From Styela clava (lineage: Eukaryota): a stretch of 64,000 bases of DNA. A program made the translations under genes and the position numbers. The DNA is taken from contig NC_135260.1 of the NCBI RefSeq assembly GCF_964204865.1, forward strand, positions 12,710,001 through 12,774,000. Direction: 5' to 3'. The notes under the pieces are model-generated. The model was not told the DNA's origin. It made no database searches and worked only from the letters and a program-made list of their open reading frames with translations. Shown here one piece after another: positions 1 to 64,000 of the stretch (position 1 is the first letter of the stretch; each line of letters opens with the position of its first letter).

Positions 1-1397
1 GTACTTCACTAAAACAGCACGATAAACGGAAATGATTGAATTAAACAGGAAACAAAAATAAACAATTTATCATATCGGTCTCATCATATTGTGAACACAA
101 TTTGATATGTTCTGCAGCAAATTCTGTTGAAGAATGTTGAATGAATATTTGTGTCCATTCGGCTTTTGAAAACTTCTGCACTATTCGTTTTGTGTATATC
201 ATACGATACAGACGTGTAATATATTTTCAGTAATTCACTTCATTTTTACTTATCTTTCTTTCGACCACTAATATATGATTGTGAGACTATAGATAGAAAT
301 ATCAAATGCTTTTTTTATTCAACGTCAATTCCAACATGTAGTTGTTTTGACATGGCTATCTCATAGCACAATCTCGCTCTTTAATCATGTAACTATTACA
401 TAATATACATTTTTTGAGCTATTTCGCGTCGGATTCAAATCAGACATAGAATATACTAATTAATATCAGTTAATGGGACATCTTGATTCAGAGGTTACTT
501 CAATTTAGGTAAGCATCAATCAAATTTCCAGTGAAATAGTTTCAGTGCTGATCTGCCTGTCTTGGCCTGCCACTAATATGTCTCATCGGCCATTGTTGAT
601 TTTAACAATAATATACAATATTGCACAATTATACAATATCGATTCTTTTTTTTTAATAATATATAAATCCAATTTTTTTCAGTTTAGTGTATAAATCTAA
701 AAAAATCAGTTTTATCGCACCATAAGTGCAAGGAACTTCACTGGGACAAAATATGTCTTAGATGGCAGTAAAGTTAATGCAATCAGCGCATGCTTTCCTA
801 GAAAAACTATTTAATTAATGCAAGAAATGTTATACAAGTAATTAATAAAAAATAAGAATAATAAAAACAATTTTAATTATAAATGAAGGATTAAGAAAGA
901 AATCGTTCTCAAACAATTTTTAAACAACTCCATGTTTTGCGTTCAACATCATTCAGAAGTGTGAGTTTGTCGCTCAATCTGTAGAATAATCGAATAATGG
1001 AAATATATTGTTTATATATTGCAAAGTAGAAATGGTAATAGTTCTCATTCATCCAATTTATATAAACCCGTTTTTTTGTAGAAACTTAATTCTGTGCAGA
1101 AAATAATGGTTACTTTTTCTGGTCTATTCTTTGAAATATATTGACTAGTGTTACCATACCAATTCGTAATTTTGAATATGCACTGGATTATTTAGTAACT
1201 GGTATATATAGTCAAACAGAGAACTGAATAAATTTTTATATTACTTTAAAATTGAGCTATTTTGATACCATCCCATTGTCGTACATTACTGAGAAATGTT
1301 GCCAAGTAGTTGATGGAGATGTACAGTTATTTATTTACGAGTCACTTTCATGGTGTATTTTGAAAATGCTTAATATGTCTTATAAGGAAGTCTGTGA

Positions 1398-4300
1398 TTA
1401 CCTGACTTCATTTAGGGTCTTGTGATCTTCAGCTGCTCTTAAAATTGTTATGGCATCCGAATATTTGATTTCTGTATTTCTCAGATCAAGTACTTTCAAC
1501 TTTTGAAATTGCTTCAATGACTCAACAACTTTTCTTATTTCTTTACCAGTTAACGTTGATGAAACTTCGCAACTTATACCTTTATGCAGATGGCATAGAG
1601 ACTTATATTGAATGTGTTTATGAATATACCATTTTTAAATACCATTTAAAATCTATGTTTTATCACCCTGCTTTTTTCACATTATTTCTACTCACCGGAA
1701 AGGTTGAGTTCAATCAAGGTTTCTCTGACATTGGTACCTAGAGTTTGAAAAAAGTGAATTTCAACAAAAAAGCCATACTATTTACTTCAATATTTTTACA
1801 TAGCAATTAATACCTTGCAAATCGGCAATGTAGTTCAACGCATCGCAGCCCAATAAATTTTCCCCAACGCTCAGGACTTCCAGTTGTAATAAATATGAGA
1901 TATTACATCGTAAAGCGGAGAATCCAGCCTCTCCCATTTCGACGTAGTCAAGCCGTAGATCTCGCAACCTACGCAAGTTACGTAAATGTGAGGAAAATAC
2001 ACACACAACTCGATTACGAAGAAAATTTTGACTCAAATCAAGTTTCTGCAACGCCTTTAGATGACCTAATGATTCCGCAAAAGACAACAGAGACACTTGG
2101 TGATCAATATGATTAGCTCGTAGATTTAATGAGGTCAGAGTTCGTTCCAGACGAGATGACTTCACGCAGACGGTGAGAGCCGCGAGACTAGTTGGAGAGA
2201 GGCAGCATTGTCCGAGTTGAAGCTCCTGAACAAAGTATTCAAAATTGCTGCTATTTATTTCTCAATATGAATGGTAGTGCATAGTAACACTTGTAGAACT
2301 TACCTGCAGGCATCGAAATTCGTTGAAGGGTTCCTGAAAGTATTTCAATCCTCCATAAAGAGGATTATGAGAAAGATTCAGGCTGTCTAAGAACGGTGAT
2401 CGTGCAAGGTGCTGAGAGAAGAAATGGCATCGATTTTCCGTTATGTTTGATCCACACAAGTTGATATTTTTGATTGGAATTAGACATTTGGTATTGGGAT
2501 AAAAAGATAAAAAATGTTGATATGAGAGTGGCTCAATGTTGAACGATTCCAAAAATTGAAAGTTTTCAAGAACTGGCCGAAGTGCTTCATATGTTGGCAC
2601 CTGAATGCGATCAAAATGAGTTGCACATTTGAAAATAAAGGTTAGTGAATGAAGAGGTGATAGCATGTTTTGAGATATAGATTGCAGACCAGAGCAAATA
2701 GTCCTGAAATCGTTTTCGGTGATTGCTTCGATGCCCGTCAAAGTGATGTCATATAAAAATGGCAAGTTGCGAATGACCGCAGATACGAAGATCACTTGAT
2801 TAGTTTTGATGCCCGAAATGTGCAAACGCTTGATGAACGCTGTTGTTCGAATATTTGTAACACCAGTTAAAAGTGGAAATACAGTGCCGGATCGCGTTAG
2901 AGGAGGTCTACATGTACTTGTGAACTTCAGTATTGATTGCTTAGTTCTTGATGTCAGTTTATGAGGGTCCAGAATCTTTAAACTAGCAGTAATTAAATCT
3001 GAATTTTCGTAATCTTCTTTGAAATAGGTATTCACTTCATTGTTATTTTCTATATCATTTTGATTCTCGAATGACGAAGTTAAACTCCGATAGCCACTGC
3101 TCTGGTACGAAATTGAAGATACATATACGCATTGCATACACAGATTTAGTATAAAAGTGTCCTGGTCGATTCGTTTTTCAGTTGAAGCAGCTGAATGAAA
3201 ATAAAATCCAAATATTAGCGTAACGAATTCAAAATTATATCAATTGGAATACCTTGATGCTATTTTGTAAATTCAGACAACATGTATTTTTATAGCCAGC
3301 TTTTGTCATTGCCTATTTATGATAATATAATTGATTGATATTCAGCTTCGAAATTGTGTACAATCCATAGCACTGATTATATTGATTTATGCATGAAAGA
3401 AAGGTATGAATGCAAATAAGTAATTTCTCACCTAATTCACACAAAGTATCAAGTATACTTTCCGCAGCCTCGGATAGTATTTCGCAACAGAATAGCAGAA
3501 AATTGCGTAATCGAATTACATCCGAAATTTTATTGGCATATTTCGTTATCTCAGAAATTGGAAGCGAATCACAAAATACCCTAAAATTTTAATAAACAGT
3601 GAACAAATAGTAAATTATGGGAATGCAATACGATTCCCCAAATCGAAAGTGCCGTTATCGTTAGATATCACACTTGATATTTTCAAAAGTTCCTGGTAAG
3701 ATCTGTTGTTCTTCCCTACACAAAATCTCCCCCATAAACTTTGTTCAATCAATTGTGATTAAAATAAAAATTGCATCTTGAATATGATCACCTGATTGAA
3801 CAAATTGTTCAATGTATTGTTCCAACAAACTGAAAAAAAAAACAGCAACAATTTGGCTGACATAACGGGCCCCGGAGGCAGAATAAAATTTAAAGAAAAT
3901 CCAATGTTCCCTTCGTGCCCAATACATCTGCTTATTAATTTGATTTTCACAACAGCGAAAAATTCACAGCAACAAAAAAAAAATCTGGAAGAATGATCGT
4001 GCGTACCTTGCTGAAAAGTAATCTTGGAGTAATTTGTGAGAAAAAAATACTGTTGATTTATTTTCATTTTCTTCTGCCACTAATAAAATTCCAGATCTCA
4101 GAAGCGAATTTACTTGTTGATCCTGGGGATAATGTAATGTGAAAAAGGAGGTCTCGTTTAATAACGTTTCCTCTCGAACTTCGGTTTCGAATTCAGTCAG
4201 TTGGTCTGTTCGATAAGAGGAGAAATATCTGCAAACGAATAGCACAAAAGTGATTTAATTTGTATTCTGATATAACAATTATAGATTTAAAGTAAAATTG

Positions 4301-7300
4301 TTGAATACTTTTATTAATAATTATATGTATCTAAAAGTGTTTACGAATTTTAATGTTATTGTGGTTAATCGATGGAATTGTACCTTACACACTTTCACAA
4401 ATCACTTCTTTATTGAAACGGTATTACAACCTTTTACTAAGTGGGTAAATGCGTATGCCTAATTTGCACCCACCTATTGAACATTCTTACATATTTTACC
4501 TTGAAAACAAATTCTCCATTATTTTTGAAGTTGTCTCTGGCATCCATATTGTTTGTCTTTCACCTATAACGTATTTTTGATATTAATTATTGAGTATTGT
4601 TTTTATGCATATTTTCAAAATAAAATAAAAACAACTCTCACCCAAATATTCTGATAAAGACATCCAACCTTCTAACAAAATGGAAACCAACAATGGACTC
4701 GATCCTTCTCCATCATAAATATCTCGTTGGTTGATTCTTATTAAATTAGTAACATGTCTAGCTGCAGAGATAGCTCCCGTGTTTGTTTTTCTGCTTTTGA
4801 ACAATCTACCAGATTCTTCAACTACGTCATTGCTAGTAAAACCAACGACGTGAAATATTTGCCACGACACTCGTGACTCCGAGATGCATCCTGGAAAAGT
4901 GTCATCACTCTTGTAAGCATAATCTGTCGCTGTGAGAACAATACCACATTCCGACCATTGATTTCCTTTTATGACGTCAATTATTTCTGATGTTTCGTCA
5001 CACATTTTTAAACAGTCGGCATTGTCCATGAGAAACAATACGCCTCGCCCGTTACGTGTATTGAAAAGGTTTTCAATGTCGTCCACGTGCAGTTCGGACC
5101 CTGTGATAATATTGAAAAAATTAAAAACTGTCTCTAAATTATAAAAACATCTTATTAAAAAAATTGGGGGTAAATTATCGTTTACATTTTAATTTATCAA
5201 GTGTGTACCTATATAAAATAAAAATTTGGGTTATACAAAATTAAACATAAAATTTGCTGTTATAACGAATCTTAATATTTCGCAAAATATTTTCGTATAT
5301 ATAAATATGATACATATGTCTGAAGGAATGAAACTTTCACATTAAGCATAGAATAGGATAAGCTCATGTTAGAACATTAGCCTTTGATATATATATATAT
5401 ATATATATATTCATAATTCAGGGAATACAATTTCAGATTTCAATTGAATTTTGTAAGGGTTTTAACATTAGAGTTTACATTTATCCTCCTGCTTTATTCA
5501 AATATTGCGCCAATCCTACCTTCATCATCCAAACATAACACCTTAATGCAATCCGATATTCTTGTATACGGTTTTTCAAGTTGTATTTTTGTTAAATCGA
5601 TGTAAAATATCAAGTCATAGTTTTGAAGCCTTGGACTGTTTCTTGTTGCACACTCATAAGCTATTTTGTGCAGAGTGGTCGATTTTCCATAAGAACGAAT
5701 TCCGCGCAGCAAAATGCGAACTGGATCTTTATTACTGTTTGGGAACATGTTCGTCCAATTGTTTAATGTTTCATGCTTTCCTGTAATTTATTAGAAGAAT
5801 TCTTACTAGCATTTCCACAAAATGAAAAAAATTGTGAGTTATTTTCATATTTTTTTAAACATGATAAACTTAAGTATTTCATAAACAAATATTTGAAAGT
5901 TCATATTAAGCATGATTTAATGTTGGACGACTGCATCGCGAATTAAAAGACTCTGTCGATTGGTCGGTGACCGATGTAAACTAACGAAACGTCTTTAACA
6001 TGCGACTAGTTGAACCTACCCAACATGAAATATGTTTGTTTTGAAATTGAAATCTAGCAAACTTTAAAGCTCATGAGCACATATTAGCATATTTATAAAA
6101 TTGCTAAATATTTATTAGCAGAACAGCTAAATTCTGATTTCTGATTCACGCTCGAAAATCACTCTTTTTGATATTAAAAAATGTTAAAAACTAAAATTAG
6201 TTTTTATTAGAATGGACATTATTATGTTTACTTTATGCGTTCAAATTAACTACTTTATTGATATACGATAACTTTGTTGCAAAAAAAACGAATAAATTTG
6301 GGATTTACTCGAATCACCAAGACGAACTCGAATTCGAACATTGTCCATTTTTCTTTTACAGCGTTCTTTCCAAGGAAATGATAGAATGTATTTGAAACTG
6401 TTTATGACCTTTCTCTTCCAGCCCTCCCTCAGTGAGGTTGTAAAAGTAGATTCTGGTTTTAAGTCTCGAAAACAAAATTCAAATTATTTTAAAATATAGG
6501 AATACCTAAAAATATCTTTAAGGGTTATAATTCTGCTCAATATAAATATCTTTCAAATCAACTGTGATATACTTACAGCCAAAAAGTTTTTTCATATCAC
6601 AAACTATATTCTTTGTGTATTGGCGGGTAACATGAAATGATATATACATTCAGTATTATTTTCTGTAAATCAGTAGAATAGGCATAAAAATAATGCCGTT
6701 CAAATATATCTAAATATCTTGTCAGCAGAAGTAAAACAGCACGGTCATCTATAATAAATTACCGTAAACAAAATAATATTTATCATAATGACAAAGATTC
6801 AGACAAGGTAATGTTATGATATCAAGCTAGTTTTTATCAGCAAAATCACGATATGTGAGAGAAAAAACCTGGAATGTAAATTCTGTCATCAATAGACGAA
6901 TAAATGCTTTTCTCTGTCGTTGTTAATTTTGTTTTATTCTTGTTTTTATCAGTTTCGTTTATGCCTGACAACGAAATTCCGTCAATCTGATGACTGTGAT
7001 CACCTGAAATTGTATATTTCATTGTGTTAGTAGAAAGATAGTAAGAGTTGTTCATGCCTGGTGTAATAATATTATGAAATATTAGTAAGGTTCTAAATCA
7101 AAAGAAAGTAAATTGTTTTCCATTTTGATAATTGGCATCGTGGGATCATTCCATAAGCAATTGTTGTAGGGGGGTTGGGGGCATTCATTTACGCGAGAAC
7201 TATTTTGAATGAATACGATTTTATCATATATATTGCGCGCCTATTGCTGGTTGTACATCACTAGATCCTAGGAAACAAAGCGATATGGTCGCTTTATTGA

Positions 7301-10217
7301 ACCCCTAATTACATTGTTAAACACATACTCCCATTATGTTCGATTTTTTGAACCATTCATTTGCCTAAGGTTTTGCCAATTATTCTTACCATTTATCATT
7401 TCTTTCCATTGTTTATCATGAACCAAATGCCAATGAAGAATCTTTGCTGGAGATTCGGAAATCTTTAGATAATCACGGTGGCTAACATCATTTGCTTTGT
7501 GCGTGAGTACTCTTTTATCCTCACCACACTGCTCTATGTCGTTTATTCTACTTACATCCAAGTTTTTCATTTGACCAAAACATGAAATGAAATCCTTCCA
7601 TGCATCTCCAGTGTCTTGAAACTGAGATATGTAAGTAATATCATTTTTGAGGGATGTTAATTTGTTAATTTGAAAAAAAAAATCAACCGGAAATCCAGTT
7701 TTGATTCTTTTGAAATTGTTATTGTCAATGTACCAAAGGCAAAACATTACAACAAAAGTCTTTCGCTACTTCAACTTTTGTGTTAATCGGTATTTAAACG
7801 TAGTTTCTGGCTGTAATTTTTGAAAGCGTCTGTATCGCTTGAATCCAGAGATCACCTCCTTTGCCTTTACGTTCACTGTTTAAATTAATATTTTGTAGCA
7901 GCCATTCCTGATTCAAAACAACTAAATAGCCACAAAATTAATAAAGGATTAGAAAGAAAAGATTCACAAGATAGTTCAAAAGTCGTGGCTACCGCTACTT
8001 GCTCTACTTTGAACAATTCATTTACAAGCCAAGCAAACCAATGACAATGTGACAATTGTCATTCATGATCCATGCTAAAAAATACATCCAATTCGACTTG
8101 AAAAACTTTTATTATACTCACTTTAGATATTTTATCATTAAAATTTCTCTTCATAACCAAATATGTTGCGTTTCGTTGTTCCATTGGTAGGGTTTGCCAC
8201 CTCATAACTGCAACGAGGTCTAACGTTTTTCGTTTTTTGGTAACAGATTCATTTTCTTCGTAGGTAATAACGTCTTGTTTCCATCTCCTGGCAGACATTT
8301 TGAATCCGCGCAGCCTTTCTATGATCTTCGTGGCGTAGGCCAAGGAAGCATCAAAGGATTCCTTGTTTATTTCGTATTTGTGGACTATGTCTGAACACAA
8401 ATGTTATACAGACGAAATTTTACTTCGTCTATTTGTAATTGAACTCGGTATTTCTGATACATGAGGAAACCGAAAAGAGACAGCCGCGGAGCGAACCGAC
8501 AACAACGGTGTTTTTTTGGAATAAGTTTGAAGACATTGCTATTTGCTTGGCTTTACATCACTACTGATATTGGTTCTTTCATTTATCCTATGGCATATAT
8601 GCTGCTCGTGCGCTATAAACTTCAATAAAATATGGCTTTGGAAGGGCCCCAGAATAAACTAAAGGTGAACCAAATATTTACGTGTCCCCTGCGTTACTGA
8701 TACAATTGACAGATTCAGAGAATACGAATCTTGGCCTCATCTCAATATAACTGTGAATTTGATGATTATATGTAATATTTCAAAGTCCAAATGTTGATAT
8801 TTGATCTATGAGTACTCACTTTGCATTCGAACTTTAAATCTGAATAATCTGATGATGTCAAATAGTGGTGCTGTTTGGTGGACTTGGGGCTCCTCATCCC
8901 ACCATTTCCACGTAGCATGCTTGATTTTGCAAAGAAATCTAGATTATAAAATGGTAATAGAATACTTAATCGGTTTCTCGGCTTAATAGTGTACCATCTT
9001 GCATATATGAATCCAATGGTTTGTGGTTTAAAGAATTGATATGTTTACTGTGTTAGACATACGAGACTCGGAATGATTATCCAACAGTGCCAACAAATTT
9101 ACTCTATCAGGCCATACCATCGACGTTTAAAGATCAGTGAATGAATTATGTAACGTACTGTGCCAAAAAGAGAGGTTGAGTCCCGTATGCATATTTTTCT
9201 ATTCAATCTATGATATTTTGCATCACTTTGTTCATCGAATAGTAAACATTATCTGACTCAATTTCTCACGCTTGACAACATTACACTAATTGTATGTCAC
9301 AAGGGAAGGTAATTGAAGTGTAATTTACCTTATGAGGATAAATATGAGCGAAATTTCCATATTTTCTTCATCAATTTCCACGTCGTAAGAAGGGTATAGC
9401 AGGTCAAACATTTCGTGTCCAAAATATTGTTCGTCGAAGTTTTCATCAACAGTTTGTAGCAAAGATTGGAAAGATTTTTGATTTACTGCAAGTAACTATC
9501 CAGCAAATTATTAATTTTATTAAAGCAACCCAATTTTTAATGCCACTTCGGTAAGCAATCTTAGCGCCTTAAAACTGCTTTGGTATGTTATCTCACTTGC
9601 TTAGCGTAATCTCAATCGCATAATGAATTTTTTACAGAATTCAAGTCCTCACCATGTCGTCGTTCGGTTTGGATTAATACTGAAATAACTGAGATCACAC
9701 ACCGCCGAGATCGCTGTCCAAAATGACACTCAATTTTAATTTGTTTATGTGCCGGAATTACAGACAATCAAAACAATTACATAATTTACTTAAAACCAGT
9801 ACTCATCACTGAAATTTTCTAAAGTTCTAGAAACGTGAAACATTCCTTATCTTGGTGTACTACGTTATATTATAGTCGGCAAACAATGAAAAGCGTTGTT
9901 GACTGCCATACGCCTAGAGCGCCAGCCTCGCAAATATTATAACATATTGATTTTAATATTGAAACATTTTTTTAAAATTCTGCTTCGAATAAATTTCTAT
10001 ACAAAGACCTATCTTGTATTTTGAATTATTCTAATTAGCTCGCTTCTCCACACAACTCCGAATATGTTACCTGAGCGAGGTCCGGCTTTTCGTCAATTCG
10101 TCTAGGTAGATTATCCATGAGAAACCATCTCATAACATCGGTACCTTCATTGAGCAATAATCCGGACAATCTTGCCGCATATTCTAATTTTTCGGCATCT
10201 TCTTGCGCTGACGGCAT
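1398..10217 (-). CDS. NLR-like protein, ~1360 aa: DZIP3-like HEPN, possible death fold, NACHT NTPase, WHD, LRR
   Basis: Hand-spliced exons, all GT-AG and phase-compatible: 10217-10071, 9495-9329, 8938-8820, 8390-8122, 7621-7390, 7003-6869, 6452-6318, 5780-5520, 5100-4642, 4563-4500, 4228-4007, 3927-3792, 3738-3674, 3580-3432, 3190-2304, 2225-1814, 1737-1696, 1579-1398 (4083 nt). Motifs: Walker A RILLRGIRSYGKST, LIFYIDL, Walker B VLFLMDNADC, SSPLLVSIL, WHD FFSHKLLQDYFSAR, RI-like LRRs (LTSLNLRANHI, LQKLDLSQNFL, LEVLSVGENLL). The 3' end is uncertain because the TAA at 1400-1398 overlaps a possible donor site. Confidence 0.88.
5388..5409. repeat. (TA)n microsatellite in an NLR intron
   Basis: Run of TATATA... 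seen directly. Confidence 0.9.
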
Positions 10218-12332
10218 TTCAATCCAAAATAATTTTCAGCTTGAACTCAGAATATAGTTATAATATCTTATTGTAAGAATGCAAACCAACTGATATATTC
10301 ATACTTTACTTTCGTGCAGAAAAGAAACATTCTTGGTAATATGAAGTTATATACAGGTTTACCAAATATATCTCGGTTCTTTACGATTTTATTCAAGTCG
10401 TTGATTTAATATTTACAATTTGAAATTGTCTTACGTCAAGTACGAGCCAATAAACACACAGACACTTTCCACTTTACCTTGTAAGTGTACCGTCACGGTA
10501 ACGAAAAACGACTGCTCATAAAATTTAATAATTCATGTAATAACCACACTTTATCACATATATCACGTGTTTTTTACTGCAAACATGTTTGATATTAGGA
10601 TAATTCTGAGTCAGTCACTTTTGTCCCCTAAGTGTATTTAATCGTCCTTAACAATAGGCCACGATGGGCTAGCAACAAAAGCTCAAGCACTCGCTGACAA
10701 CATCGCTCGGGCGAATATGTGTGGTGTAATTTTCCGTGGCAAAAGGCTAAGTAATTCAACACTCTTTGTATTTGTTACCATACACCAGTCTTAAACAAGT
10801 TACACAAATCTTTACTATGGAAAATGAGGCGCACAATAAATTGATAGATAATTTTCTTGACATATTTAATCCATTCTGAATATTCTTTCTCTAAATTTTG
10901 GACTTATTTTGACATTCAATATGTCTTATATAAGTCGAGGAATTATGCTATGTATTTGGCAACAATTTGCCATAATATCATTCTCACAGAAATATACCGT
11001 GATATCAAAATATGATTTGCCATTCCGAAAATAGGACATTTCTTTCAAAATCTATGGCACTGGGAATACGAAATCCAAGATTTTTTATCAGTTCATTTTT
11101 CTTAAAGTTGACTCAATTTATTTCAAGAAAAAAAGCTCTCAGTAAATAATTTTTGCTCACTGTTTGAGTACATCTCACTTACAATATCTGGTTTGTTAAG
11201 GTTGAATATAGCTGTTATACACGATTTAAAGCTAAATACGAAATAAACTAAGAAGTCTTGATTTTTGGCATCCTAAACTTTGGCCAATCGAAATTGTTTA
11301 CATTCCTAACGTCGGACGATCTTTGAAGGCACGTACTGTCGTTATATATTTACGGAGGATCTCATAATGCGACTGAACAAACAAAATATCGATTTAGTGA
11401 GTAAAAGTGCTTGGAAGGCTCAGCCTACTTCGTAAGTTCCAGTTTCTCTTTTAATACATGATTGAACAAAGTTTCTTTGGTTGGTTTTGGGCCAATGATT
11501 ACTGAAGCCCCAGACGTTCGATAAACAATTGCCGTGCTATCTAGAATATACATTTATAAAATGTAACTGGCCTAAATGCACTTAATCTGATGAACAGTAG
11601 CGCAAATCAGCTTTCATCTATATTTATCTATATGTTTATTTAGAGAACAATGCGTATGACAACTGACAAGCGTAGCAAATATATTTATTAGCAAACCGCG
11701 AAATATAAACAAGAACGTGCTATTTTAAAATTAATCATACAATAAAATACTCTCAACTAAAGCAGTTTCATTCAAATGAAGACAGACGTACAAGACAGAG
11801 TTCTAGACTGTTGGCGCAAATTTCAACAAGACTTCAATTTAAATGTCCACATAAAGCACTTCTTGATTCAGCAATAAATATGTTGATAGTTTTGTTTGTT
11901 TGCCTCATATAGATTATGACCACAGTATCGCCAACTTATGGGCCTGATCTATATATAATGGTGACTCGGAATGGTCTTTCAAACATGTTTGTAACCCAAA
12001 GTAACGCTAAACTATTCAAACATTGACTGAATCTGCGTGCTTCGTTTTCAGTCTTGCGTCAAGTTGAAAGTCAGTGTTTTATCTCACCGTCTTTATTTTC
12101 GTGTCCAGGGGCTTTATTGTAGCATGTAAATGGATTCATCTTTCAGACTCATTCCCAACATTTTCTCCCTTCTCTATGAATTCATAACACGGACGAAAAG
12201 CTGCCATGTCTTCCAATCCATGGGTATTAATGTTGAATGCGTTCTTTAATTCTATTAAATATTTTTATCAAGTGGAATTCACTTAATTGACCATCACCAA
12301 TGTCTTCGATAATATTGCAATATATCCTTCAC

Positions 12333-12878
12333 CTATTGCAGCGTTTTCTCTACAAGCGAAGCGCTCCTAGCACGAATGTTTCTGAATTTTCTTGCTGCTT
12401 TTTGAGCTCTATTTTCAGGGTTTAGTTTTGGCGGTTCAGCCAGATCGGTTCTAATTTTTGAACCGACGCATGTCATTTCCATTGAACCATATGATTCTGA
12501 CATAGAACGTTTCGACATTACAGGCTGTCCACTTTGCGGACGACCAACGAAAATTCTTGATTTTGACCACGGCTTTTTAAATTCGATAGATCTTTGAATG
12601 GGCATTTCTTTTGCTGAATGCATAAAATCATCAGCATCAATCAGTTGAGCTTTTTCGCCTCTGTTTTTTCTTAGTAAAGCGGTACCTTGGATGCTGGGTT
12701 TACTGGATATCAGAGATTCCTCTGCACTTGCGTCTCCAGATATCCCTGTGTACGAAGATCTTCTGCCTGTGCCAAATGCGCTAATATTGCATGACATCTT
12801 TATTTTGTTACACAATGATCTAGGATCGTTGAATATATTTGTTCTGACTTTTGCGGAATCGTATATTTTTGGCAACAT
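12333..12878 (-). CDS. Uncharacterised 181-aa basic, Ser/Lys/Arg-rich protein (single coding exon)
   Basis: Long ATG-initiated ORF in AT-rich DNA with protein-like composition. An upstream splice acceptor (ttttaag|G at ~12987) suggests a 5' UTR intron. No recognisable domain. Confidence 0.6.
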   Translation of the reverse strand: MLPKIYDSAKVRTNIFNDPRSLCNKIKMSCNISAFGTGRRSSYTGISGDASAEESLISSKPSIQGTALLRKNRGEKAQLIDADDFMHSAKEMPIQRSIEFKKPWSKSRIFVGRPQSGQPVMSKRSMSESYGSMEMTCVGSKIRTDLAEPPKLNPENRAQKAARKFRNIRARSASLVEKTLQ

Positions 12879-15800
12879 TTTTCTAGTGTTTGCAAATCTT
12901 GGAGTGATATTTTCAGTGTGGATTTGGTGGTGTTTACTACTGATATTGTCTTGATAATTGTAGTCGATATCTTCGTCCGAATCATCCTCTTAAAAACAAG
13001 AGAGCAATGTTCAAATACATAGAAACGAAGGTCAAATGACTACTGTGATGTCAGCAAAATGATAACCAGCCAAAGGTCCAAATTTTTTTTACCGGATATC
13101 ATATGAAGATGTGCTTGTGAAATATAAAAAATTCAGCTAAATTTTGGTCGAAATATAGGTCCCCGTATAATTAACAAAAAAGAAAAAATTGAAACTAAAA
13201 TAACACTTTGTGTCTTATAAAATATCAATAATTCGAAATTAGTGCATGCCATATGGTGCGGTCAGTAGTAATGGGAACTTTGTGTTAAAAAATGGGTGTA
13301 AAAGGAAGCAAAAGTGAATAAAAAGTGGTTGAAAACACGCAGATGATCATGAAACTTATTTAAAAACCATGTACAACTTAACCGTTTTATGGGTCGTACT
13401 TTGTTTAACACTTCAATGGATTTTTTTTTATCAAATATTAGAATTGTTCGATGCATATCGCCATACAACCAATTTTAGACAAATTAAATTATCTTTTAGC
13501 CCTAGATTGTATGTGATTACATTGATGCCGAAATGTAAAAACGTGTAAAATACTATGTCAAATAATAAAACTATGTAAATACCTTCCAACCACCTCATTC
13601 TGGCAACGTTGTTTTCAGATAAGTTAGGCAACGTTGTATTTGTTTCTTTTTCTGATGAGGCATTATTCTACAAAAGCAAATATAAAAACATTTGTTGTTA
13701 GTTTGATAAACAGGTGATTGTTTATTAACATGGTTTTTCAACTTAATACTCCCCTATGCGATCACAAATGTTCGAAAAAAAAATTATAGTAGCACAAACG
13801 TGCTGAAATTTTATGGGTATTATTTTATAGTTTTTATCCTAAACGACAAAATTAATGTAACAAAACTGTAGCTGTCATTTGCCGTAACAAAATAATAAAG
13901 GTTCGTAACGTATTTTGGAATTTATTTTTTATTGATAGATCATGAGATGTCATTAAATGTTTCTTTATTTGACAATTATTTATCGTTTATTTTAAACGTT
14001 TGCAAGATTATATACTTGGAATAAACTCCGGCAAAGCCTACTCTTACTGAAATAACACATGCAGACCCTATAAACTGTTATTGACAAAGTGTATTAAATA
14101 TGCAAAATGATCTGAAATAGACTCATACCAGAAATCGTGTCGCTTTATCAATACAGAAATCGCGTAACAAATTTTTGCATTGTGACAAAAGACGAGCAAA
14201 TTTCATTTTATCATTAAACTGAGTGCATTCTTTAATTAAGACATTCAGACTTATACACGCCAGTTGTAAAATTCAAGAATATGTGCATAGATCTTTCCCA
14301 TTTTTTCCAAATAAATCCAAGTTTTAATACGACGAATACTTACATGAGATAAAATCAGTTGCCCCGAAGTTCCTCCGCCAGATAGCAATAACGTTTCCGT
14401 GTTATCGTTTTCGTCTTGATTTTGTGTTGGTTGAGTGGATGTGGAATAAGCTGGTATCTTGCAAAGTTTCTGTCTCTCACACATATTTTCCATCATTATC
14501 TGTACCTATTTTGATCACATAATTGGCAAAGTTGCCAGTAGCATTTGTAATCGACTGTAAAAAAACAATCGATGTTGTACTTGCCGGATTTTATTCCACA
14601 AATTTTCGGCTTCAAGTGCTACATGTTCCGATCGCTAAGCCCGACTAAAAATTTGACGTCATAGATTTGAGGACACTTACTTGCCCTTTTAGACAAAGCA
14701 ATTCTAGGCTGTTTCGTTTTACGAAACCGTAAGTACCATTCTGGAACGGTAGCGTACCCATGTATCGTTGAGCAGACCCTGACCAGCACCGCATATCATG
14801 TCACGAATAACGCTTTCAGAACAATACCATGAATCTGCCCAAATTTAACAATAATTCAAAGTGATGAAGAATTGTATGTTAAACATACTATGTTGATTTT
14901 GAAGCTTTTATCTTCTTGCATATATACTTTAATTAGCATATAAATTGGAAAATAGAAATTGGCTAATAAACATCATAGTTGAAATTCAGATTATCGTTGA
15001 ATTTCTCGTTGTATTTATCTCTTATAAAGATATTTATAACTCAAATAAGGTCAAGATGATATCACGGAATATCGAAACCACTTGATTGTGCACCAACGAG
15101 TTGCAAGTCTCACATCGTACTCGAATAAACATGAAAATAATAATATGCCGATATTTTTATATCATATCGAGCATGAATTCAAATAAGTGTTGTATTATGT
15201 TGAACGAAGCCTTGAAAAAACAAATGGATGTTTAATCGATATTAGACAACAATGACATGGTTTAATTCAAGCCATATTATGTTACACAGGATTTGGTTGA
15301 GTGTGACGCATTTCGATATTGTTTCAGACTTCCTCACACCGTGACCGATGCCGAACATTGTAAGACAGCAACCCAAGATGAATTAAAAAATCATTATGCC
15401 TAAAAGCGATACTTGTTCACAAATTTTCACGTGTGACCTAATAGGCAACTTTGTGATGTTCTTCTAGTAATAAGCCTTGATTTGGAAGTATTATTGATTT
15501 TTCCCACCAAGTCATAATAAAGCGTTATGATAAAATTATGGTTATAATGTTCATTTGTTCTATAAATCTATAACATTATACTTCTCTGCTTTGGAGTACT
15601 TCAGATTGGTAGGTGGGTGTAATAAAATCCTAACCCCAATGCGAAAGCTGCTTAGAATAGGGATAAAGAAATTAGATTAGGAACAAAATGAAACAATTTA
15701 TAGGTATGATAATCGGTATGATTGTTGAAAAATTAATTATGCTGTGGTAGTGTGATTAAATATCTTGTGTTCGTTGTGGGTATCTTGTGCATGAAAATCC

Positions 15801-16690
15801 CCATGGTACGCGTGCTGAAAAAGCTTGGAAGCACGAGGAATTGGAGTTGCCATGTACTTCTCACTAAAATTCACTATTCGTTGAGATTTTACGCAAAATC
15901 ATTCACTTACATGCTGCCCCTAATATTATCAATGTCACAATGACTTTAAAATGTATAATTGTATATTGAGAAGAACTTGGGGAATCAAACTAGAATCGTA
16001 TAGAATTGCTTAAGTTGCATCTGCTACCTCAAAGACTATTCTTTTCCTTGCATACACTAAAACAATAATTACGTTCACGACAGGGAGGAACTTCTTTAGT
16101 TTAAACATTGTACTCAGTTTAAAAATATGTTTTTGTTAGATGATGGCAAGTTGTGTTGCAATAAAAATTACGTTTGCTGGATGTTACACCCTCGTTCAAA
16201 ACAAAGTACTTCGTAGTTCAGACGTAAGCTAGAAATTAGCTTGACTACGATTGCGTTGTGAAGTAGTGTCTATTCTAAAAATAGAAACGCAGACTTTTCC
16301 TATACGTTTATTTCAGACCTTCCTCAACAGAAGGGCGTTCGTACTTAAAAAATTCTATCATTTAGCAACCCTTCAGAAACTGTGACATTTATTCAAGATA
16401 TTAACCCATATTCAACAAACCAATTCTTTATCCCTTGCTAGAATCTCGAGCAACTGACGCATATACTTTGTATTGATTTGGCTCGGTTATTGGCCATCCT
16501 GATTTCCAGCGAGCGAACTTCTACCGACTGTAACAAAAACAATAATATCAACGATTAAAACCGTTATAATTAACCTTAGCCAGCTGCTATGTAAAAATGA
16601 GATATACACATATCTAATGACAACTACAACATGCGCTTAATAATAGTGACTGCAATATAAAATATTTCGATACTATTTTAGAATATATGG

Positions 16691-16814
16691 AAATTTTGGT
16701 GCTCCAGAAGTATGCGCACCAGGATGTCGTACAACCTGAATCCCGACGGTACACACATACTTAGTTCAGGTTGTGCGTCATCTTGGTGCGCATACTTCTG
16801 GAGGTCCGAAATTT
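16691..16814. mobile_element. Hairpin MITE (~125 bp), copy 1
   Basis: Arms CTCCAGAAGTATGCGCACCAGGATG...ACAACCTGAA and TTCAGGTTGT...CATCTTGGTGCGCATACTTCTGGAG are near-perfect inverted repeats. Related copy at 39036-39146. Confidence 0.75.
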
Positions 16815-18015
16815 TCAATTGTACATTTTCTTCCACGTCGTTTAGCGAAATCTAGTTCGACATAATGGAATTTTTACAGCCTCAAATTCAATTATTCAAT
16901 AGAAAATGATGTTTTATTTGCAATTATATATTCAATGAAGTATTCAATAACAGGATCTGGTGTATCATATTGATTTATCAAAAGGATTTGGTGTAGTATA
17001 ACTAGGATGATAAAATTTGATCTCAAATCCCATTGACACCACCTCACTCATTGTGGATCTGTGAAGAAGTTCAGTGATGTAAGCTTTTTCACCTATGAAA
17101 TTTTATTGTACCCGGACGTATGTCATAAATTGGATTTACTCATCTCTTTCTGAGGTAAGCACGGAGGAATAAAATAAACTTGACTGAAAAGGCAAACGGA
17201 CCAATTCATATAGTGTAATTTGGACTAACTGGACTGGAATTTAAGAACGAATAATGAACATCTAAGATTGGATTCAGTAAAATTGACCTTTATATAATTG
17301 TATTAGTTCCATTGTTATTATCTTTCAAACAGATTTTTTTACAATTAGATCGTTTAGGATTTTGCGTTCCAATATTGCGATTGCGTTTGTATCAGATTTA
17401 GTGATCTAAGGACGCAGGAAGCATTTTTCAGCAGTCTATACCAGTCGAAATTTGCATATTCTTATGGAAAAGCAAACGATAATTAAACATTAAGCGGTCC
17501 TAAATTGTTGTTTTCAGAATTCTTCTCCTTCATCTTGTTGTTTTGAAAAAATTCTCTTTGACTGCTCGACCATTGCCTTGAAATTTTCAGTAGTTGAAGA
17601 TTGTTGTTGTCGCTAAAAGCCCATAGCTTTTATTTTATCAACAATTTCTGTGGGTTCTACGGGATTCGTTTTTCATGTTTTGTCCAGTCACGTCAACAAA
17701 ATTACTTGCAACGGTTTCACGACCGCATGTTACCGATTGAGTTTTTGAAAAGCTGAAAGTAGTTTACCATTACTATGAAAGATTTGAATTAATTGACATT
17801 TCGATTAAAATTAAAAAGCTGAATGCATGATCATCGTCACAGAACTTAGGAAAACTAGAACATTCCGGGTATGCTGGTGTCGCTACTGATGAATTCGCTA
17901 CTTCTTGGGAATTGCTGGTAAAAAATTTCGTTTTGATTCCGTGTCCGTATATTTGAGCATTGCTCTGCTATCTTCCATATATCTTTCATATTGATCATGT
18001 ACGGACTCTTTAAAG

Positions 18016-18523
18016 CAGTGATTCTCAACCGCGGCTATAAGGGCGTCATGCGGCTCTTAACTATTTTTTCTGTGGCTCTCATTATCGTTTAAAATTATTC
18101 ATTTTCAATGAAAATTAATCGAAGACTTGAAATTGAAAGACTTGAGTGCAGTAGTTAAATTGATGTTATTGTAACCATTAGATAGTTTGTGGTTCAACTA
18201 TTTATTGTGGTGTCATAGTGTTTCTTCCCACAATGTTTAGCCTACGTTTCAGTACACTTATTTCATCGTTTTCAGTAATCACAAGAAGAATATCCCATAC
18301 GTACATTGTGCGAAGTTTAGGTATTTTCGATCAAAATATTTATTTGTTAGTTTGTCAAGTCAAAATGTCAAGCCAACTTTTTATAATTATATATAATCGG
18401 TCATTTAAATGCGATCGTTTGGTTGCTATTTTAATTTGCCTTGTTTTTATGCGGCTCCTTACAACTTAAGGTTCGAAATGTGCCTTTGGAACTAAATAAG
18501 GTACCGTAGGTTGAGAACCACTG
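18016..18523. mobile_element. Non-autonomous hAT (Charlie-like) MITE
   Basis: TIRs CAGTGATTCTCAACC and GGTTGAGAACCACTG. Flanks CTTTAAAG and TTTTAAAA form a 6/8-matching TSD. Confidence 0.85.
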
Positions 18524-20181
18524 TTTTAAAATCAATATCAACTTCTCCCAAGGGTAAGTTGCCTTGATCTAACATTGATCAGACATCTTAAAAATCCAGA
18601 TTTGGGCTCGTAGAAGACTTGACATGAATTGCTGTTGTCATTACTAGAATATAGTAAATCTATCTTCGTACGAAGTTAGACAACCTAGGTGCAATTAATT
18701 ATTAACTTTCCGGAGTTCAAGATATGAAGGTATGTTCATACATTAACATGCTTGCATGAATACATGTGTCTATTTTCCGACTGATCGTATAAAACAGATG
18801 CCTTTTTATGCTATAGAACAGCATATAGCATATTATGTAGTTCAGTATAAATCAAAGTTCGAAAAAGGTATACAACTAGACCTTAACTTTGACTAGTATT
18901 ACGTGGTCTGAGGCATTTGATTCCAAACTAAAAACTCGTCACGGACAGGTCTAACAAAAATTCAAGTAGTTCAAGATCAGGTTGAAAATAGGTGTGTAAA
19001 CCCAGATAGCCTAATAAATTATATCCCTTTCGAGAGATCATAAGTTCTGGTTTGATTGAAATGAAATTTTCTCATTTGAAGAAGCAAAGAGAGCTGCGAG
19101 TCGAGCATCATGATTTGTTTTTGTCATCATCGTCAACAGCATGCCCTTAGCATTAGAGAACTAACCATAGCACCTTGGTTTTCCTGACTTTTAAATCTTT
19201 TATTTTGGCATTCAGTACAGATCGCAAGCGACCATCTGAGGCTTTCGCAACCATTGTGACATTAGGCTTTAGTGAATTAAATGCACTTCTTGCATCTATG
19301 GCAGCCAACATCTTTAGCTGAAAAGTTGAGCAGTACAGCCTGTTCCTATCCCACCGAACTCAAAGCGACAGATAAAAATTTTTTTTTAGTATGTTAGTGT
19401 ACGTTGAATATAATGTATACCTCATAGCTGTTTTCGGGACCGTATTGACATTGCTTAATTCAAGCGTCAATCGATATTGAGCAAATATTCTTCTATTGAG
19501 CAAGTATTTGATCAAATTATCTTTTTCGAAATTTTCTTTATTGAGTGACGACACAAAAGATTCATGTGTGCAAAACGGGGCGTTCACTTTTTTGTAGACT
19601 CTTTTATCAACACTTCATTTGCAAACAATGGTTTTTTGAATACGCAGGAAATAATACTATCCCGTATCTCATCATTAAACAGAAAACTGATTCCGATTTT
19701 TTAGCGAATGTACGCTATTATTTGCCTATGCTAGTTTTATTTTTGCCTCTCTTCAGCTGGGCTATATGATTGTTCACTGTTCGCGCCTTATTCTTTATTC
19801 AGATATTTACTCGTTATTTGCTTTTTATGCGACTCGCACCTTTTTGTACCCAGGCCTTCAATCTGTTATATTTAGTGAAGTCAAATAGTTGAAAAGCAAC
19901 AGCGAAGCATTACGTAAAAAAGCAACGTTTAGTTATAGTATGAACAGATCTGATAGATAGACAGAGTTATCAGACAAAGTTTGCTCATAGGAGAGTGACT
20001 ATATCCATAATAACGCAGGTAAAATTAAAGATTCCAAACGCAGTGATAAAACAATTCTAGACGTTTTTAGAGTTGATTATAAAATATTTATTCATATGAT
20101 ATAATAATGAACTGATAATATTCTGAGAAACGTCTATAACGCTTTCTAATAGTTTGCCCTCTTGCAATATATCTTGTGGTC

Positions 20182-20383
20182 GGTGACCGTACATTTGAAC
20201 CCAAGTACATTTGAACCCATGTGTATATCCGCGGGTTCAATTAATATGCGGGTGCTAAAACCCATGGGTTAAGTTAGTATGGGTACAAATATCCGTAAAA
20301 CCAAAAAAAATCCATAGGTGCAATGGCATGCAGGAGCACTTGTCGTGGGTTCAAATGTACGTGGGTTCAAATGTAATGAAACC
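20182..20383. mobile_element. 202-bp MITE with repeated-subunit TIRs
   Basis: TACATTTGAACCCA twice at the left, TGGGTTCAAATGTA twice at the right. Perfect TSD TTGTGGTC at 20174-20181 and 20384-20391. Confidence 0.85.
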
Positions 20384-21180
20384 TTGTGGTCAAATTATAG
20401 TTATGAGTCGTTACAAAAACGCCCACAATCTTCATTTGACTATTCTATGAGCAACTGTTGCGATATAATATTACGAACGAGATTTCTTAATCTGCAGTTC
20501 AACACGTAAATTACTGATGTATTATTACCAGGTGTATATCCTGTGCTTTAGTATGATCAACCACTATTTTGTATGCTGAACATTGCTCATGCTCTCAACT
20601 ATAGGTGTTTTCGTCTTTACTCGTGTCGTAATGCAAGAGTTAATCTCATACTTGGGCGGCGCAACTCATCCGAGAACAACTTTACGCCCCATTGGAATAA
20701 TAAATAAATACAAATAGATGATACTCTTTACCAAATTGTCGACCATAATCGGAAATCAAAATAATCGCTGAACATATATATAGTAGTATTTGATTTCCTA
20801 AACTCAGTGACTATTTCAAATTATTGGTCACATTGTGTATAAAATCTTTCGTACGTAATATAAGCGTACGGACAAAATACATCTTCGCCGAAAAAAATGG
20901 GATATTCCCGAGGTAAACGAAATAGTAAGTAAATAAAAATAGGTTTTAATTTTGCATGATATCGTATTTAGTACGCTGCATAGCGTTCTGAAGTTCATTT
21001 TCCATTCCAACCGGATTTAGACGATGAGGTCGCGGGAACCCAAGTTGAATACCGAACAGCGACTCCCAGAGTTCTAATATCTAATTTGAAATAATATAGT
21101 TATAAAATTACTGATATTGACGTTGAGTACCGTACCAACTAACATCGCTTACCAGAGATCATATTGAAGAGCCACAAGAC

Positions 21181-21260
21181 CAGTGGCTCTTTTTTAACCT
21201 TTTTCAGTTCGCGGACCGGTAAAATTTCAAAACAAATTTTGCGGACCGGCGGACCTTCAA
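21181..21260 (+). mobile_element. hAT-like MITE 5' end fragment upstream of CHST copy A
   Basis: CAGTGG...AACCTTTTT start with repeated GCGGACC subterminal motifs. Absent from the paralogous right arm. No 3' TIR found. Confidence 0.45.
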
Positions 21261-21435
21261 AATTAACCAAAAGTGTCATGAACAAGAAACATAATCAAAA
21301 GAATGCAATTAGTGCAAAAGTAAGCGGTGCAAAAGAATCCAATTCAATTTAATGAAAAATTTGCTGCTGTCTTTTTATTATTATACGTGTTAAACGCGGT
21401 TCTAATGAAGTTTCTGCAAAGCGAGGTAAAAAGTT

Positions 21436-23994
21436 ATGGGACTACGTGAACATAAAGTCTTGCTGATTACTGCTGCACTTCTCTTGGGGCTGTACTTGAT
21501 CGGACAAACTTTTCAAATGGTAAAGAAGGTAGTTCTGAAAAATGTTTTTCTGCGTAATTAATGAAGCACTCGATTTAAAATTTTAAGTTAACTTGCTGCT
21601 TTTTATTTTCCCTTCCCGGTCTTACGAAATTCATCCGAAGATGGGCGTACATTTAGATATATATATAAGATTTAGAGGACACCTTCACACAACAATCATT
21701 TAAAAGTTGGCTCAAATGTTACTGACAGTCAGTCGCGGCAGCCAGTTGACATTGATAATAGGCAATAGCAATTTATTGGTTAACAAATCCGGCAATGTAT
21801 ACAATTTTATTTTGTTTTCTTGTTTTTCTAAATCAAGTCACTAAATAAAAAAAAATAGGTATTCGAGTACCGTCAGAACAAAACTTCTTGTTGTAAATTA
21901 GCTAAACTCTTTACTTTATTTGTAAATCAATAATTTTGCCACGATTACGACTATTTTCGAAACGATAGTAGTCATTCAAATATCCCTGACCAAACTAGAA
22001 AATAGAGAAGGTGGCATGTTGCTCGTCAGTCGTCGATAATTATTCTCCGGAATAAAAAACAAATATTATCTGATACAAATAAATACCTACTATTGATAAT
22101 TGTATTGTGATATAGATTCATTTCATTAAAGAAATCACATTTTATATATTATACAGAGAATCGAGAGTGGTACCCCGGAGAGATATGAAATCTACAGGTC
22201 CCAGCTCGACCATAATTCCACCACATATCAAGCAGGTATTTGCATCATGCTTCATATAATATAAGAGCCTTGCACTTACTTAAAAAAGTTTTTTTTTTTC
22301 AAGAGAGAAGCATGAAGTTTCGTCGTGAAATGATGCTCAGTGCATGTCGTAAATATTCGAAAAATAGGCCATCCTCTTCTGACGTGACGTATGTAAAAAA
22401 TCCATTCCTAAAGACAAGCTTATTTTTTTCTGACAAGTTTAAGGTGAGACATTTACAAAATATCGCAGTATTAACAGGCCTGTTCTGCACAAAACTAAAT
22501 GTTATCTACTGATACAGTGTTTTGCATTTGGAACTACTGTTCTCGAACAATGTATCTAAGAGTTATTTATACTATTATTATTTTAGTCTGATAATTGCCA
22601 CTTTAATTATTGCGTACTGATGGATTCACTTTTAGAAAAATCATATCTTATTAACATAAAGATGCTTGGGATTTAAACGACAAAACAAACTATTTCTTTG
22701 CCATCCTTAATAGCAGCAAGGTGTGATCAGAGGACTCATTCGAAATTAAGGCCTTCGTTAAAAACATCATATTTACATTTTTTTCTTCTGCAATATGATT
22801 CCATTTATTTCTTCTAACTTAGTTATTCTTTCTAGTTTGAATGTGTATTCTATTGCAAGTTATTTCAAATTCTATCTTATTTTGCATCCAATTTCATGTA
22901 AAAGATGTCATTAAACTGACGAATTTGCTTACCTATTAAGGAATCCTGCAAGCGTGCTCTATTTTTGAAAACAAAAACTGTTTCAATTTTTCTCCACTTT
23001 CTAACATGAATTTTACTTTTGCTTTGTGTCCTATAAATTTTCATTCAGCCGAACATTTTCACGGTTTCGATTATACGATGTGTAATGACTGAATATTAAT
23101 AAAACAATAATATACATCAGTTGATAATGAAAGACAAATAATTAATAAATATATGATGAGAATTTAATAAAAGAAATAATATTAATACATAAATTGATCA
23201 ACAAGTGAGAAAACATTTGCGGAAAATGACACCTTGCTATTATGTAAATTTTTTTTATAAGTATTTCACCATTTGAAATAAAATTGTATTGTTCTAAGGT
23301 TCTATTCTGTCAAATACCAAAATGTGCCACGCGCAGTCAAGCGAAGTTTCTGGCAGCAGCCGACGACCTCATCAAAGAGTCAGAAATGGATACTGTTACT
23401 GAAATTCGAGCTACTTCACTTATAGAAAGACATCTTTCTGCAAGACGCATACGAAATATCAACGAGATTGCTCGAAAAATGAATACATACAGCAAAGTTG
23501 TCATTGTTCGAGAACCATTTAGTCGCCTGCTTTCTGCATATCGTAACAAATTGGAGAACAATAAAAGACGTGATGGTTATGCTGGTGCAGCTAGAAATAT
23601 TCACGAAAAATATGGCGAAGGGCACGGAGAAGAAATGGACGGTGCACCTGTTATAACATTGAATGATTTCGTTTCGTATTTGGTAGACCCCAAGTCGAAT
23701 GCGCAACTAGACCAACACTGGAATTATTTCCACAGACTGTGTTCCCCATGTGAAATCCAATACGACTATATTGTTCATGTAGACACCATTGATGACGATA
23801 TGGCCTTTATAATAAACAAATTTGGATTCAAAAATCTGACTTTTCCACCTTCTTTCAACAGTTTCACTGACAATGCTAAGGTGCAGAAATATTTTGCCGA
23901 CGTATCCCCAAATTTAGTGGAACCACTTTATGAAACTTATAAAAAGGATTATGAACTATTTGGATTTATGAAACCTTCTAAATTTCAAGGATAA
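21436..23994 (+). CDS. Carbohydrate sulfotransferase (Sulfotransfer_2, CHST8-14/HNK-1ST-like), type II Golgi membrane protein, 335 aa, copy A
   Basis: Exons 21436-21528, 22157-22235, 22304-22443, 23299-23994 (1008 nt, in frame). Signal anchor MGLREHKVLLITAALLLGLYLIG, 5'-PSB CQIPKCATRS, 3'-PB VREPFSRLLSAYRNKL, DQHW..LCSPC..YDYI, C-terminal YKKDYELFGF. Confidence 0.92.
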
Positions 23995-25604
23995 TAACAA
24001 GTAATTACATAGTGTTGTGTTTGAATGTTGTAGTAAGTGCCAGCAGCTGGATTTGTTTATTTATTGCGACCACAAAAATACGAAAAAAAATGAAACGATC
24101 GTATTCGTATTTGCCGAAGTTTTTGTGTCTTGACTGCTATTTCAACAGTTTACTATGATCAGATAATGCCATCTATAATGCAAAATCTTATTGAATTTTT
24201 CATCAATGTGGATATTACGCGAGTAAGGCTCAAAAAGTTCAGAAAGTGTGTCGATCTCGATGCGTTTCTTTATTTTGGTCCAAGTCCAATTCTAGAATAT
24301 CTGCCACATTAATAGTTGTAACCCTAATTTAAATATCCAATAGTTTATTGAGTTAAACTATCGGTACTGTTTTTTATTTCACAAATTTTATGACAGTTTC
24401 CTTCCCGTCGTATATTATTTTTTTTATTACATGTAATATCATACCGGTATTGTTTGCAATTTAGTCTTTGCTATAAATTTATTAGAGTCTGGTAATTTCT
24501 CTCTTTGTATTTGGTATATAAGTCTTTAAAAATTTCATTAGTTATAAATATTTTTGTGCGTACTGTTTGCCTTTTTTTAGCGTTACATTTTGCATTTTCT
24601 ATAATTATTTTTTTCATAGATTTTTTTATTTTGCCTTCCGTCAGATTTTTTGTTTTTCAGTAAGTTTATCCGAGATAGTTGCATATTTTAATTAATCTGC
24701 GAAATAGTCTCGAATATGTTTACTGTCGAAACTATTGGTATTCAGTACTTGTTCTTCATTCAGGTAATTTCTCAAACCAATCTGTATCAGCGTTAGGTGT
24801 CGCTGAATAAATACCTCTCTAGGTCCCTCGCAATTCCGGTCAAACAATTAACATAATCAGTACATTTATTTGTTGTATCAGTTTTCTATACACTTGTGTT
24901 TCGTGATGACAAATAAACGAATGATTGATATTTGAGCTCTTATGACACAACTTACTTTTTCTTGTTTTGTGTAAAATATTCGATAGTTGTATGTTTAAAC
25001 ACGTGACTCAAGCGAATTATTATGTTCGTTGATCAAGTGAAATACACAATAATATTGTGCTGTTAGCGTAGTTTATAAGTTGTAATACCCAACTTCTCGA
25101 ACTTGTTTGTAGTAAAATGCTCTAGTTTTAGAACTAGTTTATTACCTCAAGCAACTATACAAGTCAGTCAAATAAAGTATGTATAACGATAGGAAAAGAC
25201 TGTCTTTGAAAGTATTTTCGTCTAAAACACGAAACTGACGAGATTTATACCGCATAGATCGATTTTTAATGAATGATATAATTTAGACAATTTACCCAGC
25301 AACGATTGAATCGAACTTCAAATTTAAGAGTTATCAAAAATAATAGCAACAATTTGGGAAACTTTGGCGACTGTTGAAAATACATCAACAAAAAAAATCA
25401 ACAAAATGCTACGAAAAAACTGAAATTGAATTTTGAAATCGAAATTGTACTAAATGTTTAATATATCCTGGAAAGAAATTCATACATATTCAAAATAGGG
25501 GCAATTTGAGAATATAAAGTACATAAATTATGTGTCCAATGATTAAATCTCGCACTAACTATTACACTCTAACTCTGTTTAGCTCTTTTTGCTAATCGTT
25601 TGAC

Positions 25605-25795
25605 TTACTTGAGACCCAACAAATCCGCTGTTCTGATCATTTTTCCATCCGGCCCAAATCCTGGTTCAATTTCAGAACCAGGGGGAGGAGGATTCTCTTC
25701 ATCTACCACATATGATATCTTAATTCTCATTTCTGCTGCCAATGTATTAGTGTTCTCTCGATCGTCATCATTGCCCGTTTTTTTACGCAGATACC
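25605..25795 (-). pseudogene. Orphan duplicate of the terminal exon of the coiled-coil gene (44079-44276)
   Basis: YLRKKTGNDDDRENTNTLAAEMRIKIS...DLLGLK* with an intact tccag acceptor. Homology ends at ~25880 and no upstream exons were found. Confidence 0.8.
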
Positions 25796-26186
25796 TGGAT
25801 AAAATGTGAAAACATGGGAACATTGTAAAATACATGAGTGTAGAATCAAGTTGACTGCACCGCGGATATTATCATTGTATTTTTAAAATAAAGTACCAAA
25901 TAAAGTATGCTTGGCCCATTATGTGTTTTTAATCACTTCAATAATTAAAAAAAAAGATATACTCTATAACTTAGACTATACGATGTGTAATGATCGAATA
26001 ATCATAAAAAAATGATACATAAGGTAATAATGGTAAACAAATAATTAATAAGTAATAAGGAATAATGTTAAATGAATTAATCAACACTGGAGAAAACATT
26101 CAGCGGAAAATAAGTTCTTGATATCACATATAAAAATTTTGTAAGTATGTCACCATTTCAATGAAAAATAGTTAAATTGCTTGAAG

Positions 26187-26857
26187 GTTCTATTCTGTCA
26201 AATACCAAAATGTGCCTCGCGCAGTCAAGCGAAGTTTTTGGCAGCAGCAGACGACCTCATCAAAGAGTCAGAAATGGATACTGTTACTGAAATTCGAGCT
26301 ACTTCACTCATAGAAAGACACCTTTCTGCAAGACGCATACGAAATATCAACTAGATTGCTCGGAGAATGAATACATACAGTTGTCATTGTTCGAGAACCA
26401 TTTAGTCGCCTTCTTTCTGCAACAATAAAAGATGTGATGGTTACGCTGGTGCAGCTAAAATATTCACAAAAGATATGGCGGAGGGCACGGAGAAGAAATG
26501 GACGGTGCACCTGTTATAATATTGAATGATTTCGTTTTGTATTTGGTAGACTCCAAGTCGAATGCACTACTAGACCAACACTGGAATTATTTCCACAGAC
26601 TGTGTTCATCATGTGAACTTCAATACGGCTATATTGTTCATGTAGACACCATTGATGACGATATGGCCTTTATAGGAAACAAATTTGGATTCAAAAATCT
26701 GACTTTTCCACCTTCTTTCAACAGTTTCACTGACAATGCTAAGGTGCAGAGATATTTTGCCGAAGTATCCCCAAATTCAGTGAAATCACTCTATCAAACT
26801 TATAAAAAGTATTATGAATTATTCAGATTTATGAAACCTTTCGAATTTGAACGATAA
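26187..26857 (+). pseudogene. CHST pseudo-exon (catalytic terminal exon only)
   Basis: High identity to 23299-23994 but with an in-frame TAG (AAC TAG, ~26352) and deletions near 26380 and 26420. Flanking intron and 3' UTR were co-duplicated (~25975-27390). Exons 1-3 are absent. Confidence 0.9.
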
Positions 26858-27842
26858 AAACAGGTAATCACCTAGATAGGCTAATGTGTTTCAAATGTTA
26901 AAGTGAGTGCCGAGGTTTTTGCGTCTTGACTGCTATTTCAACAGTTCACTATAAAAACAAAACACACTGTGATTGGGTATCAGATAATGCCACCTATAGT
27001 GCCAAATCTTATTGAGTTTATCATCAATGTAGATATTACGCAAGTAATGCTCAAAAGTACAAAAAGTGTGTCTATATATATATATGCGTTTCTTTAATTT
27101 GGTCCAAGTCCAATTCTAGTATATCTGCCACATTAATAGTTGTAACCCTGATTTGAATATCCTTCAGAATGGGACGCAATAATTTATTGAGTTAAGCTAT
27201 CGGCACTGTTTTTTTTTTACAAATTTTATGACAGTTTCCTTCCCGTCGTATTTTCTTTTCTTTATTGCAGACATTGTATACATATGATATCATACCGGTG
27301 TTGTTCGCAATATAGTCTTTGCTATAAATTTATTAAGTCTGGTAATTTCTCTCTCTGTATTTGGTATATAAGTTTCAAAATTTCATTTGTCAATTTTTTT
27401 TAATAATTCATTCATTTGATTGGAAATATGTTTAGAAAACCCATTCATACCCAAACTATTTTTTGAGCCCCAAAGGCGGATCTTGTTCAAATTTTGGGTC
27501 AATTTAACGCATTTTTGTGAAATTTACGTTATTTTGTTGTAATAAATGTATTTTGTTGAATTGCTCCTTTGATCATAAACGGTTTGTGTGATCAGATTCT
27601 ACATAATGACGTTCAATTTACAATTCTATCTCTCCGTCGCTATAAATTAGAAATATTTCGCACAGAGGAAACACGTTTTTATGATCTCGTATAACTTGCA
27701 GCAGGATTTCGCTAGCGTTTTGCGGATATGACAGTGGCTAATATTCGATCTTTAACGAAAAGTTTGCTTGCGATACGTGCCACTTGTACTCTGGCTTCTG
27801 TACATTTTAATAGTATATAATATATGCATTACGCTAATATTA

Positions 27843-28532
27843 AACAAGAGATCTCTGCTCAAATATTTGGACACGCGGGCTAAACAAAATATTTTATCAC
27901 CAATTCCCCGAAAATCGGAGTAGCGTGATGGTACAGGGACTGCCATAGCTTTTCCAGGTCATGCGACGATGATCCATTTTTCATAATTCAGTTTCAACGT
28001 GAATTGAAATACCAAATGATCCGAGTGACTATAATTCTCTATAATAAATTCCCCAAAACTATATGCGGTAACTCATCAGTTCTTCTAACGATACCGCTGT
28101 CGTAGCTTTTCCAGGTCTCGTGACGATGATCCATTCTTTGTGATTCAGTTTCAACGTTAATTCGGATACCAACTGATCGAGTCACTTCCGTATTACCAGA
28201 CCAGGTCCCACAGTCCAACGTCTCCTATCGAAAACTTCCCACTTTAAGCACTAGATCCACCGCGTTCGTTGAGCACGGAATCGGCTGATATGCGCTCGCG
28301 GAACCACCACAAGGTGGCAAATTTTGGTGACGTCATAGCACACAAAAAACGAATCCCGTAGAGCTCACAAAAGTATTTGAAATGAATATAAGTAATAAAA
28401 TCAATTTTTAACCACTGAAAATTAGTCGAGTAGTTGAAAAAAAAGGCGATACGAAGAAGAATACTAACAACAAGGACAAGAACAACAACATAATAACAAA
28501 ACGATCCATAAGTTCACTACGTGTCCAATAAT
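27843..28532 (+). mobile_element. HINE/Helentron-like non-autonomous element, family 2
   Basis: Starts AACAAGAG. Subterminal inverted repeat TTGGACACG (27867) and CGTGTCCAA (28520). (AAC)n tract. Internal ~85-bp direct repeat (27946 and 28103). Related copies at 36423-36735, 50849-51270, 17500-17735 (-) and 56140-56345 (-). Confidence 0.6.
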
Positions 28533-29276
28533 ACGAAAACGATTCATGAGTCCACTCCGTGTCCAACGAGTAAAATAAATTAGTAATACTACGCGCAACG
28601 CAAGGTATACAACGTAAAATTCCTACCTGAAATCATCCACGGTTGAAAAACCTAACTGACCTAGCCTATTGCCATTCTGTACATTGAAGATAATTTGCAT
28701 GTAATTGACTTCATTAAGATCCAGGATTGATGAGATTGCTACCGCCAAAGTGTCGAAGGTACATAAGCTGATTCTAGAGCGCTTGAAGTGCCTAAGCTAT
28801 ACTAGTCTAATTGGTGTGGTGACATGAAACTGAATAAAACATGCGTCTCGAATTTCAAAGGAAATTTAATGACAAAGCAGGATCACAAAGGGTCATTGCC
28901 CAGTAATATTACCGGTATTCCATTAGTATATGTACCGGGTTAAGGTTAGGCCATAATTTCATTCCGATTTCCCGTATTTTAGTTTTATTACGAGTTCGGG
29001 GACTGTTTGTGTTAGCCAAGCTAAGATACCACCCGTAGGCTTTCATCCCTTTACTCAACTTGGCGTGAAGGAGACACAAAATTAGTTACCTTCATATTGG
29101 TACTTCTGAAACGCCAAATTGCCTGTGCAGCTAAAGTGGGGGCGAGTGAGAATATTTTCATTCTGGTTTATGTACAAATCAAAGCCAATGCTGTAAAGAT
29201 TGTTTAGGATAGATGTACTCCTGTCACAGCATCATCCAGACTGCCGTTCCTCCCGCCCAAAGCTGTTGGCATACAA

Positions 29277-29976
29277 CAGGGGTCGGCAATCTACGGCCCG
29301 CGGGCCATATTCGGCCCGCAAAGTTAAATAATCCGGCACGCGATGCTTCACTGAAATTCAGCGACAAAAAAGCGACTGCGAATTTTAACCATAATTCAAT
29401 TTTATAATCTACGCACGATCGGCTGAAAAGCCCCACAAGCAACTTTGATTTTGTTTCTGGAACACGGGAGTTACGAAACGATTTTTTCTTTTTTCTCTCG
29501 CTTTGCGGACTTCCGTTTTCTTGAAAACTAATTCGGGCTGTTTACTTCGTTTGATGTCAACGTTGCAACGATACAGTTGCTGAAAATATTCAAATGCAAT
29601 TTCTTGAGATGTAATGCAATGAGGAAATTAAATCTATTTTCTATTCGTGAGATGTGTCACTGCTTGATTTTTATAAGAAGTATCTTCTTGAAGGGAGTTT
29701 ATATCCAAATTTGAGAAGCTATCAAGCGTAAGGCAACAACATGTGTGACATTGAATGTCATTTGTACATTTTAAGCCTGGTAAGACGACTTGAGTCACGA
29801 GTCGTCACGGTGTTCGCTTGCTATTTAAAGTTGAAATTTAAACTTCTGATCAGGGTAAAAAATGTAATTTATCAGCCACCCGTTCGGTTTTTAACTTTCC
29901 TAAAAAATATGTTCGGCCCGTCAAGATTGCAACCCTTGATTTTGGCCCGCGAGCGACAAAAGGTTGGTGACTCCTG
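29277..29976 (+). mobile_element. hAT (Charlie/SPIN-like) deletion derivative with transposase remnant
   Basis: Ends CAGGGGTCGGCAA and TTGGTGACTCCTG, GGCCCGC subterminal motifs, TSD-like GCATACAA and GCCAACAA. Internal broken frame ENIQMQFLEM*CNEEIKSIFYS*DVSLLDFYKKYLLEGSLYPNL resembles the GTF2IRD2-type transposase C-terminus. Confidence 0.8.
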
Positions 29977-30535
29977 GCCAACAATAAAGAGGTGAATTTG
30001 CATGTCATAGTCATAGAACATTGTATTTATATCATTCACTGAATGGAAAAAATAAACTTGAGACTATGATTTCTTTGGTATCGGCCATATAGTCAAATTT
30101 CAGATGAACAGTCTGCGTTACACAAAATAAACATATTGTCGGGAGTAAGTAAAAATACCCAGATAATATCAATTATGTCAAGCTATCCACAAACAAGACG
30201 TAATCTCAGCAAAAATGCAAATTTCCGAAAATACTTGATGTTAAAAATGTTTTTAAAAACTTCTGGGTGTATTGAGTTTTAAATGCCTAAATCCGCTGAA
30301 CTACATTCACTTCTACGGCTTGGTCTATGAATGACGCATTATATGTAAGGCCGCAGTTTAATTTTATATTGGGAAACTTGGGAAATGCAATATTTATTTT
30401 AGGAATATGTATTGATGGCTAGCTAGCTAACTGACATTCATCGTTGATTACACGGTCTGGTACACACAGATTGTCGGCAACCGACAGGGTAAGTGTACGC
30501 TTCAAATATTCAGGAATGAAATTCAATGATACAAG

Positions 30536-32641
30536 ATGAAGGTAATAGCAGCGGGTTTCCCTAAAACTGGAACAAAATCTGTTTGCAAAGCCTTGCGAAC
30601 TTTGGGATATACAGTCTATGATTTCGAAGAAAACTCTACCTATTTAGCTGACGACTGGGCTCAGATTTTACACCATGGATGGACAACAGAACATTTCCAG
30701 AAAATGTATAAAGATATTGACGCTGTAACTGACTACCCGGCGTGTTGCTTCTGGGAAGAAATCTATAAAGCTTTTCCAGATTCAAAGGTTTTTAGACTTA
30801 TACTAGACGTTATTATAATGCTGTGATCTTGTTATCAAGGACGCTGATTGGAACCGAGGGTCGCTCGATGTATTAGGAACAAGATGGCATAGTCAACACT
30901 GTTTGCATATAGTTGACATCATTATGGCCTGTCTGATAAGCAAACAACCAGTCTCCGTATTTCACGCACGGGCTGTCATTTGAGAATCACGTTTATAATT
31001 CACCGGATTCACGCACTAAGCGTCACTTGATTTTTACGATTTTTTTTATCAATTTATTCATTAGATAGGAAAAAAGTATGCTTAGTCATTTATGATATAT
31101 ATGCGTAATTTTCGCCCAAAGTTTTTTGTTTTATAATCGGACAAAATATTTCCGAATTTAATTGAGAGCTGAAAACGGCAAATGAGAAAACGTCCAGGTA
31201 AAAAAGGTTTATTAGGATTTACATATTTATCCCGGGGAGAGGAAAGCCGATAAGACGGCTTACCTATAGTATATGACAAACCACGGCCTCTCGTCCGGTT
31301 ACCTTTCCATGCCTGGTATGGGATTAGTTGGTTATTTGTTTCTAGGAAGCATGGACATGATGATGGGGGAAGCCGTAATCGACCGGCGGTTACGTGAACT
31401 CCCCTACGGCGGCGAGGAGTCCAGCAATCCTCTCGCACATAACGACTCCCACATGGGATTCGAACCTGCGAACCCACGCAGAGTAATCGGAGGTGCGATG
31501 GCGAGCGTATCCCCAACTCTTAGCACGATGAGCCACACCGCCACGTAAATAATTGCTTATCTATATTCAGATTATTTTAATGATCAGGGATGATGAAGAA
31601 TCCTGGTTCACGAGTGCAGCAAATCAAATACGAGAGGGTGAGAGCAAGATGATCTTGCGACTATTCACTTTGATATCACCGACAGGAAACAGAATGATGG
31701 TTAATGTTAAAAATTATGGTGAGAAATTTTTAAATCAGTATGAAAGGAACCAGTTCAATTGTAATTTCGGTACAAATTATAGTAGTACTCAACATTTATA
31801 TTCTTTGAGGATGCATCCATAAAGTTAGATAATTTTAAAATCATAAACCACTTTTACTTTTTATGGATTATTTTGCATTTTAATAAGCATCTGTCGTTTT
31901 GTTCCTCCTAGGTAGAATTGCTTTTGGGATAAATGATTCATTTTTATGGAAGCCATTTAGTCTGTCGTATCTGAATGAACAGCTGATGAAATTGAAATAC
32001 AGGGCTCATAACGCATATGTTTTGCAGGTAAATTCACCGATATGTTGTTGATTTATCATGTTAATGGGCATGGAGTAGACATATGAATTTTTTTCTAATG
32101 CTGTTATTGTAATTGTGGCCAAATATTAGCTTTCGAACTTTTAAATAACCAGTTCTCAAAATAGAAGTTTGTTCGTTGAGCATATTACTTTTGCAGCAAA
32201 TCACATTTTCCTAGAATGCCTGGTAACAGTTTTTTTCATTCGGAATTATGGTGCCTTTAGAATGTCTACTACGAGTATTTTGTTGTTCCCATGTCGAATT
32301 GAAGTTACAGCTATCGCAAATTTCTTTTTCTGCCTAAACAGTTTAGCGTTTAACGTTGTAACTACGTAGAAATTTTGATAATATTCAAACCGATTTAGAA
32401 TGCTCCTCCGGAAAAGCTTCTCGTATTCAAGTGTTCAGAAGGATGGGAACCTTTGTGCAAGTTTCTAGATGTTCCGATGCCTGATTTGCCGTTCCCGCAC
32501 AAAAACAAAGGTGCAACCCTAACAAACGAGATTTTAGAAGGGAATCCATTTGTACAAAAGATGAAAAAGGAAGTTCAAATGGCACTATTCGTAATAGTAA
32601 TTTGTACCGCTATTGTAGTGTATTTCTTTTTCAATAGTTAG
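30536..32641 (+). CDS. Sulfotransfer_4-type P-loop sulfotransferase with C-terminal TM anchor, 252 aa, copy A
   Basis: Exons 30536-30787, 31571-31718, 31912-32027, 32399-32641 (759 nt). Motifs MKVIAAGFPKTGTKS, DAVTDYP, FPDSKIILMIRD..SWF.S, YRAHNAYV, EGWEPLCKFL..P.FPHKN, hydrophobic tail ALFVIVICTAIVVYFFF. Confidence 0.9.
31213..31544 (-). mobile_element. tRNA-derived SINE in intron 1 of Sulfotransfer_4 copy A
   Basis: Minus-strand head GTGGCGGTGTGGCTCATCGTGCTAA (A box), GGTTCGAATCC (B box, 31466-31456), AT-rich tail. Absent from the paralogous intron of copy B (~34275). Confidence 0.88.
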
Positions 32642-33635
32642 ATAGTTAATATTCGTTTAATAGTAAACCATTGAAATTTAATATAATAGTAGCGATTGTT
32701 TTGTCGACATGCTCATAATAAAAAATAACAATGAGGCTTCATCTTGCGTTGGTTTTATTTGGGGAAACGCATAGACCAAAATATATGGATTGAAGACTAC
32801 TATTCTCTAAGATAAATAGATAGGAACGATATTATTATCGAGAGCATGCGACATAGAAATTTCTCATTACTCAGGACCACGAGAAGTGCTAACAAAATAC
32901 ATTGAACAAACACTTCCATTAGTATAACATTTATCCCAGTTCTGGTCTTTTTACTGTGGTTCTTAGATCAGCTACTTAAGATACCGGATTGGTATTTTAA
33001 AACGCAGCTCCGTTGAGCCTTTCCCGACGAAATTTGAGAGAAATGTATTTTGTCTCACACCTCGTGGATGTTCGGATTTCATAATGTAAAACAATAATCA
33101 TACCCGAAAAAACAGCACTGAATCAAAGACCTGCACAATAAACATATGAACAAATGTTGACATAACATAAACATGGACATTTTAGTCTGTGACACATTGC
33201 AATTGTATTGGCGTTTGGAGTACAGGGACATTGCAGAATACACCAAGACGTAATCTCAGCAAATTTATGCTGTGATGGCCACATTCCCGGAAAACCTTGA
33301 TGTTAGAAATGTTTTTCAAAATTCTGTTTGTATTGAGTTTTAAATGCCTAAAACCGCTGAACTAAATTCAATTCTACTACTTCGTCTATGCATAGCGCAT
33401 CATATGTAAGGCCGCAGTTTATTTTTATATTGGAAAATCTTGTTTAATTGCATTCTTTATTTTAGGAATACGTATGTAGATTTGAGATATATTGCAGAAC
33501 TTGATACATCAGTCTAGCTAGCCTATCTAGCAGACATTCATCGTTAGCTACACGGTCTGGTGCACACAGATTATCAGCCAGCCTCAGGATAATTGTACGC
33601 TCCAAACATTCAGGAATGAAATTAAGTGATACACG

Positions 33636-35385
33636 ATGAAGGTAATAGCGGCGGGTTTCCCTAAAACTGGAACGAAATCTGTTTGCACGGCGCTGCGAAT
33701 TTTGGGATATACAGTCTATGATTTCGAAGAAAACGCTACCTATTTAGCTGACGAGTGGGCTCAGATTTTACACCATGGATGGACAACAGAACATTTCCGG
33801 AATATGTATAAAGATATTGACGCTGTAACTGACTTCCCGGCGTGTTGTTTCTGGGAAGAAATCTACAAAGCTTTTCCAGATTCAAAGGTTTGTAGACGTT
33901 ATTATAATGTTGTGATCTTATTATCAAGAACGCTGATGTGAACTGGGTGTCGTTCGATGCATTAGGAACAAGATGGCATAGTCAACAGTGATTGCATATA
34001 GTTGACACCATTTTGGCCTGTCTGATAAGCAAGCCAGTCTCCGTATTTCACGCACGGGCTGTTATTTGAGAATCACGTTTATAATTCACCGTAATCACGC
34101 ACTAAGCGTCGTTGATTTTTACGATTTTTATTATCGATTTATTCATTAATAGGAAAAAAGTATGTTTAGTCATGATATGCGTAAGTTTTTTGTTTAATAA
34201 TCGAACAAAATAATTCCGAATTCAATTGAATGCTGAAAACGACAATTAAGAAAACGTCCGTGTAGAAATGGTTTATTGTAATTGCTTTTCTATCCATATT
34301 CAGATTATTTTAATGATCAGAGATGATGAAGAATCCTGGTTCATGAGTGCAGCAAATCAAATACGAGAGAGTGAGAGCAAGATAATCGCGCGACTATTCA
34401 CTTGGATATCTCCAACAGGAAGTAGAATGATGGTCAATTTTGAAAATTATGGTGAGAAATTTTTAAATCAGTATGAAAGGAACAGTGCAATTGTCATTTC
34501 GGTACAAATTATAGTAGTACTCAACACTTATATTCTTTGAGGATGCATCCATAAAGTAAGATAATCTTAAAATCATAAACCACTTTTCCCTTTTATGGAC
34601 TATTTTGCCTTTTATGATCATCTAACGTATTGTTCCTCCTAGGTAGAATTGCTTTTGGGATAAATGATTCATTTTTATGGAAGCCATTTAGTCTGTCGTA
34701 TCTGAATGAACAGCTGATGAAATTGAAATACAGGGCTCATAACGCATATGTTTTGCAGGTAAATTCACCGATATGTTGTTGATTTATCATGTTATTGGGC
34801 ATGGAGTGCACATATGAATTTTTTTCTAATGTTGTTAGTTTCTATGCTGTTTTTGTAATTGTGACCAAATATTAGCTTCCCAACTTTCAAAATGCCAGTT
34901 TTCAAAATGGAAGTTTGTTCTTCAAAACTATTACTTTTGCAGCAAATCACATTTTCCTAAATTCCCTGGTAACATTTTTTTATTCGGAATTCTGCTGTCT
35001 TTTGAATGTCTGTTACGAGAATTTTGTTATTCGATTTGTATTGTGGTTATAGCTATTGCAAATATCTTTTTCTGCTCAACCCGTTCAGTTTTTTTCATGT
35101 TGTAACTACGTAGAAATTTGAATGATATTCAAACCGATTTAGAATGCTCCTCCGGAAAAGCTTCTCGTGTTCAAGTGTTCAGATGGATGGGAACCTTTGT
35201 GCAAGTTTCTAGATGTTCCGATGCCTGATTTGCCGTTCCCGCACAAAAACAAAGGTGCAACCCTAACAAACGAGATATTAGAGGGGAATCCATTTGTACA
35301 AAAGATGAAAAAGGAAGTTCAAATAGCACTATTCGTAATAGTAATTTGTACCGCTATTGTAGTGTATTTCTTTTTCATCAGTTAG
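33636..35385 (+). CDS. Sulfotransfer_4-type sulfotransferase with C-terminal TM anchor, 252 aa, copy B
   Basis: Exons 33636-33887, 34304-34451, 34643-34758, 35143-35385. Same exon sizes and motifs as copy A. Confidence 0.9.
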
Positions 35386-36422
35386 ATAGTTAATAACAGT
35401 TCTAATTTGATATAACAAGAGCGATTGATTTATCGACATGCTCGTAATAAAAAATACGAATGAGTCATCATCTGGCGCTAGTTTTGATTGGGAAAACGCA
35501 TAGACCAAAATATATGGATTGACGACTACTTTAGACTTGAATTAACGCATTCATGACACATAAAACTTTATAGTTATAGGTTAATGAGGAACGAGATTTC
35601 CCGTTACTCGGAACCACGCGAAGTGCTAACAAAATACAATGAACAAACACTTACGTTAGAATAACATTTGTCACAGTTCTGGTCTTTTTACTGTGGTTGG
35701 TAAATCGAATACTCAAGATTCCAGATTGCTATTTCAAAACGCAACTACCCTTGAGCCTTTCCCGACGAAATTTGAGAGAAATGTATTTTGTCTCACACCT
35801 CGTGGATGTTCGGATTTCATAATGTAAGACAATAATCATACCCGACAAAACAGCACTGAATCAAAGACCTGCACAATAAACATATAAAAAAATATTGACA
35901 TAACATAAACACGGACATTTTAGTCTGTGACACATTGCAATTGTATTGGCGTTTAGAGTACAGGGACATTGCAGAATAGACTAAAACCCGGTGTGTAATG
36001 AAACTTATCTCCATGTGGCACAAAAAAAACGAATTAATAATTTGAAGGTGTTGCATTTTCTGGTGGAATTTTCATCCAAATTTAGCTGTGCTGTAAATAT
36101 CCATGGATTATAATATCGCGGAATTTTTTCAATCGGTGCTGGACTTTTCTTGTTTATACCGTGACTTATATTAAATGAAAGCGTGAATTAGCTAGTCAGG
36201 TACTCGTTTAAGATGCTCTGGATTTTATTAAATGCTGAATCTGTGAAAGCGGCGATGTGACTAGCGACCTCGATGGTTATAGAGTATTTTACGCATTTAT
36301 TTCGGAAAGACAGAAAGTTTATAAAATAGCTAAATCATGTAGCGAATCATTATCTTTTGTTAACCGTCGTTCTGGGTATAGCTATTTCCAAGACACTTGA
36401 CCGTATTTTCATCCCACAGGAT

Positions 36423-36735
36423 TAACAAGAGAGCGATGCTTAAATATATATACACGAAGATCACAACCAAATATGCAATCTGTCGCAGCAGACTACCGGT
36501 ACCGCAATGTTCACGACTTCACCTGACAACCAGATCAGTGAACCGCCACAAGGTGCGCAATTTTGATGACGTCATCGCACCCAAATAAACGAATCTCATA
36601 GAGCCCACTGAAATTTTTAAAATATAATGAAAGGTATTCTGGCGAAAAGTACAATCTGTAACCACTAAAATTTTCAAAGCAATTGGTCCACTAGTTGATG
36701 AAAAGAAAAAAATTTCACAAGAAGAAGATAGAAAA
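36423..36735 (+). mobile_element. HINE-like family 2 copy (3'-degenerate)
   Basis: AACAAGAGAGCG start and shared core GACGTCAT...AACGAATC...ACCACTAAAATTTTCAAAGCAATTGGTCCA. Confidence 0.55.
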
Positions 36736-36816
36736 AAGAAATGTATATGTATCCATATGTACACTTCATGTCTAATAAGAAAAGACGAGTACCGGCATAC
36801 AATGTCTGCGCTAGAT

Positions 36817-37075
36817 GTGAGATTGAGCTCAAAAATTCCAGCTTGGCCCGACCCGGGCCCGTGGGTATTAAACCCGAACCGACCCGAGGCGGACAAATTA
36901 ACTGGATTTGCAGGCCAGAGCCCGAAGCAAACCAGAAATTTCGTATTTTATTTAGAAGTTTTTTGAATTCCACACATAGTTTTAGTATATATATATTTTT
37001 TATAAACATATATTAATGTAAAACAAAGTCAGCGATAGAGAAGCCCGACCCGACCCGCACGCACGCCAATCTCTG
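36817..37075. mobile_element. Degenerate hAT-like MITE with CCCGA subterminal repeats
   Basis: Ends GAGATTG and GCCAATCTCTG, with clusters of (A/G)CCCGA near both ends. Confidence 0.55.
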
Positions 37076-37421
37076 CAAATCGTTATACACACAAAAGCGT
37101 TATAAGCAAGTAAAACAATTGAACAATATTAAATATGGCAAGTCGCTGGGCAAATAAGACGTAATGCAATCAAAAATGTCAAGTTTTGCTCAAGTACTTC
37201 ATGTTGGAAATGGTTCGTTTACGGCAGGGCTTCCCAACATGCTCCAGGTTGACCCTCATTGGTCCACAGCGCGATTCCATGGGGTCCACTGATGAAGTTA
37301 TATTAAATGAGTACTTTTCCTTGAAGATATTGCACTTCTCATATGTTGTTGGATGAACTGATATAAACGAAAAAGCACTTGTTAGATTAGTGCTTAGTGT
37401 ATTAGTGTTAGTGGATTAGAC

Positions 37422-38690
37422 CAGTGATTCCCAAAGTGGGCGATATCGCCCCCCAGTGGGCGAAAACGATACAGAGGGGGGCGAAAAAGTTGAAAGGGGC
37501 GATAGGGGGGCGATTTCGCGAAACCTGTTTTATGTTCGGCGCACCTAATTCTGTAATCTGTGTGCATTCGCAGGCTTGAATCACGTGGGCGATTATCACA
37601 CGCGAAAGGTTTTCTGGACTCGTCTTCGCAGTAAGGTACGGTAGTTGCGTATCCCAGTGGTCGGCAAAATACGGCCGGAGTAAAATAATCTGGCCCGGGA
37701 CGATTCACTGAATGGACCTTCCCCGACCTTTGATCGCGGAAAATTCTTCCCATACTTTACCATTTTAAATTTTTCGGTGTTTATTTTAAGTGTGGTTTCG
37801 CGAGTTGTTGCCTGTAAAATGGGGTATTTGTTTCAAACTATCATTCTAATACACACCATTCAACAATCTGTTTTTTAAAAGTACCGATAAAGAATTTGAT
37901 CCTAGTCTATCACAGCTATTCCTACACTAATTTTTGATTCCTGTAATTTAACTGAAACTCATAAGAAGACAAAGTAATCATTGATTTATTTGATTCATAT
38001 TTAAATTTCTGAAAAACAACTAAAAACTAACGAACATAATTCAAAATCGCGAAACTGAGGTAATGTTCACGACCACGCCTGAGAATCTGTCTGAGTGAGC
38101 GTGTCTGAGCGGATGTGAAAGGGGGCATTGTCACGTTTTCTGCATCTTGCTGATTGGCCAATGTTACGAAGTAAACAAGGAAGTCTATGTCCGGGTAAAC
38201 ATTCAAACGGCGGTTTTGACGATGATTTTTTTTTTATTTATAATCTACGCTCGAGGAGTAAATTACATTTTTTTACGTAACAGAATTTATCGTGAGACAC
38301 GTTTGGACTAAATTTTATTATATCCTAAAGCAAAGAACTGGGATTAGTGATTCCCATTTAGAAAATATTCCAATCTTGGCGTCGTAAAGCTATCCAGCGT
38401 GATGCAGCAACAAGACAGTGCCACATTAAATGTCATTGTAATATTTTTTTAATAAGACGACTGAGTTGAGTTCACGAATTGTCGCAGTTTTCGCGCACTG
38501 TTCCGTTTTTAATTTCAAAAAATTTATTCGACCCGCAAAAAATATGGCAACGCTGAATTTTGTCCCGTGAGCGACATAAAATTTGCCGTCCCCTGGGCCG
38601 TAGCCGATAGTCGATCACCCGAGTCGGGGGCGATGAAGTTGTATAAACTACTATAGGGGGGCGATTGTCGAAAAAGTTTGGGAACCATTG
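37422..38690. mobile_element. Non-autonomous hAT element, 1269 bp
   Basis: TIRs CAGTGATTCCCAAA and TTTGGGAACCATTG. Perfect 8-bp TSD GATTAGAC (37414-37421 and 38691-38698). GGGGCGA subterminal motifs. Contains the end of a second hAT (…TTTGCCGTCCCCTG, ~38594). Confidence 0.92.
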
Positions 38691-39035
38691 GATTAGACTG
38701 TATCTAACTGAAAAATATCAGAAGATTAATGGTAATATCAGGATACTAAATGTTTATTCATTGTTTTGTAACCATATTTTTACTGCTTTTTAAATCAAAT
38801 TTGAATGTTAGAATTAATTCTACGGGCATAGAATAATGGCTAATTTTAAGAATATCGGCAAGAAGTGTTTTCAAATCTGGTAGAGTTCATTTTGGACGAA
38901 TTCATCTGGCGATAGACATTAGGTCCTATATCTCGACAACGTAACGTTAAAATCTTCTTCAACTTTTGCGTGGTTTCTTCTTCATTATATAGCCTATCTT
39001 AAACATAAGTTGTTTTGTTCCCTTTAGATAGAATT

Positions 39036-39146
39036 TCGGAGCTCCAGAAGTATGTGCACAAAGATGGCACACATCCTGAACATAGTATGTGTATCAGGTT
39101 AGGGTTCAGGCTGTGCGCCATCTTGGTTCACATACGTCGGGAGCGA
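39036..39146. mobile_element. Hairpin MITE, copy 2
   Basis: GCTCCAGAAGTATGTGCACAAAGATGGCACA...TGTGCGCCATCTTGGTTCACATAC; homologous to 16691-16814. Confidence 0.7.
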
Positions 39147-41053
39147 GTAGACCTACAAATTGTTTGCTAAATTGCCGTATTTTGTTGTTGTTGTTGTAAT
39201 ATAACACCTCCCCGACCCTTAAACCCAGAAAAATTTTCAATATACTTTACCATTCTGAATATTCAACTATCTGCCATAAAAAGTACTGGTAGCTAATTCT
39301 AGCTATTGGGAATTTCAATTGTATTGTCACCGGTGGCATTTTGGTGTTTACCCAATGTTACAGAAGTAAAAAAGGAAGCCGATGCTCGGAAATCATTCAT
39401 TGCGTGCGATTGTCTTTAAATACCGGTGCGAGAAGAGTCTTCTATACGGCTTTTAATAATATATTTTTTTTTGTATTCAACTAGGATCCCTGGCGAACGT
39501 AGTCCTACCCGAATTCTGTTGTGCTATTTTTTGAATATCTATCAATTTGCTACGATGCGTTTATAATGATCGCGTAAAATTTAGGCTTCACATTAAACTG
39601 CTCGAAGTTTTAAAAAGTTCTCCGCCCTTGGCGGTCGGCTATTTTAGCATACATTTTTAAGTTGATTGGCTTGTTCACATGCTCTTCATAAATTTTTATG
39701 AGAATATAGCGAACCACAAGATTTCGTTTTGAAAAAGTAGAAAGGCGAAAATTTAGGCTCAATCAGAATGAGTAAAACAAATAAATCTTTTTGGATGTAG
39801 TATCATCATGTTTTCCAAAAATAAAGACTGCAAATTCCAAATTGTCATATCTGTGTCTTGATACTTTTGTATATATATATTATTGCATGATACTATCCAT
39901 ATATGCAAAACTGGTGCCAGAAAATTTAGATTTACTTTTTTTAATCGCAGGAGTGCGTTTCTACGGATTAAATTGGGTTTGATGTCGCAGCTTTGCACTA
40001 AAATGACTTTATGGAACATTTGCAAGTGGAAACAATTGTGCGGGCATCTACCCTCATTGTTCTATAAGAATACACAATTAACTACGTTTTTTGTGATCAA
40101 TTTTACATCCTTGACCTAAACATCATGGAAATTTAAATAAATAAAATGTTTAGTAAAAATTTCAATTCGGCAGTTTCAACAACTTCTTCAAGTCTACAAG
40201 TGTATCGTTAGTGACTTCGGGCACTCCATCAGCCGCATAAGAGGGTACTACTTACGTAATAGCTAAACAAAAAATCATGCCATCGATGTGGTTACGACTA
40301 ATCAAGTAGGCCTAACACGACCGTGGATCCTTGTGAAGTCAAAGGTGATCATTGTTCAATTGCCACTTCCGGACGAAATTGTGTCCAAATAGAAACGTAG
40401 TTGTGGTGTTGAGATTTAAAATCCGCACTCATCCAAGTTGAGACTACACACCAACACTTAGAAACTGGCCAGTTAAACAAAGTTGAGCGAGCAAAACGTA
40501 CTTGTATCTTGATTTCGATGTCAGATCAGAAGAAATTGGATTTTGTGCTTCCATGGAAATAAGTTTTGTAGTTTCTTGGGATAAATTTGGTATACGTTCA
40601 ATCTTTTCTAATATGTGATGTAGGTTATTTTGCAATAAAATATAAAAATTGAGAAAAAATTTTTTTTTTAAAGCGTTGTATAACTGTGTCCGTAAATTTC
40701 CTAATCTAAATAAATAATTATGAAAAGCCGAACAGTGGACATGGAGGCGCAAATACATCTACATCTTGATGTGTAGCACCAAAAGCTATTCTTAAAAATT
40801 AAATATTTTTTCGCGTTAAATATTTTTTCGCATATTTTAGATAGATTTAAGAAAAGCTACTAATACGATATAGTCTTAAAAATATTTTTAATTAGAATCA
40901 ATGCGAGAATTATTTTTGTTTCATAAAATAAGGTGAAAATTCCAATTGATATAAAAAAGTTTTTTCAATAGTGAATTATATGATTGTAATTCTTTCAACA
41001 TATTTATGTTGATTCATTCAGCGTTTATCAATACATAAAAAAGTTACAGTAAA

Positions 41054-44000
41054 ATGAAAAATTCAAATGAATCGAAAACAAGTGATGATATTTTGGCAAT
41101 GGACTCAAACTCATCTGATATATTGTTCAAACCTCGACTAGGGTTGGGCTCGACGGATAACGAAAATATTGCTCTCCGGAGAAATCACCGGGAACTAGAA
41201 TTGCTTTGCAGAAAACAGAAAATGCTCGGAATTGAAAAAGAATATGTAATGAAAATAATTGACTTGAACTCAAAAAGTACACAGGTACACAGTATTTATT
41301 GTTTTTAATTGAATCAACATTATATATAAACACTTTGCAAATAACATGCAAAAATATATTTAACTATACAACAAAAATTGTTACATCGATTTCACATACC
41401 ACATCAAAATTTCGAGAAACTCCGAACAAATATGTAGTGAAGAAACATAAACATAATAACGTAGTCTTCCATATTTGCAAATTGAAACAGCATTCAGCTA
41501 TTTTATTTCTTGTATACGATGATTCATTAGATATTTGCTATTTTGATTTATTCGGTTATGTCTCAGTAGAAGGTAAACCGTATTAACAAGTCATCGTTTA
41601 AACAATGTAAAAGAATCCGAAGTGCTTTCGAGATCTATAACATAACGCTACTGTCCAGGTAAATTATAGAAGACTGACAAAAAAGGTGGGTCGTATCAAG
41701 TCTCATTTAACTGAAGATGAAATAAAAGAGATGGAGAACGACGTTATGAAAAAAGAATTTGCAGACAAATATAGAAAGATTTTGCATCAGGTAAGAGACT
41801 TTTTTTCTAACAGTGAAATTTTATCAACGAGAAAAAAACCTCATAGTGGGAAAAAATATGATAGAAGTAAAAATAGGTACTTTATTTTCTTTATCTCAAC
41901 AGACAATGGATGACCCAGTACAAGAAACTGGAAAAATCGAGAAGAATGGGAAAGAAAACGATGAGGTAGATAAAGATGATTCAGTTCTCCCAACGGTCGC
42001 AGAACAAGATGAAACGGACATTTCTGAAAAAGTTTACCAAACTTCAACTGAGAAGTATATTTTGATTTGATGTTTCATCAATAAAAATGCGAAATCAATA
42101 TTTCCAGCAATAAATATTTATAACCTAATGACAATATGATTAACACTATTTGCATGCAAGCAAACGATCCAATTTTATCGAAGTTTCAAATCAGTATTAT
42201 GCTTTATATGCTGAGTTAGTTTGAATAAATTTATGAAAAAATTATATAAAACTCTTTTCTTATTTATTCAGTCTTAACGAAGAATGAAATATGTTGTGAT
42301 TAGTAAAGAAATAGTTCATTTTATAACTTCCTTACAATGAGAGTAAAATCGATAATTCATTTTTGTATAAAAATCGAAAACCTTATTAAGATACTTATGT
42401 GTTCTTTATTAACAGAGGGAGGAAAAATTACAGTCAAACTTCGCAAGGTCAAAGAACATCGTCAAGCAATGATTTGTTTAACAAAGATGATACAAAAAGA
42501 CCTAAAACCTGTCCAAATTTGGGAGAGAAACCAGGTAAGTAGGCCTATGCATTGGTCCATTGAAGGCACTCTGGGTGACAATAAACTTTGATATTTTTCA
42601 TGAGGTATTTTGATTGTAAATATTTTGCGATTCTCTCTGTTACACATACACTATACCAGACACAATCCTCGAAATCCAAATTGAAGCCGACAATGTTATC
42701 GGCTGAAGCGTCGTTTGACATTTTTCATACAATAAACTTTATATATATATTGGAGATTTAAGAAAAAAAAATAAATAAATAAAAAAAAATGGAGATTTAA
42801 GATACGATAACTCGAAATACTGAGGGTGGCTGTTATCTAGCGTGAGGCAGGTTTGAAACAATTGATGTCAACAATTGATTGATCATCACATTCTTAGGCT
42901 ATATGTAATTTAACCTAAACCGATAAATAGCTTTCTGTCATTTATTCAAAATATGGATGAAGCAGTGTTGAAAAAATTTTGACAGCAGAAATTTGTAAAA
43001 AATATATTAAATATATTATTTATCATTTCCCAAATATATTTGAGAGTTGTATATTGCAGGAGACGAAGATCCTGATTCGGCCGATTTGGAGGAAATAATA
43101 CCCAGCCTTGAAAGTCTTCTCGATCAGTTGCACAATGTAAAGCCTCAACAATTTTACGAAAATCAAAGAAAACTTAAACTCTATGATATTCGATTATTAC
43201 ATGAAGAGTTAGAAGCAAAAAAGAAAACACTTTTTCGCAATGTAGATGCGATCATTAATTGGTTTGTATATTTATTTATAACTAAAAATTAAAAAAAAAT
43301 CATGATAATTATCGTTTAACATGACAACTGTTATATTTAACAATTAGCGTAGAATTTTTTTTTAAAGTTGTATAAATAAGTATTCATTTTTTTAGGGATA
43401 AGAAGAAAGATGAAGCAGCGGAAGAAGAAGAAGCGAGGAGAAAACAGGAAGAAGAAGAAAATAAGAAACCAAAAAAGAGAAGAACAACATTCATGAGATC
43501 AGTTTTACGAAACTTTTCCATGGAACTTATGATGAAGACAATGCAGCATGGCTGGACGGACTTGGGGAAATGCAGGTTAGTTGAATTTCGAAACCAAAAA
43601 TTTCCTGAAATAAGTTCAGGAAACACGGAGAGGTATTTTTACTGAAAAAAATATGGCTGAATTCAGTCAATATGCTTCATTACTGGCTGTATTTTGAACA
43701 ACCGCGCCTAATAGGAGTGAAAATTATCTCTCTACTTGTGATCAAGTAAGGTTTTTGTTTTTTTCAACCGGCTATCAACTTCATTTCGTAAGCTCATCAC
43801 GTCTAAATTCATCTCATAGCCTGAATTTAAAAACAGGTTGAGGATCTCAAAACTCCTAATAAAATGTCATAGTATCAGAAAATGTGGCGTTTTTAGTCGG
43901 TTTGATAGGATCTAGTGACAGACCCTTCGATACTCTAACGCTTACAATCCTAATTAAAAATCCGTCTAACAATGTTCGATTACGAAATTCTGCTGTATAG

Positions 44001-44276
44001 GTAATATCCGCGGTGAAGTCAACTTGATTCTACACTCATGTATTTTACAATGTTGCCATGTTTTCACATATATCCAGGTATCTGCGTAAAAGACCAGGCG
44101 ATGATGACGAAGGAGAGGGCACTAATACATTAGCAGCAGAAATGAGAATTAAGATATCACATGATGTAGATGAAGAGAATCCTCCTCCCCCTCGTCCTAA
44201 AATTGAACCAGGATTTGGGCCGGATGGGAAAATGATTAGAACGGCGGATTTGTTGGGTCTCAAGTCATACGATTAG
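41054..44276 (+). CDS. Uncharacterised charged coiled-coil protein with W-x-D-L-x-K-C-R-Y-L-R motif; possibly frameshifted
   Basis: Exons 41054-41284, 41570 (or 41659)-41790, 41903-42054, 42416-42533, 43060-43261, 43396-43576, 44079-44276, with GT-AG sites and compatible phases. Exon 2 requires either removal of a 5-bp duplication or use of the acceptor at 41658. Confidence 0.72.
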
Positions 44277-45846
44277 CAATGGGAACTAAACTAAATTAGA
44301 TTATGATAGTTAGAGCAAGATCAAATCATTAGACACATAATTTATGTACTTTTATAGTCTCAAATTGTCCCTATTATTGCAGAGGTATGAAGATTTTCCC
44401 AGGATACACTAACATTAGTACAATTTTGAATTCAAAATTTCATTTTTTTTTCTGGCATTTTATTGATTTTTCTTTTTTCAACATTCGCCAAAGTTTACCA
44501 AATGTTGCTATTATTTTTTTTAACTTTTAAATTTGAAGTTCGATGTTGCTCGCAATGGGTGGGTATTCAATTTTTACTAGGCAAAATTGTCTAAATTATA
44601 TCATTCATTAAAAAACGATCTATGCGGTATAAAATACCAAATCTTATCAGTTTTGTGTTTCAGACAAAAATACTTTCAAAGACAGTCGTTTTTTATCGTT
44701 ATACATACTTTATTTAAATGACATGTACAGTTGCTTTAACTAATAAATTAGTAATAAAACAAGATCATATTGCTATGAGAAAGCTGAAGAAGTTGGATAA
44801 TAAAATATATAAATATGTTAATACCACTATATGATTGTGTATTTCAGTTGATTTACGAACAATAATGATTCGCATAAGTCACGCGTTTAAGGATACAACT
44901 GTTTAATATTTGACCCTATTCAATCAATCAATCGTTTACTTGTCATCACAACACACAAGTATTTAGAAAACTGATATATACAGCAAATAAATATACTAAT
45001 TTTGTTAATCATGTGACAGGAGCCGCGAAGGACCTAGTGAGGTCTTCATGTAGCGACACTTACAACGCAGATACAGGTTGCATGGTATGGGAATTAACTG
45101 GATGAAGCACAACTACTGAATACCAATAGTTTCGACAGTAAATATATTTGAAACTTTACGCAGATTAACCAAAATATGCAACGACTATCTCGGATAAATT
45201 CATTGTAAAACATAAAATGGGAGGAGGCCAAAATAAAAAAAATCTAAAAAAAGGGCATTGTGGAAAAGGCAAAATGTAAAATTAAAAAAAGGCAAACAAT
45301 ACGCACGAAAATATGCATAACGAATGAACTTTTGAAGACTTGTATACCAAATACAAAGAGAGAAATTACCAGACTCTATAAGTTTACAGCGAAGACTCTA
45401 TTGCAAACAATTCCGGCATGCTATTAAAATGTCTGCAATAAAGCAAATAAAATACGACGGGTAGAAAACGATCATGAAATTTGTAAAAAAAAAACAGTAC
45501 CGGTAGATTAACTTACCGTAATAAACTATTAATGAGACGGATATTCTAGAATTGGACTAAAATAAAGAAACGCATATAGATTTAGACACATATTTTGAGC
45601 ATTACTTGCGTAATATCTACATTGATGATAAATTCAATGAGAATTTGCATTATCAGATACTCAATCACAGGGTGTTTCGTTTCGATAGTAAACTGAAATA
45701 GCAGTCAAGACGCAAAAACTGGCAAATGCGAAAACGTTAGTTTCATCTCTTTCTTATTTTTGGTGTCGAAACGAATAAAAAAATCCAGCTGCTGCCACTC
45801 ACTACAACATTTGGGCACATTAGCCTACCTAGGTGATTACTTGTTT

Positions 45847-48659
45847 TTATCGTTGAAATTCGGAAGGTTTCATAAATCCAAATAGTTCATAATCCTTTTT
45901 ATAAGTTTGATAGAGTGATTCCACTAAATTTGGGGATACGTCGGCAAAATATTTCTGCACCTTAGCATTGTCAGTGAAACTGTTGAAAGAAGGTGGAAAA
46001 GTCAGATTTTTGAATCCAAATTTATTTATTATAAAGGCCATATCGTCATCAATAGTGTCTACATGAACAATATAGTCGTATTGGATTTCACATGGGGAAC
46101 ACAGTCTATGGAAATAATTCCAGTGTTGGTCTAGTTGCGCATTCGACTTGGGGTCTACCAAATACGAAACGAAATCATTCAATGTTATAACAGGTGCACC
46201 GTCCATTTCTTCTCCGTGCCCTCCGCCATATTTTTTGTGAATGTTTTTAGCTGCACCAGCGTAACCATCACCTCTTTTATTGTTCTCCAGTTTGTTACGA
46301 TATGCAGAAAGCAGGCGACTAAATGGTTCTCGAACAATGACAACTTTGCTGTATGTACTCATTCTTCGAGCAATCTCGTCGATATTTCGTATGCGTCTTG
46401 CAGAAAGATGTTTTTCTATGAGTGAAGTAGCTCGAATTTCTGTAACAGTATCCATTTCTGACTCTTTGATGAGGTCGTCTGCTGCTGCCAGAAACTTCGC
46501 TTGACTGCGCGTGGCACATTTTGGTATTTGACAGAATAGAACCTTCAAACATTACATTTCTTTCCAAATGGTGACATACCGTACTTATAGCAAGGAGTAA
46601 TTTTCCGTAAAATGTTTTTCCTTGTCGATCAATTTATTTATTATTATTATTTCTTTTGTTAAATTCTCATAATTTGTTTATTAAATATTTATATTTCAAT
46701 ATCAACTTATATATTTGTTTTATTATTATTTGATCATTATACATAGTATAATAGAAGCCTTGAAAATGTTACCCCCCGATTTATAGGACACAAAGTAAAG
46801 GTAAAATTTCAGTTTATAAGTGGAGAAAAATGAAAAGCCGTTTTTGTTTTCAAAAATAGAGCATACTTGCAAGACGTCTTAATGGCTAAGCAAATTCGTC
46901 AGTCCAATGACATATTTTACATGAAATTGGATGCAAAATAAGATAGAATTTGAAATAACTTGCAATAGAATACACATTTTAACTAGAAAGAAAAACTTAG
47001 TTAGAAGAAATAAATGAAATCATATTGCATAAGAATAAAATGTAAATATTATGTTGTTAACGAAGGCCCTAATTTCGAATGAGTCCTCTGATCACACCTT
47101 GCTGCTACTAGCGATGGCAAAGAAATAGTTTATGTTTTGTCGTTTAAATTCCAAGCATCTTTATGTTTATAGGATATTATTTTTCCAAAAGTGTATCAGT
47201 ATCAATAATCAGTACGCAATAATTAAAGTGGCAATTATCAGACTAGATATTAATATTATAAATAACTCTTAGATACATTGTTCGAGAACAGTAGTTCCTA
47301 ATGCAAAACACTGTATTAGTAGTTAACATTAAGTTTTGTGCAAAACAGACCTGTTAATACTTCGATATTTTGTAAATGTCTCACCTTAAACTCGTCAGAA
47401 AAGAATAAGCTTGTCTTTAGGAATGGATTTTTTACATACGTCTCTTCAGAAGAGGATGGCCTATTTTTCGAATATTTACGACAAGCACTGAGCATCATTT
47501 CACGACGAAACTTCATACTTCCCTCTTGAAAAAAAAACTTTTTTAAGTAAGTGCAAGGCTCTTATATTATATAAAGCATGATGCAAATACCTGCTTGATA
47601 TGTGGTGGAATTATGGTCGAGCTGGGACCTGTAGATTTCATATCTCTCCGGGGTACCACTCTCGATTCTCTGTATATTATATAAAATGTGATTTCTTTAA
47701 TGAAATGAATCTATATCACAATAAAATTATCATAAATTAGTAGTTATTTATTTGTATCAGATAATATTTGTTTTTTATTCCGGAGAATAATTATTATTGA
47801 CGAGCATTAAACCATCTTCTCTATTATCTGTTGGTTCAGGGATATTTGAATGACTATTATCGTTCTCAAACACTGTGTGTGTACAGTGCACTATAATGCT
47901 TGTAGGCAAACCAGAAATGGTGATTCGTATAGCTTATGGTTATGGCAAATCTTAAAAGTCATAATCGCTGCAAAAATATTGATTTTTAATGGCAGTAAAG
48001 AGTGAGATAATTTATGTTAACATTCAACGAGTTCTATTCTTACGTTACTGTAACACCTACTTTAGTGACATGATTTTGGTATATATATCAGAAAAAAAAA
48101 GCAAGAGAACGAAATTTTTTTTTATACAGTGCCGGACTTGTTAACCAATGAATGGCGAAAAAAAAACGATCTACACTCAATATATTTGCATTCAAAGTTT
48201 AGCATACATTTTATTACAAAGTAAACGAATTCCTGAAAATTACTCAGAACACCTAATTTGGAGTATTGTTGCTATTGCTTATTTTCAAGATCAACTGGCT
48301 GCCGCAACTGACTATCAGTAACATTTGAGCCAAATTTTGAATAAATATTGTGTGAAGGTGTTTCCTAAATCTCATATAAATTTGCGCCCATAGATTGAAA
48401 TAAAATAAAAAAAAACAGTAAAAGTTTGGATGAATTTTTGCGTATTTCGTAAGACTGAGGAAGGAAAATAAAATGCAGAAACTTTTGAAAGTCTCGTTCA
48501 GTCTTTGGGTACGTCATATTTTGAATTGAGTGCTCTACTATTTGCGGAGAAAAAATCTCAGAATACCTTCTGTATCCGTTGAAAAGTTCGTCCGATCAAG
48601 TATAACCCCAAAAGAAGTGCAGCAGTAATCAGTAACACTTTATGTGCACGTAGTCCCAT
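45847..48659 (-). CDS. Carbohydrate sulfotransferase (Sulfotransfer_2/CHST-like), 335 aa, copy B
   Basis: Exons 48659-48567, ~47669-47591, ~47524-47385, 46542-45847. Anchor MGLRAHKVLLITAALLLGLYLIG. Catalytic exon nearly identical to copy A with no disabling changes. Confidence 0.92.
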
Positions 48660-48988
48660 AACTTTTTGCACAAAATTTCCTAGAAAATATGTTCTCGCGT
48701 ATAATATTTTTTAAACAAATCGATTTAAATATTCGTTATCTGAAAAAGATGATTTAACAAATAATAAAACTTTTGAGTGAAAATACCTGAAAAATGTCTG
48801 TTTACAGCCCCATCCAAATTGTAGTCAGTTCGTTTTAATGACAAATAGTCTAATTATTGGTCTCGAATGGTTCTTTAATATAATCTTTGGTAAGCAATGT
48901 TAGTTGGTTAATTTGTACGATACTCACCGTCAATATCAGTAGTTTCATAACTCTAAATTTCCAAATGTTTTAAATTAGATATTAGAAC

Positions 48989-50267
48989 TAGAGATGTACC
49001 GATGTATCGGTATCGGGTATCGGTATCGGCAATATCGGCCATTTTTTCGGTATCGGCCATGTATCGGTATCGGTTAGATTAAGGCCGATATTTCCGATAT
49101 ATTTACCTTTTTGATATGGTCCAGAATGTTTTGGAAGATTAGTTGGAATACTACTTTTTAATTTATTTTTTGTCTGGAGAGATTGTGAGATATGAGCCAT
49201 ACATGTCCCCACCCCCGTGAGAGAATATTCACGTGTTTTTAGCTATTTATCAGCCAAACTAGCTCAACTAATTTAGATATTTTCGCTGTCAAATTTTTAT
49301 ATTGACATTTTTAATATTACATAGTAATTATGAAGAAATATATCAACACAGCACATAACAAAAAGCAATCAGGCGCCCGGTTTTAAATCATACAGTGGAA
49401 TTGGGGTCCTTATTAACGGCACATAGACTTTTGGCACGGGTATAAATTCTGACTGTTTGTCGTCAAGTACGAGTGTCATTTAGTCCGTCGACATCGATAA
49501 ACTAAATTCCGACACAATTATCTCTCTACGCAGGTATTAATTTTAATTTTGTTTAACTACACAACTACTTTATAGATATATTGACATGACGGCCTAGCCC
49601 TAGACTGTCTCAAAATATATGATTGCAATTGTAAAATATTATAAAATCTATTTCGTTGGAAGAGATCATGTTATTTTTACTAAAAAAACCTCCTCGACGG
49701 TTATAGGTAGGCCTTCTTTTTGTTGGTGCTGATTGATATTCTTTATTCATGTTGGCTTTGACTTATTGCGTCGACGATTACGATTAGCCACGAAATACAA
49801 TATTTGTAAAATGCTTTTAATTTGAACGTAGGACGGCGGCGCTAGAATATGTGGGTGATATTCTTTTAAACACGAATAACGATATTCGAAGGTCGCGATA
49901 TTAACATTAAATTCAAATTTGACATCCAGGCTTATGAGTTTTCTAATTGAACACCGAGATTACTAGCGTTATTGTACAATGTATCTTAATCAGTTAAAGC
50001 AAACTCCAAACATTAATTTTATATTATGTGATATATCTTTTTTTTTCTTTTTGAAATAATGTGTACTATGAACAACGCTCAAAGACCATTGTTTTAACCC
50101 GTCTACCCTACACAGCACCCCTAATTAAGTAATATTTACATAGTATCGGTATCGGAATATCGGTAATATCAGCCTTCTTATAGTATCGGCGTATCGGTAT
50201 CGGCGTTTTTAGCTGGTATCGGATCGGTATCGGTATCGGCGACTAAAGTGGTATCGGTACATCTCTA
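48989..50267. mobile_element. Non-autonomous hAT element with (TATCGG)n subterminal arrays, 1279 bp
   Basis: 15-bp perfect TIR TAGAGATGTACCGAT. Perfect TSD ATTAGAAC (48981-48988 and 50268-50275). Single-copy empty site at 21071-21078 in the left arm. Confidence 0.95.
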
Positions 50268-50688
50268 ATTAGAACTCTGGGAGTCGCTGCTCGATAACCA
50301 GCTTTGGTTCCCGCGACCCAGTGAAATCGTGTAATTCTCTCGTAATTTGTGTTCGATTGATTTGTTACTAGTTGGAATAAATAAATCCGACTTGACTACA
50401 TCTTAGTAGTAGGATTAAAACTTGAAGGAAAGTCGAAGGCAGTTTTCAGTGCCGGATTTACCATTCGGAAAGGTAGGCTGAAGCCTAGGGATCTCAAGAC
50501 TCGTCATGCAGTTTTAACTACAGTATTATGCTTTCAAACAAATTCCACATACTATCTAATCCACTTGGGTGTTTAGATTTCGTATTCAGGCAATTTCCAA
50601 TTTTATTAAAGACGCCATAATGCATTTTCGGGAAATGGATCTCGATTATGACGTCATAATGGATGAAAGGAATTTGTTATATAGCCTA

Positions 50689-51447
50689 CTGTATTTCCCG
50701 ACGATTAAGTCTACCCGGTAAATAAGACGAGGCTAATATTCAATCCATAACAACTACGAGAATTCAAACAGTCTTTCAATTTCAATCTAATTGTGTTCAA
50801 CCTATCTTGAGATTGCGTCCACCATATAAGAACATTTCCATATAAGAAAACAAGAGAGCTACGCACAAATATATGGACACGTTAGACCAGAGCGAATCAG
50901 TCTTTACCGGTACCTTTGACGCTACCGGTACCCTCAAAAAAGTTCTGAATTTCCAGTAGCAAGAATTTTGCAGAATCAAAACGTACAGCCAGTCATGACA
51001 CTGACTAAAATCCTTGTTCCCATGGATAAAAAATAATACAGCAAAATTTTAGACGAAATATCAAATTTCATAGAATTCACGCAAAATTTTGAAATAAATA
51101 AAAGTAATAGCCTTCTAGCGAAGAAATTGATCTTTATCCACTGAAAATTTCAAAGCAATTGGTCCAGTATTCGAAGAGAAAAGCGATTTTTTAAAAACGT
51201 GTCAAAGAACAACAACAACAACAACATAATATTGAAACGATCGTTATGGCCACTAAACGTGTCCAATAACACGTTAAGGATGAGGACGTGGGGATGCTAT
51301 CTCCGATGCTATTTATTATTTTATGGTACGAATTGAATAATAATGCGACACCAAAAAAATTATCATACTCGCCTAATAAGACGATCCCCCCTAAACCAGG
51401 CCAAAAAATTGGGTTCAGAAAAACGACTTATTTTCCGGGAAATACGG
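50689..51447. mobile_element. Tc1/mariner-pogo-like MITE (nested)
   Basis: TA|CTGTATTTCCCG and CGGGAAATACGG|TA termini with TA on both sides, plus AATAAGACGA subterminal motifs. Confidence 0.7.
50849..51270 (+). mobile_element. HINE-like family 2 copy (innermost nested element)
   Basis: AACAAGAGAGCTACG start, inverted repeat TGGACACGTT (50874) and AACGTGTCCA (51256), (AAC)n tract at ~51208-51225. Confidence 0.65.
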
Positions 51448-52692
51448 TAATTGTTAAAGGGGATCTCACAAATCGCATAGCATAGGCCTATGGGCCTCTC
51501 TGTCATCGTCTTAATCCGGCCCTGGCGGTAAATATATACTTGGAATGGAAAATGAGTTTTAGATCACTATGCAGCGTACTAAATACGATTTCATTAAAAA
51601 AATTTCTTACTTTTTCGTTTACCTTAGAGATATCTCATTTTTTCGGCAACGACGTACGTACGTTTGCATTACGCACAAAAGATTTCATAGGTAATCTAAC
51701 CAATATTTTGAAACAGTCACTTGTATGAAATTAAGCAATCGAATACTACTATATGCTCGGCGATTTTTTTTTTCACGGACAATACTGGATACGATTTTCG
51801 ATTATGGTCTACAATTTGGTACTACCAGTAGTCAAAGAGAAACGCGATTTTTTAACAATAAAACTATAAAAAAGAAGAATTCTAGCAATAGCAAATGAAC
51901 AAAACGATCCCTAGGTCCGCTTCGTATTTAATTACCATTTGCTTTTCCATAAAAGAATGTGCAAATTTCAACTGGTATAGACTGCTAAAAAACGCTTCCC
52001 TGATACCTTTATAGATTACCAAATCTGATACGGACGCGAAATCGCAATCTTGAGACGCAAAATCCTGAATGCTATACTTCAAGATTCTACTATTTCAAAG
52101 GTATATATATAGTCAACTGAATCCAATCTTAGCTCTTAGTTATTTGTTCTTAAATGTAATGTCGGTTACCTCAAATTACCCTATAAATTGGTCTGTTAGC
52201 TTTTTTAGTCAACTGAGTTTTATTTTATTACCTCGTGCTTGACTCAGAAAGAGATGGTTAAATCCAATTTATGACATACGTCCGGGTACATAAAAATTTC
52301 ATAGGTGAAGATGGTAACAACACTAAAGATTGTATAATATGTTACATTTCTTATACGCCCTACCTATTGGTTTTTGCCAATAGCTGCCAATTTCATTTTG
52401 TAAAGTCATCATGCTCAAATTTAGCTCATACCCTGAATTCAAAGACAAGTTAATAATCTCAAAATTTCAAAACTCTGATATAATGTCATAGTACCAAAAA
52501 ACATGACATGTTACATTAGTAGGCTGGGCATGGCCTAATGTTCTACCCCGTCGAAGCGTTAGTGCTTCGGGCCCTAATTAACTTGCAATTTTCATCTATT
52601 ATATTCTGTTGTAGGTAATATCCGCGGTGAAGTCAACTTCATTCTACACTCATGTATTTTACGATGTTTCCATATTCTCACATTTTATCCAG

Positions 52693-52888
52693 GTATCTGC
52701 GTAAAAGACCGGGCGGTGATGACGAAGGAGAAAGCACTAATACATTAGCAGCAGAAATGAAAATTAAGATCACATGGGGTAAATAAAGAGAACCCTTCAC
52801 CCCTTGTTCTAAAATTGAACTAGGATTTGCGCCGGATGGAAAAGTGATCAGAACGGCGGATTTGTTGGGTTTTGTGTCACACGATTAG
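52693..52888 (+). pseudogene. Third, degenerate copy of the coiled-coil gene terminal exon
   Basis: tccag|GTATCTGCGTAAAAGACCGGGC... homologous to 44079-44276 with small deletions. Flanking intron (52410-52690) and part of the 3' UTR (to ~53090) were co-duplicated. Confidence 0.85.
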
Positions 52889-53090
52889 CATTCGTATTTC
52901 AGACGCAAATACTTCCAAAGACATTTTTTTCTTATCGTTGGACATACTTTATTTGGCTGACATTTATAGTTGCATAAACTAATAAATTAGTAGAGAAAGT
53001 TGAAGAAGTCGGATGATAAATTATATAAATATGTTATTAGCACAGTATTATTGTGTATTTCACTTGATTTACGAACAATAATAATTCGCT

Positions 53091-53400
53091 TAAAAGTATT
53101 TTGTTAGAAAACTGATCAATTTTTTTTTCAATTTTTTTTATTTGATTAGAAAGATGTTAAAACCATCCATTCATACCGGAAATATTTTTTGAGCGCCAAA
53201 AGTGGATCTTGTTCAAATTTTGGGTTGATTTAACGATTTTTCAAAGTTTTATGACATTTACCTCGTTATGCTATATTTCAACTAGATCCGCTTTTGGGGT
53301 CCAAAAATATTTCGGGTATGAATGGATGGTTTTACCACCTTCGCAATCAAATGAAGAAATTGTAAAAAAAACTCGATCAGTTTTCTAAGAAAAAACTTAA
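53091..53400. mobile_element. Foldback element with ~125-bp inverted arms and TTAA flanks
   Basis: TTAGAAAACTGATC...AAAACCATCCATTCATACC...GGATCT mirrored by AGATCC...GGTATGAATGGATGGTTTTA...GATCAGTTTTCTAA. Partial related copy at ~27390-27520. Confidence 0.7.
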
Positions 53401-53854
53401 TAGCGTACCTTTCAAAAAAATCCAAAAAATCGTTAAATTGACTCGATCTGTATCCTAGCAAAATACTTTTAATGTAACATCAATTTCCCAAAAATAAAAA
53501 GAAACGTAAAATCTAATCAAAATTGAAGCACAAACTGCTTTTGGGACTAAGAAAATATCCTGGATGTGAAAGAATAATTGAACATCTGTTCTATTAAGCA
53601 ATTTAATTTTTAAATATACTTGATGTCAACATACTTGATCATTGCTCTCTTGTATTTACAGTCAACTGTTTTAAGCAATGAATGCGAATGGCATGTAACA
53701 TCCGTGTGCCTGAAGCTGACAGTTTAACCTATATCTGTGATGAAAGTTAGAGGTGAAATTTGTTTTTAATTGTTAACCACAACCAGGTAACCCTCAAAGA
53801 TGTATATTATTATTACTAGGTATTATCGCAAAATTTTACCTGAACATTTCGGCG

Positions 53855-54075
53855 AAATGCTACTCAAAGATTTTAACGACTGGCGCGTTTAAACAGTGTT
53901 AAAGTTACGATGAAATGCTACTTAAACATTTAACGCCTGGCGCTTTTTACCAGTATTGAAGTTACAGCACAATGCTACTCAAACATTCAACGGCTGACGC
54001 TTTTGAACAGTATGGGGATTACCGCGAAATGCTACTTGAACATTTAACGGCTGACGCTTTTTAACAGTATTTTCA
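53855..54075. repeat. Minisatellite, ~57-bp unit, about 4 copies
   Basis: Unit AAATGCTACT(C/T)AAACATTTAACG.CTG.CGCTTTT.AACAGTATT.AAGTTAC starting near 53855, 53913, 53971 and 54027. Confidence 0.85.
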
Positions 54076-54177
54076 ACAACTAATCAAGCCTTTTAACGAC
54101 TGAGGCCCCCTTGAATTTAATGTTATTGAAAAGCGACAGTTGTTTAAATATATAATACAAAATCAAACTCATTTATT

Positions 54178-54320
54178 ATCAAAATGCAAGTCAACGTTTT
54201 CGATGTTCAATCGCTCCTTCTCTGTGGACCAATGTCGAAACGACAGCTTCTTTCATCTCGCTTGTCAGGAATATCTTTTCGATGCTAATCAACGATAAAC
54301 TTGACAGGCGACTCAGGATA
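54178..54320 (-). mobile_element. hAT transposase C-terminal dimerisation-domain remnant
   Basis: Minus-strand translation SRLSSLSLISIEKIFLTSEMKEAVVST resembles the hATC consensus ERLSxLALLSIE. Confidence 0.5.
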
Positions 54321-55256
54321 TAGGTGTAGGATCCGGAATCGGGGCCTTAGGACTAGCTGCTAGTAACGCAAAGTGGAGAACAAAAACATACTACACATCT
54401 TTAACGCTAACAGAGCATAGACTGACAAATACATTCATGGGCTCATGAAATGGTATTTATTTCCAACAATAAGCTACTTCAAATTAGTATGGAATATCAT
54501 AATCAGTTTGCCTTTCAAATAAAAAGGCTTTCAATTGCGAATATATCAGTTATAATACAGAAATTCGGTTTCCACAGCCAACAGTCATGATTCAAATCGG
54601 TAATTGATTTATTGAAAACAACGATGAGTTATCGTTATTATTATCGACAATCACATCTGCTTGTTTACCTAACTGCTTTTTTATTGCTAGCGTTGGCTAT
54701 CAGAAGGGGGTAATTTCTGTGAGATCAGATGTGGATCAGGATAAATGACATCAAGTATAAAAAGGAATAGAAAAGCAGCTTTGATCGCGCCTGGCACATT
54801 AAAAAATATGGGTTAAACCGCAGCAACTAGATGCTTATTTAATGAAATATGAATATTCTATACCACAACGAGTCGCACTTGGAGAAAATTAATAAAGGTC
54901 GCAGTATAGTGGTCGCAGATAATAGCAGTAATATCGTTGTGTAGAAAATCAAACCTTTCAAAAACTTGAAAACTTTCAAAATTAAAAATTCGAAGATTAT
55001 TCAAATTGATACAAAATATAAAGTAAACTAGTCAGACTAATTAGGGTCGGATTCCTCACGGCACAAAAGCACAAGATTCGTCGCAACCGTCGGAAAATTG
55101 TAAGCTTGTTTCATATTGTTTGTTTATTTATACGGTTTTCTCGACGTAGCTTTTGGCCATGACCAGCAGGAAGCCTTGCACAAAGGTGTCTCTCGTATAT
55201 CTGAAGCATATCAACTTTCAAGTCAATTTTTTAATTCCTTGTGAGATATATCAAAC

Positions 55257-58200
55257 TCATGAACCTGTCAATCTTGTAAGCAGAAGCAATCCACCCAAAA
55301 TTGAGGCTGTCGACAATAAAGTGAGTGAGACCATCATTTCTCTTCTCATGGGTTCCATCATAGGATCATTCGCGATTAATTGCGGTATCCCTTTTCCTCT
55401 CTTATTTTCATGAGGAAATGCCGTTTGAGGTATACTAACCCCAAGAAATTTGCACAGTGGCTCCCATCCTTGAGAACATTGGTAAACAAGTAATTGGTCC
55501 CGCGGTGCGTTCTGTAGGTAGAATATTATTACCGTATCGTAATAATCACTTGTTGGTTCTTAGATTACGACTACATAAACGTAAAATGCCAATACCATTT
55601 TTACTTCAGTTTTCAGTATTTTTTTCCACAATATCTCCCAACATCTTAGCGTTGCTACAGAGAGTAAGGTTTGTCGATTTATTTATGTATTACGCATGTT
55701 TGCTACACTTTTAAACTTACTTTAAAGCAACCAACGAGATGTTCTTCATTCAAAACAATCTATATTCTAAAGTCTAAACCCATTCAAACTTCGATCTTAC
55801 CTGTAATACATGAGCATTATGCTCTCTGAATTTCTTTTTTGAAATCAGTCTGTTCAAACTTGGACTTCCAAACAGCCTTCTCCATGGTGTTGGATTTGTA
55901 ATACCAAATAATATTGGATCTAAGAAGAGTATAGTTTGTATTCCTAATGATTTGGCAACATTTTTTCATTTTTAAGTAAGTACTTTTAGAAAGAACCCCA
56001 TACGACAACTGAGTGATAATTCTAACCCCATTTAAAAAAAATATAGGGCTATATTTGTCAGCGGGTTTTGACATGTACATATTATTTCAAACCCATGCAT
56101 TAAATTTGCTTGAAGTTTACAAAAGTCAAATGTGCCAATGTGTCATTGACGTTTTGGGCACAAAATGAAACTATGGATCGTTTGGTTGTTGTAAAAATAA
56201 TCGCTTTTCACCTTAACTACTTGCTTTGAAATTTTCAGTGGGTAAAGATTGTTGGTGTCGCTAGTCCTAAATTTTCTATAAATCCTTTTAGATCTGATGT
56301 TTCATTCAAAAATTATGCTGTTTTATTTTTATCGATTGGAACACGGTTTCATTCCGCCAAGGGTGTCCTCAATTTCAATTTTACAAACTCGTGCTTTGCG
56401 AAAGTAGCAATGTTTAGTGTAATGTACTTCTAGTGGGCGTGGTGTAACAATATTTGCATATGTCATTCCTTGCTTCCACTTGAGAACGTCAAACCTGCGA
56501 TGTGTCGCAATCACGTCAATACGGGAAAGAACCTAGCTTGAGTGAGTTCATTGTCACAGACGCCAATACAGGCGATCGTCGCTTAACTTTGGCATGCTCT
56601 ATGAGGTGACTATGACGCCCGTTAGAAGGACTTGTGATACTAAACGACACTGAACCCACAGGTACGGAAGCCGTCTTCCATAGATCCAGCTTCGTTCAGG
56701 TATGATTTTGTGGAAATTGTGGGTGAAATATTAAACAAAATTATGACTTACAGATGTACAAATCAACTGCAGTCATTGACTTGATATACGTTGGGGAGAA
56801 AAATCGCATCATCGTTAGTAAAAGGTTCGATTTATTAACTTCGAATTGGTTATGAACACTTCTATACCAGCTCTCATCATCTCTTGTCATTAGAATGATC
56901 TGTTGAATATAAAAGGTCCGTATTGTCATTAACATTCTTACCACTCCTTAATTTTCCAGTTGTTTCAAACGTGCGGAAACAATAAATCCGCAATCTATTC
57001 AACAATATCTTACTTACAACACAAAGCGTTTGTGGGTAGCTTTGGATAGCTGTTAAAGAATAATATTCAACCACATAATAAAATCGTGTTAAAGATTGTG
57101 CGGTCTATTTCTGGAATTATTATTATTATCTTGGGGTAATTTTAGTAAGCACGTAATGGATTATGAAATACGCGACGATGGCATATCGCTGGGATCTTTG
57201 ACAAGCCCCCGCCAAAAAAAACACCCGCGCTATCGTTCGAAAAAAAATGGTTATTATCTAACGAGAAAATCGGTCGAGGACCGAAGACTTTTCGAACGAA
57301 AGTTGGGGATCCCCAAAACGGAAAATGCGGTTTCGATTCATGCGCTTTTACTCCATAGTGACACTGTGTATCCCATCACTAATTAATTAATAACTCGCTA
57401 ATTATACGATATAATTCATTCAAAATTAATAGGTTCCTGATCCGAGATATGATGAATGCATATGCAAAATTTGAAGCAGATCCGCCTGGTTTTCGTAAGA
57501 TATCGCGTGTATCTAACAGACAAACAAACAAACAAACAGACAAATACCTATCAACACACTTACCGATCTTAGATCGAGTAGTAATTAGGGTAAGGGGTAG
57601 GAAATAGATTGCGCTGGAAATTTAAACTTCCAAATACTTCTTAACTTGATGAATATTTACTAATTTGTCATTTTCAAACGTGGCGAGGGCGTTTGTCTCA
57701 AATCTCCCATTTTTGCATTATTGACGGGGGCCTTGTACAAAAGATCTTAATGTTTGTCAACGTGTCAGTCAGTTTTGCGATCGTTTATTTGTCATCACGA
57801 ATAAAAAAAAATAGAAGTGTACAGGAATCGATACATCATATAAATAAACTGATTATATTATTTGTGTAACAGGAGTCTTCAAGCAGCGACACCTGTATCG
57901 CTTGTACGGGTTAATGTAAAAGAATAACTATTGATTATGCAGTAGTTATGATATTGAACACAGAAGATCACACAGTTCATTGAACATAAATAACAATCTC
58001 GGAGAAAAATCAGTAGGATGGTGGAGTGTCATCAGTGAAATCAAATTTGTCATATTAAATAATTTAATTACCTTGGCATCCGGAAAAGCCTCCAGTATTT
58101 CTTCCCAGAAGAAACATGTTGGAGTATCTGTTACAGCGTCTACATTTCTGTACATATTTAGGAAATCTTCTTTAGTCCAGCCTTCGCTGAATACTTTCAG

Positions 58201-58323
58201 CCATTCGTTTCTCAAAATTGTCACATTCTCGATATAATCGTACACCGTATAATCAAGAATTCTTAAAGCGAGATTCACTGATTTTGTTCCGGTTTTCGGG
58301 AAACCAGCAACTATGATTTTCAT
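55257..58323 (-). CDS. Sulfotransfer_4-type sulfotransferase with C-terminal TM anchor, 257 aa, copy C (diverged)
   Basis: Exons 58323-58072, 56899-56752, 55919-55801, 55511-55257 (774 nt, in frame). Motifs MKIIVAGFPKTGTKS, DAVTDTP, FREHNAHVLQ, QGWEPLCKFL, FPHEN, hydrophobic tail. Same intron positions as copies A and B. Confidence 0.9.
57259..57583 (+). mobile_element. HINE/DINE-1-like element, family 1
   Basis: Shared core CATCACTAATTAAT...GCAAAATTTG.AGCAGAT...GAGATATCGCGTG, (CAAA/CAGA)n microsatellite, 3' hairpin CTTACCGATCTTAGATCG. Confidence 0.7.
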
Positions 58324-59474
58324 AGTGTATGTCCTGCGTGGAATTGAGCTGAGAAAATTGAGATATCTTTTAGCTTACTTTTATCTGAAGATATGTTATT
58401 ATGAACTACTATTTCGTTCAGTGTAATGGAATGAATCTCCATTATATAGGAGCCTACTTGTTTAGCATTAGGAGATAATTCCTAATTCTAGAACTAGAAC
58501 AAAGTTGGTATAATAATATAAATTTTATTGTTAAATATTTTTATTGTTTTATATACACTACATCAATTGAAATTTTAAACGTTTAAGCTGTTGAAATTCT
58601 TTTATTTCAAAATTTGATAACGTGATTTGCATTTCTTTTTATTATGCATTACGACGCTCCTGGTGCACGTGAGTTCTCATACATTCAACTATCAAGGTCA
58701 GCAAGGAAAGTTACTTCTAGTCCAACTGTTCCTGTTGGCAAATGTAAACTATTGAAACTTTTAATACACGCTGGCTTTTCTAGCAGTTTCGTAGCGATCT
58801 GAAACCGCAAAACCGAATTTAAATAATATCCAATATCTGGTTCTTACGCTATTGTACTGATTTCTAACTATAGCAACGTTTACTTTTTCGCCGTGGAATG
58901 AGATGAAACTAGTAACTGAAGTTTATTTTCAATAAATACCATGATTGCAAAACATAAAAAAATGCAAGATATTAAGGCTTATTGATAAGAATAAAACTTC
59001 GTTTTTGATCAATATGATGTATAAAATGATTTACTTTATTATTAGCGCAATTGCGTAACGTTTACCACGTTTGTGTCATTCATTATACCAACTTGCAATA
59101 TCGATTTTGGAATGAAACTATTATTATTGCATATTGATGCATATTATTAATGACTATTTTACGCGACTATTGCAGCTCACATACGAATGATTTTGCAATA
59201 TTTTAGTATAGATTCTGATATACTGTTATGTATATTTTGGAAAACCCCTCACACAAAACAACTATTAATCAATGCGTATGGATGATCGCGTAAATATTCA
59301 TTTATCTCTGTTGTTGTGACAGTTCATTTATTATACTGTATAAAAACAAAAAATATGACTGCAAAAACTGATAGCCAATCTTAACCTAAACACAACCGCA
59401 TGCACCATAAATAGTTAGCAACTGAAGATAGCCGCACTTGCCAAATAAAGAAAAGGTATAATAATTGTAATTAA

Positions 59475-59745
59475 TTATCGATCTTGATCGGTAAGTATGT
59501 TGATAGGTATTTGTCTGTATGTCTGTGTGTTAGATGCACGCGGTATCTCACGAAAACGAGGTTCAATCTGCTCCAAATTTTGCATGTGCATTCATTTTAG
59601 CTCGGATCAGGAGCCTATTGATTTTGGATGGATTAGGTCGTATAATTAGCGAGTTATTAATTAATTAGTGATGGGACACGCGGTGTTTTGGGGGATCCCC
59701 TAATCTTCGATCGACAAGTCTTCGGTTTCCAACCGAATTCTAGTT
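59475..59745 (-). mobile_element. HINE/DINE-1-like element, family 1 (inverted copy)
   Basis: Reverse complement of the 57259-57583 and 60400-60687 core, including the hairpin and microsatellite. Confidence 0.7.
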
Positions 59746-60399
59746 TTATCATTGTTAAGTTTAATCGTATTTTATTAAACGAAGCATTACAATAATTAGG
59801 GGTAAATTAACCGTTCCTTAGGTGTTATATCAAATTAACAGACAATGCCAGATGAGCAATGCTTTAGCTTTAATTAATATATCATTGTATGTCAGAATTC
59901 CGATTTAAGAGTCTAATACAATAATAGTTAAAATAATAGTCAACAGAAACAAAAGATGCTTCGTATATAAAAATGTAACTTTTACGTCCGACCGCAGTCG
60001 GGTTCGGATGTGGCTACTTCGAGCAGAATTTCTTCTGAACATGAAGTCGACTTATTCATCGTTCGAAAGTGGACCCGTGGATTGTTTCGGCCTGCACAAT
60101 GGCTGAAGTTTTCATTGTTTTGCATTTAAAAGTTACCGGTTGTTGTTGTTTTGTTTTATGCCAGAGTGACCAAAATAAAATTGATTGATTAAAAAAGGAA
60201 GTTCATACTGATACAGGAATGACTAAACTGAAGTCTCACAACTGTTATTATACATGAAATTTATTCATTTAAAATCAAAATGACTAGTGAGAACTTCATA
60301 GAGATTGTGACTAGATTACCATGATATATGTTTAAATGAGTCTGTAGAACCCCTGGTAAAAACGAAAGATTCTTTAAAAATACACTGTTTAATGTAATA

Positions 60400-60687
60400 A
60401 ACAAGATAGCGATCGGAGACCGCTGACTTATCGATCTAGCGACGTGTATCCTATCTTTCGCTCTGACTCAATAGCGACAGCGCGTGACCATCACTAATTA
60501 ATCAATAACTCGCTGATCATACAACATAATTCATCCAAAACCAATAGGCTTCTGGTCCGAGTTATGATGAATGCACATGCAAAATTTGGAGCAGATTCAA
60601 ACTCGCTTTCGTGAGATATCGCGTGCATCTAACAGACAGACAGACACATACTTATCAACATACTTACCGATCGAGATCGATAAGTAA
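60400..60687 (+). mobile_element. HINE/DINE-1-like element, family 1 (best preserved)
   Basis: Subterminal inverted repeat CTTATCGATCT (60427-60437) and AGATCGATAAG (60674-60684), (ACAG)n tract, terminal 12-bp stem TACTTACCGATC-GA-GATCGATAAGTA, no TSD. Confidence 0.75.
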
Positions 60688-60936
60688 TTACTACTTAGAA
60701 TGGCTCAAAATGATAAATATAATTTGTATTGTTCTTATATCATTCAACTACATACTGCATTTCAATTTAATTTTAAACGTACGTCATTAGTTTGTTGGTT
60801 TTATAGTTTCCTTGGCTTTTGGGCACAATATTTCTACCGCGAAAAGAGGAATTATATATACATATGTGTGTTTAGACAAAACGTGGCATAATAATATAAT
60901 ATTATATCAATTTTGCACAGTTTGCATAGACTGTAT

Positions 60937-61239
60937 TTACACAAACGTTTTGATTAAGTTGCCAAATAAAGTTAGCGACCACATTTGCCTCCACGGTGAT
61001 TTTCTATACAGGTAGTAGCCTCCGACAATGGACATTCTTCCGATTGTTAACAACGATGCCGGGACTTCCTTCTGTGTCTTCTTTAAAAACGGATCAGTTT
61101 CCAGTGCTTTCTTGACAATATCTCCACCCTTATTTTTATGCGGAAATATTTGGTTTGGTATTGGCATTCCTAAAAATTCAAACATTGGCTCCCATCCTTC
61201 TGAACATTGATAAATTAGAAATTTGTCAGATGGCGCATG
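60937..61239 (-). CDS. Isolated Sulfotransfer_4 terminal exon D (alternative last exon or relic)
   Basis: cag|HAPSDKFLIYQCSEGWEPMFEFLGMPIPNQIFPHKNKGG..., phase 0, open to stop. No exons 1-3 between it and exon E. Confidence 0.6.
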   Translation of the reverse strand, partial: HAPSDKFLIYQCSEGWEPMFEFLGMPIPNQIFPHKNKGGDIVKKALETDPFLKKTQKEVPASLLTIGRMSIVGGYYLYRKSPWRQMWSLTLFGNLIKTFV

Positions 61240-61759
61240 CTGACGCAAAATAACGCAAAATAAAATGCATCGGCAGGACAAAAATGTCAAATGCATTTCC
61301 CATAGACATAGGAGACAATAGTAAGTTTGGGTGTTTTTTGAAACAAGATTTTTGAAATAGCAGCATACAAAAAAACTTATATCCTATGATATAAGATATT
61401 CCAGGCAAGGCTAAATATACATTCTCCAACTTGGTATCTCTATGACATTTCAAGTAAATCTCTGATTATATGGGCGAAATCGCCTGCTTTTATAGACTGT
61501 TGGAATGTTCTATTAATTTTCGCAGCATGTGCTATATCTAACCAATTCGGATTCAGCACAACGGTCAACAGGTTCAGAAAGTTCTAAGTGGTAAACATCA
61601 GTGATAAGGGAAACGCTCTGTTACCTCATAATAAGTCGAAATAAACTTACCATATACTTATTATAATTCCATACAACCTCGTAGTAAAAATATGTGTACG
61701 GTACGAAATAACAATGTTCTGTATTAGCAGTGTGCACAGTACGAGTGCAGATGCAGTAA

Positions 61760-61861
61760 AATTCCGGACATTTGAGCGTTTTTTTGAATTTTTCCCGGAC
61801 GCAAAATTTAACCCTAAATTCCGGACGTGTCCGAAATTTTCTGGACAGTATGGCAACCCTA
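61760..61861. mobile_element. hAT-like terminal fragment
   Basis: CCGGAC subterminal repeats ending in TGGCAACCCTA. The other end was not found. Confidence 0.5.
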
Positions 61862-62775
61862 CCTTAAATGGCATTATTATAATACGCGTGTGTGCGTTGT
61901 AAACGTGTACGTTTACATTTTAATTTATTTTACAATATCATATGTCACAAGTAGACTTTTATAGTCTTACATCTCCCTTCTTCTCAACTTCATTGATGTA
62001 CTTCTTACCTAATTCCACCATCATCTGTTTGATTGCATATGCCATTGTCTCTACTGAATTGTATAATGTGATATCAGGGTTACATATCCATCTAAATATG
62101 CACATGAGTTTGTATCTTAATCTAACCTCTCATTAAATGTTTATGCTTATAAAGTTAATTTTTGCATTTCGCTCTCCACCTAATTTTACCACTAATTTTA
62201 CCAAAAATGAGGGTGTTATATCTTTGACTGGTACACAGCGGGGGTTTGGATTCGTATAGAAATATAACACACAGATGCTATGTTACTAAAACACTGCAAT
62301 TTATACAAGCACTAATTATTATTATGCTTTTTGGTTCCTCCTAAGGGTCTGCCTGAAATTGAATCAGTAGAAACCCCACGTATCGGCTAGTCCGCTCGAT
62401 TTCCATCTTACTCAGACGCTTCGACAAGCGAAGCTAAACGCAATTATATAAGTACGCACTAAAAATATAAACTTGAATGAGGAGTATAATTTTTAAAACT
62501 ACATTAAGATATAAATTTCTTAACACAAAACTTGAAACAGTTAAGAAATGGGATATGAGCAACATCAACACTGAGTTACAGTGTTGTAATAAAAAAAAAA
62601 AAAAGTTTTTGGCATCTGAATCTTTTCGACTTTACAGAAAGAATAAACATAAAAAAGTAAGTTTTGAGTGATTTAATTCGGAAAAAAAGATACTTCCGAA
62701 GACGTTAGAAGCATTCGTCACAGCAAGATACGTTTGAAATTAGGAAAGAATCTTTCAAAATAGCATCTGTTAATA

Positions 62776-63054
62776 TCACCAGAATTTTAGTGTAGGCACG
62801 GTTAAATCAGACGGTGTCATAAATTTGTAAATTGCGCCAACTGCACAAAGAGAACACACTACGGCGCATGTGATGTACATTTCTTTTTTCATCTGTTGGA
62901 ATATCGGACTGTGTTTTAGATAATCATCAACCAGAGATCCTCTTTGATTTTTGTGAGGAAACGGAATGTCAGGGACGCGCAATCCCAAGAATTTGCAAAT
63001 CGGATCCCATCCGTCTGATATACTGAAGATGAGTAGTCGATCTTCTGGAGCTCT
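62776..63054 (-). CDS. Terminal exon E of a further Sulfotransfer_4 gene (5' exons lie beyond the window)
   Basis: ttacag|RAPEDRLLIFSISDGWDPICKFLGLRVPDIPFPHKNQRG...ITCAVVCSLCAVGAIY, phase 0, intact. Confidence 0.85.
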   Translation of the reverse strand, partial: RAPEDRLLIFSISDGWDPICKFLGLRVPDIPFPHKNQRGSLVDDYLKHSPIFQQMKKEMYITCAVVCSLCAVGAIYKFMTPSDLTVPTLKFW

Positions 63055-63100
63055 CTGTAATGTGAAAATATGGATAATCATAATAGGCTGTATTAATTTG

Positions 63101-63647
63101 CATGGCCGGTGCTATGGACTGCGGGGCCCAATGAAAAATCTGATGGTGGGGCCTCTACTCTTTGTAGTAAAATTTATGTTTATGTTTCATAAAAAAACAT
63201 ACATACAAACCAAAAAGTAGACATTTAATACTTGTTATAAAACAAATTTAAGATGATGTGCATGCTTTAAATGTTTTACTTTTAACATCAAAAAAGCCAA
63301 AATGAGCAATTAAATTATACTATTTTAGAAAAAGGCTTTTCTATCCTTGTAATTAGCAAAATCATTCAAAATATTTCAAAGTCAAGGTCTTTTTTAGAAA
63401 ACGGTACAAAAATGTTGATCTGAATTTCTGAAATAAAACAGAACAGAAGAATTTAATCGCTAATGGTGACATAACGACAATTCACTAAATTTACCGTGCA
63501 TAAGAAATTAGTATTATGAGAAAGATTATTTCACTTTTTATTTTATGTTTCCAATAGTATTTTGTACATCATAATACAGAAAAAGACCCCCACTATAGCG
63601 GGGCCTAATTTGATAAAATCGGTCTAATCGGCTTGAAACCGCCCCTG
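63101..63647. mobile_element. Degenerate hAT-like MITE in the intron upstream of exon E
   Basis: Ends CATGGCCGGT and AAACCGCCCCTG, with GGGGCC subterminal motifs at both ends. Confidence 0.6.
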
Positions 63648-64000
63648 CTTACTTGTGCTAGTTTAAGCAGTATGATTAAAACAATGCTGAGAGCAGATAA
63701 GAAAACACACGGCAGTTCAAAGTAATTATTGGTGCAAATTTTTGAACGCAAATACACAATGATTCATTACGACCTCTAATGCCATTGAGTAACGTCACCC
63801 TTACTGTGAAAGCTTTTACAATCAGATCACAACCCCTCACCCAATTTCTTCCTATAATACATTGTTTTTTATTTTATTATTGAATTTCTCACCGTCAATA
63901 CTGATGTATTGTGATCCCGATATCTTTTCTTCGCAACCGTGGGACTTATACCTCGAAATGCTGCCCAAAATGGTTGAGGTGGAGCACTGAACGCTATTCG

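What the first reader, a model, noticed from the sequence alone, without database searches (positions are those of the whole stretch)
8122..10217. Animal NLR with an N-terminal HEPN (DZIP3-like) putative ribonuclease effector hidden across four exons
Seen: splicing exons 1-4 gives EYAARLSGLLLNEGTDVMRWFL...MFDLLYPSYDVEIDEENMEISLIFILIRFLC...WWDEEPQVHQTAPLFDIIRLFRFKVRMQNIVHKYEINKESFDASLAYATKIIERLRG, in frame with NACHT and LRR. Exons 2 and 3 are missing from the ORF track. Established: as I recall it, this follows the DZIP3/hRUL138-like HEPN pattern (ARLxxLL..G..LR; LLYP; DITLL..LLRN.C; WD..P; DI.R..RN....H; F..W..I..L.RLG), and HEPN domains are dimer-activated RNases with an R-x4-6-H motif. An R-x5-H (RMQNIVH) forms only across the exon 3/4 junction. 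Inference: a receptor whose NACHT oligomerisation activates an RNase, analogous to RNase L or bacterial STAND-effector defence proteins. HEPN-NACHT fusions have been noted in other marine invertebrates but are functionally little characterised.
Basis: partly seen in the sequence, partly recalled or inferred. Interest (0 to 1): 0.8.

Follow-up and report, generated by a model that had tools for sequence, protein, structure and literature searches.

The report
Tunicate HEPN-NACHT-LRR immune-receptor-like gene
This is a real, expressed, multi-exon gene for an NLR-type receptor with a DZIP3-like HEPN domain at its front end, a domain combination already known in invertebrates, and its supposed RNA-cutting motif is not conserved in the closest relative.

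Summary
Observation confirmed. Exons 1-4 (10217-10071, 9495-9329, 8938-8820, 8390-8122, minus strand) are joined in frame to five further exons that reach the NACHT P-loop exons.

Interpretation partly supported. No single exon hits Pfam HEPN_DZIP3. However, the exons are collinear and 37-62% identical with Ciona intestinalis LOC100179518 (1291 aa). That protein scores 63.5 bits for HEPN_DZIP3 (cut-off 27) and 40.8 bits for NACHT, and has LRRs.

The R-x5-H does form across the exon 3/4 junction. The R is H or Q in the two Ciona sequences, and the residue after it is hydrophobic. A canonical RNase site is therefore doubtful.

The genome is a tunicate's: it has a GT2 and a GH6 match 2.1 kb apart on one strand. 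The gene looks single-copy. Its first exon is far better conserved than its NACHT exon.

HEPN_DZIP3-NACHT(-LRR) has been in print since 2013. The only new point is that a 2026 paper says urochordates lack such fusions. This is a new member of a known kind, of modest interest.

The parts
10218..10400 (-). 5' UTR (continues beyond 10400)
   Evidence: X1 contig of 558 nt lies on 10071-10400 and runs on past the laid stretch. In-frame TGA at 10238-10236.
10071..10217 (-). Exon 1 CDS, 49 codons, phase 0; strongly conserved first helix
   Evidence: Joint 9495/10071 in X1 and X2. 62% identical to Ciona residues 6-44. 67-78% identical to 5 of 5 exon-1-like fragments from other assemblies, each with V right after the boundary, as a read-through GT donor would give.
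9329..9495 (-). Exon 2; falls in the part of the Ciona orthologue matched by Pfam HEPN_DZIP3
   Evidence: Joints 9495/10071 and 8938/9329. 37% identical to Ciona residues 53-98.
8820..8938 (-). Exon 3; carries the R (codon 8829-8827) of R-x5-H
   Evidence: Joints in 3 of 3 RNA-like runs. 54% identical to Ciona residues 100-134. The R aligns to H (P0007) and Q (P0008).
8122..8390 (-). Exon 4; the H (codon 8382-8380), the last HEPN helix, then a conserved basic SARRWK stretch and the start of the linker
   Evidence: Joints 8390/8820 and 7621/8122. 39% identical to Ciona residues 140-216. H is conserved in 3 of 3 sequences.
6309..7621 (-). Exons 5-7 (7621-7390, 7003-6869, 6464-6309): variable linker with no recognised domain
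   Evidence: Joints. No Pfam hit. No significant match to Ciona.
5520..5780 (-). Exon 8: start of NACHT, with Walker A GxxxxGKS at 5703-5677
   Evidence: Pfam NACHT 23.4 bits, E 5.7e-05, profile positions 3-63; below the 26.7 cut-off because only part of the domain is in this exon. 36% identical to Ciona residues 360-437.
4642..5100 (-). Exon 9: rest of NACHT, with Walker B (hydrophobic run then D) at 5041-5021
   Evidence: Joints. 30% identical to Ciona residues 443-594. Only 7 relatives among 1.84 billion representatives.
4500..4563 (-). Exon 10, short; acceptor seen in RNA, donor at 4499-4498 inferred
   Evidence: Joint 4559/4638 (cut +4) in 3 of 3 runs. Sequence read.
1401..4228 (-). Downstream exons (helical domain and LRRs); boundaries inferred, not seen in RNA
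   Evidence: tblastn with the Ciona protein: residues 630-760 at 4194-3790, 717-752 at 3528-3421, 771-1179 at 3146-1839 (E 1.6e-39). Weak LRR Pfam hits. Open frames listed.

Best explanation
This is an expressed, apparently single-copy tunicate gene of at least 15 exons. It encodes an NLR-like STAND protein: an N-terminal DZIP3/hRUL138-family HEPN domain (exons 1-4), a variable linker (exons 5-7), a divergent NACHT NTPase (exons 8-9), a helical domain and C-terminal leucine-rich repeats. Shown: the splicing, the open frame, collinear homology with a Ciona protein that passes the Pfam thresholds for HEPN_DZIP3 and NACHT, and the non-conservation of the motif arginine. Inferred: ligand sensing by the LRRs and NACHT-driven oligomerisation bring the HEPN domains together. 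Because the arginine of Rx4-6H is not kept between orthologues and lacks the polar neighbour, I think the conserved job of this HEPN domain is more likely non-catalytic than canonical metal-independent RNA cleavage. That job would be proximity-induced homotypic assembly, RNA binding or partner binding. The very well conserved exon-1 helix and the basic stretch after the domain are candidate interaction surfaces.
For: Splicing and frame. Ciona LOC100179518 (P0007): HEPN_DZIP3 63.5 bits, E 2.3e-17, residues 43-166; NACHT 40.8 bits; LRR hits; name and precomputed PF18738+PF05729. Exon-wise BLASTP to P0007: E1 5.8e-15, E2 5.0e-08, E3 2.7e-15, E4 1.2e-17, E8 9.0e-19, E9 1.5e-16, all collinear; tblastn continues to Ciona residue 1179. 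Atlas: 14 of 30 feature hits for P0007 residues 1-175 are HEPN_DZIP3 clusters, score 0.95. Motif: the window has R..H with five residues between, across the junction; P0007 has H and P0008 has Q at the R position; the next residue is M or I; H is kept in 3 of 3. PMC3710099 passages say R and H are needed in tested HEPN RNases and that the residue after R is typically N, D or H. PMC9646362 passages say 194 of 202 oyster domains keep the motif, typically with N after R. Exon 1 is 67-78% identical to fragments from other assemblies, while exon 9 is 28-40% identical. No paralogue of E2, E4 or E9 was found in the own genome.
Against: No exon of the window matches HEPN_DZIP3 on its own at E <= 10, and the own-genome six-frame scan with PF18738 finds nothing in the window. 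Exon 2 alone gave no usable Atlas hit. The window protein does have an R-x5-H within the family's allowed spacing, and the H is conserved, so an active site in this species is not excluded. Only two lineages (this genome and Ciona) could be compared at the R, so Ciona may be the exception. The AF2 model of the Ciona domain is poor (pLDDT 52.5), so nothing is known about a dimer cleft. The own-genome searches score only the best candidates of a loose first look, so 'single copy' is a lower-bound statement.
Confidence: 0.55

Rival explanations
1. One reading: the HEPN domain is an active, dimerisation-dependent RNase that NACHT oligomerisation switches on, giving an RNase L-like or bacterial STAND-HEPN-like abortive or antiviral response.
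For: R-x5-H is present in the window protein across the RNA-confirmed E3/E4 junction. H is conserved in 3 of 3 sequences. In the low-confidence model, H sits at the end of the helix before the loop to the last helix, where PMC3710099 places the motif. That paper's Table 1 lists the motif as 'mostly conserved' in the family. The N-terminal domain is strongly conserved.
Against: At the R position the Ciona sequences carry H (P0007) or Q (P0008), although these two are 93-94% identical in this region. That argues the position is not constrained. The residue after R is hydrophobic. No activity data exist for any HEPN_DZIP3 domain in the passages I read.
Confidence: 0.3
2. The N-terminal region is an unrelated helical domain, and the Pfam hit on the Ciona protein is misleading.
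For: No per-exon Pfam hit. No PDB sequence match for the A2 profile at E <= 10. The fold search found only generic helical bundles. The Pfam match in Ciona starts at residue 43, so the best-conserved exon-1 helix lies outside the matched part of the model.
Against: 63.5 bits, E 2.3e-17, covering profile positions 3-120 of 144 is far above the cut-off of 27. Independent precomputed annotation gives PF18738 for both Ciona entries. Atlas feature hits agree. The fold search was run on a model too poor to count.
Confidence: 0.05
3. The locus is a decaying or non-functional NLR remnant that is transcribed without producing a working protein.
For: Retained-intron contigs exist: X1 lies on 7592-8093 and 6437-6898, and the X6 contig starts inside intron 1 at 9685. 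The NACHT is so divergent that exon 9 alone gives no Pfam hit.
Against: The frame is open over 1945 nt in nine exons. All introns are GT..AG. Homology with Ciona is collinear to residue 1179. Walker A and B are intact. The variants I worked out by hand from the table are two synonymous changes (8851, 8263) and one amino-acid change in the linker (8275).
Confidence: 0.05

Closest known systems
Ciona intestinalis uncharacterized protein LOC100179518 (P0007, 1291 aa; isoform X3 entry P0008, 1306 aa)
   Same: Same order of parts: HEPN_DZIP3, linker, NACHT, helical domain, LRR. Collinear matches for E1-E4, E8, E9 and the LRR exons. It was the only full-length relative found.
   Different: Identity is only 30-62%. 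The linker (window exons 5-7) is unrelated. The R of the window's R-x5-H is H or Q in Ciona.
DZIP3/hRUL138-like HEPN-NACHT(-LRR) proteins of cnidarians, bivalves and amphioxus (PMC3710099 Table 1; PMC8260672; PMC9646362; PMC10236652; PMC13012124)
   Same: Tripartite layout with the HEPN domain in the N-terminal effector position of an NLR (passages).
   Different: Those families are large lineage-specific expansions: 17-83 per anthozoan and more than 50 in the pearl oyster. They mostly keep Rx4-6H with N after R. This gene looks single-copy, is too divergent for per-exon Pfam detection, and its motif is not conserved between orthologues.
RNase L / Ire1 KEN domain and bacterial STAND-HEPN proteins
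   Same: The idea of a HEPN nuclease controlled by an oligomerising sensor module. PMC3710099 draws this analogy for NACHT-fused HEPN proteins of the CXorf38 family.
   Different: This is a different HEPN family, and the regulator is a NACHT rather than a kinase or ankyrin module. Nothing here shows activity. This is an analogy of mechanism, not membership.

Membership tests
Pfam PF18738 HEPN_DZIP3 | The window's own sequence scores above the gathering cut-off (27 bits) | tested here: not met
The own-genome scan found 1 weak match elsewhere (19.7 bits) and none in the window.
Pfam PF18738 HEPN_DZIP3 | A clear orthologue scores above the cut-off over the homologous region | tested here: met
   P0007 scores 63.5 bits, E 2.3e-17, residues 43-166 against profile positions 3-120 of 144. 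Window exons E2, E3 and E4 align to residues 53-216.
HEPN superfamily (catalytically active form) | Rx4-6H with conserved R and H, and a polar residue (N/D/H) after R (PMC3710099) | tested here: inconclusive
   The window has R, five residues, then H across E3/E4. H is conserved in 3 of 3. R is present in 1 of 3 (H and Q in Ciona). The residue after R is M or I.
HEPN superfamily | Four-helix up-down bundle with the motif at the end of helix 3 | tested here: inconclusive
   AF2 of Ciona residues 1-210 with a 6-row alignment: all-helical, pLDDT 52.5, pTM 0.41. Foldseek against PDB: 0 matches at E <= 0.001.
NLR (NACHT-LRR) | NACHT NTPase with Walker A and Walker B | tested here: met
   E8 scores 23.4 bits for NACHT on profile positions 3-63 (partial domain). 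GxxxxGKS and a hydrophobic run followed by D are present. The orthologue scores 40.8 bits against a cut-off of 26.7.
NLR (NACHT-LRR) | C-terminal leucine-rich repeats in the same transcript | tested here: inconclusive
   LRR families hit the 127-aa and 291-aa open frames, but below cut-off (12-18 bits). These frames are collinear with Ciona residues 771-1179, E 1.6e-39. The X6 contig runs 2240 nt past exon 9, but that part was outside the laid stretch.

The most novel reading that the evidence does not exclude
Ascidians keep one deeply conserved, non-expanded HEPN-NACHT-LRR gene, although a 2026 paper states that urochordates lack such fusions. Its HEPN domain would still be an oligomerisation-triggered RNase that uses a shifted or lineage-variable basic residue. 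Because Ciona is genetically tractable, this would be the first practical model for testing what HEPN-NLRs do in an animal close to vertebrates.
Probability: 0.25. Interest if true: 0.6.

Novelty: new member of a known kind. Interest (0 to 1): 0.3.

Why it matters
HEPN-NLRs are among the commonest non-canonical NLR architectures in invertebrates, yet the papers I read passages of describe their function only as a prediction. Two things make this instance somewhat useful.

1. It lies in a tunicate genome and has a Ciona orthologue. That conflicts with the statement in PMC13012124 (passage seen) that such fusions are absent from urochordates.
2. It appears to be a single conserved gene rather than one of a fast-turning-over array, which makes orthologue comparison and knock-out simpler.

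The non-conservation of the motif arginine warns against reading an RNase from one sequence alone.

Tried and rejected
Tried, and led nowhere:
- Per-exon Pfam scans gave no HEPN hit.
- PF18738 against the own genome gave one weak match on another contig. Its translation contains stops.
- The A2 profile against PDB sequences gave 0 hits at E <= 10.
- AF2 of the Ciona N-terminal 210 residues, with the window exons as separate rows, gave pLDDT 52.5. Foldseek against PDB on it found only designed and generic helical bundles, best E 0.54. I did not run VIA-align or a second AF2 job, because no deeper alignment could be built.
P0007 residues 1-210, and then whole P0007, each returned only the two Ciona entries. 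The A2 profile returned five exon-1 fragments and no canonical HEPN_DZIP3 protein. I therefore could not align the window's motif residue by residue to canonical family members.
- The Atlas gave no usable hit for exon 2 alone.
- The metagenome locus L005 holds a related NACHT-LRR gene. Neither tblastn nor an HMM built from A2 found exon 1-4 equivalents in the 7.7 kb upstream; the best upstream hit had E about 1. That relative may lack the domain, or the domain may lie further upstream.

Rejected:
- The ttgcag acceptor that would start exon 2 at 9485 would break the frame, and RNA uses 9495.
- An alternative donor inside exon 1 is not seen in RNA.

Not seen: supplements were closed. The list of the 'nine invertebrate taxa' with HEPN-NLRs (PMC8662601, supplementary table 6) and the NLR datasets of PMC13012124 may show whether Ciona was counted. 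A full-text search for LOC100179518 found 0 papers. Searches for HEPN with NACHT/DZIP3, with Ciona/NLR, and with tunicate terms turned up no paper describing a tunicate HEPN-NLR.

Subsets handed to calls:
- Read laying: 4 of the 12 listed runs.
- Pfam: 6 of the 7 representatives (P0003 left out).
- The listing of cluster members: 10 of the 11 fragments (P0011 left out).
Full report
**What is in the sequence**

On the minus strand, an ATG at 10217 is preceded by an in-frame TGA at 10238-10236. It opens an exon that ends at a GT donor after 10071.

I laid four of the twelve runs listed on window 4500-10400. Three were transcript-like runs from three different studies (X1, X2, X6). One was a DNA-like run (X8). 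The tool only guesses that the first three are RNA. They carry nine clean deletions with GT..AG ends on the minus strand. X8 carries none of them and lies across the introns, so I read the three as RNA-derived.

The joints fix these exons (window coordinates, minus strand):

| Exon | Coordinates | Joint support |
|---|---|---|
| E1 | 10217 (ATG)-10071 | E1/E2 joint in X1 and X2 only, short sides of 28 and 30 letters |
| E2 | 9495-9329 | E2/E3 in 3 of 3 runs |
| E3 | 8938-8820 | E3/E4 in 3 of 3 runs |
| E4 | 8390-8122 | E4/E5 in 3 of 3 runs |
| E5 | 7621-7390 | E5/E6 in 3 of 3 runs |
| E6 | 7003-6869 | E6/E7 in 3 of 3 runs |
| E7 | 6464-6309 | E7/E8 in 3 of 3 runs |
| E8 | 5780-5520 | E8/E9 in X2 and X6 (2 of 3) |
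| E9 | 5100-4642 | E9/E10 in 3 of 3 runs |
| E10 | starts at 4563 | donor not seen |

One X6 contig of 4232 nt links E2 to E9 and continues 2240 nt further. That contig begins inside intron 1, at 9685. Together with retained-intron contigs in X1, this shows some unspliced or alternatively started RNA.

Translating each exon separately, in the phase the joints dictate, gives no stop over 1945 nt. The observation, its coordinates (8122-10217) and the statement that R-x5-H exists only in the spliced product are therefore correct.

**What the gene is**

Searched exon by exon, Pfam sees nothing HEPN-like in E1-E5. The HEPN_DZIP3 model finds nothing in the window when run over the whole genome. E8 gives a partial NACHT match (23.4 bits, profile positions 3-63), and the last large open frames give sub-threshold LRR matches.

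A full HMMER pass of E9 against 1.84 billion representatives found only seven relatives. Six are exon-sized fragments. One is a full-length protein of 1291 aa, which names as Ciona intestinalis uncharacterized protein LOC100179518.

That protein scores:
- 63.5 bits (E 2.3e-17, cut-off 27) for HEPN_DZIP3 over residues 43-166;
- 40.8 bits for NACHT;
- several LRR hits.

Its database record carries PF18738 and PF05729. Its first 175 residues sit next to HEPN_DZIP3 clusters in the protein-language-model atlas (14 of 30 hits, score 0.95).

The window's exons match the Ciona protein collinearly:

| Exon | Identity | E-value |
|---|---|---|
| E1 | 62% | 5.8e-15 |
| E2 | 37% | 5.0e-08 |
| E3 | 54% | 2.7e-15 |
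| E4 | 39% | 1.2e-17 |
| E8 | 36% | 9.0e-19 |
| E9 | 30% | 1.5e-16 |

tblastn carries the match on through the helical and LRR region to Ciona residue 1179 at window 1839. E5-E7 have no counterpart, and the two Ciona entries differ from each other in this same linker.

So assigning the N-terminal domain to the DZIP3-like HEPN family rests on a clear orthologue, not on the window's own score. I left the joined protein out of all searches and folds.

**The organism**

The genome has 377 Mb in 380 contigs. It contains a Glyco_trans_2_3 match (60.8 bits) 2.1 kb upstream of a Glyco_hydro_6 match (35.4 bits) on the same strand of contig C9. From established knowledge (recalled, not from a call), a GT2-GH6 cellulose synthase is known among animals only from tunicates. 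Together with Ciona being the only named relative, I take the genome for a tunicate's.

**Copy number and conservation**

Proteins of E2, E4 and E9 find only themselves in the own genome. That search scores only the best candidates of a loose first look, so this is a lower-bound statement. The same genome holds at least 97 other NACHT matches.

Five exon-1-like fragments from other, unnamed assemblies are 67-78% identical to E1. Each reads V immediately after the exon boundary, as a conserved GT donor would give. Exon-9-like fragments are only 28-40% identical. Two pairs of an E1-like and an E9-like fragment come from contigs of the same length, 22,655 and 6,800 nt, so they probably lie in one gene. 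The front of the protein is thus held much more tightly than its NTPase.

**The catalytic motif**

In alignment A2, the window reads R, five residues, H across the E3/E4 junction.
- The H is kept in both Ciona sequences.
- The R is H in P0007 and Q in P0008, two entries that are 93-94% identical over this region.
- The residue after the R is M (window) or I (Ciona).

Passages of PMC3710099 state three things. The R and the H are required in the HEPN RNases tested. The residue after R is typically N, D or H and contributes to catalysis. The motif sits at the end of helix 3.

Passages of PMC9646362 report that 194 of 202 oyster DZIP3-like domains keep the motif, typically with N after R.

In the AF2 model of the Ciona domain, the H lies at the end of a long helix, before the loop to the last helix. 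The model is poor (pLDDT 52.5), and its fold search returned only generic helical bundles, so it proves nothing.

My reading is that the orthologue group as a whole does not depend on a canonical Rx4-6H site. The window species may have one, but with only two lineages compared I cannot tell whether R is ancestral.

**Mechanism**

Shown: the architecture and its expression.

Inferred from the general behaviour of STAND/NLR proteins: LRR-mediated release, NACHT oligomerisation, and induced proximity of the N-terminal domains.

My estimates for the N-terminal domain:

| Reading | Probability |
|---|---|
| Non-catalytic output (homotypic assembly, RNA or partner binding) | about 0.55 |
| A spurious family call | about 0.05 |
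| A decaying gene | about 0.05 |

**Comparison with what is known**

- Table 1 of PMC3710099 (2013; passages seen) already lists DZIP3/hRUL138 HEPN fused to NACHT, LRR, DEATH and CARD in animals.
- PMC8260672 calls it the commonest NACHT partner in nine cnidarians, with 17-83 fusions per anthozoan.
- PMC9646362 counts more than 50 HEPN-NACHT proteins in a pearl oyster.
- PMC10236652 notes many in corals.
- PMC8662601 (section 7 read in full) reports HEPN-NLRs in nine invertebrate taxa and says their function is only predicted.
- PMC13012124 (passage) says such fusions occur in all cephalochordates and are absent from urochordates and vertebrates. The Ciona protein and this gene contradict that for urochordates.

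I could not see the supplements that list the taxa. No paper in the library mentions LOC100179518.

**Verdict**

The domain assignment is supported through an orthologue. The RNase mechanism is unproven, and the orthologue comparison weakens it. This is a new, divergent, apparently single-copy tunicate member of a well-documented architecture. Interest 0.3.

Noticed in passing
own genome, contig C2, about 25 kb to 8.9 Mb (outside the window): By my count, 53 of the 97 NACHT matches listed lie on contig C2. Most are near-identical single-exon open frames of 465-467 aa, spaced roughly 80-130 kb apart. This looks like a very large tandem array of NACHT genes, unrelated to the split gene studied here.
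   Followed up: no
window 9590-10400: Contigs of the DNA-like run X8 break in intron 1 (loose ends at 9590, 9621, 9968) and give almost no depth over 9622-10400, while the RNA-like runs cover exon 1. This may be a structural or haplotype difference in intron 1 and exon 1 between that sample and the assembly.
   Followed up: no
window 9329-9685, 7592-8093, 6437-6898: Transcript-like contigs run unspliced into intron 1 (the X6 contig starts at 9685), across intron 4 (X1), and across intron 6 (X1, X2). This could be an alternative 5' end or retained introns.
   Followed up: partly
L005:7763-18374: A contig filed as a JGI metagenome record carries a multi-exon eukaryotic NACHT-LRR gene related to this one (28-43% identity to E8 and E9). 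No HEPN-like exons were detectable in the 7.7 kb upstream.
   Followed up: partly
own genome C9:16177301-16180164: GT2 (60.8 bits) and GH6 (35.4 bits) matches lie 2.1 kb apart on the same strand. This is the layout of tunicate cellulose synthase and was used here only to place the genome.
   Followed up: partly
P0007 vs P0008, residues about 217-300: The two Ciona entries differ by a block in the linker between HEPN and NACHT. This is the same region that is unalignable with window exons 5-7, which suggests an alternatively spliced or fast-evolving linker.
   Followed up: no
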